Of a DNA stretch of 64,000 nt, positions 1 to 64,000 are shown piece after piece. The stretch's first letter is position 1. Every line of letters starts with the position of its first letter. Where the stretch lies: positions 248,001 through 312,000 of the forward strand of contig NW_027191413.1 in assembly GCF_041146345.1 (NCBI RefSeq). The letters are read 5' to 3'. The notes beneath the pieces are model-generated. The model had not been told where the DNA came from. It saw only the letters and a program-made list of their open reading frames with translations, and ran no database searches. Source of the DNA: Neodothiora populina. Taxonomy: Eukaryota. Both the position numbers and the translations under genes were made by a program.

Positions 1-426
1 GTGCTGTTTATCTAGATCAGGGAAGTAGACGCTTGCAGATGCTTGTTCGGGTAGACATGGACAGTATCGAGTGATCTTATAAGATTGACGAGTGATACAT
101 TCAGATATACGCTGTACAATCATATATTGTGGTTTCAATGAATGGTGAGTGTAGTAGAGGTGCTGATGATAGATGTAACCCAATCACATGACGCTAGTGA
201 TTGCTTGCCGATGCACGGGCCCGATTTAGTGCAAGTCAGAAAGTGGCAGTCGCATTTTGGGTCTCGCGTTTGTCATCTTGTGTTGGAATCTTTACTCCAC
301 TTTCTCCTTCTCCCATCATCAATCCTGAACTTAGTGAACTTCTGAGAAATCCAGACATCTGTGATCTGTTGTATTGCCGAGACGCCGAGCTTGTGCAAAG
401 ACGTAAAGCTTCCCGACAAGGTCATC

Positions 427-2048
427 ATGGCGTCTGCAGGATGGCCTCACACGACCGCTCCAGGCGTGACAAAGGGTTCGTACAATGCGATTTATCTTTA
501 TTCAAGGCACTTATTGACAAAGACTCAGGAGGTCCCTCGTATACTCCTGTCACAGCGCGTCGAACCCTTGCCAGACCCGAACCGCCAGAACCGCCTCCAA
601 CCACAAAAGCAGTGAAGATAGACTGGCCGCAGCCCGTGCGCGAATACGTAGGAAGGGCCTTTGCAATTGACAAGCCCATCCCTGGAATAGACAGGGCCGA
701 CATTGCTACTAAACTCAAGAGTATCATCACCAACGCCGCCGAGAACAACCAACTATTCACCATAGACTGGCCAAACCATCCCCTGCCCCAGGACGTAATT
801 CGACAGGAGAGAGCACTAGCCCAGCAGTTTTCCGCTGCAGCGACCATCGCAAGTGGCAGTCCGATGTCACCGGCTTCCAAAAAGCGCAAGTCCATGGACG
901 TCGAATCGCAGGATGCCGTTGCTGCTGCCGCTGCTGCAACTGTGCCCCCTTGGAGACAAAAGTCTACCGCAAATCTCGCCGAACGCATGACCTATCCGGA
1001 CAGGACCACGGACAAACGTCAGAAGAAAGCAGACCAATTTCGATCCGGAGCCGCGACAAGTAAGTTGAGCGATTTAGAAAAGCGGAAGCAGCGTTTCGAT
1101 CTTGGCAACTCCGGTGGTACTTCATCTCCTAATAATGCATCATCTCGTGACGACTCTCCTATGCCTGATGCCAGAAATGGTCCTGTTGTGGGTACTTGCC
1201 AGAAGCTGGAGAAGAGCTATCTCCGCCTCACCGCACCACCCAAACCCGAGACTGTTCGCCCTTTGCCCATTCTGAAGCAGACGCTCGGGATGTTGATCAA
1301 GAAGTGGAAGGACGAGCACAATTATGGATACATCTGCGACCAGTTCAAGTCGTTGAGGCAAGATCTCACAGTACAGCATATCAAGACAGAGTTCACTGTT
1401 CGCGTATACGAAGCCCATGCTAGGATAGCTTTAGAAAAGGGTGATGTGGGTGAGTATAATCAGTGCCAGACGCAACTCCGCGCACTTCACAAGCAGAAGC
1501 TGGGAGGATGCCCTGGCGAGTTCACAGCGTACCGCATTCTCTATTTCATATATACATGCAACCGAACAGGCATGAACGATGTCTTGGCAGATCTGACAGC
1601 ACAGGACAAAGAGAACGCCGCGGTAAAGCACGCACTCCAGACCAGAACCGCGCTAGCAACAGGAAACTACCATAAATTTTTTAGGTTATTCAACGAAGCT
1701 CCTAACATGGGAGCTTACCTGATGGACATGTTTGTCGATCGGGAGAGACTCTCGGCGCTAGCAAAGATATGTCGGGCGTAAGTGCTGTTCTCTGCCACAC
1801 ATAACGAATTACTCATGCTGACGCACCATCGCAGGTTCAAGCCAGATGTCCGAGTCGATTACCTCACAGAGGAATTCGCATTTGCAAATGACCAGCAGTG
1901 CGCACAATTCATTTGTGACTACGGCGGTCAGCAACTCCTCGAACAAAAGCCAGATGGTGTACGATTTGCTTGCGGCAAAGCCGGCAATCATTTTGACATA
2001 GCCAAACAGCAGGCTTTCCGTGGGGTGGATATCAAGGGCCAGATATGA
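427..2048 (+). CDS. THP3: SAC3/GANP/THP3 family protein (Thp3/LENG8-like); exons 427-475, 529-1777, 1835-2048
   Basis: Contains VVGTCQKLEKSYLRLTAPPKPETVRP, YICDQFKSLRQDLTVQH, YEAHARIALEKGDVGEYNQCQTQL and the C-terminus VDIKGQI. Introns GTTCGT..CAG (476-528) and GTAAGT..CAG (1778-1834) join the frames. Confidence 0.88.
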
Positions 2049-3918
2049 TCACTCCGATCCGATCTTCTTTCCATTCACCGCCCGGCTGCATGCCGGGGCA
2101 TGATAGTTCGTAGCTTCATGTCTCCGTTGCAGACGCCAATCCCCTATTGCCCTGACTTGACGACAGATCGATCTGCGAAACACGACTTGAGGTCTGTCGA
2201 CAGATTGCATCGTCTATGATATGACATATTTCCTGTGCTTATACATGTTTTTGCCATGAAGGGGACCAGATCATGGTCTGGAATGCCAGCATTGGCCGCA
2301 GCAGTAGTCCGCCGACGAATTTGGCTCCAAACATCGGACCAAATTTGGTCCAGTATAAGCGGTTGGGCGCATGTTATGAAGAAAGGGCAATGGGGCCTGA
2401 GGTCTGGATGCACTACATATGTTGCATAGCATTAGATGTGGCGATTTGACCTACAAGTGCTGAACGACTTGGAGACAGACGAACAGGCAAGGGTATAGTA
2501 TCAGAGTGTCCAAGAACCTGTCTTGTGGGACTGGGGGCAGCACTTTCGACGTCGGGATCACTAGTTCTACCGCATTAGGCAGATCGGTATGCCACGTTTG
2601 GCGGGCAGATCTTAGCACATTTCGGGCAGTAATATGTGGAGTCCGAGTGTGATGATATGTTGCCGACCTGCCTTAGTCGACTGCTCATATAGGGCAGAAG
2701 TAAAGATTAATGATCAGTTACACTTTCTTCAAGTTGACAATCAATTCTGATTTTCATTTCCCGAGGTTGCAATCAGCATTAGCCTGACATGTTTGTGTCA
2801 GAGCCATGATCAAGAGGGGTACAGAACAAGCGCTGATTGTGCCCAATTACTGTTCAAGAAGTCGAGGTAGCTATATCGGGCGCAAGCGGACAGGCGGGCC
2901 CCACTAAATGGTCGGCTCAGGAGAAAAAGGTTCACGACAGACAGGCCGTCGCATACCATTCGATTCGCTGGTTGGGACTGTAGAAACGCCCTCCAAGGTC
3001 AGACATGCATTGTCGCAAATATAGGCGAAAGTCCAAGGGAAAATGTCGAGTGTATACGCGTTGATATGTCAGACGATCTTCTTTGTCCTTTGACTCAGCA
3101 GCAGAGAGCGATTGGCGGACATCGGGATTTTATCGATCAATAGCTACCTCTTTGGGTGGTACAGTAGGACAAAGGCCACGCATGCGGCAATTGTTTGTGC
3201 CCACTGCGCCTCCATTCTGAATTTAAAGAGCAAGCACAATAGGAAAGCAGGCAGATGATCCATAATTTCACAGCTGAAAGATATATTCAGGTCCGCCGTC
3301 GACACGAAACTCGAAGACTTTCTGATACCACTGTTTCCAAGACACGACTGCACTATACGACTGCGCATAGTCAACAAGCGTAGAATAGAAGAGAAAGGCG
3401 CCAGGGAGTTTACTGCATCGAAGGGGGGCGGAGAGTTTCATGACCGGGACACACTAGGCAAAGCCAAAAGCACTGGCCCTGATCACGGCGGCCCCCATCA
3501 ACAAGTGGAGTTGGTTTCACAGTGCTAGTACAGTACGGTACAGTAGTACTGGCGAGTGGGAGGGGGTTCGAAGTGGGCGCATCCGGAGGGTTATCATCCT
3601 TGCATGTCATACGAGGCGCGGAAAGCGTTTCTTAGGCATTGTTCGCAAAAGTCTGTCCTCAAGTCGCGATCGTTGTCAGTCTGTCGCAGAAAAGCGGTTT
3701 CTCCTTTCTTCGAGATTACACCCGAACAAAGGAATCCCGAGTGAGTCAGTCGCGCAGTCCGGAAAAGTAGAATACAGAAAGTCGCCCATTCCACACGACA
3801 TCATCTCCGCCGCTCTCTTCGGTCATCGTCGGTGGGACATCAACAAAAGGGCAACAAGAGTCGCGCATCCCCCGCTTTAGCAACTATCAGATCGCCCGAG
3901 ACTCCATCATCCGCCATC

Positions 3919-6181
3919 ATGGTCAAGGTGTGTATTGTTCTGGTACTTCACGTACCGTCGCGCAATCTATCTAATCCTCTCTATATAGTTCCGGCGAAGT
4001 TTGAAAAGCGTAGACAGAGGAATCGCTTCCGCAGCATTGGATACGACGCGGCATCATCATCACTCGGTCCCCGTCCCATCCAAGCAAGCGCCATTAAAGG
4101 TAATTCCACAGCGCGGCCCCAGCACTTGAATTATATACATTTCATATACCTTATACCACTGCAATTTTAAAAGGGGATTTCACGAGCCCGCAAGACACTT
4201 GGGCGCATTAAAACAATAAGGCTGGTGGCTGACTATTGAATCTTACTTGGCTTCCTTACAGGTCATCAAGGCGCTTTACGACTACGAGGCACCGGCGGAT
4301 CAAACATTCCAGCTGTCATTTGTCGCAGGCGATTACCTGCATGTTGTGGGTAGAGAACACGACACCGAGTGGTACGAGGCCTGCAATCCGCTGCAGGGTT
4401 CGCGAGGACTGGTGCCGGTCAGCTTCTTCGAACAGGTTGGAAGGACGGTGAGGGACAGTCACGGGTCGCAGAGCACGAGGGGAAGTGGAAACCACGACAG
4501 CGGCTATTCGGAGAGGATTCACGCTGCCAGCGCCTCTGTAGGCGGTAATTCGGATTCTTCCAGGATGAGCAGGACCGCGGGCAAGGGCGCGCCGCCGGTC
4601 TACGGTGTCGTGGCATATGATTTCAAGGCCGAGAGACCCGACGAGCTGGATGCCAAGGAGGGAGAGGCCATCATTGTCATTGCGCAATCCAACCCGGAGT
4701 GGTTTGTCGCGAAGCCCATCACGCGCCTTGGTGGACCAGGACTAATTCCCGTGTCCTTTATCGAGATCAAAGACATGCAAACCGGGCAGACCATTACCGA
4801 CACCGCCGCCGCTGTCGCGAAAGCAGGCATCCCGCGCGTTGAGGAGTGGAAGAAGATGGCAGCCGAATACAAGAACACCAGTATCCCACTGGGCCAGATA
4901 GGCTCAGGACCGCAGGGACACATGGACGCGTTGTCCCAAGGAATGGACAGGATGAGTATGAATGGGCAGCAGAATGGGTACGCTCACGGACGCTCGCAAT
5001 CGACATTCTCTCGCGCAGGTTCCATGTCGCATTACCCGCTTGCGCCAATTCATGCATCGGTCCCTCGTTATCTCTACGCAGATGACAAGTTTCATTTCGT
5101 GGTCGAGGCGAAATTGTCTGACAACTCTCACTGGGACTTGACGAGAATCTACGAGGACTTTTACGAATTACAAATCAACCTCATCAAGGCCTTCCCGGAT
5201 GAAGCAGGAAACACTGGTCGACCGCGCACGTTACCGTTGATGCCCGGTCCGGTGCAGACAGTCACAGATCGCATCACCGAAGGCCGCCGCGAGAACCTTG
5301 ACGAGTATCTGTATAAGCTATTGAATCTAGGTTCTCACATCGTCAACAGCCCCCTTGTGCGCACCTTCTTCGCACCGAGAGGAAACGACTACGAATGCGA
5401 CTCTACTCAGATCCTAGAAGAACACGCGCGATCGGCATATGCACCAGGCGGCGAACACTACAATCCGCAAGACCGCTACTCGACGGCCTCGCATGCTTCG
5501 ATTCCCGTGTCAATAGCAACAACAAACACTGCGAACCCCTACGCGCAACATCAACGAGGGCAGAGCTCAGTAAGTGTGGGTGGAGGCGGCTACGGGAGCA
5601 CACCGAGCACCCGGACACCGACCGCACAGTCACACTATCGCGTACCCTCAGACGCAACATACACGACCACGCACACAGCGCTAGCAGCACCAGCCATGAC
5701 GCGAGCAACTACGCAAACATCAACAGCATCAGCAGCAGCTACAACATCAGGAAGCGCACTAAAGATCAAAGTGTGGTTCGATCGAGATACGTGTGTAGTC
5801 CTGCGTCTACCGCCGCGCGGTTCCTTCTCATTCGCAGACCTACACCGCAAGATCATGGAAAGGCGACGACTAGAATACAACCAACCGGACCTGACAAAGT
5901 CACGCACAAACCGCAGCAGCGCCGGCACATCAGCCCACACGGCCAACGACGACGCTTCAGCAGACGAGACCGCCGACGACGAAGACCTCACAGAAGAAGA
6001 ATTGGAAGCAAAACTCGAGGAGGAGAGACGAATTCGCGAGGAAGAAGAGGGTTTGTGGATCGAGTATCGAGATGAGATCTCGGGAGACTATCTGCCGTTT
6101 CGAAGTGATGAGGACCTCGGGGATGCGGTCAGCAGGTGTGAGAAGTTGACCCTTGTCGTGCGGGCTCCTGTCGAAGGCTGA
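3919..6181 (+). CDS. BEM1: Polarity scaffold Bem1/Scd2 (SH3-SH3-PX-PB1); exons 3919-3927, 3989-4099, 4262-6181
   Basis: SH3 motifs ALYDY..WYEACNP..GLVPVSFF and VAYDFKAERPDEL..GGPGLIPVSFI; PX segment LTRIYEDFYELQINL..LPLMPGP; PB1-like LKIKVWF..IEYRDE. Spliced N-terminus reads MVKFRRSLK...PLK|VIKALYDY. Confidence 0.92.
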
Positions 6182-7208
6182 TCTTGTGTCTCTTTTTCCT
6201 CTTCCTCCCATCAGTCTGACTGCATGAGAGGGTCTCACCCAGAGAAGGCAGGAGTGCGCGTGAGTAGAGAATAGCAACACTGACTTTTTGTTCTCTTTCC
6301 ATATTTGTCTTGTCTGCCTCTTTTTTTCTTTCTTTTGTGTTTTCTCTCCTTTGCGTACCTACTTGATGCGACATACGACATTTTTTCCTGCGTGCTTGCT
6401 TCGTTCTGCCGGTTAGGTCAACTCAGGTCATCCCAGGTCAGGTCTCTTTCCTTTTTTTCTTTCAACCTCCCATTCTTGCGACTACATAGCCATCGGCCAA
6501 AAAATCCCTTTGTTCTTGTTCTCAGCAATCGACGGGCTCATCTTCTTTGTCGGTATCTTTCTGTTCACTTGCCTATAGTTCTGCATTCTTCTCCATAAAT
6601 GGGTTTTCCGATTCCCTTCTGCAGTCAGATGAGGTCAAGTCAGGTCATGGCCTCGTCCTTTTTCTCCTTCCATGGGTTTCCTCGAAGATATAGTGTCATC
6701 TAGACAACAATATCCATCGGCATCATTGTCTTCGCCAGGGCCCTTCTTTATCCCATGCATTTCCCCAGAACATTTCTGCTTCTCTTTCTGATACCCGTGT
6801 ATGAGGTTCCGAGTCCGCGTCGCTTCTGTAAGTATTCGTCTCTGTCTCCGGACACCTGTGAACAGCGGGGGCGTGGGATGTAACACAATGAGATAGCTGA
6901 AGGTGTTTAGGAGGTGAAAGGTAACAGTAGGTATGGATTGTGTATATGTGTTCTTCTATCTTTTCTTGTTCCTGAACTTCTTCGTTCTCTCTGTCGCCCT
7001 TTTTCCTTCCTCTATCCAGCTTCCAGAATGGGAAAAAGAAGCTGCTTGCTCTCCATTCACCTGTGACTTTATCGCTGCATCTTAGTTCTTCGAATAGATT
7101 TAGAAAAGAAGAGTCGTCAGAGGTTTCGGAAAGAGGGCAGTTCATAGGACAAAAAAAAAGGCAAGAAGCGGACCAAAGAATAGCAACAAGGCAAAACCGA
7201 CAAAAACC

Positions 7209-9082
7209 TCAAGAGTTCAGATAACTCCTGATAGCGCCCTGCAATTTGTTCGCGCCCTCGCCCAACAGACTGCTCAGATTCTCCAGGTCATCGCCAGCAG
7301 TGATTCCAAACTTGCGCACAAAGTCCTTTGCCGCGGTCTCGAGGTCGCCGTATTCGCCTTCGGGCATCTCGTCTTCGGGACGGCCGAAGTAGGCGTTGCT
7401 CGAGATGGATTGCGCGCCCTCGAAGCCTTGGAGGCGCGAACGTGCTTCGTTCTGGGCGGACGGGTCGAATGCGGCGCGGCCGAAGAACTCGTCTGAGGAG
7501 ATGCCCTTTTGGCTGGCGAATTTCTCGCGCGCATATGTTTGAGAGTCATCTGAAACAAGCTGTCAGTATCCTCTACATTATCCAATGGACCAAGGTCAGA
7601 TATCATACCTTCGACTGGCGCCTTGGCTACTGATCCGAATCCCATCTTCTTTGGTGCTGCGGCACTACTGCCGGCGGGCGAACCACCTCCGACTTGACCG
7701 AACCCAAGCTTGCGCACGCCCATGCCCAGTCGCTCCATGTCGCCGTCGCTGTGCTGAGGTCCCTTGGCGGTACTGCCGAAGCCACCTGGGCGAGCAGGAG
7801 ATAGTGGAGTGGGCGACACGATCGAGGAAGCCTCTGCAGGCTGCGCGGACTTTGTATGTGTTTCTGATGCCGCTGCCTCGGCCTCTGGGTCGTAGCCCAA
7901 CTTCGCGACACGCTCGGCCTCTTCCTTTGCCTTGCGCTCTGCAGCCTCGAAATCGAGAGCGCTGGCATCGATCTTCTTGGCTCCGAGCTTGGTCTTCTTC
8001 GCGCCTAGGATGTTCTTCTTTGCGCCCGTGGTGCCGGCGGGCTTTCTAGCAGCGGCTGGGATGGCACGAGCGGCAGGAGCAGCAGGGCCGGTGGCTTCGC
8101 CCGAACCGGCCAAGGGTGACTTTGTGCGTGCGATTCCGTTTCCATTCGCCGCGGCGTTCGCATTCAGGAAGGGCGAGTTCGTTCGACTGATGTTGGAGGG
8201 TGTGCCAGTGCGCGATGGAGGATTGCTGGGTCGCTTGATTGCGGGCTTGTCCCATGAAGAAAAGAAGTCGTCCTCGTCAGCGGGAGTGTTGGTGCCGCTC
8301 GTGCCCTCCTCTTCGACGGCATCCGTGATGGTCACTTCCTCGGGGTATCTATATTGTATCAGCGCATGTTTCTAGGCCGACTGGAAAAGCGTACAGTTTG
8401 GCATCGGCAGCGCATCTCCTGGCCAACTCTTCCTTGTACTTGACGGCAGCGTTGGATGTGTATTTGGTCTTGGGGTCTTTGCTCGCGAGCGCAGCTGATC
8501 CACCATGCGTTTGGAAGTATCTCGTCGCCGACTCATTTCCGCCAACCTTCATGTTTCGTAGTTGCTCCCATTGCCAGATGTCGAGGTTGGTGGATCGGAC
8601 AAAGGAGATGTGCACTCCTAGGTTTCTGCTACCTGTCAACTACTGTCCTCGTGCTGCATTCCGAACCCGCCATCAAGGCTACAGATAGAGGGTGAGGAAA
8701 AGCCTGATCGCGAATGCACAAGGACAATCGCTTCGAGAGAAACATACCTGTGGTTCGCAGAGCAGTCGAGACATAGATAGATGGCGAAACTGTGTTATTG
8801 TCTTAGTTATTGACCATAAAGTGATGTTGCATTATGCGCTTACGGTACGGATGACCATGTGGGATTCTTTGCTGAACAATCAAAGCATACCTTGATCGTA
8901 ACAGTCAGTTTGAGATCATCTGAGGGGTAAGTGGCGTGGCGAGTGGCATTATGGATTATGTGGTATATGGAGTGTTGCTTCCGTGCTAGGAGGGGAGGGT
9001 ATGTTGGGCGTACCTTGTTCGCGGGCTTCTGCTTCAACTTTTCGAATATCTTCTGCGACTGAGTCTTGGTCGCCAGCGCCAT
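7209..9082 (-). CDS. GLO3: ARF GTPase-activating protein, Glo3/ArfGAP2-3 type; about 6 exons
   Basis: Zinc finger split across exons (CFDCSAKNPTWSSVP, IYLCLDCSANHR, NLGVHISFVRSTNLD..MKVGGN); Glo3 motifs KGISSDEFFG and SISSNAYFG in the last exon; stop TGA at 7211-7209. Confidence 0.9.
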
Positions 9083-9313
9083 GGTTGCGGGACTTGTTGT
9101 TCAACTGATTCGCGGGTGAATGGCGATATGGATAAGTATTTCGATATGAAGGGATACAATTGTTATTGAGCGCCTGCCCTCGCTGCTGCTGCTCCTGCCG
9201 TCTGTCCACCCCCGGACCCTCGATTTGACGCCGTGCCCGAATGTCTTGGCATTTCTCTGTTATTCCCCAAGTACCCAAGTACCCCACTCAAGGAGGTCAA
9301 CGGAGCTCTGCAG

Positions 9314-9339
9314 GGCAGGAGCAGGAGCAGGAGCAGGAG
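9314..9339. repeat. (GCAGGA)4 hexamer repeat in the GLO3/LrgAB divergent promoter
   Basis: Read directly. Confidence 0.85.
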
Positions 9340-9941
9340 CCGTGCAGCCCAGCAGCAAAGAAGGGGCTAAAGGAGGCTCTGGCGGGCATACAGCGGGAAG
9401 CAGCGACGCGGGTCCGACAACCTAATCTAGTAGCTTCCTACCACACTGCACTTTTACCTAAGCAGCACTAATTACATGAAGAATACTGTCGTGCAACGAT
9501 CTGCTGCTTGCACCGTACTATCGGCGACTCTAGAACTTCCATAGTGCTCACTCACTCAATCACAAGTGCCCTTGCAGGATCTGCCCTCGTGTCATGATTC
9601 TGTCTATCTGCCTTATGCTACGATAATCATCACTTATCACAATTATTATCAAGTGTATCTTGCCGGTGCCGGTAACGCAGGTCGAGTCGAGCACGGCTGC
9701 TTTGTTTGGGCTTATCCTCGCCGAGAGCCAAAATATTCGCGCGAGACACTTCTTGTCGTATTTCTTGCTACCTCAATTATTCTTATAGAAAACGAATGAC
9801 ATCGGGTCATGGCTGTCTCATTCTTACATATCCCTGACATATTTGGCTAAAGATCACACCACTGATTGACTCTGTAAGGTTTTTTGTTGCAAGCGATCCC
9901 GCCCAATTGACAGACTCGTTTGGACGATCGATACACAGCAC

Positions 9942-11860
9942 ATGCATGAAATGAAAGGCGGGTCTTCAGCCATTGCGAATGACTTCGCTCAAGCTCTTGT
10001 GCTCGTAGGCTTCTTCCCATCCAGCTTTTATGCCTACCATGCTCATAATTGCATAGGTTGCGAAGTCATCATGGCAAAGGGTGTTGATGGCTTGGATATA
10101 CGTTCCCCTCGGGCTTACATGCATTTTGGCCATATGCTTCGGAATCCATTCCCTCATATCAATCAGCTCCGTCTCATTTCCCGCCTCTGTCGCTGCCATG
10201 ATTGGACTATTTGTGCTTTTGATCCTCTCTCAAGTCACACTAGGTGATCGGAAAACGAAGCGCATCCTTGCCCTGATCGATATCCCGGTGAGAATACTGG
10301 TCCATTGTGCCGATAAGTATGTGTCTGACTTTATTCCATAGTGCGGCTTCGCCCTCCGTTATATCAATCTTTTTTTCTGTCCTGCCTTCGTCACTCTGCC
10401 ACTCAGTCCGTCGATCGGTGGAATCGAGGTTGCCAAGATCATAGCAGTGTTTAGTGAGTCACATCTTTCATCGATCTTGCTTGGGAAATCAGCTTACAAG
10501 CATAGTCATTGGATACGTTGTCGTGTTTGTCTTTACAGCTTACTTCGTGCGAGGCATGATCCTAGCTCTAGGTGTCTCCAGGCGAGCAACGACAGAGAGA
10601 GCAGAAGAAATGGGGGAGGAGCAAGATGATATCCCCTTGTCTGAGATCAAGCACGACTCTCCTTCACCCAAAGGCGATGGCACCATGACTCCGGATCCCT
10701 CGTTTCCGCCGACCCCGGCCGAACCGGTCGCTCCTGAGGGTCAGCCCCTCATTTCTCCGTTGAAACGACGACTAGAAGAACTACGTCCTCCGGGTAAGGC
10801 GATGGATCCTGACTCCGTGACCGGCACTGGAGGACCACCTGTAGCTGAAGTAACTGCGAATGCGCAAACCATCCATCCTCCGGTCCGTCACGACGCAGCC
10901 CCACTGACTCGACCTCAACGCTGGGCAGCCTTCATCACTGTCAATTTCGACATTCTCACTTATGCGGCTCTCTTCATCTTTGTTGGCATACCGATCTACT
11001 ATGCTGTCGGTTACGCGATGCCGATTCAGCTTTCCATGAACGTCATCTTCTTTTTTCTGGCTTTGAATATACCCCCTCCATACAAAACTTACCTTCACCC
11101 CGTCTTGGTGTCCTCTGCTTTCACTGTCGTTGGTGTGTGGATCCTGGCCCTCATCCGCACACACGATGGTGTCAACAGTCTCGATGACGGTCTAAGAGCC
11201 TACAAGACTGGCTCCAAGTACACCGAGCTCTGGGATATGGAGCAAGGCCTCAAGCCGCCTGGAGCCGGCGATTTTTTCGGAAGCGTCCTTGATGTCAGTA
11301 TCGTCGCTCTCGGACTTCCAATGTTCAAATATCGGAACGAGCTCAAGGCCCGGTACATGACGATCATAATCCCTAACGTAGTCGTTTCCATTGGATCTCT
11401 GTTCTTGTACCCACTTTTCTGCTATACTATTGGAATTTCTGGCCCAAGAAGTCTTGCTTTTGCTTCCAGGAGTCTCACGCTGGCACTTGCAACTCCTGCG
11501 ACAAAGAACCTTGGTGGTGACAGCTATACTATTGCTCCATTGGCACTGTTTAGTGGTATCGCTGGAGTCATTGTGGGACCAGCTGGGCTGAACTTGTTGC
11601 GCATACCGAGAGGTTTGTCTTCATCATTGTTTCCTATGGACCATGTACTGATATAGCTTGCTTCAGATGACTACATCACTCGTGGTGTCACACTAGGCGC
11701 CAATTCTTCTGCTGTGGCCACCGCATTGTTGTTAACCACCGATCCTAGAGCTGCGGCCTTTTCGAGTCTCAGCATGGGACTGCTAGGTACCATAACCGTA
11801 GCGTTGACCAGTGTACCACCACTTGTGACGATCATTCGCGGACTCGTCGGATTGAGCTAA
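9942..11860 (+). CDS. LrgA/CidA-LrgB/CidB fused multi-pass membrane protein (PLGG1-like); about 5 exons
   Basis: LrgA-like N-half (SFPASVAAM, LRYINLFFCPAFVTLP) and LrgB-like C-half (SIVALGLPMF, ASRSLTLALATP, RGVTLGANSSAVATA). Introns at 10005-10056, 10288-10341, from ~10454, and ~11612-11667. Confidence 0.8.
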
Positions 11861-12822
11861 AGCGTGTGCAAGCACCTACGATGTTTTCGACTCTATCGGT
11901 GATCTCACGCACGATTCGAATCTACCAGATCGGACGTTTGACGCTGCTCGCAGGACGGCAGACTCGCCTAGCCTACACGATCTGATGGCTACTGTCGACT
12001 AGATGAATGTAGCCCTGAAGGCTCTTCGGATCGTGATCCAAGGGCTGAAAGAAACTTCCACCGACGAAGAAGACCCACCCCAGATCATCGTTGACACATA
12101 AAACACGATGAGACGACCTCTCCCTCCGCCTTCCGATGGAAGGACGATGGTCGAGCAGTGCGTTGGTCTGACTCGGACCTCCTGGAACGGTCGGAATTAT
12201 GGATCCTGCTGTAAGATCGAGTGTTCGGCGCAACAACCATACCTCCTGCACTTGCCATGCACTTGGCCGACCATTGACCTTGCGGGATTAGGACTACACG
12301 AACAGGCGCTAAAGCGGACTGTGAATTTGGTGTTCACTCTTTGTGGCGACAAAGTTCTCGTCGTCCATCTACACGACACGAGCAGTGGTACCAAGCCACA
12401 GAGCCAGCAAATCCAAGTACTCGAGGCACAAGATAGAACGGCGAAAAAGATAGCGTTGTTTTATTATATGTACATCTGACAATAGACTCGTAAACCCCAC
12501 TTCTTTCTTTCTCTATTTTCACTGTATGAAAATTCGGAAAGGCGCTGTCGGATACTCGTGGACTACTTGATGAGATGGAAGAAAAGACCAAGGAGAAGAT
12601 CGAGATGATCGCAAATGCCGCAAAAATGACAAGATGATAAAATGATGAAGATTAGAACAGGATAAGCAGGAGCGAGGGCTAGTGAAGAAAGGGACGAAGA
12701 AGCGCGTAATGAAGGAAAAGTCAAGGTAATGAAGGGAAAAGAAGGGCAGACGACAGCTTCTCTCCAGGATCCAGCCTAGAAACAGCTCTCTCCCCTCTCG
12801 GTGGAGTCTTCCCTCCACTACC

Positions 12823-14110
12823 TCAGACATACCTCCCGCCGCTCACAATGCCGCCTTTAGCCTCATACCCCGCAGCGCCCCTGTAGCTATAATCGTCATC
12901 ATCATAATCGTCACCATCTCTCATGCGCTGATGCTGCTGCTTCAACATGGACATTTCCATCTGATGCTTCTCCCACTCGGCCTCGTTGATGGCGTGTTCG
13001 GCGCGGCCGGCCTTTCGCGACCGCACGCAGCACACGATGAAGGCGGCGAGGCCGATGGCGCAGATGCTTATTACTACTGCTACGATTGCGATTTGGGCGC
13101 CCTTGGGCAGGTTGGAGAAGCGTGCTTTTACGCCGTGGACTGTGTTCAGTTCTTGCGCAATGGTCGAGTTGCCGCTGTCTTTTGTTAGTCTTGCTTTTCT
13201 TTTTGTACCACCCCCTAGGGGAAAGAAAACATACCTCTCGATCTTGATACTCTCGTAGCTTCCGCTCGTGTCACCGTATGAGTACTTGCTGCCCGAGCTG
13301 TAGTCCTCGATGTCAAGCCTCTCGATGAGCATGCTGTACGGCCCGTCCTTGTAGTTCGTCTCGCCTCCAGCCCACTCGACTGTCCAATTGGAGTTCGCGG
13401 ACGGATCACCACCGGCCCAGATACCGAGACGCACATTCATGGGTGTCTGCGGGAAGTTCTTGCCGTCGAGCGCGTCCTCATACTTGAGTGTTCTGACAAT
13501 GTCGCCGTCGATGATCCACTCGATTTTCTCTTTCGTCCATGTCGTCGTGTAGTTGTGGAAGTTCTCCTGCGGGTTGTCGACGGCGTAATAGATGGCGCGG
13601 TCATAGGAAGTCGTGTTGCCCTTTCCGAAATAGTTGGTTTCCACCGTGGTTGTGTTGCCGCCGATGAACTCCCAGTCGACTTCGTCGAGATCGTCAGACT
13701 CCAGGACGATGGACGAGATGATTCCGGTTCCGGGCGCGCAGCGCATCACTACTGAGATTTGACCGAAGAAGATGTAGAAGTTGGATTGCAGGGTTGGAGA
13801 GTCGCCTTTGCCTTTGATCTTTATTGGTTCGATTGTTAGAATCATGAATATCTCCTTTCGTTTTTTTGATTGATTCAAAACTCACAGTGAACGCGGCACC
13901 TTGCTCTGTCCAATCGATCGCTCCTGCCGTCGTGTTCCATACTTTGCTGTTCGCAGCGTCGCCAGAAGTCCAGTTCCATGTATGGGACGTTCCCAAAGCT
14001 ACATCACTGGGGCAGTCTGTGGAATTCAGTGGATTGCAACTGGTGAATGTTTGCGCTGCGACCTTTGTAGCAGCGAGACAAAGGGTTGCCCAAGAAATGA
14101 GACGAGACAT
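12823..14110 (-). CDS. GH16 Crh-family chitin-glucan transglycosylase with signal peptide and C-terminal transmembrane helix; 3 exons
   Basis: Signal peptide MSRLISWATLCLAATKVAAQ, then TSCNPLN; catalytic SDDLDEVDWE; FPQTPMNVRLGIWAGGD; hydrophobic IAIVAVVISICAIGLAAFIVCC. Introns ~13886-13820 and ~13234-13176. Confidence 0.88.
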
Positions 14111-15600
14111 GCTGATTATATCTAGATCCGAGCGAGTTCTTTTACTATTTCTTAGATAAAAGCACAGATGTATGAAAACGAGAGTAATGGTTTCAAAGAA
14201 GCGATTCTCTTCCTCACAAATGAACGACTGAGGATAGAGAAAATCAAAGAACGAATGATGAACACCAGAGACTCTTTCGGGATGCAAAAGACAAGAAAAA
14301 AAGGAAAATGCAAGTGAGCCTACCTGTATATAAGATAGGACGGAGGAGGATCTAGGCGCGTTTCATCTCGCGAACTCCACTAATACCCCTGGAACGTGCC
14401 TGTCTGGCGTGCCTGGCTCTGATCCATCTGTACATCCTTCCTCAAATGGATTAGTCGCGGCATAGAGTCAGGGTCACTATCGACGGCCCGAGTCAGGCCG
14501 CCCATTTAGCTACAAGCTCACGCGTTAAAGCCCAGAGATCCTCCACGTTAGCGAGACGTCTGTGCCTGGTCCGCTATACTGTGAGGTTACATGCTGGTTG
14601 ATGCTTCAGTGTCTGAGTTGTTACAACCTGAGCAATAATGAGTTGGGCTTTTCAGAGATCATCATGAATCAAAGTATTTATGTCATAAATACGAGAAGTT
14701 CAGCAATCCCACTTCGTCAGGACGGACTCTTGGCCCTACTCTTGCAGGTACTGTAATCAACGCACTTTCCGCGACGCAACAGGGATTTGCGCACTTCTCG
14801 AATCCTTCCGAAGAAAGAAACAGTATTGTTTTGACGACGATTGCATGTAGCTCTCGGTCTGCTTCTTGACAAACAACATGTGAAGCTGGTTGCTTTCATT
14901 CCCTTTGCCTATACGATGAAACCTGGACATTTCTAGTCATGGACAGCACACTCCACTACAAGCGAGTGTTTGCTCGAAAGATAGGCTCAATACAGACTTC
15001 TTTATAAGAGACGCAGCAACGCACATGTCAGGCCGACTGTCACACTCTACTTGTGATAGGGTGTATCGTCAGCAGATATACCATGAAAATGTCGATTTGT
15101 GAAATGCTGGCGCAAGCTATCTGGTGCCAGCATGTATGGACAACGATATGAAATCACTACAAGCTCAGTTGCAGCAGACAGCATCTCTGACGCTTCATAC
15201 GATTCAACCTGAGATATGACGTTTGATGGACACATCATGGGGATCTCTTCGAGATTCCGCCTATGATTGTTCAGAGTGGAGTGCTGAAGGCCAAGTTCTT
15301 CACTCATCGCTCAGATCAGCGGCATTATGCTCTTCCGCGCCTGATATGTCACATGAAAGGTCATTCCAACTTCACGATATGATCGGCTGCCACCTTTCTC
15401 TCATGTGCTACAGTAGCACGACTCTTCTCATTGGAATTATGTGTAGTAAAGGAATTCAAGGATTCTAGTACCGCTTTCGACCATTACTTCACGGTCGACA
15501 ACCATTACTTGACCAACGACTGCAGTAACCTTCGCACCAGTACATGAATTTCTGCAGTCGTTGGAAAACCTTCAGCCACACCACAAGTTCGCTTGCCGAG

Positions 15601-17102
15601 ATGTCTTACCAGAATCTCCCGGAGGAACTACTGCACGAAATCTTCGATAACCTAGCCATGTCGAGCATCGAAGACATTGATGTTGAGCTGATTTGACACC
15701 AAGAGGGCTTGACCTAGGTGATTTGACGCCATCTTTTGTGCAGCGTGAAAGCCAATATCAGAGAGGTATTCAAACGCTCGCAATTATCTGCCGACAATCC
15801 AAGCAGCTCAATCGTATAGCGATGCCTCTGCTGTACAAGACTTTCGTCAAACCTCCTCGCACTCTGGAGGCATTATATAGTGATCCCGAAGATGTCACTG
15901 TCCTGCGCAGCTTCGTGAATACTTTGCTGAATCGTCCAGATCTAGCCAAGTATGTCAGAAACCTTGTTCTCTCACCGTGGGTTGAAACTTGCCGCTGCAC
16001 AAGAGATATCGAGAACGATGAAACTGCAAGAACAGATCCATTTTTAGAGCTGAAAGAGTCTATTTGTCGGCGCTATCCTCAATAACTTCCATATTGGCCC
16101 GGCTGTGGCTGTCACTACGAGGATACTATACTTACTCTACTGCTCACTTTGCTTCCCAATGTCGAGGCTATAGATATAAGTTTGTTATCGAGGACTGGAC
16201 CCCTCGACACTTTATCGAGACATGTCTGCGGGTACCGTAAGCTTCTGCGGGGGATGTTGAGCAAGCCACTCTGTGAAGGAGATTCTCTATATAAGGTACG
16301 CTCGGTCACTGGCCGCGTTTGTATCACAGGTGATCCAGATGCTAAGTTTGGGATCTCCGACATTTTGGAATTTATATTCTTCCCAAATCTGGAGACATTG
16401 AAGTTATACTCTGTGAGAGACGACACGACTTTCTTGGAAGACTCCTTTGAAGAGGATCTACCGGTGTGGGGCAGCGGCGTGGAAAACATCACCATTGATC
16501 ATGCTGGCCTTTCCGTGCCTTCACTCGAAGCTCTTCTCTCAATGTGCCCAGAGTCAAGACAGATGAACATCATGTACGCCAGGGAGAACGAATGGCCTGA
16601 GCCTGTGGAGAGAGGTACCTGGTACGACATAGCCGGAGCGCTCCTCATATGCCAGGAGACTCTTGAATACATACATCTGGACGGTATGAGGAATTGCGGT
16701 CTCAAGCTTGAAGGGAAAAGGAACTTCCATCATTTGATGCCGTGGGCCCATGTCGATACTCTGATCGACTTTGGCCACCTTACTCACCTTTGCATTGACG
16801 AGAATGCCCTTCTAGGCTGCAAGTGTTGCTCCATGCCCAGTCGTGCTATACCCGAATTCGTCCTGCCATGGTCTTTGCAGAGCCTTACTATTGTCGATTG
16901 TACCTGTACCTCAATTTCCTTCCTGGCGCAGCTGAGTGAATCTGGGTTCTTCCCTTCACTACGACAGGTCCAGGGCAGGATGATTGAACTGCCGAGACCC
17001 TATTTCTGGGAAGGTGACCAGCTAGAATTGTGGGCATCTCTCATTATGCTGAAGAGGACATTTGAAGCAAATGGGATATCATATATTGAGCTTGAGGAGT
17101 GA
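15601..17102 (+). pseudogene. F-box-like / LRR-like protein interrupted by an in-frame TAA and an early frame break
   Basis: MSYQNLPEELLHEIFDNL is an F-box-like start; TLAIICRQSKQLNRIAMPLLYKTF and LLNRPDLAKYVRNL are typical continuations. TAA at 16083-16085 is in frame with the 16149-17102 ORF, which has LRR-like LETLKL, LTHLCI and LPWSLQSLTI. Confidence 0.62.
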
Positions 17103-17814
17103 AGTCTCTTCTGATCTGCAATGGGCGGAACGTGGTCAGGGTAGCCAGATGGAAATGCATGATCGGCATTGGAGTTGAACTATACCCACCTGCTAGTATG
17201 ATACATACATTACTTCTGTACACAAAAACACAAATCAACGAGAACAATAATCTCCCGCATCATGCTCCCGAATCGTGATCACTCCATAGACAATCTCCAA
17301 TTGGTGGGATATCAATTTCAGAGAACAAGGACACAGTAGCGCGCGGCAAACTATGTGAATTGCGCCGACCTTCCTGCATATCGGCTTTGATCGCTGCGTT
17401 TCGGAAGCCTAGTAACCCTGGCCATTGCAGCCACGGCGCGTATATGATATGCAGGGTAGGTCGACTGTTGCGTTGGCGGTTCGATTATATTGCTTGTGGA
17501 GATTTCGGCTTGTATTGGACTCGATGAAAGCGGCTGTTGAGGACTGTGACTGATGTTCATGGGCGCTGTGGCGTGCGTTCGGTGGTTTTGGTCTTCGGCA
17601 TGGCTATCAGGAGAGAGGTCTGGTCTGGTCTAGGAGATCAATGTCACTTTGGACTTGCTATGGTCTATTCCCGAGTACATGCAGCCAAATGTGAATATCG
17701 AATGGGTACAAAAGTGTATATTGTCCAAGTATAAGAACTATATTGCCCTTCGGCGTCTTGACAAGCTAATCTAGCCAGCGATCGGATACAACATCGCATC
17801 GAGCAGCCAACGAT

Positions 17815-20097
17815 ATGCCACGCGAGAGGGATATCCCAAGGCCCACGTCTCGAGAGGGGTTTGGCGTAGCGATCCTATGTGCTCTTCCTAGAGAGGCATC
17901 TGCCGTGCATGCCATTTTCGATGAAATCTACGACAATCGGTTCGACTCCTATGGCAAGCAAGCTGGGGACACAAATACTTACACCACTGGGCGAATTGGT
18001 CAACACCATGTAGCCCTGGCGCATATGCCAGGCATGGGCGTGGTGAGTGCTGCAATCGTGGCTACAGGTATGGCCATCAGTTTTCCGAAAATCAATCTCT
18101 GCCTGATTGTGGGCATCTGTGGCGGAGTACCATATACCCCAGATGGGAAAGAGGTCGTTCTCGGCGATGTTGTTATCAGCAGCTCTGTGATTCATTATGA
18201 CTTTGGCAGACAGTATCCAGACGTATTCGTCCGAAAGACGGACGTCAAAGACGTCCTCCGGCCGCCGAACCCTGCTATACGTGGATTTATCAAGACGATT
18301 CAAGGCCGCAGAGGACGACTGCAATTGCAGAAGAAGCTCTTCAGATATCTCAGAGAGATACAATCGCATCCAGGGACCGATGCACGATACCCTGGCGTGA
18401 GGCATGACAGGCTTCACAAGGCCTCCTATCGACACAAACACCGTGGAGTCGCATCAGCAACCAGCTGTGTATGTGCGAGATGTAAGTCCAGCAAAGACCC
18501 CGTCTGCGAAGATGCCTTGAGCAGTGATTGCACCACCATTGGGTGCAGAAGACATTTGCTTTTGCGTGAGAGACTCAAGTCAAGGTCTCCTAGGCCGTCT
18601 GTACACGTCGGAATCATTGCATCAGCGAATGCCGTTGTGAAGTGTGGTGAGCGCCGTGATGAGGTAGCCAAGGAACTCAATGTCATAGCATTCGAGATGG
18701 AGGGCGCAGGGGCGTGGGATAGCTTGCCCTGTGTGGTCATCAAGGGTGTATGTGACTATGCGGACAGTCACAAGAGTAAGGTCTGGCAAGGGTATGCAGC
18801 AGCAACTTCGGCGTCTTGTGCTAGAGCTTGGCTCGATCAGTGGTTTCCGTCCCATCAACAACGTGAGTGGCGTTATCTCCATCGCATCAGGATAATATCA
18901 ATCGTAGTTGGAGCTGAGCTGTTGACTGATTTTGTATCAGCCGACCGACAAGACACGGCACATTTTGTGGTCCCATTTGCACGGGATATCGGCTTTGTAG
19001 AGCGTCTTTATCATTCCAGTAGATTTCAACAGATTAATCTCGAAAATGGCACTTTGTCAGCGCATACCCCAAATATGGCGCTTTTTGGACTTGGAGGCAG
19101 CGGCAAGACGTCTTTGGCTCTTGAGTTATCGTACCGTTCCAGGATCGACTGTCCATTACGCTCTGTCTTCTGGATGAATGCATCAAGTGCGGCGACGTTT
19201 GAAGACTCGTGTCGAGTCATAGGACGCCATTTACATCTACTTGGGAGCTCTGAAGAAGGTCAGGACTCGAAAAGACTTATAAAGCAACATCTGAGCAAGA
19301 ATTGGGAGAATGGCTGGCTAATGATCTTGGACGGCGTGGACGACACTGAAGATTGGATGATGAACCCTGATGGTAGCAAACACTACCTTTGGGAGTATCT
19401 TCCTAATAACAAACACGGTCGTATGATCGTGACTACTCGCGATAGACAGATTGCCGTTAAGTTCGCATCTAAAGATGTGGTGGAAGTTGAGCCACTGGAT
19501 TATGATACGTCCAGCCATCTACTGCAAGAACGACTTATACAGAAAGATGCGTTGGGTGACCAGGAGTGCACCGTCGCCCTTCTAGGGAGATTGGGTTCTC
19601 TGCCTCTGGCAATCGTCCAGGCAGCTACTTACATGAACATCAACGACATTAGTCTGTCTCAATACCTGTCGCTTCTGGAGGAATCGGACGAAAGCTTGGT
19701 AGAGATGCTTGCAGAAGACTTTGATGATGAACGGAGATATCAACATCAACGCAACCCCGTCATGGAGACGTGGGAAGAAACCTTCGAATACATTCGGAGG
19801 CGCAACATTTTAGCATCCGACTATCTCTGCATGCTGTCCTGTGTAGAGCCCAAACTGGTCTCTCCGGACCTTCTCCCGCTCGCCCAGTCGAGAAAGAAGC
19901 ATCTTGAAGCTCTCGCATGCCTTCGAGCTTTGTCAATGATTCACAAGCAAGAAGATGGTATATTTCAGATCCATCCATTAGTCCGCCTCGCGGTCCGGCG
20001 CTGGTTGAGCAAGAAAAATGCTCTTGGAGATGTCTTGAAGAGCGTTTCAGCTCGATTCGGTCAAGGTGTGTCAAATACTGAACTTCAGGTCGAGTAA
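17815..20097 (+). CDS. NLR-like protein: PNP_UDP (purine/uridine phosphorylase) effector domain + NB-ARC + winged helix; no repeat domain visible
   Basis: PNP motifs VAILCALPRE, LIVGICGG, LGDVVIS, FEMEGAG, IKGVCDYADSHK; Walker A GLGGSGKT; Walker B WLMILDGVDD; VTTRD; LPLAIVQAA; HPLVRL. Probable 78-nt intron at 18863-18940. Confidence 0.85.
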   Translation: MPRERDIPRPTSREGFGVAILCALPREASAVHAIFDEIYDNRFDSYGKQAGDTNTYTTGRIGQHHVALAHMPGMGVVSAAIVATGMAISFPKINLCLIVGICGGVPYTPDGKEVVLGDVVISSSVIHYDFGRQYPDVFVRKTDVKDVLRPPNPAIRGFIKTIQGRRGRLQLQKKLFRYLREIQSHPGTDARYPGVRHDRLHKASYRHKHRGVASATSCVCARCKSSKDPVCEDALSSDCTTIGCRRHLLLRERLKSRSPRPSVHVGIIASANAVVKCGERRDEVAKELNVIAFEMEGAGAWDSLPCVVIKGVCDYADSHKSKVWQGYAAATSASCARAWLDQWFPSHQQREWRYLHRIRIISIVVGAELLTDFVSADRQDTAHFVVPFARDIGFVERLYHSSRFQQINLENGTLSAHTPNMALFGLGGSGKTSLALELSYRSRIDCPLRSVFWMNASSAATFEDSCRVIGRHLHLLGSSEEGQDSKRLIKQHLSKNWENGWLMILDGVDDTEDWMMNPDGSKHYLWEYLPNNKHGRMIVTTRDRQIAVKFASKDVVEVEPLDYDTSSHLLQERLIQKDALGDQECTVALLGRLGSLPLAIVQAATYMNINDISLSQYLSLLEESDESLVEMLAEDFDDERRYQHQRNPVMETWEETFEYIRRRNILASDYLCMLSCVEPKLVSPDLLPLAQSRKKHLEALACLRALSMIHKQEDGIFQIHPLVRLAVRRWLSKKNALGDVLKSVSARFGQGVSNTELQVE

Positions 20098-21021
20098 ATG
20101 TTGACTGTAGCCTCTTCTTACATTCGCATGGAACGTCGTATTGCGTCAAATCTCAAAACACGAGATTCTGCTTGACAAATACAGCAAAATTTCTGAGGTC
20201 AATCACACCATGTCATGACCTGAAGCAAAAGCTTGATCAGGATAATCACGAGCAACGGTTTGGAGAAACACTGATTGTAAGGTTAATCCTGGCATCAAGT
20301 GAGTAAGTTGGTCAAATTAAACTTTAACTTCCAACGCCAGTATTTATGTCCAAGCTTGTTCCTTGATGTGGCTAAAAATCCAGATCTGGCTTTTGTGACG
20401 GAAGCTTTGTGAGACTCAACACAAGCATCCATGTCCTTGATATGAGGAGGGCGCAACCATTATTGCAACATCATGATGCAGCACGTTACTTTGTTATCAA
20501 GCTTATGATATCTCTTAGACTATCCTGCGTTCACGAGACGAAGAATAATGAATCTCAGCAAGTCTAAACTCGTGTTGTATTTGAACCATACAAATAGCTA
20601 TATCGAGTGCATCTGAACGGGTAGACAAGAAATGACGATCCTCCACGATACAGAGTACTGTCCCGCATTGGATCTGCATAGGTTGTGACGGCATGAGCTT
20701 GGGCCTTGTCACAAAACAACCTTGCATGTGCACCTTCCCAGTCGCAATGTTTTGAGCCTTCTTGAAAAGAGAAAACGCTGATTTTCACCATAAGGCGATA
20801 CTGTATCTCAGTATCTGCACAACTTGTATCAACTTTGCAGCATAATTGAGTAGCTATTGAGGTCATCACCTTGTTCAGCAGAACTCCTAGCAGGCTCCAT
20901 TATCCTCACTGTCGCATACTACCTTATCTCACTATACAGTGCTTTTGCGAATTGACGTTGATACGTCCGATCTTCGCTCAATTCCTCTATTCTGTATAAG
21001 GTATCCTTCTGAACCTCAAAT

Positions 21022-22940
21022 ATGTCGGGAGAAGCAGCTGGTTATTACCAGATGGGCGACAAGAACTATGCGCCCCCGCCAGGCGGTCCCCCCCAACAAG
21101 CCTACCAGCAACCGCAGTCATACCAACAACAGCAGCAATACCAGCAGTATCAACAAAACCAACAGTACCAACAAAACAGTCAGCAAGAGCAGCAATATGC
21201 GCAAGCTCCACCAAACTATGGCAAGCAAAATTATGGACCCGCACCTGAAGCCTTCAGTGGAGGAGACAAGCCCACATTCGATCAGGCATTCAAGGTTGAC
21301 AAGCCCAAGTTCAACGACTGGTGGGCTGGCGTGCTGCTTCTAGCTGTGTTTGCTGGATATGTTGCAGTTTCTGGCATATCCATACAAGGTTACGGTATAT
21401 ATGATGTGTCGAGTAACAAGTTAGAGTACTTGCTGATGTGCTTGTATAGCTGCGACCAAAGGTTTCAACGGCGGTGGAATCTACGACAGCAACAACGACT
21501 TCGGCCTTGACACCAACACGCTGGTGTTGTTTGTCTTCTGTCTCTGCGTAGCATTGCTCTTCAGTTATGCATACGTTTGGGGTGCGAGGGTATTCACCAA
21601 GGTGAGACTTCCATGTTAGTAGAACAAAGTCCAAGCAGTATACTGACATTATCAAGCAATTCATTTGGATTACTGGTATCCTGCATATTGTCTTCGGCTT
21701 CGTCACCGCAATCTACATGTTGTCCAGGAAATATTGGTCCGGAGGCATCGTGTTCCTCATATTCTCGATCTTCACTGTCATCTGCTTCATCAGTTGGATC
21801 CCAAGGATTCCTTTCAGTGTGGTCATGCTGCAGACTAGCATTGATGTCTCGAAGCGCTTCGGTCATGTCTACCTTGTCTCTCTTATCGGAGGAATCATCG
21901 CCACCGCCTTTGGTGCATGGTTTTCTGTGACCATGGTCGCAGTCTACGTCAAATATGAACCAGGGCAGAATCCGGCATGCTCAACTGGGGTTGGCGGCTG
22001 TAGCTCCGCCAAAGTCATCGGCTTGCTTGTTTTTATCACCTTCGCCATGTATTGGATCACCGAGTGGTTGAAGAACACAATCCACGTCACCATTTCCGGT
22101 GTCTATGGTTCTTGGTACTTTTGCAGCAACAACATGCCCAAGGGGGTGACTCGCGGAGCAGCCCGTCGTGCTCTGACCTACAGTTTCGGTAGTATTAGTT
22201 TTGGAAGCCTTATCGTGGCAATCATCAATATGCTCAGACAGGCATGCAGCATCGCTCGTCAGCAAGAAGCGAACAACGGCAACATTGCAGCCGACATTGC
22301 GCTCTGCTTGTTGCAGTGTCTCATAGGCATTCTGGACTGGGCGGTGCAATTCATCAACCGCTATGCCTTCAGCTACATCGCCTTGTACGGCAAAGGCTAC
22401 ATCCCTGCCGCCAAGTCAACCTGGACGTGAGTCATTTCCTGTCACGTGTTGTGATGTAAGCTGACATGTCAACAGGCTCATAAAGGACCGAGGAATCGAC
22501 GCACTCGTCAACGAATGTCTGATCGGCCCGGTACTGACGATGGGTGCATCCTTCGTGGGATACGCCTGTGCTTTGCTCGCCTACCTTTATCTCATCTTCA
22601 CCTCACCAGCATATGTGAGTCTTGCCATGCCTTTCGAGAGCTTGTGATGGTCTCCAGCTGACAGTCCACAGAACCAAAATGGCGACTATACACCGGTCGT
22701 GGTGGCCTTTGCTTTCCTGATTGGCTTGCAGATATGTCAGATCTTCACCACTCCTATCTCAAGTGGCATTGACACCATTTTTGTCGCGGCCGCCTTTGAC
22801 CCAGAAGTTATGGTAAGTAGCCGATGACAGCATTGACAATCGAACGGAAGGCCTAATGTTTACAGATCCGAGAGCACCCTGAACTGTACGCGCGAATGGT
22901 GCAGACATACCCGCACGTACAGCAAGCCATTCATGCTTGA
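21022..22940 (+). CDS. PNS1: PNS1 / choline transporter-like (CTL) membrane protein; multi-exon
   Basis: KPTFDQAFKVDKPKFNDWWAG, TYSFGSISFGSLIVA, NRYAFSYIALYGKGYIPAAK, KDRGIDALVNECLIG, SSGIDTIFVA; ends YPHVQQAIHA*. Confidence 0.9.
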
Positions 22941-23976
22941 GTAAGGTGAGAAAGAGAGTCGATAGATCCAACACTCTTGACACAGCACGATCCAGGGAGA
23001 TAGTGCGTAAGGAATTCAATGGGACTTCGGACTCTCGGAAATGGCCCGGTCAGCCCCCCGGTCGAGGGTTGTCTAATATGAGGAAAAATTTGAGTCAGTG
23101 CACTTGTTGGGCACAAGTCAGGCGTCTGGGCGCACACGATTGAGATGGTGGAACGCCGGAACGCCGGTATAGAGAGTGTGAGAAAGATAAGGAATGTCGT
23201 GGAACGACACGCAACGGTGCCTGTAGTGGGTTCAAAGTTTATAGCAGCGCCCGGACGACTCTTTGCATCGGGTCGCTGGCAGTATATCGATATCATAATG
23301 TCTATTCGGTGAGTGGTAATAATGACGCTGTTGCAGCAACATTGATCTGCTAGTTGTGTATAGCAATCACGAGTCCCGCGCTAGCCGTCCTGTAGGACAC
23401 AACTTGGATAAGGATAGTGAGCTGTGAAGTCTTCAATTGGACAATGACTGGGCTGGTTCATCGCTTAGTCGGGTGGAGGCGGAGCGTGATATGCCCTGGC
23501 CTGAGCACAGATACCTCAGGTAATTGTCGCACCTCATGTGAGAAGCGACGTCACTTGGCCGGGGCTCACCCAGATGTCTGGTGGCCCCAGGAATCGTCAC
23601 TGACTGTCACCGTCACCCAAAGCAAAGCGGGGCAACCTTGCTTGGTATAGCTTGCATCGGGACCGATCGAGCGCTGAAGGAATGACAGAGGGCTGCACAA
23701 TAAATACCGCCTGGTGCTCTTTTTCTCACTCTTCTATCATCTCGCATTCCACACAAAAGCATTTGCAGGTGAATCTATTCATCGTTTCAGCATTATTATC
23801 TTTCAAAAAGGTACGCGATTCCATCACTCCCCAGTACTCCAGAAAATCACAAGCGGCGGGAAAGCGGGGCAGGTGGTAACTCGGCGGCCACCACAGACTG
23901 CGGTGCATGGCAGCCACCACCACCTACCCCTCACGTCGTACCTGCCCGATTTCTGTTGCACAATATCAATCCACAA

Positions 23977-23986
23977 TATATATAAA
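23977..23986 (+). promoter_or_regulatory. TATA box of the mannitol-1-phosphate dehydrogenase gene
   Basis: TATATATAAA about 90 nt upstream of the ATG at 24073. Confidence 0.55.
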
Positions 23987-24072
23987 GGGGATATTAACCA
24001 CCTGAGGTTTTAGTCCATTCTTCGCCACCACTAAACATATAATTGACACTAAATCAAAACACGCTTCACATC

Positions 24073-25305
24073 ATGTCGAACTTGAAGGCAGTACATTTCG
24101 GAGGCGGCAACATCGGTAGAGGTGGGTAGTATTCAAGAGATATATGAGTAGATATAAAGGATCTGGCTGAGTTTCCATTTATAGGTTTCGTTGCCGAGTT
24201 CCTGCACAAGTCAGGATATGAGGTGGTCTTTGTTGATGTCATGGACAAGATCATCGAGGCTCTACAAACAACGAAATCGTACACTGTCACGGAGATAAGC
24301 GACGATGGCGAGAGCTCTTCCACGATTGACAACTACCGCGCGATAAACAGCAAGAACGAAGAGGGTAAAGTTGTGGAAGAGATTGCATCAGCAGATGTTG
24401 TCACCTGCGCAGTCGGACCCAACATCCTGAAGTTCATTGCCCCAGTCATTGCAAAGGGTATCGAGACCCGCAGCAAGTCAACGCCTCTTTCAGTTATTGC
24501 ATGTGAGAATGCTATTGGTGCAACCGACACTCTACGCGGCTTCATCGAGGGCAAGTTGTCAGACAGCACCAAGTCTGCTATCAAGGACAAGGCTCGCTTC
24601 GCGAACAGTGCTATCGATCGCATTGTACCTATGCAAGCTGCCGACGCCGGTCTAAACGTCACGATTGAGAAGTTCTACGAGTGGTGCGTTGAGAAGAAGC
24701 CTTTTGCTCCCAACAACCCACCACCGATCGAGGGTGTTCACTACGTCTCGGACCTCACTCCTTACATCGAGCGCAAGCTCTTCACCGTCAACACTGGTCA
24801 CGCAACTGCTGCCTACTTCGGACACCAACGTGGCAAGCAATACATTCACGAGGTGCTAGGAGACAAGGAGCTTCACGACATTGTGCGTGCAACATTGGCC
24901 GAGACTGCTCACCTTGTTGTCGATCGTCACGACATCAGCGCCGAGGAGCAACAAGACTACGTCAACAAGATTGTCAAGCGTATCTCCAATCCTGTGCTCA
25001 AGGACAATGTCGAGCGTGTCGGTCGTGCCCCACTACGCAAGCTTAGCAGGAAGGAGAGATTCATCGGTCCCGCCGCACATCTCGCTGAGATGGGCGCAAG
25101 CTGTGACAACCTGTTAAAGGCTGTCGAGATGGCCCTTCGCTTCCAGAACATCGAGGGCGACGAAGAGTCTGAAGAGCTCGCCAGAATCCTCGAAGAGAAC
25201 GATGCCGAAACCGCGACGGAAAAGATTACCAGTCTTGAGAAGAGCCATCCTCTATTCGAGAAGGTTGCCGCTATTGTCAAGAAGGTCCAAAATGACACCA
25301 AGTGA
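24073..25305 (+). CDS. mpdA: Mannitol-1-phosphate 5-dehydrogenase; exons 24073-24121, 24185-25305
   Basis: [19 protein letters not shown] Rossmann motif, [59 protein letters not shown]. Confidence 0.95.
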
Positions 25306-26624
25306 CTACATGGCGGTGCGAGCCAAGGCAAGGACAACGATAAGCACAGCAAAGGAAAGCTATGATCTCAGGCCTTGATGGTATCCGGTCATGGTATTTC
25401 TGCCACTTGTGGAGTCCACTTTTCTCCTTTCTTTGTCTATTATATCGAGCATTGAGCATACCAGGGTCTCTTCTTTATTTACTGCGAGGCGAACCAGGAG
25501 CAAAGCAACGAACGGGAATGCATGCATGCCAATACAGCGGTGCGGGTACGGCGAAAGGATGAGAGAAAGACTAACACGAGACACTCCATGACCCATGATG
25601 GTTTGATGTTTTTACTCGATCACGACAGCGATGTTTTCCTTTTTTTCAATTCCTTACTACATTTCGAGTGTAAAAACTACTTTAGCCTTTTTACTGATTT
25701 GATCCGCTGTTGCCGAGCAGCAACAGCAGCAGTCGGTCTCTTTTATTTACCGAGAATGAAACGAAATACAAATTGAAACCATAATCCATCTTATGCCCAA
25801 TGAAGACATACAGAGCAGTATAAGCTATCGATGAACCTACGACAACCTAGACAAATAGTAAGGATTCTTGCACCACCGACCAGAAGCACAAGTAGAAGGA
25901 GTAGTATATGTAACTTCAATCTTGTCGTTCCCAATCTAGTGAAAAAGTGTATGCACAAGAAAGAAAAGAGGGAAGTGGGAACCCCAAGGTACTGTAGCTT
26001 AGCAGACGACTAGAAAAGACAAGATCAATAGGTCGATGGAGGGTACTGTAGATGGCTAGGTATGACTTCCCTCCTGCACAAGACCCGTACAGTATGTGAC
26101 TAGCTATGTAGCTAGGTAGCAAGCTGTGGAGCTAGCATTTCAGATGAAGAAACGACGACTAGATGGAGGATTTCAGATGCAGAAAAGAGATATGTATAGA
26201 GAAATTGAAAAGAGAAAACAAGAGTACCCTCTTCAGTGATTCCACTTATTGTTGTATCTACCGAAAGGAACAGGGGAGTAGAGATTGGGTAATCCTTCTT
26301 CACTTGTTCGTCCTCGTGCTCCTGCTCGCCAACTTCATCCTCTGCACGTCCTTTCACTTGCGGGTGAAGGAACGAAAATTCGAAGAGAAGAAGACGGAAA
26401 AGGGAAAGGAAAAACAGTTACCTCGCTGTCCAATCTTGACGCCATGCCTGAATCTGAACCTTGGTCCTGGGATATATGCAAGAAAACAATAACCTGGTTA
26501 CGGAAGATATATAGACGCAAATATGAAAATCAAAGCAGAAAGAATGGAAAAGAATGGATACAGAAGATGGATATATAAACGATGTGTGTGGAATATGAAG
26601 ATTTATAAACAAGCGTCAATGAAA

Positions 26625-26651
26625 AAGCCAAAGCCAAAGCCAAAGCCAAAG
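26625..26651. repeat. (AAGCCA)4 hexamer repeat
   Basis: Read directly downstream of the DUF2415 gene. Confidence 0.85.
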
Positions 26652-26789
26652 CTAATCAAAGGAAAATCGTTTCCGTGTCGTCAATGTACATACATTGTGA
26701 TAGGGTATGGTATGCACACGTGGTTCTAGTCTTTCTCTCTTCCTGTCCCGCTCCTTTTTACGAGGAAGGCTGGAAAGCCTTTATTGCCC

Positions 26790-29168
26790 TCACCTCATTT
26801 CGATGGAGGGAAACGCCATTCTCGATCGGATATTGATTCCAATCTCGAAGATGCCTTCTTCACATGCAGCCCAGAGTGTGCGTCCGTCGACACTCATTGC
26901 CAGTCCGGCGGTCCGGACGCCAATGTTCACATCTCGGGATCCGGCGCCTGCGATTCGGCGATTGTATAGTATTTCTGCGTATTCGTTATATGTTGCGCCG
27001 CTACTGGCCCCATTGTTGGTATTGCTGTTGTTCGTAGCGAGATTGCGGGATGACGGTGCGATGAGGCCACGGAGTGTAGTAAACGAGTCATAGAGGGAGT
27101 CCGCTGCCGTCGGACCACCGAACTCTTGTCGCACGCTTCGGAGACGATCGCGTTGCGCAGCAAGGCGTCGGAACTGCTGTTCCCGGTTCGCCGAGGCTCG
27201 ATATGCTGCCGTGTCGGCGTTGGTGTTGGTATTGGTCGATGGTTCAGTCGAACGAGGAGATTCAAATAGTGGACCGCGCGCCAGGAATGTATTACTGCGG
27301 CTGTCAGCCGAGTCAATTCGCCAGGGATTATCTTCCTCCGGTTCTGGGGTTGAATTCGAAGGGATCGTCGCTGCACGGGTAGCGTGCGGTGGGGGCGCCA
27401 GTATCGCTCGACGACGTCTTTGCGATGCCGTGTTGTCCTGGTCTCGTAGACGAAGGTATTCCTGTATAGAGTGCAGCGGCGGCAATGTATTGTCTCCAGC
27501 TAGCCTTTCCGAAGCGGCGGCGTCATTCCGCTGCGAGGTGCGTGATAATTCAGGAAATGCTGCATAAGGGTCGTTGTGATTGACCAGAACGTCACTAGAA
27601 GGGCGCGGTTCACTAGAGTTCCGGCTTGGGGAGCGATTCCTGTTCGCGAACAGACCTGCAGTCGTATAATTTATCGAGCGAGCCGAGAAGCCGAGAGATC
27701 GAGCTTCCTCTCTCTGTCTCCCCACCCGTAAGGATTCCAGGATTTGTTGCTCCCGGGCCGTGAGACCATGTGGGTCATCTGCCAACGCAGAAGTGTCGGC
27801 GAGAGACGGAAAGTCACGGCGCAGATTCTGTTGCTGTCTAATCAGCTCACGAGCTGCCAAAGCTTCTGCCGCATATCCAGATGCAGCCGAGTCGCCAAGG
27901 CCCTCTCGAGTATGGTTCATAAGTGCGTCTTCGAGATCCAGGAGTCGTCTTTGATGGTCGAGTGTTCCTCCGTCGTTTGACACATCTTCGACGGTGATTT
28001 TTGCGAGACCGTCCTCGTCAGGCTTTAGCTCGATGGTTTGTTTGGTGCGGAGGCCGGCGCGCAAGTCTGCAATGCATACACGACCTTGATCTTCAGCCCA
28101 TATAAGGAGGTCCCAAGGCTCCGGTGAGAACATGATGGTGCGGACTGCTCCAGGATGAAGATGTGCAGCTATGTTCGGTCGCGTTGATGGAACGGTAGCA
28201 ACAATAGCATCTTCGCCCTCCTCCGAGTCGCAGTACTGAAAAAGCTGCGTGTCGAAGACGCTAATGTGGCCACCTTCAGAGCCGACTGCGACCAGATGAC
28301 CGCTAGGCGACCATGCCGTGGTAAAATAGCCCGGTACTTGTGAAGAATCCCGCGAGAGAGGTTCGGATCTCAGATGCACAACATTTGCTGTCTCCCATGT
28401 GACTGCGCCCGTGTTCAGTCGATTGTGAGGCTTAGGGATCTGCGGCGGTGTCTGCTGGAGAACTCTAGTGTAGAAAAACGCCTGGTTAGAGTCTCCCACG
28501 GCAACTAGTGAGCGGCCATCGGGAGATATCGAGGCGTGATTCATCGGAAAGGGCAGCTCCATGCAGGCTGTCTCCGTTGCGTGCTGTAGAGAATAGACTC
28601 GCACTGTCCTGTCATTGTTTGTCAAGACGGCGACAACGTCATAGAGATGGGCTTCCTCATCTTGAATGTGATGTATGGATATCGAGTTCACAATTTCTTC
28701 GCCGATTCGCTCGATCCTGACGTTGGCGGCCCTTGGTGCGACGGAGACAGGCTCCCAGTAGCCCTCGATGGGCAAGGGAAAGTCGACATCCGCATGGCGA
28801 GCAGGTCTCTGGGTTTCGAGCCTTATGATGGCAAAGTGGCCCTCGTCTTCGCCTCCCACACACACATAACCGTGGCCCGAGGCAGTGCAGCGTGCCTCAA
28901 ATGGGAGTGTCGTGAGGTGTTTCCGTTTCCTTGTGACGGTATTGAGATGATAGACTTCGTTTCCGCTGGCGTAATAGAGAGTGTCCTTTTCCGGAGAAGA
29001 TATGTAGTGTCGCAGTTGCCAATGACTGACGGGGATCTTTACGGGAATGAATGTCTTGTTGGCATGTGCAAGTCTGTCGGTTTCTGAGAAGCTGCGGTTG
29101 AGGTCAGCGTCATTCGGCTTTCACTTTGACAAGAATAACAAGACTCACAAGAAGCTATCGATGGCCAT
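26790..29168 (-). CDS. DUF2415-type WD40-like beta-propeller protein with low-complexity C-terminal half; 2 exons
   Basis: HWQLRHYI, LPFEARC, IGEEIVNSI, VLTNNDRTVRVYSL, MNHASISPDGRSLVAVGD, DLLIWAEDQGRVCIADLR, TAGLAMSVDGRTLWAACEEGI. ATG at 29168 is followed by a short GTGAGT..CAG intron. Confidence 0.75.
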
Positions 29169-30216
29169 TTCACAGGCGATGCGAAGAAAAAGGAGGATGC
29201 GAAGAGGATCACAGGGATTCACAGTTGCAGGAATTATACAAGGATAAAGTAAAGTAAGGGCGCAGTTCGCAGTCATACCATCAAATATGGAAGGAGGCGA
29301 CAGCAGCAGCGGCGCATGAGGCAATCGCGGGGAAAGTGAACCGCCGAACTCAAAACGTACCTTCCTGGATTCTACAAAGGTGTCGCTTGGCGAATGAGCA
29401 TCATCCGGGGAACCCTGGTTGTCTTTGTTTCCTGTGGCGTGTCATCCTTCCACTGAAACCAGGTTTTCATTCACTGTTTACTGCAGCAAATGATCCTTCA
29501 GAGGCTCAATCTCCTTTGGAATGTCTGATCGTCGTCTGTATCTTGTGTTGTGCATAAGCATGTATGTATGTTGTGTCACCTCTGTATTCGAACACGGATC
29601 CGGAGAATTTCCACCTTTCACTGTACCTCAGGTACTCAAGATTCTGTAACTACAGTGCTTGCCTCGTACTCGTGTACGGATATCTTGCCGGATGACGTTT
29701 CAATTGCCAACTATAGAGTTCTACTGTACTTGTGCCTTGTCTTCGTGATCCACTGTGCTATGAAATAGTACTCGAGCATCGATATATCAATCCGAGGTTT
29801 TATAAACGCTATCACGACGATTGGTATACCGTGTCCGCATTAGCCGCATTCGTGCAGCGAACACCAACTGGAAGCTGGACATCGCAGAGCATAATTTACA
29901 TCGCATCAATAACACAAACCGACATGCACGACGAAATAAATGGTGGAATTAATGGTAAACTTTTTTTGGGGGGGGATTTACTATGAAAGAGGGAAAAAAA
30001 GACGCCAGACTGCTGGAACTTACAGTCTCAATTACTAGACTCCAAATTGCATGAAACAGACAAGACTACCGTGCATAGCTACCTGGTACCAGACCAGTGT
30101 CAAACAAATCGAGATGAGAAACACCAACACCATAACCAAGCAAAGTCGACATCGTGCCTTGATGAGCAGTATACAGACCTACCGTACCTTGCGGAAATGC
30201 AGGAAATACCAGGTTT

Positions 30217-30832
30217 TTATGTAGGACCCAGAGCCTTCACAGTCTTGGCATAAATGACATTGTAGTCACATCCCTCAGCCTTGGAAAGCAAGAAGAGCCA
30301 CATCTGAGACCATGGCGCGGCCTTGACAGCGCGGTCAAGATCCGCAAGTTGAATCTCGATATCACGGATCATTCCCTCGTAGAACTGGGCACGAGAAGAC
30401 ATGGCGTCTACAGTAGCGGCATATGTAGCAGCAGCGATGACCTGCTGGCGTTGCTCGAGAAGATCACTTACACTGTTGACTGTTTTCTCCGCCTCTGCGA
30501 GACCGCGGGTCGCTTGCTGAGCACCTTCTTCGCATTCCCCGACATCACTGGTGCTAATTTCGGGCACCAAGAGATAGGTGGAACTTACGTGGTTCATGCG
30601 ACGAATAAAGGGGGCGAGGACGGCGTCCAGGTCGGCGTACACAGAGCGGGCTCTTTCGAGTAGAGTGTCGAATGCGTTGATGCAAGTGGCACAGGTGTAT
30701 GGCACTTGAACCTCGTTGCGTGTGGTGGAGCTGTGGTTGCAGACACCGTGTTGTTGCATGTTGGAGCATGCGAAGTCAACGTCACGTCTGTGGCTGCAGC
30801 GGTAGATTTGTTCTGTCTGTCTGTCTGCACAT
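30217..30832 (-). pseudogene. Orphan Cys/His-motif + helical/coiled-coil protein, frameshifted (+4 nt) just after the start codon
   Basis: TATAAAAA at 30917-30910, then ATG TGC (AGAC)3. Removing one AGAC gives MCRQTEQIYRCSH...C...C...CATC in frame with the 180-aa ORF at 30759-30217. Confidence 0.55.
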
Positions 30833-31271
30833 ACTTGCTGAGCTTGAATTTCTTGGGTAGAAGCGGTCTTTAGTGAATAGAAGCACTTATAAGAGGTGAC
30901 TCGATGGCATTTTTATATGCGTTCAAGGCCCGCTGTTCTTTGACCTTGTCACGACAAAGGCATGCTATACCCATGAAACAAAGGGTTCCCTTTGTCATGT
31001 TGTTGCCACGGACATGACAAAGGAACGTAACAGAAACCGAATGGCTTTGTGAATTGTTTTCATTGTTTTGCGGTATAGCGCACAATGTTGCCTCCACCAT
31101 CAAGGCTGGTATCCGTTGAATAGGACATTCTAGTCGTTCATACTGCGTCAATCCCTGGCTCAAAGAACATCTCGCCGTATCCGTGCTGCCATTGGTCCGT
31201 AGAGGCCAGTGCATGGTATTTCGTAGATGGGCGGGAGATCATGAGCATCAGCTCTGTACAACCCATGCATG

Positions 31272-32667
31272 TCATCTGTGATGTTCGTCGATGTCTCGCA
31301 CAGCAGCATCATATAGGTCCGTTGGTAGCGTGGGGGCCAGCGCAGTTGCAACAACATAATCTCCATCGTGCGAGATACTGACCGGGACGATCTGACCTTC
31401 CGTCATTTCCCAAGTCTCAATGTCGACCTCAGTTTCTGTGGGTGTCTTTGATGGCTGGCATTTCTCATCTGTGACTGAACCGTTCGCTTCCTGTCCATCA
31501 TCTAGTATAGACGGCGTTTCTTCGCTCTCTAATGTCGTCGGAATAGCTTGATGCTTTGACAACGTCAAGTCAACTTTGCCCTGCGGTGCCTTTCTCGACA
31601 GATCCTGTGGTTGATTCGACTCTTGCTCGAGTTTGCGTTCCTCCAATAGTGCCGCAGTTCTTGAGCGATACTGCTCCCATATCATTTTGCTTCTGATCGC
31701 GCCAGTGCGAGCTTTCTTCATATATCGCTTTTGGCTATGGCTTTCAGTGACGTTGCGATTTTCGATCAAAACACCGAATGGCGCTTTGCCTTCTTCGGAA
31801 CGTACTTCCACATCACGCATGAATATATCGCGTTTCCTGCCAATTGACGCACTGTTGCATGCTTTGATTATGGCTTCTTTTGCTGCCCATCTGTACACAG
31901 ATCTCGTCAGCATGAGCCGCATGATTGCACGAATCGTACTAAGACAATGGAGACTAGAATGGGAGCAGCAGACACAATATATCCATTTGGACAGCATGAA
32001 CATGTTCCTTGCTTCATTATACATATGGTGTGGCAAATGGCAAACGAAGGATGAAGAGGCATTGCAAACAAAGGACAAAGAGATTGCAAATGTCATGTGG
32101 ACCATGCAAGTCTTTTCACTCTTTGCCCATTGCCCATGCTCCAAAGACGAGTCTTGCCATTTGTCCTCGTCTTCAAGCACATCAAGGACAATCGAGCATA
32201 CGAATCAGGAAGTCAAATGGGTAAATGGAAGAAGAAATGAGTAAGTTCACCTACCTCCCACCCAAATACCTCGCAATACGCAACCTCTCCTCCCTACAGC
32301 GCACCTCTCCATCCGCTGTACTCTGTATACGAAAACAAGCCGCGCGCCCATGTCTTCGCCAGAACTCCCGCTGTTCACGAATCGTCATAATCCTATTCAA
32401 GAGCGTGAACAAACTTTTAGGCGGCTGGAGATCATTCACATCGTCAGCAATCGGTGGTGTTTTCGAGTCATCTGTGCTGGCTGTGTTGTTGTCAACTACA
32501 TGAGTCGACTGCGTTGTTGTTGTTGTTGCAGCAATTGGCTTGTTGCGTAGCGAAGTGAAGTTTTGGTCATGTGTGGTTGAGGAGTCTGCGAGGTATTTTA
32601 GGAACCGTGGATAGTGGCATATATCGGTGCCGATCGCGAGGCCCAGAGGGAACGGGCGGGGTGTCAT
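31272..32667 (-). CDS. PPT2: AcpS-type 4'-phosphopantetheinyl transferase (Ppt2/PptB-like); exons 32667-32255, 31890-31272
   Basis: PRPFPLGLAIGTDICHYPR, RYLGGR|WAAKEAIIKA, VSISHDGDYVVATALA. Intron GTAGGT..CAG of 364 nt. Confidence 0.85.
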
Positions 32668-32982
32668 TGATTGTTAGTATTCTGTATCATTGGGATGAGT
32701 GACTTGTGTGTAGTTCCAAAAGAACAGGATGTAAGCCTGAACATAATATATCATGGCGATAGAGCTCACGGGACAGAGCTGCGCGCCAAGACTTGTATCT
32801 TGAGGTAATCAGGATGTTCCACCAAACGTGAGGTAGTTGCAGATACTTGTATGCCGTATCTGTATCGACAGGTCCATGCATGGGATGACACAGTCATTTA
32901 TAAATCAGCAGTTTCGCCATTCGCAACATCGTTGCTCACATAAATACATCATCTGATATACAAGACACTAAAACGCTATGAA

Positions 32983-35613
32983 TTAAAAGCTTAACAAATC
33001 CCCGCTGCCAGCCCCACCAGCTGACTGCTGATAGACTTGATGCGGGTGGTTCTGGTTGACGACAAATCCCTGACCGCCATCCATACCCATCGGACTACCC
33101 AAGGCAAACCCATCATCATTGAGGTTCATACTCGCCATTTGCGCTGTGCCGAGGCCGGAAAAGTAGGAATCTGCTGCGTCGACCGCAGCGGCAAGGTCAC
33201 CGTTAGTGCCGTGACCGTTTGCAGGTGGCATCGTTTGTTGGACGGCATGTTGTTGTTGGGTGATGGCAGCCCATTGTCGCTGGGCGTCCAGCATAACCTG
33301 GTGACTAGGTAGGCGGTGCTTCTGTAGGGCAGGCGATTCTTGTATGATGCGTGGACGTGCTGTTCTGAAGACCGTCTTGATTGGCTTGAGATAGATTGTT
33401 GCCAAAGATCCCACCACAAGACACATCTCTTGCAGGGTTAATGGATCAAGCTTCTCGCTCTCGGCCGTGATGGGTGGTTTCTCGCCCATGACAATATGTT
33501 TCGCAGCTGTAGGGTCTGAAGAAAGCAGGCGCCAATACATATAGCCTCTGTCTCGAAGATCTGGATTATCTGTGTCTTCGGTCGCCCACTTCAGGACCTT
33601 GGGGACGAGGTCTTGACCCTTCTTAGGCCTTTGGATAAACAATTTCACTGTTGCGGTCAGGAGTGCTAACTGGACCTCATGCGGCTCATCCGCAAAGGTA
33701 TATAGGAAGTCTTCTAGCAGCGCATCGCTGTTGTCTATCCGGTCTGCGTATTGTCCGATGATCCAGATCATTGCGGCCTTGGCTTCCGGCTCATCGAGTG
33801 AGTCGAGATTTTCACATAGAGTGCCGATGATGGACTCGTATTGGTTGGGATATTTGCGGAAGATGTTCTTGATGACGACAGTGGCTTCCTGTACGATGTA
33901 GGACACCTTGGTTGCCACCAGCTCGAGGAGAGCATTAATGCACAAACGAGCGGCCGGTTCGATCTTGATGGCAAGTTTGCCAATTGCGCGTACAGACTTC
34001 CGTACAAAGTGGACGTCGATTTCTGTGGCATACTCTCTCAGCTCCGTCAGGACCTCTGGGATGTTCTCCTGTGTGGCAAGCATGAAGATGAGTTCCAGCT
34101 TGGTAACTTTGACGTAGATAGGGTCGTTGTATTTGCAAAAGAAAACCCGAATATCGTTTCGAAGGATGTCCGGCCGGCGTTGCAATATGAGCAGGGCGTT
34201 TCTTAGTGCAAGGTATTGAATTTCGTGACCCTTTGACAAGAGGGTGACTAGAGGGGGTGAGAGTTTGTTGCATAACGAAGTGATGAGCTTTTCATCTGCA
34301 ATGTAGTTCATCAAATATAGCATGAGTCGGATGCAGCCAAGCACGACTGCAGAGTTGGTATGTGACAGGCGAGGGGCTATTCGCTCGGCCAACAAAGAAG
34401 CCTGCTGTGAGTCCTGGGGAACAAAGTTCATCAGTGCTTCCAGTATGTATGTCTGATTCCACCTGCGCAAGAGTCAGCGAACCTGCTCGTTCTCGTGAAC
34501 ATGTCTCAACGTACTCCGAGCAGTCTGCCAATATCGAGGCGATCTTGGAAGCGCTGTTGTAATCGATGGTGAGTTTGATACTCTCGCTCCTCTCCCAGAT
34601 GTCGGTCAGGGCGGCCAGCGCGCTGCTCACGACGGTGGGATTGTCATCTCTTAACATATGGTTCAGACCCCCGATCAAATCACTTCCCTCGACTAAAGTC
34701 CTATCATGGTCGTACAATTTGGCAACGGTGAAGCATGCCGTCTTCCGCACATACGGGTCTGTGTCTCGCAGAAGGTGTTTGGCTGGTTTGACAGCGGCTT
34801 CGACAAACTCCCGGACGTGGATATATGACATTGTCCGGAGGGCCAGTGCGCGCATCAGGGGGTTGGAGTCGTTCATGTCCTGCTGGTGTCAGTATCGGAA
34901 GTCCACCGACAGTATGCTCGCGATACGCACGGCTTCGAGGATTGGTAGTGCCTTGAGAGCGACCTCGGGCTTCATGCGAGCGTAGTGGACAAGGTAAAGA
35001 AAGCACCTGCGGATCAAGCACCCTATCAGTCTCGAAGCCATCGGATCTGATCTGTGAGGCTGTCTCACATCTTCTTGATTTCCAAGCTGGGGATCTGCAT
35101 GCATCCCACGACATCCGGGAACAGCGAGATCATGTCGTTGTTGCTCATGGTCATGTTTGCGACAATCTTCTTCATGGCGATCTTCTTGCCATGATGGGCC
35201 TTGTCTTTCTTGGATCCCGAAGACTGTAGCTCGAGGCGTAGTTCTGCTACCTTGCCCTGTCGCACACGTTCATAGAGTAAGCCAGTGTACAGCGACTGAT
35301 GATACAGGGGAACATCTTGGATATAGTATGGAATGTACATGTCTATCGTCTCGCAGTGACTCCTGAGGACATACTGCGAGTGGACAGCATGCCAGTCCCA
35401 CTATACATCAAGTAATCTCTGCTGATCTGCTGCCCAGCCTCGTTCCGCATGTGATGTCTTTGTCTCTTGCCTATAACAAATGTTTCGCCCTCGCGCGGCT
35501 GGAATCGGCTGGCTATGAAATGGAGGGGTGACAAGACAGATAAGGGAAAGCAAGTAAATGTGATTTAGACATACCCTCGCGAAGAGCTTCGCATCTTGAT
35601 TACCAGCACTCAT
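32983..35613 (-). CDS. APL1: AP-2 adaptor complex beta subunit (trunk domain, no appendage); multi-exon
   Basis: DAKLFAR|GKVAELRLEL, KKIVANMTMSNNDM, NPLMRALALRTM, DPYVRKTA, FFCKYNDPIYVKVTKLE, EYATEIDVHFVRKSVRAIG, NPDLRDRGYMYWRLLS. Confidence 0.9.
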
Positions 35614-36003
35614 ATCTGGCGGCACACATACAACAGAAGGTTACAGGACAAGGAGGTCACCAGACCCAAGAAGAACCAATCCGATAGCGTGCAGGATGAC
35701 TTTAAGGTGTGCCCAGATCAGGAAGCACAGAAGCGTGGAAGCCTTCCATGTTTGGGTCTGCACTTTCCTGGGGAAATAAAGGCAGTCAATCAGGGTTAAC
35801 AAAGCACAGACTTGCACAGACTTTGCATAACATCTCTGCATAAACCATCTGCCAAGACTTCGGGGAAGAGCTCGGGAAGCCGACGAGCAACTTCAGGACA
35901 AGAACATCGAGCAGATACTCGCAGAGACTCAAAAGTGATATCCGCAGTCCCTCGTCACCTCCATCAATTCTCTCTCTCCACCCACTTTCAGTCTCGCCTA
36001 ATC

Positions 36004-36474
36004 ATGTCTCCCGTCAAGTACGACATCTTCGGTCGCAAGGTCGGCTCTCACCACGTACGTCTATCTCCATGCGCCAACCACGCATTCCGCCGCAAAGCAC
36101 TTCCGGCGACGAGCGCAGAGGCCTACCCGTCTTGATCCAGCGTCACAAGAGACCACAGAATACCCGATCGCTAACAAGTCCTTGTGCGCCATACAGCTCG
36201 CTCTCGGTATCCTTACTACCGTTGTCGGTGGCATCATCTACGCCGCCTCTGGCCCCAAGAAGGTTGCCAACGCTCAGCCCGCCATCAACGCTTCCAGCAA
36301 GGAGGAGGAGAACTTTGTCCAGTATGTCAACACCCGAACTGTCTCTCTGTCTAGCTTGCAGATGGATCATGAAAAATAAGTCAAACGAGAAAGTAAGATG
36401 GGACTTTGCTGACTGGGAGCTCTTCCCGTAGGGCATTCCTCGAGGAGAACGACAAGGGAGCTGCAAAGCACTAG
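36004..36474 (+). CDS. ATP19: Mitochondrial ATP synthase subunit k; exons 36004-36054, 36197-36321, 36432-36474
   Basis: Spliced product MSPVKYDIFGRKVGSHH|LALGILTTVVGGIIYAASGPKK..PAINASSKEEENFVQ|AFLEE matches the subunit-k pattern. Divergent from AP-2 beta across about 390 bp. Confidence 0.85.
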
Positions 36475-37629
36475 ATTCATGGACTTTGACGCGACGAGAT
36501 GATGCTGTGGAAGGGTATGAGGATCTAAAATCATGCGATGCCGGGGTCGAGCCATGTGTAAATATAGATGGAGTCCATGAGGTCGATACACACGCCACAG
36601 AGCTGGACCGAATGCATTCTGTACAACACAACCACACTCGTTTCTGCCTTGAGATCTCTTCTTTTCGCACTCGGACATCATTGGACCTCAACCGCCTTTC
36701 CAAGACCGGTCTTGCCTCACAGCTGGACTACTCTTCGGGTGGTCAGATTCGTATGGTAGGTAGAGGACTAATCGCCGCATCTTTGAACCTTGCTGCTTCA
36801 CTATTCTGGCTCGATGCGTTTGTGGGCATAGGAGAGTGCCGCATGCTTGGTCTGTTCCTCCATCGACTATGCACTGGCAGTCTCATCATATGCAGATAGT
36901 GATCGTGAGTTTGGTTATCTTGACTGCCCTCGGCCTTTGAAGTCGAGGATCATAATCCACAAGTATACATGGAACGTATTGCCTCATCAGGGAGTGTTAT
37001 GGTCATTGATCTGATATCATCAGACCGTATTGTCAGACATTCATCATTTCCACAGTGGCAGAATATTGCACAATACCACTCTCCCGACGGGCGAGATATA
37101 GTACAAGAATTGACCATCAGTCACTTTCTGCTGGAGGCGATCGACTTACAAGTAGCAAGCTCTTGGCACTTGCCCGAAGAATATACAGTACATATGAATC
37201 AAGACAAGGTAGGCAGCTGTATGCTCACGACTTGTAGACTGTGTCTATTGTTGGCCATGAAAGTCTAGACGATGCTCCAAGCTTCCCTGCGACTAAAGTA
37301 TCTAGGATGCAATACTGGAAACCGGCGGCAAAGGTGCGGTATGGTACGGACTGGAGGGTGGAAGGTGATCGAAGTATTACATAGAAAAGTAGCCGGGTAT
37401 TACCGCTTATGCCAAAGCACGGACCGTCGAGGTCGAAGTGACGACTTACAATTTCTTTCAGCTCGCGCATCAATTGCCATCCATCTCCCATCATCTATTC
37501 CATCTTCCCCCAAATACCCTTGTTTTATTAGATCCTGAGCTTGACTCTATCAAAAGCTCTTGATTCCTTTTTCATCTTGTGTTTTTTCTATAATCTGTAG
37601 TAGCACACCCACATATACACCGTTACAGC

Positions 37630-39779
<2,150 letters not shown>

Positions 39780-40811
39780 GCGATCGTGAGACGCGACGCT
39801 CTGGTTTAATGACTGCTTTTTCCCTTGCTTCTCGAGTTCATCATCTTCTCTCTGTATAACATACCCCCCATTTTACCAATGTTCATGTACAAAAAAAATC
39901 ACGGGAATCGTTGGGTTTGGGGCCAAGGCGTTTATTGTGCTCGACCACATGCAAAGGGACTTTTCCACCGAGGAGACTTTCGGATGTGGATCGCGGGCGT
40001 GGTGGGGGTTAAAGCATGGTTGAAAGTCCTCTATTGTAGCGATTTAAAGCGATTGTTACGTCTGCGATTTGGTGCTACGTTGTTTGAGTTTCTTGAAGAG
40101 GACAAGAGGAAACGAGGACGGAAAAAAGCGAGCCCAGCAGTTGTATTCTTTGTATCATCAATTTCTTGCTGAAAGAAAACCAAAAAGGATAGAAAGAGAT
40201 TCTCCTCTCTAATCACAGACGACTTTTATTGTTCACTTTTTGGCCTTTCTGGCCTTCGACTATGTGCTTCCCATCCAGCTGCATGCAGTGACTATCTTGT
40301 CTTCCATTTGATCATCCATGTGAACGACTGGTGGTGCATATCTACTGCGTGACCAGAAGAGGTACTTGTAGAGGGAGGGAGAGTCGGAAAATGCCGTTCA
40401 GGCAGAGGGCGGCCGACGTGGACTTTCATGTGTCGATGACGAATGACGAAAGGCGCAAATACCTTAGATAGTGCGTGAGTGAGAGGTCAAGTAATCAACA
40501 ATTCGCACTCTTTCAACCAACCATATATATTGGTTCTTCTTTTCTTGTTGTCACTTGATCGCCAAGACTCACACCAACAGTGTTTGCTGAACGCTTGATA
40601 TAGGTCAACCTCTATATTCTGATAATTATCCATCCAACACAGGCGAAACCAACAGAATCCTGTGGCAATCGCGTCACGGTAAACACCTGCTCTGCACTAC
40701 GGACATAGCCCGACTCAACTCCGGATCTCTCTGATTTCCCGATTCCTGTAGTCAACCACTTTTTCTTTACGACAAATCCACAGAGGCATCACAAAAGCAA
40801 CATCGATCAAG

Positions 40812-42598
40812 ATGGATGAAAACATTGCAAACTTTGCTGCAATCACGTCGGCCGATCCAGAACGGGCTCAGCAGTACCTGACCCTCACGGACAACAACCT
40901 CGAACAGGCCATCCAGCTGTATTTTGACAGCGATGGAGCAGACATGGGGGCAGCCATGCCTCAGACCTCATCATCGTCAGCAGCAGCAGCAGCAGCAGCA
41001 GCAGGGGCAGGAGCGCACTCTTCACATCCAGCAAGCGATGCGCCTCGGTCGGGCTATCATGAAGACGAGCGGGGAGTGGTGACGATCGACTCTGATGATG
41101 AAGGAGACTTGCGCGGTGGCCAGGCCTCGTACGAGGACGATGAGGCCGTGGCTCGCAGGATGCAGGAGGAAATGTATCGTCAGGGGGGCATCGAAGAGGA
41201 AGAAGTGCGCGCTCCCATGGCCAGAACCACCGAGACGCTGGTCGGAGGGCCATCGGACTACTATGGTGGCGGCGGGGAGGACGACATGAATGCTGCCGTC
41301 ATGGAGCAGATGGCTGCCAGACAGAGAAGAGGTATGTTTGTGGGAGACATCAGCACAGGGGTTTGTCTGATTGCTGACTTCTTTGTTCAGCGGCCGGTAG
41401 ACCAGGCATCTTCAATCAACGTGTAGAGCCGTCGGTGTGGGACAACAACGACCCCGAAGCACAGAGACAAGCAAGAGCAAGAATGACAGGAGGCGCATCG
41501 GAGCAGTCAAATAAGACCAACCTGCTCGCCCAGCTCTTCCAACCTCCAGTCGACATCATGTCTACCTTGTCGTTCACCGAAGCCCGCGACGAGGGCAAAG
41601 AAGAGGAGAAGTGGTTGATGGTCAACGTCCAGGACCCTTCTGTCTTTGACTGTTCCGCCCTCAACAGAGACATATGGCGCAATGCACAGGTCAAGGAGAC
41701 CATCAAGGAGAACTTTGTCTTCCTGCAATTCAACAAGGACGATCCGCAGGGAGCGCAATACGTGAACTACTATCTGATGCACAACCGCGACAACGAGAGC
41801 ATATATCCTCACATCGCCATCGTGGACCCCCGCACCGGCGAGCAGGTCAAGACATGGTCTGGCAGTCCCTTGCCCTCGGCCTCTGACTTTCTGATGGATC
41901 TCCACGAGTTCTTGGATCGCTACTCCCTAAAGGCTTTCGCCAAGAACCCCGTCGCCACGCGCAAACCCGAGCAAAAAGCAAAGGACGTGGGCCGCATGAC
42001 AGAAGAGGAAATGCTGGAAATGGCCATGCAGAACAGCCTGGAAAGCAAAGGCGCCTCCTCGAGCGGCAATGGCAACCACTTGGATCCCGACGCATTGACG
42101 AAAGCAGAGCCCTCGTCGGCGGCTCCCACACCTCCATCTGGAGCAGCAGCATCAAAAGGCAAAAGCAAGGCTCTCGACGTCGACCCCGACGCAATGGATC
42201 TATCAGACATGGGCCCTCCACCCCCAGAGACGAACACAACCGAGCCGGCTTCTTCCTCGGAATCGTCATCACCGTTCGCTCAGATCCCCTCTGACCGTCC
42301 CCACACAGAACCAACAGACACTTCCCCAGCGACAACGACAAGGATCCAATTCCGCTACTCAGGCGGCCGCCAGATCCGTAGGTTCTCACTCTCTGATCCA
42401 GTCAGTCGGATCTACGAATGGCTCAAGGCGAGTCCGATAGTCACGGAGAACGATGCAGGATCAGGACAGCAGCAGCAGCAGCAGCAGCAAGAGTTTGAGT
42501 TGATCTTCATGGGCAAGAATCTCATCGAGCTCTTGGACTCGAGTATTGGCGATGCCGGGCTGAGGAATGGAAGTGTCATGGTTGAGTTTGTGTCGTGA
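40812..42598 (+). CDS. UBX5: UBX-domain Cdc48 cofactor (UBA-like, UAS, UIM, UBX); intron 41332-41390
   Basis: AQQYLTLTDNNLEQAIQLYF, VRAPMARTTETLV, KWLMVNVQDPSVFDCSALNRDIW, MTEEEMLEMAMQNSL, TTRIQFRYSGGRQIRRF. Confidence 0.87.
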
Positions 42599-42610
42599 GC
42601 CTTCTGTCTC

Positions 42611-42702
42611 TCTTCTTCGTCTTCGATTCTTCTTCGTCTTCGATTCTTCTTCGTCTTCGAAGCTGATTCGAACGATGGATGATGATGATGATGATGATGA
42701 TG
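42611..42702. repeat. 17-mer tandem repeat (TCTTCTTCGTCTTCGAT)x3 followed by (GAT)8
   Basis: Read directly, immediately after the UBX5 stop codon. Confidence 0.9.
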
Positions 42703-43166
42703 CAGGAAGAGACACTGAGGAACTCGAATGAAAGAAGACGACACGACGAGATTAACTAGTTACCCCAATGAGCCATATAGAGTCCTCCAACACGTGTGAA
42801 AGCCGGAGGTTTTTCTAGCAACAATTACATCACACGACCAGGCGAACGTTGCTTCTCCATTTGCTTCTGCCCTTTCCTTTTCTTTTTCTCCAGATTACAT
42901 CGCATCCTCTTTTGCGGATTCGCGTAAGCAAGAGAACGAATGAACATACCTTTTCCTCTCCCGCTTCTATCTCTTTGAAACTGAGGTGTGTTTTCTGCTC
43001 ATGTACAAAGCGTACAGATAAAAGGTAAGGTAAGGAAAGGTATCCTCTTGAAAGACATGAATGTAGCAGGGAACATATATAGAGACTCCATGGAAAACAG
43101 AGAAGCCGAGCAACGACAGTTCAAGAACGACCGAGTGAGTGGGAAACGCCTTCTATCCATCCAGCA

Positions 43167-43219
43167 GTCTTCTTACAGTCGTTCTTACGGTCTTCTTACG
43201 GTCTTCTTACGGTCTTCTT
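43167..43219. repeat. 11-mer tandem repeat (GTCTTCTTACG), about 4.5 imperfect copies
   Basis: Read directly in the UBX5-ATG1 intergenic region. Confidence 0.85.
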
Positions 43220-44164
43220 TACAGGCTGGCGATTGGATGATTCGTCCATCCGTTTATCCATCCATCCGTCTACCCAATTCATCTAATCACATCGCATCGC
43301 ATCGCATCTCTGTAGTCCTATCTCATCTCGTGTTCCTCGAGTCATTCGATCTGCGCAAATGTCGAAAATCTCATGAAACCTCATATTTGTTTCATTTCAT
43401 GTCATTTCTGTATGTATGTAATTCCAGTTATTCGACCTCCTTATTCGTCCATCCATCCATCCATTCAACTCTTCCACGATAAACAGGCCCGTCGCAGAAC
43501 AACCCCCGGAAACGAGATGAACAGAAAGGGTGGATTATCTTGCAATTTGATAAAAGAAAAAGAAACAGTAGAAGAAAATGCCCTCTCTGTGCGCCCCTTG
43601 TCCGGTCCAGTCCAGTCCATTCATATATCTTCGATTTCAACCAACACAAGAAACAAACCCGCTGTGAGAAATAATGCATAGGTACTCCTCGAGTAAGTGC
43701 CCAGATGAAAACGAAGAAAAAGGCAGAAACGAAGAAGAATAAAGATCCAGTGTGCGCCAATTGCAATGGTTTGTTCTCACGACTGCTTCCTTGTATGAGA
43801 AAAAGTATCATTGTCCGAAAAGAAAAAAAGAAGAAAGGGCGAAGAGTGGCGATTGGAGTGTGTAGATAAGAAGAATTTCATGGGTATTCGTGACAATTGT
43901 GGTACTTGATCAATAAAATAAGTAGACGACGACGACGACACCGGAAAGCAGAAAAGAAAAATGATCGTCGTCGCGGTTCGCATCACACATTGTGGTCATG
44001 CTGCTGCTGTCGACTGCATAGAAGACTGTGATAGAGAAAAGAGAATGGGGATAGAGACGCTCGTGTAGCCCATGTATAGCAGCAGAAATCTACAACTTCT
44101 GGTGAAACTGAAGCAGAGATGTCACCATAGCAACAACGAACATGGTCGAAGGCTTGGTCATCCT

Positions 44165-47100
44165 TCACTTGGGCGGCGTGTCTGTTCCTACACCTGCTAC
44201 AGTAGGCGCGGGAGACGAGGTCGAAGACGTGCGTGAGAGGCCTTTGTTTGACAACGACGTAGCCGAGAGACGCTTCGCCGCGTTTTGCTGAGCATTGAAT
44301 GCTGCAATCTTCTTGCGTAAGCCGTCGAGTCGTTTTCTCGTATTGTTGACCACTGGAACACGTAATAGTCAGCAACAAAACCCGATGGGGGCTTGATATA
44401 CGAAATAAAGATAAGAAAAAAAAACTTACTGTAGACGACCGTCGCTCGGTCCTCGTCGCCCAATCCGTTAATCGTCTCGTCGTCAGATCTGCTCTTGCAT
44501 TCACTCGGCAGCTTGAACGAAAGCTCGTCGTCATTCTCCAACACTGCCTCATGAAGACACACAGCAGTCACATAACTCAATTCGCAACTGTGCATTTCTT
44601 CCTTGCTGTTGCCGCCACCGACGAGTTCCGAGATCGCCGCAGCTTTGCTCATCTCCAATGCTCGCTCGTACATCAGTCTTTCGGCGGTGACTCCGGTTGT
44701 CAAGTGGATCTGCTCGACGGGAAGGTCAAAATTGTTGCCCGATGCCGAGTTCTCGGTCGGCTTGTGCTTGCTTGGATGTCCTGGGTGAGTAGGCGGGAGC
44801 TGCTTCTGTGCTTCGATGAGTCTACGACCGACGACCTCAGACTTCTCCAGACACTCATTGAACCGGTTGCGAGCCCATTGCACCACATTATTCATCCTCT
44901 TGCTAGCATCCACAGTCCGAATATTCGTCGGTAACGAAGTGCCGGCCTGCAGGTTATCGGCCGGCCTGTGCCGCTCCCACCAATACCGGACCAGATTGAT
45001 GGTTCGGAGCAGGATCGACAATGCCTTGACATAAAGCACGAAAGCCTCTTCGGCGACTGCTGCGATAGCAACCTGCGTCAACTCTTCTTCCTGAGCCTCT
45101 CCGTCGGCGTCCAGCGGGTGCTCTAGGTTGCTGATCGGGCGTATACTGAAGCCGTCCTCAGCAGAGGGCGTCGCAGGCAGCAACTGTCTGTATTTGACTT
45201 CTGCAAACCCATACACTACATCACTTCGAGTCGCAGCTTGCTCGACGGCTCGGCACATCTTGGAGTCCTCGTCAACAGGACCCGGTGATTCTCTGCCATC
45301 TGTGAGGAGAACCGGAAGAGGTGCAGGATATTGAGGGAAAGCGCCATAGCCCTGTGGGGGCGAAGGACCTTTGCCAAAGTGAAGGGCGAATGGTGGCGAA
45401 GTGCCTAAGCTTCCAAAGAGGCGGGCGTTGGCAGCGTTTAGCACCTTCTGCAAGGCGCTTGTCGCATAACTCGGGTTTGGGGCATAGCGACGCTCGAACG
45501 ACGGCTTTCTGTCATGAATTGTAGGGTCGGCGCGTCGTCCAGATGCTATCTGTACAGCGTTTGAAGGAGCTGCAGGCTGTGCTCCTGTGGCAGAAGTCGG
45601 CGCTCCCTGTGTTGTAGCGCGGCGCACCAGTCCGGCGTGCTCGTGGGTGTTTCTCTGAAACCTATTCTCTAGCTCGTCCGCCAGAGCATTCACCTCGGTC
45701 GCCTGCTTGTCAACCTTGACCCACTCGCGCTCGAATGCAATGTCATCCTCAGCGCTGTTTCGCGGGTTTGCTCTTCGTAATGCTCTTTCTTGCTGGATCT
45801 GAGCTGTTACGTTTGACTTGGCAGGTGCTGATGTGCCAGGAGCTGCGAAACGACTGACTCTCTGATATGGTTGTGGGGCGGCTTCCATGCCTTGACGAGT
45901 CTTATAGGGGGCAGGAGTTGTCGGGTGGTGCGACATGACCGGCCGGCGCGAGTCGGTCTGGCTCGACGGTCTTGCCGGCTCAGGTTCCAAGTTTCTCGGA
46001 CTTCTACTGACGGATGATTTCCGTGCGATGCCTTCCATAGATCGTTTCCGCGTAGTCTCAGGGGTGGGCTGGACGGCAGGACTCGGTGCAGCTTTCTGGG
46101 GAGCCGCGTTGGCACTTTCCTCACGGTCTTGTGCCGACGAGGTGATGGCCTGCTTTCTCAGACGATCCGTCAATTGTGACATTGCCAAGTCCATTGATTG
46201 GTTAGGTGGTTGAGGAATGTCCTCTCCGACAAGGCCGGGAATGTCACCGACGATGACCGGATCCTGGAAAAAGCGCTCGAAGCTGGTCCTCTCGATGGGA
46301 TCCTGCTTCAGCATGGTACGAATGAACGTCTTGTATTCTCTGGATACGGCGAGGCCGGCGGGAAACTGGATCAGATCCTGTGCGGCCTTGATCCTCTTGA
46401 GCAGTTCGATATGGTTACTCGCCCTGAAAGGTGGCTTTCCGACGACCATTTCGTATGAAATGGTGCCAACGGACCACAGGTCAGCCTTGGCATCATACTT
46501 TTGATAGTTCAGAATCTCGGGTGCCATGTACAAGGGAGAACCACACAAGGTCTCGGCCAAGGAAGCGGCAGGCAAGTGGCGAGCGAAGCCAAAGTCGGCG
46601 ATTTTGATCATGGGTAATGATGAAATGCCAGCGGCAGGAACCAGAGAGTGTTCACTGACAGCAAGAGGCACGTCCTCGGGCCTCTGTCTCTGCATATATG
46701 TGGGTGGCGGATTCAGGAGTAGGTTCTGTGGCTTCAGATCACGATGGACGATGTTCTTCTCGCGCAGGTACTTCATGCCGCTGGCCGTCTGCTTGATGAA
46801 GTGCCGGGCCAGCACTTCGTTGAGACCGCCGTTCGGCGGGTTGGGGTATTTTTCAAAGATCTTGCGAGTCTCGTGCATTTGGGCGGCAGCGTTGCGAGAC
46901 TTCATGAAAGCGGCAAGATCGGACAGCTGACAGTATTCCATGACTATATGAATGTTTCCCGGCGTCTCGACACAAGCGAACAGGGCGACAATGTGAGGAT
47001 GCTGCAGCTGCTTAAGGATGCGGATCTCCGAGTCGAGGTTTTGCTTGAGTCGCGTGGTGAGTTTCGAGGTGTGTATCGATTTGATGGCGGCATATGATCT

Positions 47101-47297
47101 CTTCTTCTGTGATTGGCAGTCAGCATGAGTGAGAATGGCAGGGTGGAACTCTACAGGACACGAACCCTGTGTGAGGCAATGTAGACGCTCGCAAAGCTAC
47201 CCTTGCCTATGACTTGCTGTCGGACAAAATCTCCAATCTGCATGTCCGGAACCTGAGGTCCGGGAGGATTGCGCGAGGATCGACTCGAGGAGGCCAT
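44165..47297 (-). CDS. ATG1: Autophagy serine/threonine kinase Atg1; 3 exons
   Basis: IGKGSFASVY, HRDLKPQNLLL, KIADFGFAR, TLCGSPLYMAPE, KYDAKADLWS; C-terminal RSDVVYGFAEVKY, EAFVLYVKAL, WARNRFNECLEK, TAERLMYERALEMS. Confidence 0.93.
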
Positions 47298-49795
47298 GAT
47301 GGCGGTAGGGAGGGAGGAGGTCGCTGGTAAGCCCCCCACCTGTTTACTGGGGACGCTGAGAGGCGATGGTGGTGTGTTTGTTGTTGGAAATCCGTAGTCG
47401 ATTAGCCGCTGTCAGGCATAGGAAGAAGTGGAAAACGAGGTGACTGTGGTGACCGGGGGTGACTTGGATGTCGAGGCTCGAGTGTCGAGTGTAGAGCGTC
47501 TCACGTGGCAGACGTCAGGCGTTGTCGTGACTGAGCCGAGATGATCCAAGTGTGTGGATGGTCTAGACAGACTTTGGCTTTGTTCGACAGGCAGAGTGGT
47601 GACGGGATGCTTGAGCGATGTGATGCAATGTGTGATGTGATGCGAATGCGCCTGAATGGAAACAAATACCACGGGCGAGATGAGGCGGATACAGATGATG
47701 CGCAGAGAGATACGGATTCAATTAAGAGAAGAAAGAATGTCGAAAGGCAAAGAGAATCAGCTGGTTGGATGTGGTGATGACGGTGACGATGATGGTAAAT
47801 GATGAAGATGAAGATAGCAACAGCGACAACAGCAGTGGTGACAAGTCCGAGTCAAGTCGGTGGATAAAAGCGACGAATGACTGATGTCGATGTTTCAGAA
47901 GCAGCTACCCGCAACTAAAAGGCGGAGATAATGTGATATAAGGTACGATAGAGACTACCTCGTTAGGGTCAAATCGGTCACTCGTATCTTGTTAGACCGT
48001 ATCGTCAAAGAAACCCTATTCAAATGCTATCTCGAAAGCATCTTACAGGGGAGCTTCGGACATGGCAAGAGGGCAGACCAGGGAGAGGAGGAGAGTGTAT
48101 ACAAGACACAAACAAAGACGACAAGGCGGCAGTAGGAAGGGCTGTCTCGATATGCTCTGATCCGATCTGATCTGATTTACTTAGGTAGGGACAAGAAGAG
48201 CTGCTGGGACAGGCACTCGTGGATAACCAGGGAGAGGAAGAAGGTATACAGCAGTAGTAGTAGAAGGCAAGACACAGGGGCTTACAGGTCGCAGGTTGCA
48301 CAACTCCAAAGATCAGGTACTCTACGCCGCCTACGCCGCAGTGAGAGACGAAGCTACCTTGAGGTGGAAGGCAAGTGAAGGCTATCGGGAAAGCTTTGGG
48401 ATGGGACGCCGTGTGAACCTTAATCCTTATCCTGGCTGCCGATAAGAGTCAGAGTGCAGAGCCTCTCTCTGGCTCTCTCTCCCTCTCTGTGACTGACAGT
48501 CATTCATCATCGGTCCCCTTCTTGCGTGCTATTAGCTAATCCACACTCGTACTGACAAATGCAGGAGAAACCCCAGCTCTAGAATCGTTTCCTTCCACCT
48601 AGGTCATTCTCAGGGTGGGAAAACAATTAGTCAGTCCGAGTCTTGTCTCGAGGCTTCGTCCGTCTCTAGTGGTCGCGTGCATGTGGCAAGTCGTCGTCCG
48701 ACTCGCGAGAAGGGCAGGCAGCACAGGGCAAGCACACACCAACGATGGGACCTAACCAAGCACATGATCGTCATCGAGGGAAGAGGGGACAGAGGGAGGG
48801 GACAGAGGGAGGGTTCAATCAACCTAAGTCTTATCAGCAGGACCCTGGAGACACACGAAATGCTTATCTGAACCCTCGCGCGCGTCTGCATGTCGTATGT
48901 CTCTACTACTACTACTGCACATATGACAGTAATACCAACAGACAGTAGATGAGTCGTTAGCCTTGCTGTGCTGTGTTGTACTGTGCTGTGCCGCCCTCGA
49001 CCCAGAAGCGCCGGCCAAGCCGCCCGTCAATATAGATCACGCTGGGAGTGAAATGCAATCTCGCTGGCGAGAAACAAAGCTGTCCTGCAAGCTTATCTAC
49101 CCAGCCTCGAGCCAGCTTAGACATGTTTTCAAAGCCTATGGTATGATAAAACTCACGTATACAACGAAACGCAGGACGCCTGCTCGTCTTCTGAAGCCAG
49201 ACCAGACCAGAAATGCGGGGAAATGGTGAGTTGTTTTTTGGAAGGGAACACTGATAACGGAGCTCTCCCCGCGGCCTTGCTTTGCCTTAGCTGCCTAATC
49301 CGACAGCAACGACTACTCTTGCTCTCTCTCTGACCGGTGGTCTTGCTGCAGCTCAGACTCATGAGCGTGTGGACACATAATTGGCAGGAGCTGGGGTCGA
49401 GGGAGCAGATAGTACACATTGTTACACTCATACAGTACAGTACGCCCGATAGAGGCGGGATCCTTGCACTTTGGCTCGGATGGGGTTGTTGTCTTTCCTT
49501 TCCTCCTCTGGCTCTCTCTTATCAGTGGCTGGCTGGCTGGCTGGCTGGCTGCCTGCTTTCTGCGCGCTTGCTGCCCAAAGTCTAGTCCTGTAGGTAAGCT
49601 AAGTAGCACAACAGCAGGATCCACCTAGCCACCACCTGTCCATTCGCTTTGTGGGCCTTGCTGCATCCTCTGCCGGAGGAGAGACGCCGAACGCGCCAGT
49701 CTCTGTTCGTGCCTGGCATACTCTGCAATGCAAATGCAATGCAATGCAGTGCCATGCCATACCGCCTGTTTCTGGGCTTTTTGCGTCCCCTACAC

Positions 49796-51589
49796 CTATT
49801 GCATCTTTCCCTTGCCTTTGGTCTTTGTTGTCCTTCGCCTCTCCCATATCATGACGTACGCCTCCTTGGTGCTCAGCAGCTCGGGCTCGACCATTCTGAC
49901 GAACAGGTCCTGAACCTCCCACCATCGCTCGCTGCCCTCTTTATTGCTGCTGCCCTTTGCATCGCCGCCGCCGTCGTCGTCCGTTCCTCGATCAAGTAGT
50001 TGCACTCTCCACACTTTCTTCTCTGCCTCGCCCTCGACACTGTCGTCTCTCACTCGAACACCCTCGTGCGTGACGTTGGCGACCAAGTCGTATGTAACGG
50101 GCTCGCCCGCGGGGTGTAGCGCTGGGTTAGGCTCCACATACGGAGACATGTCTAGTGCCCTCGGTGAAAAAGTGACGATAGTGGGATTTCTTTGCTCTTG
50201 CAGAAACTTATTCGGTGAGAAGCGCTTGACGTGCATAATCAGATAGGGTGGGAGCGGATGCATGAGGCGATAACGCATGCGCGTGTTGAGGCGCTCTTGC
50301 GCGCGCACGCCGTCGTATTTCCTCAGTACTTCGGTCAGGGGCACTTGCGGGATGATGTTCTTCTCTCTGTCGTCCTGGAACAGAGGCGAAGGAGGTAGGT
50401 CTAGAGTCAGGATCATAAATGGCGCGCTTTTCGAATTGATGGCTGCGTCTTCGAAGCGTAGCCTGTCTTGTGCATCCGCTCTTGCTGTGATCTGTTGCGA
50501 TTCCACCCTCATCGTGCCCTGGAAGATCTTCTGGATGATGCTGCTCTTGGGTTTGGTCTTGCTTCCACCTAGAGAGAGATGTAGATTGTTGAGGAACCAC
50601 GACAGGAAGTCGGCCGGGTCGGACTGTTCGGTCAAGGAGAAGCGCTTCTTCGACTGCAGCGATATCTCCTGCAGAAGCTCGTGGGGAGAGACGTGAGCCT
50701 TGAAAGCCTTTGGGTTCCATATCTTGCGCAACAATATACTGAAGCGCTGGACGAGCTGGTTGCGCGCCGACAGGTCCTCGAGCATGAAATAGTTCCTCAA
50801 CGGCGGTACATGGGTCAGGGCGTGACAGACGGCGTTGAAGTAATCATTCGCCTTGATATTGTTCATTCCCACGTATCCTGGCACATATTTCCTCCCCTGG
50901 AGATCCCAGGCTTGAGGATGCGTCTTGTCCAGCTTCATGACATCTTCCTTGGTGAATGTCGGATCGACAACGAACTTGATGTCGTCGAGCGATTTGCTCT
51001 GCACCTCGTACCCTTCTGGCAGCACATAGACCTTCTTGGTCTGCATGTTGATGTAAACATGATGTCCCACCTCGAGCGCATGGAAATAAGCTTGCGATTT
51101 CGGTCCTCGTCCCTGGTAGTAGGTTCCGCACACGAGACACGCATAGACATTGATATTGGACAGCGTGACGGAACAGAGCTTCTCAAAGTCAAAGTCCAGC
51201 AGGGCGCGATTGATAGTGTCGAGGTAGAGATCCGAGTAACCTTCCGTGGGCGCGGTCTGGCGCTTTGGTGCTGATATGGCGGGTTCGTTGTCCTCCTCAT
51301 CGTAGTCTTCTTCTTCTTCTTCTTCTTCTTCTTCTTCTTCTTCTTCTTCTTCTTCTTCTTCTTCTTCTTCTTGGTTGTCTATAGGTGTAATACCTGCTTC
51401 TAGCAATTCCTGCTCTTCTTCCAGCGCCGCTTGTGAGATTCCATTCACTCCGTTGCCGTTCTCCTTTCCCCTGCCTGTGAAGCCATTTGTTATGGAAGGC
51501 GATTCATCTTCTCCTTGGATCCTCAAGCGCTTCGAGGCGGGAGAATCAAGTGTCTGGGCGAGATCATCGACTGCTGGCCGTTTCGACAT
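49796..51589 (-). CDS. SAD1: U4/U6.U5 tri-snRNP protein Sad1/USP39 (zf-UBP + inactive USP domain); intronless
   Basis: LYLDTINRALLDFDFEKLCSVTLSNINVYACLVCG, GYVGMNNIKANDY (Asp at the catalytic Cys position), VSPHELLQ, EVQDLFV. First in-frame ATG is at 51589. Confidence 0.92.
   Translation of the reverse strand: MSKRPAVDDLAQTLDSPASKRLRIQGEDESPSITNGFTGRGKENGNGVNGISQAALEEEQELLEAGITPIDNQEEEEEEEEEEEEEEEEEEEEEDYDEEDNEPAISAPKRQTAPTEGYSDLYLDTINRALLDFDFEKLCSVTLSNINVYACLVCGTYYQGRGPKSQAYFHALEVGHHVYINMQTKKVYVLPEGYEVQSKSLDDIKFVVDPTFTKEDVMKLDKTHPQAWDLQGRKYVPGYVGMNNIKANDYFNAVCHALTHVPPLRNYFMLEDLSARNQLVQRFSILLRKIWNPKAFKAHVSPHELLQEISLQSKKRFSLTEQSDPADFLSWFLNNLHLSLGGSKTKPKSSIIQKIFQGTMRVESQQITARADAQDRLRFEDAAINSKSAPFMILTLDLPPSPLFQDDREKNIIPQVPLTEVLRKYDGVRAQERLNTRMRYRLMHPLPPYLIMHVKRFSPNKFLQEQRNPTIVTFSPRALDMSPYVEPNPALHPAGEPVTYDLVANVTHEGVRVRDDSVEGEAEKKVWRVQLLDRGTDDDGGGDAKGSSNKEGSERWWEVQDLFVRMVEPELLSTKEAYVMIWERRRTTKTKGKGKMQ
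51308..51370. repeat. (TTC)21 / (GAA)21 microsatellite encoding poly-Glu in Sad1
   Basis: Perfect trinucleotide run read directly. Confidence 0.95.
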
Positions 51590-52186
51590 TTTCCGAGAGG
51601 AGATGTCCTCCGTGGGAGAAGCGGCGCTTGTAGGTTGCGTCTGCTCTTGTGGAAGTTGCACGTGGTCGGAGCCGTGATGTTTCGGTTCGACCGTTTTCGT
51701 ATCCTGAGCTCGTGGGGAGTATATTTGGTGGTGCAGTTGATGTGCAAAAGAAAGATGATTGCTCGTCTCTGAAGCTCTCCAACTGCGAGTGGATTATATC
51801 GCCAAGCCTCGAGGTCTAAGCACTGCTGGTGACCCTGTCCTTGACTGTGAACCAGCTACGACACGTGACATGTTGATTGCACCTTTACTGCTAACTACTC
51901 ATTGGACGGACTGCATATGTACTCGGATGAGCGCCGGTGCCAGCAGTGAAGACATCTGACCTTAGGACCATGCACTTGTCGAGAAGGCTTTTGGTGCCAG
52001 CATGTTCATCTTCTGGCGCATTGCTTGAGAAGCTACCAGGTAGCCAATGTGCACCCTGTGTTCACGGCATTTCTATACGTTCATACCCCACATCTATGCT
52101 CAGATTCGCCCCGGTGTCCTCATACGAGGGGAAGAAAATATACATTTCACTTTTGCGTCCCTCTCAGCCGTAATCTATGTTTGCTT

Positions 52187-53980
52187 TTACATACGCTCTC
52201 TCCTTCTGGGTGCGGCGCGGATGATGTTGTCGACTCTCAAGAGTAGCTAGAAGGGATATTAGTCTCGACGTTCCTAGAAGCATTACTCATATTTTGTAAA
52301 ACTCACCTCTGCTGCCTCACTGGCACTGCTCACGACAGCCTGCTTGAGCTTGAAGGCCTCGACGATGCCCAACTCTCTCATATCCGCGATACCGCCACCA
52401 GGGGTCAGAAGATCGAGACCGCTGTTGGTCATGCCGCTGTAGACGGCGTTCTTGAGTCTGCTGACGAGCTCTGCAGAGTCGAGACCGGCGTTGTCGGCGA
52501 GAATGGTCGGCAGCTGTCTGAGAGCCTTGGCGAAGCTGTCCACGGCGATGGCCTTCTTTCCAGCAACGTTCTGAGAGGCCTGGTCGACGGCCTTGGCCAT
52601 GACCATCTCGGCGCAACCTCCACCGAGGGTGGTCTTGGGATTCTTGACGGTCTGAGAAAGAACGGCAAGGGCGTCGTGTAGAGAGCGCTCTGCCTCGTCG
52701 AGAAGTTGCTCGGTGGCACCACGTAGCACGACGGTGCATGCCTTGCCTGCAGCGACGCCAGAGAAGCGGATCAGAGTGTCCTCGCCGATGATGACCTCCT
52801 CGATCAGGTCACAGTGTCCCAGCTTCACAAGCTCGGGGTGGTCGAAAGTGCTGGTGATCTCGGCGCCGGTCACGAGAGCCAGTCTCTCGACACCGTCAAA
52901 GTCAGCGTGCTCGATGCTGGAAACGCCAGCGTCGCTGAAGAGCTGCTCGGGCCAGTTGTAGATGAGCTGTCTGTTGACGAAGCAGTTGATGCCGTGTGAC
53001 TTTATCCGCTCGACCTTTTGCTTCATCTTCTCCCTCTCCGCCTTCTCCAGCTCGGCCAGCTTGCCAGTGCTCTCCACCTTGACTCTTGCGCCAAAGATCT
53101 TGACCTTGTCCGTGTCCATGGAAGTGTTGGCGACGAGGATCTTTGCGTTCTCGATGCGCTTGGGCTGGTTCACACCGAACTTCTTGTCGAGAATGAAGCC
53201 AGAGTCGAGGTATGAGTCTTGGAGCTTGCCACCGGCCTTCTTGATGACCTGGATGTGAGTGAGATCGGTGGATCCCTGCATTCTCAGCACGGCGTCAACG
53301 GCGAGAGTGGCGAAGTGCTCCTTGTCCTGGGAGAGAACCTTGGAGGAGAGGGTGGTGCTGGCAATGGCGAGGAGGTCCTTGCGGAAAGCCTCAGGGTTCG
53401 ACGAGTTGTCGATGGCTGTCTTCTGGAGAGCATCGAGGGCGGCGCGCGAGGCGATGCGGTAACCTTCGATGATGGTCTGCGGGTGGATCTTCTGGTTGAC
53501 GAGTTGTTCTGCCTCGCGCAGGAGCTCAGCCGCCAGCACGGCGACCGATGTTGTGCCGTCCCCAATCTCGTCGTCCTGTACTTTTGAGATGTTGACCAGC
53601 ACCTTTGCTGCTGCGTTGTCCAGCGCTATTGACTTGAGGATCGTTGCTCCGTCGTTTGTCACCATGATCTGTCCGGTTGATCTGCGCGAGAGTTGGTTGT
53701 AAGCTTGTCTGTCCCACTGTCTATGTCTCTGCCCTTTCTCTCCCGCTTTTTCTCTGTTCCTTACCCAGACTGTAGGATCTTGTCCATTCCCTTGGGGCCA
53801 AGAGTCGTCTTGACCAGGTCTCCTACTGCGATGGCTCCCACGAATGCTGAGAGACGAGCATTCTCGCCCTTTTCCTCGGTGACATCGTCCGCAAAGATTT
53901 GCGTGGGGTTGTTGTACGACTGGGAGTATCATTTCATCAGCACGTAAATTCTCTGCATCTGGTCGTTGCTCACTCACCAT
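52187..53980 (-). CDS. CCT2: T-complex protein 1 subunit beta; 4 exons
   Basis: [63 protein letters not shown], last exon [19 protein letters not shown]. Confidence 0.95.
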
Positions 53981-54135
53981 CTTTGGGTATCTTTATCAGG
54001 GAAGAGGAGAATATAGAGATGGCTCTTGATGCAGTTGCATATTACTTGCAAGCTGGACGAGCCAGAAATTCATAGTCTTGGCGGCGGGCGTCAGTGTCAG
54101 TCTGTTGATTGCGGAGCTCCTGCCAAACCTCCGAG

Positions 54136-54171
54136 TTCTTCTTCTTCTTCTTCTTCTTCTTCTTCTTCTTC
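54136..54171. repeat. (TTC)12 microsatellite upstream of CCT2
   Basis: Perfect trinucleotide run about 155 bp upstream of the CCT2 ATG. Confidence 0.95.
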
Positions 54172-57100
54172 ACATGCTTCGGCGCAGCAGACATACTACC
54201 ACCAAGTCGAACGACTGCTTGCGATACTCTCTTCGTGCGTGTATAGCGAGATCCCATCTCTGCATCAAGATATATTTGTTTATAGCCATCTCAGTGAATT
54301 ATCAAAGTACACATGTGTTGTACATCGCATTCGACAGTGCAAAACATCAACCTTGACAGAGCCGTCTGTTCGACCACAAGTGAACAGTAGATTTATTTGA
54401 TAGACTTGGGTAAAGTGGTCTTCATACAAGACGCCTGTTTCCTTGTCTTCTCTCAAGATATATACTTTTAGGTAGACCCACCGAAGTCGTCTTTTCATCG
54501 CAGGTCGAACATTCATCACAAAACCCTCATTGTCTTCTTATTGTCATCCGAAGCATGATACCAACCACCCGAAGTCCGAGTATGAGAGGATTACAGTAAG
54601 CACAATCCAAAGTTTGGTGTGAGTGAGCCTGCTGTCCATTACTCGTCGATATGCATTTCCCGGGCGTTTCAATCTTACATCGCCTACGGCGACCTGCAGC
54701 AATCTCGAGATAGCTCTTGGAGCAGGGGGACTTGGTGCCAAGTTGACATTGCAGAAATGTAAGAAAGTCAGGAAGAAACCAAGACCTACTCGAGACAATC
54801 GAGCTGTTTGCGTTGATCGCAATGTGTACTCATGTAGCGTTCGCGGCGATGGTACACGCGTTGTGAGCGAACGCTGTCGTCTAACAATATCTTTCTAAAA
54901 GCGTGTTTTTCTCCGATCTGACATTCTATTAAAAGGCGATCGACGAGGTGTAAGAAGAGTACAGGTCCAAGACAAGACGCGAAACGAGTGGTATCGAACT
55001 TAGCTTCAGACTCATATAAAACTCAAGTGAGATTGTCCTACAGCACGATCGTCACATCTCACTCACCAACCATCTTGGCTTCATCTCTCATACAACGTTT
55101 TGCATATGTGTGTAAATCGATGCCTGTTTCCATGACTTTTCTGCGAGCTGAGATATTGCTCTACTCGACAACCTTCTAAGAGGCGTTACACCATCTACCT
55201 GCACGACAGGACGATCTGTCTGGGCATGACGCGCCCCATATCACGGCATCATTGGTCGAGTCGTCAAATCACCGCTAGATACCGGTGTAGTTTCTATTGC
55301 AGCACTGCACGATGATGATGATGTTGATCATGATCAATTTCGGCATTGCAAGCAAGTGAAAGCGAGTCTTCACATGCAAGATGACAGAAAAGAGTCCTCT
55401 GCTTCGTTGGTCGGCGTCATGTGACTTGAAAACGCACGATTCAGCGCAATACAGCTGTGTCACAAAACCACAGCGGAAAGTCAGCAGTCGATGGACTCGT
55501 TGCCTACTAGATAGATATCCCCAATAGAGACTGCACACATCAGCTTGTCCCGGTGGCTCTCGGATGCGTGCGGATTCACAACGTCGAATCATGGCGACTT
55601 TGTATCTGAGGATTCTCCATGTGTTACAGCACTTTAGCTCTTCCGGACATCCGTGGTGGTTTCGAACTGCCATAATGGGGTCCATCCGGACCCTTTAATG
55701 ATATGAATTGCGTGTGTAGCGCTCCATGATACCGTTTGCTATATTGCATCTTCGGAAGGATGATCAATGGGCGGGGGTTCGTGGTAGAGGACAGACAGCA
55801 TGCAACGCTTTTCACTTATAGCCTGCTAATGCACTGAAGCACTCTGACTCTCTGCAGAGTAGAATTGGATGGAGAAGATTTGTAGAGCGCAGTGAACTAA
55901 GATACAAGTGGCATGGTGAACTTCAGACGAGAGGAGTATAGGTCTATACGTTTCAAGTATTTGTTTACTCACCATTTGCGTTTGAAAATGGCAAAGACAA
56001 CAACAAAACATAACAACAGACGCATGGAGTCACTCTGGCATGACTAGCATGCCGTCGTATTATTGCGCTTCCAGAGCGCCAAAAACGCAAAAAGAAATGA
56101 GACCTCAGCAAGGTGGAGTTCCACCAGGAGCCTGCGGAACATTCTGGCTGGCAAGCGACTCGTGTAGTGTCCCGAATCAGATTTCAAATTCGCGAGAGGG
56201 TGGTATTATTGGCAAGTAAAATCGCCCAATTCGAACGGACACGACGACCGTGGCCATTATCTCAACGCCACGGCAGAAGCTTTTATTTTATTTTTCAATA
56301 CCCACATCAAGGCATTGCGAAATGATCCTAAAACTTCCTAACCGGTCGGGAACAAGGTCCAAATATGCGAAGCGAGAAGCAGAAACAGTAACCGCGGTAC
56401 GCAGAAGAAACAAGAAGACCCTTGTCTCATGCCTGCAGGCATAGGTGCGTGTGTGTCGCATGCAGCAGCACCCTCTTGTCAATCAATCGGTACAAAGAGA
56501 AAACCCACAAGCAAAACAAGCCACCATCGCAGATGCAGAGGTAAGCGATCAACCCCAACCATCTCATTGGCTTTTTTTTTCCTCTCGAGACCGAAATCGC
56601 GCTCGCTCGCCCTTGCTTTTGGCTCGTGTTCGGTTGGGTAAACTCTTCCCGACTTTGGTATCTCAATGCTTGCTTTGCCCTCGCTCCCGCAGCACGGCGC
56701 GAAGTGCGATGGAACAGACACAACTGCGTGCGTAGGCCAAGGACGCAAAACCTCGTCTCGGCGGGTTAGTGGACAAGCCCCCGGATGTGGGCTCAAAGAC
56801 GCTTCTGTGCTTTCTTACCTTAGTTATCCTTTTCAATATGGAGGAGGTAACCCGAGGTCCCCCATCGTGTTTGTGGTCAGGGCACAAGACAATGCGCGTT
56901 CGAAAGTGTAACTTTCAATTTATTCCCACAGACAGTAGTAGGCCTGTAGAAGAAAATCAAATTGATAACCTACAGTAGGGTCCGCTTTTCTCCATGGGGC
57001 CGATCTTTGGAGTGGAGTACGGACGGGCTTCGATGGGGTTCGACAGAGGAGAAACTAATTTCCCACGGTGGGGCGGCTGTGGGACCCTGGGAAATTGCAT

Positions 57101-57516
57101 GCCAGCAGCGCACGGTAGAGCTCACCACCGCCTTTGCACAAAGAGGTTCGATGAGGCGAAGGCTTTGGTGTAAGGTATGGTGAGGTGTTCACTTTGTTGA
57201 GACATCATCACAAATGATTTTACGAGAGAAGAACGTGAGAAGTATCGTGCAATAAACAACCAGGAATAAAAGTCGAGATAGGTGAGAAGTCAAGATAGTA
57301 AACATGGAACAAAAGACATTGAAAGCAATTAATATGGTGAATTTCTTCATTAGTCCGATTTATATACAGGTGAAGAGTTCTAAACCCCGCCTCTGTCACC
57401 ATGTAACGACGGAAGGAGTGTCAGTATATGAACACAGTGCTATGTAAAGATTAAGATAATAGAGAAAACTCCTCAGCCATTATGCAAGGAGGGTATAAAA
57501 ACGTTTATCGGAACAT

Positions 57517-60500
57517 CTACTCCTCGTCATCATCGTCGGAAGCCTTTTGGGCAAGAAGCCAGCGAGACTCTCCAGTCTTTTCGTCGTGCTCGTGCTTGAG
57601 GGCGAGCTTGGAAAGGTGACCAAGAATGTTCTCCATTTTGCTGTCGTGAGCGGAGCGCTTCTTGCGGCCAAGGTCGTTGAGATACTCAATCTGGTTGAGG
57701 AGGTAATAGACAATGGCGATCATGATGGTGACACCAATGGAGTAACCCCAGACAACAACGACGGTGACAATGTCGGTCCAGCCATCGCGACGCTCGTTCT
57801 TGAAGAAAGCAGAAGGAGGAGAGGTCTGAGCTGGGTCACCTGACAACCAACCGAAGAGACAGAAGATGGTAGCGAGAGCATCAACACCGAGAATAGCGCC
57901 AATGAGTTGCCAGTTAGGGAAGGTCTTGCCACCACGGGTGACAAAGATGAGCCAGTTCTCAGTAAGGGCAACCTCAAGGAAGAGAATCTCCTGGGTGGAA
58001 CCGAAGTTCTGGACGATACCACCGTCAGAGCGGAACATGACACCACGGATGATCCAGGTACCAGCGGCAAGCATAAGACCGAGGATGACGGAGATGATCC
58101 AGATCTTAGGGAGTTGCCACTCGACAGGACGTTGCTCTGAGTGGGCGTTGTCGTAGGCAATGGCGACGGTGGCCAAATCGGCGAACAAGGCGATGAAGAC
58201 GATGAGGTCGGCACGGATGGTCTCGTTGATGATGATCATAGAGGTGACGAGGTAAACTTCCAAGTGAATGCAGAGAGCGATACGGTACTGGATGTAAGCC
58301 TTCATGCGCTGGAAAATCTGGCGAGCAGTCTTGATAGCGAAGACGATGGTGGAAAGACCGGGAGCAAGGAAGACAATATCGGCGGCAGCCTGGGCAGCCT
58401 CGGAGGAACCCTCGACGGCAATACCACAATCGGCCTTCTTGAGAGAGGGAGCATCGTTGACACCGTCACCAGTCATGGCAGTCAAGTGACCACGCTGTTG
58501 AAGCATCTCGACGACCTGGTACTTGTGCTCGGGGAAGACCTCGGCGAAACCGTCGGCGCGCTCGACTAGGTCGTGCTGCATGGAGCCAGTAAGACCACCG
58601 TGGATGAGCTTAGTAGAGTTGTAAACCTTGGTACCGAGAGCAAGCATCTTGCAGGTCTCCTTGGCAATAGCAATAGCGTCACCAGTCAACATCTTGACGG
58701 GAACACCGAGCTGCTGGGCCTCAATGATGGTCTGGGCAGTGTCGTCACGGGGAGGGTCGAACATAGAAAGCATACCGAGGAGAACCCAGGGCTCGTCGTT
58801 CTTCTTGTAAGCGACACCGAGAGAGCGGAAACCACGGCGAGCGAACTCAGTAGCCTTGTCACGGAAGAGGTCGGCCATCTCCTTGGAGCAGTCGGTAAGG
58901 TTGAGGACGGCCTTGGGAGCACCCTTGGTGCAAGTGTAGGTGTCACCGCGGAGAGTGCAAATGGCAACGATACGCTTTGAGACAGGGTCGAAGGGAGTGA
59001 ACTTGTTGGTCTTCCAGTCATCCTTGAGGATCTCACGAGCCTTGGGATAACGCTTGAGGGTAAGGATGGTAACCTTGTCGATGGGGTCAAGAGACTTGAT
59101 GTTGTGGGAAGAGGCAAGAGCAGCGACGGCCATCATCCAGTTGACGTCCTGGCCCTCAGCGACGTAAGGCTCACGGATGGAAAGCTGGTTAGCAGTGAGA
59201 GTACCGGTCTTGTCAGAGCAGAGAATGTCAACACCAGCGAGGGACTCGATGGCGGTGAGCTTCTGTACGATAGCCTGCTGCTTGGCGAGGTAGGCGGCAC
59301 CGACGGCGAGAGTAGTGGTGGTAACGACGGGAAGACCGACGGGGACACCAATGATGAAGAGAATAAGTGCGTAACGGAGAAGGTTGGTCTCAGAGTGCTC
59401 GGGAGTGGCGATCTTGAGGTTGCGTGCGAAACCACCGATCCAGGCGGCGAGAATCCAGAACATGACAAGGACAAGAAGTGCCGTACCGATGGAGTTCATG
59501 ATAGCCTTGAAATGACCCTGGTCCTTAGCACCCTGGACAAGGGTAGCAGTGCGACCGACGAAAGAGTACTTGGCAGAGGCAGTGACGACAGCGTAGGCCT
59601 TGCCACGCTTGCAACCAGTGGTGTAGTAGACAACATCGCCCATGAACTTGTCGACAGCGAGAGACTCTCCGGTGATGGCAGACTGGTCAGTAGCGACGAT
59701 GGAATGGCCCTGGTGGACAACACCCTCACCCTCGCCCTCACCGTCCTCAGCGTCCTCAGAGCCGGCAGGGTCCTCCTCAGGGTTCAGCTTGTGCTGCTCA
59801 CGGAGCTCCTTGTACTCGGCGAACATCTCAGGAGTGTCATAGTCGCAGATAAGACGGGCATCGGCAGGGACGGAAGAACCTTCCTCAACAATGATCTGGA
59901 GAAGTGGATGTCAGTGAATTGCTAAAGAACTGATGTGGGGTAAACACTCACAATGTCACCAGGGACAAGTTCACGAGCGAGGATAGAGTGTTCTTGGCCT
60001 TGACGGACAACAGTAGAACGCATAGCAATGTCACCCTTGAGGGAAGCGACGACATCGGCAGCCTGCTTCTCCTGGTACCAACCGACAATAGCGTTAAGCA
60101 TAAGAATACCAATAATAACACCGAAATCAATCCAGTCACGCAGACCAGCTGCGAGCAGGACTGCACATTCCATGGCTGTGGCACTAGCGTTAGCACTTTG
60201 CTTTTTGAAACTGGCGAGGATTGACGGCTTCGTTGCGGGGAAGTCGCTTGGCATGCAGGACTCAACGAAGCTTATCGTCAAGCTTGTAGCTAGCAAGCTG
60301 GGGAAAACGAAATGAGGGTGGAGAGGAATTGATAGTGGCAGACAACAACGATTGCAATGGAAGACTTACTGTAAAGAATAGGACCAGTGAAGAAACCGAG
60401 GAACTTGAGGAAAAGGTTCTCCTTCTCAGTAGAAATTTCGTTCCAGCCGAAGCGCTTACGACGAGACTCTACATCGCTGTTGGAGATACCCTGCTTGATG

Positions 60501-60823
60501 TCGGTATCAAGCCATTCCTCGGGGACGGTACCGGGGTCGTTGGCTCCAGCCTTGCTAGAGTTACCGGCGCGCCAGAACTGCCACCATGCCTTGCTCTTGG
60601 TGGCATCGGCGGCGTTCTTGTCGCCCTCGGTGTCGGCGGCGGCGGCCTTGGGGTCACGGTAGGTGGAAATGTACTTTTGGAGAGCAGTATACTCGTCGAG
60701 GTCCTCGATGTTACCAGGGGCGGTGGACCATTTTCGGTTGTTGGCGGCGGCGGCGTTGTTGTTGGGGGCGCCGTTCTCGAGATCCTTGTCGGAGAAGGAC
60801 ACACGGGGGGCCTGCTCGGACAT
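57517..60823 (-). CDS. PMA1: Plasma membrane H+-ATPase (P3A); exons 60823-60370, 60175-~59952, ~59895-57517
   Basis: DQSAITGES, IIGVPVGLP, CSDKTGTLT, KGAP, DPPR, MLTGD, TGDGVNDAPSLKKAD, TENWLIF. Confidence 0.96.
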
Positions 60824-63800
60824 TGTTGCTGATGCTGCTGGGGGTAGGCAGACCAATGTCGGATTAGTGAGAAGGTTGTCGAGAGTAAAGCACCTGCGTG
60901 AGAAAAGAAAGAATGGAACGGGGATGGAGAGCTTCTTTTGAAGGGATTCAGAATGGTACTGTTTTTGCGCCGAAGCTGCCGCAGAGGCCCGTGCGCAGCG
61001 GGCGTTCAATTCGCTGGGCTTGTCCGGCGTACCTCTGCCTCGCAGAAGACAATTTGCTTGGGGCTGACTGCTGTGGTTGGCCGATGGATTGGGTGAGGGA
61101 TTTTTTGGCCAGCTCAAGTGTCGCTGGGAAGCTCGCTCCAACAAGCTCCACCCCGATCCTAGACGATCAAGTAGCGTCCCGCCGCACCGACGTAATGCCA
61201 GCCGCCTTTCCCGGACCCTCGCTAGTCGTGCCACTACCAACGCTTGTGTCCCATCACCCCGTAATTGTAATGCTACAGGCAATCGAGCACCTGATGCGGT
61301 ATGAGCTGGAATTGGTGCGACGATAGCGAACGAGATTGTAATTTGCAAAAGTGTCAGTGGTTCATTATCGCACTCTGGGGTCGCACTAGCAAGTCGACAG
61401 TCGACACGCCATGGCTATCGGTATCAGAGGTCACTCTGAGTACAGTACTGTACCTCCGTACATCGATCTTGGTCGTTTTCTCTCTTTCTTTTTGCTTGTG
61501 CTCTAGCACTTTGCTTTACCGCCCGGTGACGAAATCCAGCCTGTCGTGCTCTGCTCGCCTGCGGTACCTTGAACCCAAGTGTTATCTGCATGCTTCCCCC
61601 AGAAGCAATGCTGACCACCCTTGCTCGGATGACGTCTATCCCACACCAAAGCACCTAGAGAAAAAAAAAGCATTCCCCCCGTCTTGCCTTGTTCCACATT
61701 CCATGATTGACATGTTTTGCTTCCATACATACAATAATAACAGAACAAGTTAATTGCAGCCGTTCGTCAACGGGCATCCAATCGCATGGCAGATGATTCA
61801 CCGTCGGCCGTTGCTCATAACTGCCATTGAAAAACATGTGCATCATTGTCCGGTTGCAATCAATTGATACCGATTTGCGTAATATCTGTCCACCCTTTGC
61901 CCACAAGCCGCGCTACCGCAGAACCCGCCCAGGCCATGATCAGAAGTCTAATTTCCGGGCTACGCGGGTTAGAGGGTTTTCGGGAGCATCCGCAAAACGC
62001 CTTGCAGTTTGGCGAGTAGCATTTGAACTCACCATAGCAACCGCGGCAAAGCCAGCGGGAATGCAGAATGGTGCAAGCAGCCAAGCAGCGAGAGCTTCTC
62101 TCCAGCCTCTGGTGGATCTGGGCCCCCAACATTATTCGGCACTAAAGGCAACTTGAAACAGGTACAGAATGGCTGTAGAAGGCGAGAGAACGCCGTGCTG
62201 TTTCTCTGATCACCAAAGGTCTCACTTCTTCAATGTGCAAGTACGGAGTGTTGTTCTGTGTGTACGAGTATGCGTGTGTCAATTCGTCGTGACTCAAGAA
62301 GCCATGACCTTGTTGCTAGAAACTATTCATTGTCACCGCTCTTCTTCTTCGTTAGTCGTTGTGATACGAATGCAGCCGTATTTCTGAAATTACAATCATC
62401 ATGGTTGGCTTTGGTGGCCCTGGATGACCAGCCGAGGGTCAACCTTTCGTTGGCCTTTCTTGGTTGTCTCATGTAGCGTGCGACATTTTCTGCCCGTACT
62501 AGAAGACTCGGCATGCTCGCCGCCCTGCCACCGCTCTTCCGCCACAGACAGTTCGGCATTCGGCAGGTGGTATGTTTGTCTCGTCTGTCACAGTGGGACG
62601 AGTCATCGAAACTGCCTGCCCGTATAATGCCGATTTAGGCTCAAAGTCGCCCTCCGGTCGGGTTGCCGAACGAGCTCTGAGTGCGTGAATTCTGCCCGCA
62701 TGCCGTCCGCAATATGCTCCCAAACGGGCCGAGCATGCTTGCGATTACATTTGCTGTGCTCGAGTCTGCCGATTTCAAGTTCTGTCCCATACGAATGCCT
62801 GAGTCCGACAGTAACGAATTGCTTCCACTACACCATGGAAAGTGACGACAGAGCTCTAGAGCCGTCAGTTGTATTTGCTATTTTCTCGGTATCGGACGTT
62901 GGCTAAAATCGAATATCTATTCATACACTATCATCTTAATAGAGATTCAAGCCTGCACCATTGATGCATAAAGCCAACCGTCTTAGCGGTCGGGTACGTC
63001 GTGGCTAACGGCTGACTTGCATTTCCCATAGCTAAACACCTAAACAACCTAAAGATCAATAGGAATCAAGCGCTCTATGACCGTTCGACAAGGGAAATTC
63101 CATCATGTCGGCATCAAACCGCAATATCCACATCTACAACGAAAACCGCTATAGGCGCTCAAATCTCGACTCTACACGATCTGGATTGACAGGTGGAGCC
63201 AAACTCCGCGAACTCTTGGTGGGGTACTTGAAATGATCATCTGTCCCACGACCCTGTTGCACGCGAGGCCAGAGGCTTAATGGGCCCCTTGAAACCATCA
63301 GAGTTGTTTGTTTAGACTGTCCCTTGTGATCTTGTGTCCTAGGGAGACCGCAAATTGTCCCTTCATCGTGATGGTCCTCTGACCTTGGTCTGCCAAACAA
63401 TCGATGGTCGTGTTTCCCATTCAGCTATTGTGTAAGGTATCCAAAAGAAAAGTATCCGTCCCTTATCCGCAATTGCCGCCATTTGGCCACTGTCGTGTGC
63501 CCAGCACCTGCAGGAGATACAAGAGGACTCTGGTTCACTACTCACAACTCGTAATCCGCAATTGACATGTACGGAGTATCTATAAAGTTCGGGTAGAGAA
63601 AAGACCGCAGAAAAATCGGCCGGCATCCACTTCCGCATCTCAAGGAGTCAGATAAGGTATAGGCAAGCCATAGACAGCTGCAGATGAATATGGAGTGTCT
63701 CGATGGTTTTGTAGCGGAATCCTCCGGAAAGGTTCCTGGCGAATCGCATGTAGCATTGTGTTTCCAGTTTTCAGCTTCTCGACATCATTGCTCATGTTGT

Positions 63801-64000
63801 CAGATATACTCCAGAGAAGGATTTGTTTCAATCCTACCTCACTTCGCGTCTTCTAGGCATCTTTGCAAGCGAAATATTCCGTAGCGGCAGCTGCGAGTCC
63901 TTTCGACCAAGGGAGCAAGCAGCCGTCCCAACTCATGCACATTTGGCGCCATCAGATACGTCAAGTTGTGTAATTGTAGTTGTATTTGCTATCATTGGCT

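Follow-up and report, generated by a model that had tools for sequence, protein, structure and literature searches.

A candidate UGA readthrough extension with a putative weak peroxisomal signal on mannitol-1-phosphate 5-dehydrogenase of Neodothiora populina

The mannitol-1-phosphate 5-dehydrogenase (M1PDH) gene in the stretch of 64,000 nucleotides analysed here, which we call the window, ends in a UGA codon that is followed by CUA and by a short in-frame extension closing on the tripeptide GKL. We consider it probable, from comparison of sequences, that low-level readthrough of this stop exposes a weak type-1 peroxisomal targeting signal (PTS1) and gives rise to a minor peroxisomal isoform of this NADH-linked enzyme, for which the gene is a candidate. 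An initial annotation of this DNA had read the stop in the same way, as a leaky codon concealing a PTS1-like tail, and the comparison of orthologous genes set out below lends that interpretation support.

The gene, its stop codon and its transcript

The gene occupies positions 24073-25305 of the window, on the forward strand like every other feature described here, and consists of two exons encoding a product of 389 aa. Exon 1 (24073..24121), placed by the sequence and by a transcript-like contig junction, begins with the ATG and ends on base 1 of the codon for Gly17, and is followed by a GT..AG intron of 63 nt (24122..24184). The coding part of exon 2 (24185..25302), delimited by translation and by Pfam matches, contains the Rossmann and C-terminal domains of the Mannitol_dh family and ends ...KKVQNDTK. 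Both domains are recognised in the product (PF01232, 3e-44; PF08125, 2.4e-34), and in family and fold it resembles bacterial MtlD (PDB 3h2z, 1.5e-77 over residues 4-378; 5jnm, 2.1e-71); bacteria, by contrast, have no organelle targeting, and a C-terminal readthrough tail would be a fungal addition. A database protein of 389 aa named from Neodothiora populina (P0002) is 100% identical to the product, and hundreds of fungal database proteins named M1PDH are 70-100% identical to it. With both domains present and similarity to MtlD/MpdA over the full length, the sequence identifies the product as the cytosolic, NAD(H)-dependent mannitol-1-phosphate 5-dehydrogenase (EC 1.1.1.17) of a dothideomycete fungus, its activity being predicted; the initial annotation had named the same enzyme.

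The CDS closes with the codons ...GTC CAA AAT GAC ACC AAG TGA CTA CAT .... The TGA that we propose to be leaky (25303..25305) adjoins CTA (25306..25308), and together (25303-25308) they supply the UGA CUA core found in readthrough isoforms of the Freitag and Stiebler type. Beyond the stop the frame remains open for 19 codons (LHGGASQGKDNDKHSKGKL, 25306..25362), as originally described, until a second TGA (25363..25365) that would end the readthrough product. The last three of these codons, GGA AAG CTA (25354..25362), specify GKL, a candidate weak PTS1. The tripeptide had been called non-canonical, and rightly so under the strict definition [SAC][KRH][LM], since the window has G at -3 in place of a small S, A or C; yet GKL is covered by the [SATPCVNG]KL term of the broader pattern of Stiebler et al. 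2014. Basic residues precede it at -4 (K), -6 (H) and -7 (K), and there are no acidic residues in -4..-7. Structure prediction for the readthrough product returned a pLDDT of 88 over the body of the protein, with values under 50 at residues 373-392, which hints at a disordered tail, although low pLDDT is weak evidence in this instance because no alignment rows cover the tail.

The stop and the tail are both kept in the transcript. Four runs were compared as contigs, and in X2, a run from the same sample whose kind is recorded only as 'DNA?', one contig (961 nt, depth 933) skips the 63 nt of the intron, joining 24119/24121 to 24183/24185; it is this spliced junction that indicates the X2 material to be RNA. 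X2 contigs cover 25039-25352 and 25381-25700 without any joint at or near the stop, so that the stop and its extension belong to the mature mRNA from which intron 1 has been removed, and their depth over 25381-25700 is approximately 1140, compared with 933-1190 over the CDS. By the same contig cover the remaining 3' UTR comprises at least 25366..25700, the contigs conveying neither expression level nor strand nor transcript ends. Ten short transcript-like contigs from relatives also retain the in-frame TGA.

The count of the TGACTA motif is by itself uninformative: the hexamer is not enriched in the window, where it occurs at 20 sites against 24.9 expected. Nine TGA-CT sites in the window close an open frame of at least 80 codons, and a PTS1-like extension follows only the one at the M1PDH stop. 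The case against a chance arrangement, being a comparative one, rests on orthologues and not on the window. A stimulatory stem-loop after the M1PDH stop was considered and rejected, the folding energy being unexceptional (z = -0.84) and 40/200 shuffled sequences folding equally well. A search of 25200-26200 against Rfam produced only a chance-level match to mir-10 (E = 0.2, under the gathering score), and the only repeats in the window are of a low-complexity, TTC-rich family, with none at the M1PDH locus.

Extensions behind the stop codon of orthologous genes

Our orthologue set consists of 79 metagenomic loci with a readable stop; an eightieth, L015, runs off its contig end and was left out. 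Tails were scored with the PTS1 pattern given in the Methods of Stiebler et al. 2014, which was therefore defined in advance and by others. A PTS1-ended extension in frame with the CDS is present in 29 of the 36 TGA-stop loci that lack a native PTS1 and behind none of the TAA or TAG stops (0/41), or in 21/28 TGA loci against 0/37 others once duplicates are removed, bearing in mind that related loci do not amount to independent cases and that their relationships were taken from a quick tree. The +1 and +2 control frames never closed on such a signal (0/142), and downstream segments in frame 0 did so in 7/723 instances. Viewed from the opposite direction, wherever an extension ends in x-[KR]-[LI] the stop before it is TGA (32/32 loci). 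L052, which may be a chimeric contig, is counted as non-matching throughout; it groups with Pleosporales, while its C-terminus is of the Capnodiales type and identical to that of L016. No readthrough tail is found at four TGA-stop loci (L010, L012, L060, L073) or at any of the 41 loci with TAA or TAG, and the feature is therefore dispensable in many lineages. Within the Pleosporales clade itself, the tail-less sequences (L042/L044, L054) have TAG and not TGA.

It had been specified beforehand that the readthrough interpretation should be given up if orthologues lacked either the motif or PTS1-like ends. The outcome favours the interpretation: in-frame PTS1-like ends do occur behind a conserved TGA, whereas the wider stop context is conserved in part only. 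TGA CTA is shared with the window by eight loci of Dothideales or Myriangiales type (L001-3, L009, L011, L018, L040, L048), one more having CTC after the TGA, but the expectation of a conserved CTA fails in the Pleosporales, where the conserved context is AGC TGA ATA TCC. In the 25 unique extensions, TGA is followed by ATA 11 times, by CTA 6 times and by other codons 8 times.

The tails behind the conserved TGA end in GKL, AKL, VKL, ERL and SRL, the last of which is also among the tail ends of the human readthrough isoforms LDHB-x and MDH1-x. GKL is the commonest (10/25 unique extensions); ERL, with its acidic residue at -3, accounts for 4, and canonical AKL or SRL tails are seen in L017, L040, L057, L069 and L077. 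EKL, GRL and SRI lie outside the published pattern, as does the PRI of Eurotiales. Extensions may be 4, 6, 9, 10, 12, 16, 17 or 19 codons long and their sequences differ, yet the frame is always kept; those of L009 and L011, for example, differ by an indel of 3 nt. Among 14 Pleosporales-type loci, identity is 0.93/0.71/0.93 for codon positions 1 and 2 and 0.67/0.36/0.50 for position 3, and past the second stop it is 0.29. The last codon may be CTC, CTT, CTG, TTG or ATT and the penultimate any of seven Lys/Arg codons, while all three stop codons are used as the second stop. Judged by these substitution patterns, the orthologue extensions evolve codon-wise and conservation is lost after the second stop. 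The nearest relatives for which there is DNA are the Aureobasidium-like loci (placed by the quick tree), with a protein identity of about 76%; their tails do not align with that of the window, and consequently its 19 codons are backed by analogy and not by alignment.

Readthrough would not be the sole means by which M1PDH arrives at an end of this kind. Native SKL ends are encoded in L006 and L014, and native SSL ends in 6 loci; among the matches listed, which comprise 226 distinct database proteins, 36 likewise end natively in SSL. In Eurotiales a ...GQPRI end is reached by splicing a terminal intron of 55-84 nt with a 5' site that overlaps the stop, although none of these -PRI ends fits the published pattern (0/120). 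These observations invite a broader and more tentative reading, which we regard as possible but doubtful: that M1PDH has been dual-targeted since ancient times in Pezizomycotina, supporting a peroxisomal fructose-6-P/mannitol-1-P NADH shuttle, with three interchangeable genetic routes that keep the peroxisomal pool. One route would be UGA readthrough, operating in Pleosporales through a so far undescribed, lineage-specific AGC-UGA-AUA-UCC context; another would be a native weak PTS1, either SSL or SKL; and the remaining one, in Penicillium and relatives, would be a terminal intron, spliced or retained, with its 5' site over the stop (-PRI). If this were true, mannitol metabolism would be linked to the mobilisation of lipids both in spores and in the course of infection.

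Proposed mechanism and competing explanations

For the gene in the window, the mechanism that we propose is one of inefficient termination. Most ribosomes would halt at the UGA (25303-25305) and release the 389-aa enzyme, but UGA followed by CUA is a weak termination context, at which a small share of ribosomes may insert a near-cognate amino acid and continue for 19 codons. The resulting protein would bear a flexible, basic and polar tail, the terminal -GKL of which may be bound by Pex5 as a weak PTS1, allowing a minor pool of enzyme to enter peroxisomes. Once there it could convert fructose-6-P and NADH to mannitol-1-P and NAD+, and more speculatively serve as a shuttle beside those based on malate and glycerol-3-P. 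According to the accessible portions of Stiebler 2014 (PMC4207609), CUA after UGA is enough for efficient readthrough in U. maydis, efficiency is set mainly by the first two bases past the stop, and replacing UGA with UAA or UAG lowers it. Insertion of selenocysteine at the UGA was rejected, since the same portions of that paper give the necessary machinery as absent from fungi. The tripeptide itself is weak in human cells: in the available text of Chong 2019, EHHADH with its SKL changed to GKL has an apparent affinity for PEX5 of 1.4 in place of 6.4, and the reporter is 'predominantly cytosolic', import persisting only slightly. If readthrough is low and the PTS1 that it exposes is weak, the peroxisomal pool would be very small.

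Several other explanations need to be weighed against readthrough into a PTS1. The extension might be translated and selected while its x-[KR]-L end serves a purpose other than import, for instance in governing the stability or degradation of readthrough products or in binding some other partner. This would accommodate the fact that the tails most often seen make weak or unusual PTS1 (GKL in 10/25 unique extensions, ERL in 4, as well as EKL and GRL), that GKL reporters are mostly cytosolic in human cells (Chong 2019, in the text available), and that Eurotiales conserve a -PRI end outside the published pattern. We nevertheless think it unlikely, because sister lineages have SRL, AKL or native SKL at the same position, because 29/36 tails fit a pattern that others had set in advance, and because the enzyme is an NADH dehydrogenase, a class with known readthrough PTS1 isoforms in LDHB and MDH1. 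Moreover, no signal of another kind with the C-terminal form x-[KR]-L is known to us from soluble cytosolic enzymes, which also counts against a purpose other than import. A different objection would be that, whatever relatives may do with such tails, the TGA-CTA and GKL tail of the window are a product of chance or a decaying remnant. A random frame arrives at a PTS1-pattern end at a rate of about 1% or less, as both control sets indicate, and the window unites a TGA, a CTA in common with Aureobasidium-like loci, an intact frame and GKL with three basic residues. For these reasons chance or decay strikes us as improbable, even though the tail is the longest seen and aligns with that of no relative, TGACTA shows no enrichment in the window, and tails have been lost in certain lineages (L010, L042/L044, L054).

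We consider it very improbable that the tail is joined by rare alternative splicing, or by another form of recoding, instead of by stop-codon readthrough. The idea has precedents in the Eurotiales, where a terminal intron over the stop is spliced to make the -PRI end, and in GAPDH and PGK, for which splicing and readthrough have been swapped between species (Freitag 2012, as cited in the parts of the literature available); rare variants would, in addition, drop out of contigs. Yet no GT by the window's stop (AAG TGA CTA) fits a 5' splice site, the X2 contigs pass the stop without a joint nearby, and the in-frame TGA is retained in the transcript-like contigs of relatives. The tail is also in frame with the CDS, and the distance between the two stops is 18 nt in Pleosporales, much less than a fungal intron requires, and 57 nt in the window, which is marginal.

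Relation to known systems and metabolic significance

The arrangement that we ascribe to M1PDH resembles that of Tpi1, Pgk1, Rpe1 and Art1 in U. maydis, as described in the accessible portions of Stiebler 2014 (PMC4207609). There too UGA and CU(A) precede a short in-frame extension ended by a PTS1, the host is a cytosolic enzyme of central metabolism, and conservation across species is patchy, with some species having a native PTS1 or splicing instead. M1PDH differs from these cases in belonging here to the Dothideomycetes, in being known from sequence alone, and in that the stop context of many of its relatives, TGA ATA TCC, lacks the CU. A second parallel is offered by human LDHB-x and MDH1-x (Stiebler 2014, in its accessible portions; Schueren 2014 as cited in PMC9549241), NAD(H)-linked cytosolic dehydrogenases that have the exact TGA CTA and an extension containing a PTS1, and for which a role in peroxisomal NAD+/NADH balance has been proposed; unlike the GKL of M1PDH, seen in sequence only, they have been validated by experiment and have stronger tripeptides, including CRL. 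A GKL end is found on another fungal dehydrogenase, the NADP-isocitrate dehydrogenase Idp1 of U. maydis (Stiebler 2014 Fig. S3), where its PTS1 score is +1.1 and the authors, in the available text (PMC4207609), treat it as a PTS1; that end, however, is native and not acquired via readthrough.

Metabolically, the closest analogues are the NADH shuttles of S. cerevisiae, comprising malate/oxaloacetate with Mdh3 and glycerol-3-P/DHAP with Gpd1, which the accessible text of PMC9549241 describes as regenerating peroxisomal NAD+ for beta-oxidation. These and the shuttle suggested for M1PDH have in common that small metabolites would cross the peroxisomal membrane (PMC9549241), although the pair fructose-6-P/mannitol-1-P is, in contrast to theirs, entirely our conjecture, and no description of it as a shuttle was found in the literature texts searched. 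The initial annotation knew of no account of a peroxisomal or readthrough M1PDH, and our literature search, conducted mostly by title and abstract, likewise found none, with the proviso that the tables of Freitag 2012 and of Kiel 2009 (the microbody proteome of P. chrysogenum) could list the enzyme. The word 'mannitol' appears 0 times in Stiebler 2014 (PMC4207609) with 7 supplements, Ast 2013, Kremp 2020, a 2022 review and a 2025 SYM paper.

Few enzymes are known to have a cryptic PTS1 that readthrough uncovers, and M1PDH would add to them one from the fungal mannitol pathway, whose role in physiology continues to be debated. If part of the M1PDH were peroxisomal, this would suggest a third NADH shuttle beside those of malate and glycerol-3-P, and would connect mannitol metabolism with beta-oxidation, in a concrete form open to testing, in the Dothideomycetes, which have many plant-associated and black-yeast fungi among their members. 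For annotation, the lesson would be that the 3' UTR immediately behind the TGA of a metabolic gene can be coding. The conserved non-CUA context of the Pleosporales, finally, could be informative about the signals that govern readthrough in fungi.

The M1PDH gene, its stop codon and its transcript

The gene for mannitol-1-phosphate 5-dehydrogenase (M1PDH; 24073-25305, +) comprises two exons (24073-24121 and 24185 to the stop, +) separated by a 63-nt GT..AG intron (24122-24184, +). The encoded protein (389 aa) shares its whole sequence with a database entry named from the dothideomycete Neodothiora populina, carries Pfam domains PF01232 (3e-44) and PF08125 (2.4e-34), and is nearest among solved structures to bacterial MtlD 3h2z (1.5e-77), then 5jnm. 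The initial annotation had described an AAG-TGA-CTA end followed by 19 open codons and a second TGA, and re-reading the window gave an exact match: the frame runs AAG AAG GTC CAA AAT GAC ACC AAG, then TGA (25303-25305, +), then CTA CAT, with an extension of 19 sense codons (LHGGASQGKDNDKHSKGKL; 25306-25362, +) closed by TGA at 25363-25365 (+). The TGA CTA and its in-frame tail are confirmed. Polar in character, the tail contains many G, S, N, D and K residues, with basic residues at -4 (K), -6 (H) and -7 (K). In a model of the readthrough product pLDDT is below 50 at residues 373-392, against 88 overall, and the tail is predicted to be unstructured past the last helix of the enzyme, a prediction of little weight since the tail is not covered by any row of the alignment. 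Two of the closest database relatives (81-83% identity) end differently from one another, P0011 natively in ...SDTKL (a TKL end) and P0003 in ...GESK.

Transcript evidence comes from X2, a run that shares its sample with the likely source and whose kind is recorded as 'DNA?'. One X2 contig (961 nt, depth 933) skips exactly the 63 nt (GT..AG) of the predicted intron, and X2 therefore behaves as RNA. Since further X2 contigs span 25039-25352 and 25381-25700 at a depth of about 1140-1190, with no joint reported near the stop, both the TGA and the 19 codons behind it appear to be part of the mature transcript, as far as assembled contigs can tell, these being blind to rare isoforms, strand and transcript ends. 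Among relatives, 10 short transcript-like contigs (<2.1 kb) bear the in-frame TGA and 81-309 nt beyond it. Parts of the 3' UTR recur identically in two runs from other studies and organisms: 25347-25561 in X3 (depth 2.6) and 25385-25522 in X4 (depth 260), where both flanks are unlike and contigs coding for M1PDH reach a likeness of only about 85%. The 25347-25561 stretch has no Rfam match; carry-over, a shared element or presence of the same species in the samples are possible explanations.

In-frame tails in orthologous loci

The initial annotation had proposed that a leaky UGA exposes a non-canonical peroxisomal signal (PTS1), bringing a fraction of M1PDH into peroxisomes. The window holds 20 TGACTA sites where 24.9 would be expected, and of nine TGA-CT sites closing an open frame of at least 80 codons only that of M1PDH has a PTS1-like extension, while no RNA structure above background was found 3' of the stop (z = -0.84), which counts against the proposal. 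A second TGA CTA (48628-48633, -) closes a 131-codon open frame, its in-frame extension being merely LIVFPP, which is not PTS1-like. The window alone cannot settle whether the tail reflects chance or function, and orthologues are the decisive comparison.

Forty fungal M1PDHs were aligned and used to scan metagenome contigs, and the best 80 of 295 confirmed stretches were taken as loci; the first stop was readable in 79 of 80, L015, which runs off its contig, being left out. PTS1 ends were defined by the regular expression in the Methods of Stiebler 2014 (PMC4207609), used unchanged, which covers GKL, VKL, AKL, SKL, TKL, ERL, SRL and SSL. In this comparison, suggested by the initial annotation, the extension ended in a PTS1 tripeptide at 29/36 loci with a TGA stop and no native PTS1, and at 0/41 with TAA or TAG. 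As controls, frames +1 and +2 downstream of these stops gave 0/142 and later frame-0 segments 7/723. Collapsing identical combinations of C-terminus and extension left 21/28 for TGA loci without native PTS1 and 0/37 for all others. The seven misses comprise four tailless loci (L010, L012, L060, L073) and three near misses (L024, EKL; L033, GRL; L067, SRI). A looser terminal pattern, [KR][LIM], fits 32 of these 36 TGA loci versus 2 of 41 TAA/TAG loci (Fisher P 2e-12, a value that ignores kinship and is too strong because related loci are not independent). Both exceptions are the identical pair L064/L065, explained by terminal-intron splicing of the kind found in Eurotiales. The proposed interpretation is supported by its own comparative test.

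The extensions themselves behave like coding sequence. They are 4, 6, 9, 10, 12, 16 and 17 codons long in relatives and 19 in the window, and mostly unalignable across clades, with all of them in frame and ending x-[KR]-L/I. The difference between L009 and L011 amounts to a single complete codon, and G-L-E-R-L is kept in Aureobasidium-like loci through six synonymous differences and no replacements. Across 14 Pleosporales-type loci, pairwise identity in the six-codon extension is 0.93, 0.71 and 0.93 at positions 1+2 and 0.67, 0.36 and 0.50 at position 3, and falls to 0.29, about random, in the 24 nt beyond the second stop. Over 32 loci with an extension, the final codon is CTC, CTT, CTG, TTG or ATT, the penultimate any of seven Lys/Arg codons, and the second stop TGA (15), TAG (9) or TAA (8). 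The relatives compared as DNA include no close one with which the 19 codons of the window could be aligned, a further point against the proposal.

Distribution and alternative routes among fungi

A quick tree (106 rows with named anchors), together with database protein ends, places the window on the Dothideales/Myriangiales side. Here TGA CTA precedes tails ending GLERL in Aureobasidium-like loci (L001-3, L009, L011, L018), RAKL in L040 and VRGKL in L048; TGA CGA precedes VRGKL in L036-38, and TGA CTC precedes ELAKL in L017. The main Pleosporales clade, whose native ends (...GGS/...ESS) match Plenodomus, Phaeosphaeriaceae, Ampelomyces, Paraphoma and Cucurbitaria, has AGC TGA ATA TCC followed by ISAGKL-type tails, and has lost the tail where TAG replaces TGA (L042/L044, L054). 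Its sister clade (Ascochyta, Boeremia, Epicoccum, Curvularia and others) natively ends -SSL or -ASL, and a basal group, with native ends matching Kalmusia, Didymosphaeria and Lentithecium, has TGA AGG/GGG and then RSRL, GSRL or RSRI. Capnodiales/Mycosphaerellales-like loci (near Zymoseptoria, Baudoinia and Dothistroma) are mostly tailless with TAG/TAA, a small clade natively ending -SKL (L006, L014). L052 groups with Pleosporales, has a C-terminus and 3' flank identical to Capnodiales-like L016, and is probably a chimeric assembly.

This distribution holds much that counts against readthrough to a PTS1: the tail is absent in many lineages, the ends ERL, EKL, GRL, SRI and PRI are unconventional, and CU after the stop is missing in most relatives, the codon after TGA in 25 unique extensions being ATA (11), CTA (6) or, in the rest, AGG, GGG, CGA, CTC, ATT, ATG or TTT. 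The Pleosporales 12-mer is itself conserved (AGC 14/14, ATA 12/14, TCC 9/14; L020, L021, L023-L026, L030, L033, L034, L039, L041, L049, L057, L068), extending to synonymous positions and to ATA, an Ile codon that fungi seldom use; this hints at a lineage-specific readthrough context unlike UGA CUA.

Eurotiales (Penicillium-type) may reach a PTS1-like end through alternative splicing. Their stop (TAA or TAG) overlaps the 5' splice site AA|GTAAG of a 55-84 nt terminal intron, whose removal swaps the stop for a short exon ending ...SDFK-EAGQPRI (L066:2655-2723), ...EIGQPRM (L074:2655-2709) or ...TDRRPRI (L064:2655-2738). Translation of the unspliced mRNA ends at K (388 aa), and the spliced mRNA adds seven residues ending -PRI or -PRM (395 aa); database proteins (P0127-P0137, P0151, P0152 and others) include both lengths, 388 aa ending K and 395 aa ending GQPRI. 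PRI ends 20/120 proteins among the matches listed, and falls outside the PTS1 pattern given in Stiebler 2014 (PMC4207609).

A putative peroxisomal isoform

Readthrough to a PTS1 is, we believe, the probable explanation for the M1PDH of the window, whose UGA CUA core is exactly the one known from Ustilago maydis. As described in Stiebler 2014 (PMC4207609), CUA following UGA suffices for efficient readthrough in U. maydis, UAA or UAG in place of UGA lowers it, the first two bases 3' of the stop weigh most, and fungi lack a selenocysteine system. For the mechanism and function of the extended enzyme, we infer that a minority of ribosomes would pass the UGA, adding a 20-residue tail with -GKL as a candidate weak PTS1. 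In human cells, according to Chong 2019, the apparent affinity of an EHHADH reporter for PEX5 fell from 6.4 to 1.4 upon SKL>GKL, the protein staying mostly cytosolic with slight residual import; U. maydis Idp1, with a native GKL end, is counted as PTS1-bearing (score +1.1), GFP fused to its 12-mer having been examined (Stiebler 2014, PMC4207609), and a functional GNL end in a Phycomyces GAPDH is cited in a 2025 paper. With so weak a signal on so scarce a product, the peroxisomal pool would be small, a pattern reviewed for other dual-targeted dehydrogenases (PMC9549241). There M1PDH would reduce fructose-6-P to mannitol-1-P and regenerate NAD+, a role that would fit its enzyme class.

No paper on peroxisomal M1PDH was found in the literature searched, which took in neither the P. 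chrysogenum microbody proteome nor Freitag 2012 (either could mention it), and broader literature gave none at the level of titles and abstracts. 'Mannitol' is absent from Stiebler 2014 (PMC4207609) and its seven supplements, from dual-targeting reviews and studies of 2013, 2020 and 2022, and from the 2025 SYM paper. On this basis the readthrough-PTS1 mechanism is already known; what is new is the enzyme, together with its conservation across the clade and the shuttle that it would imply.

The flanking genes, a choline-transporter-like membrane protein upstream (21606-22427, +; PF04515, 3e-70) and, downstream, a WD40/DUF2415 protein encoded by the other strand (26793-29120, -), have no evident tie to mannitol or peroxisomes. 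A long open frame at 17770-20094 (+) joins a PNP_UDP_1 phosphorylase-like N-terminal domain to an NB-ARC/NACHT domain, an architecture typical of fungal NLR-like proteins.
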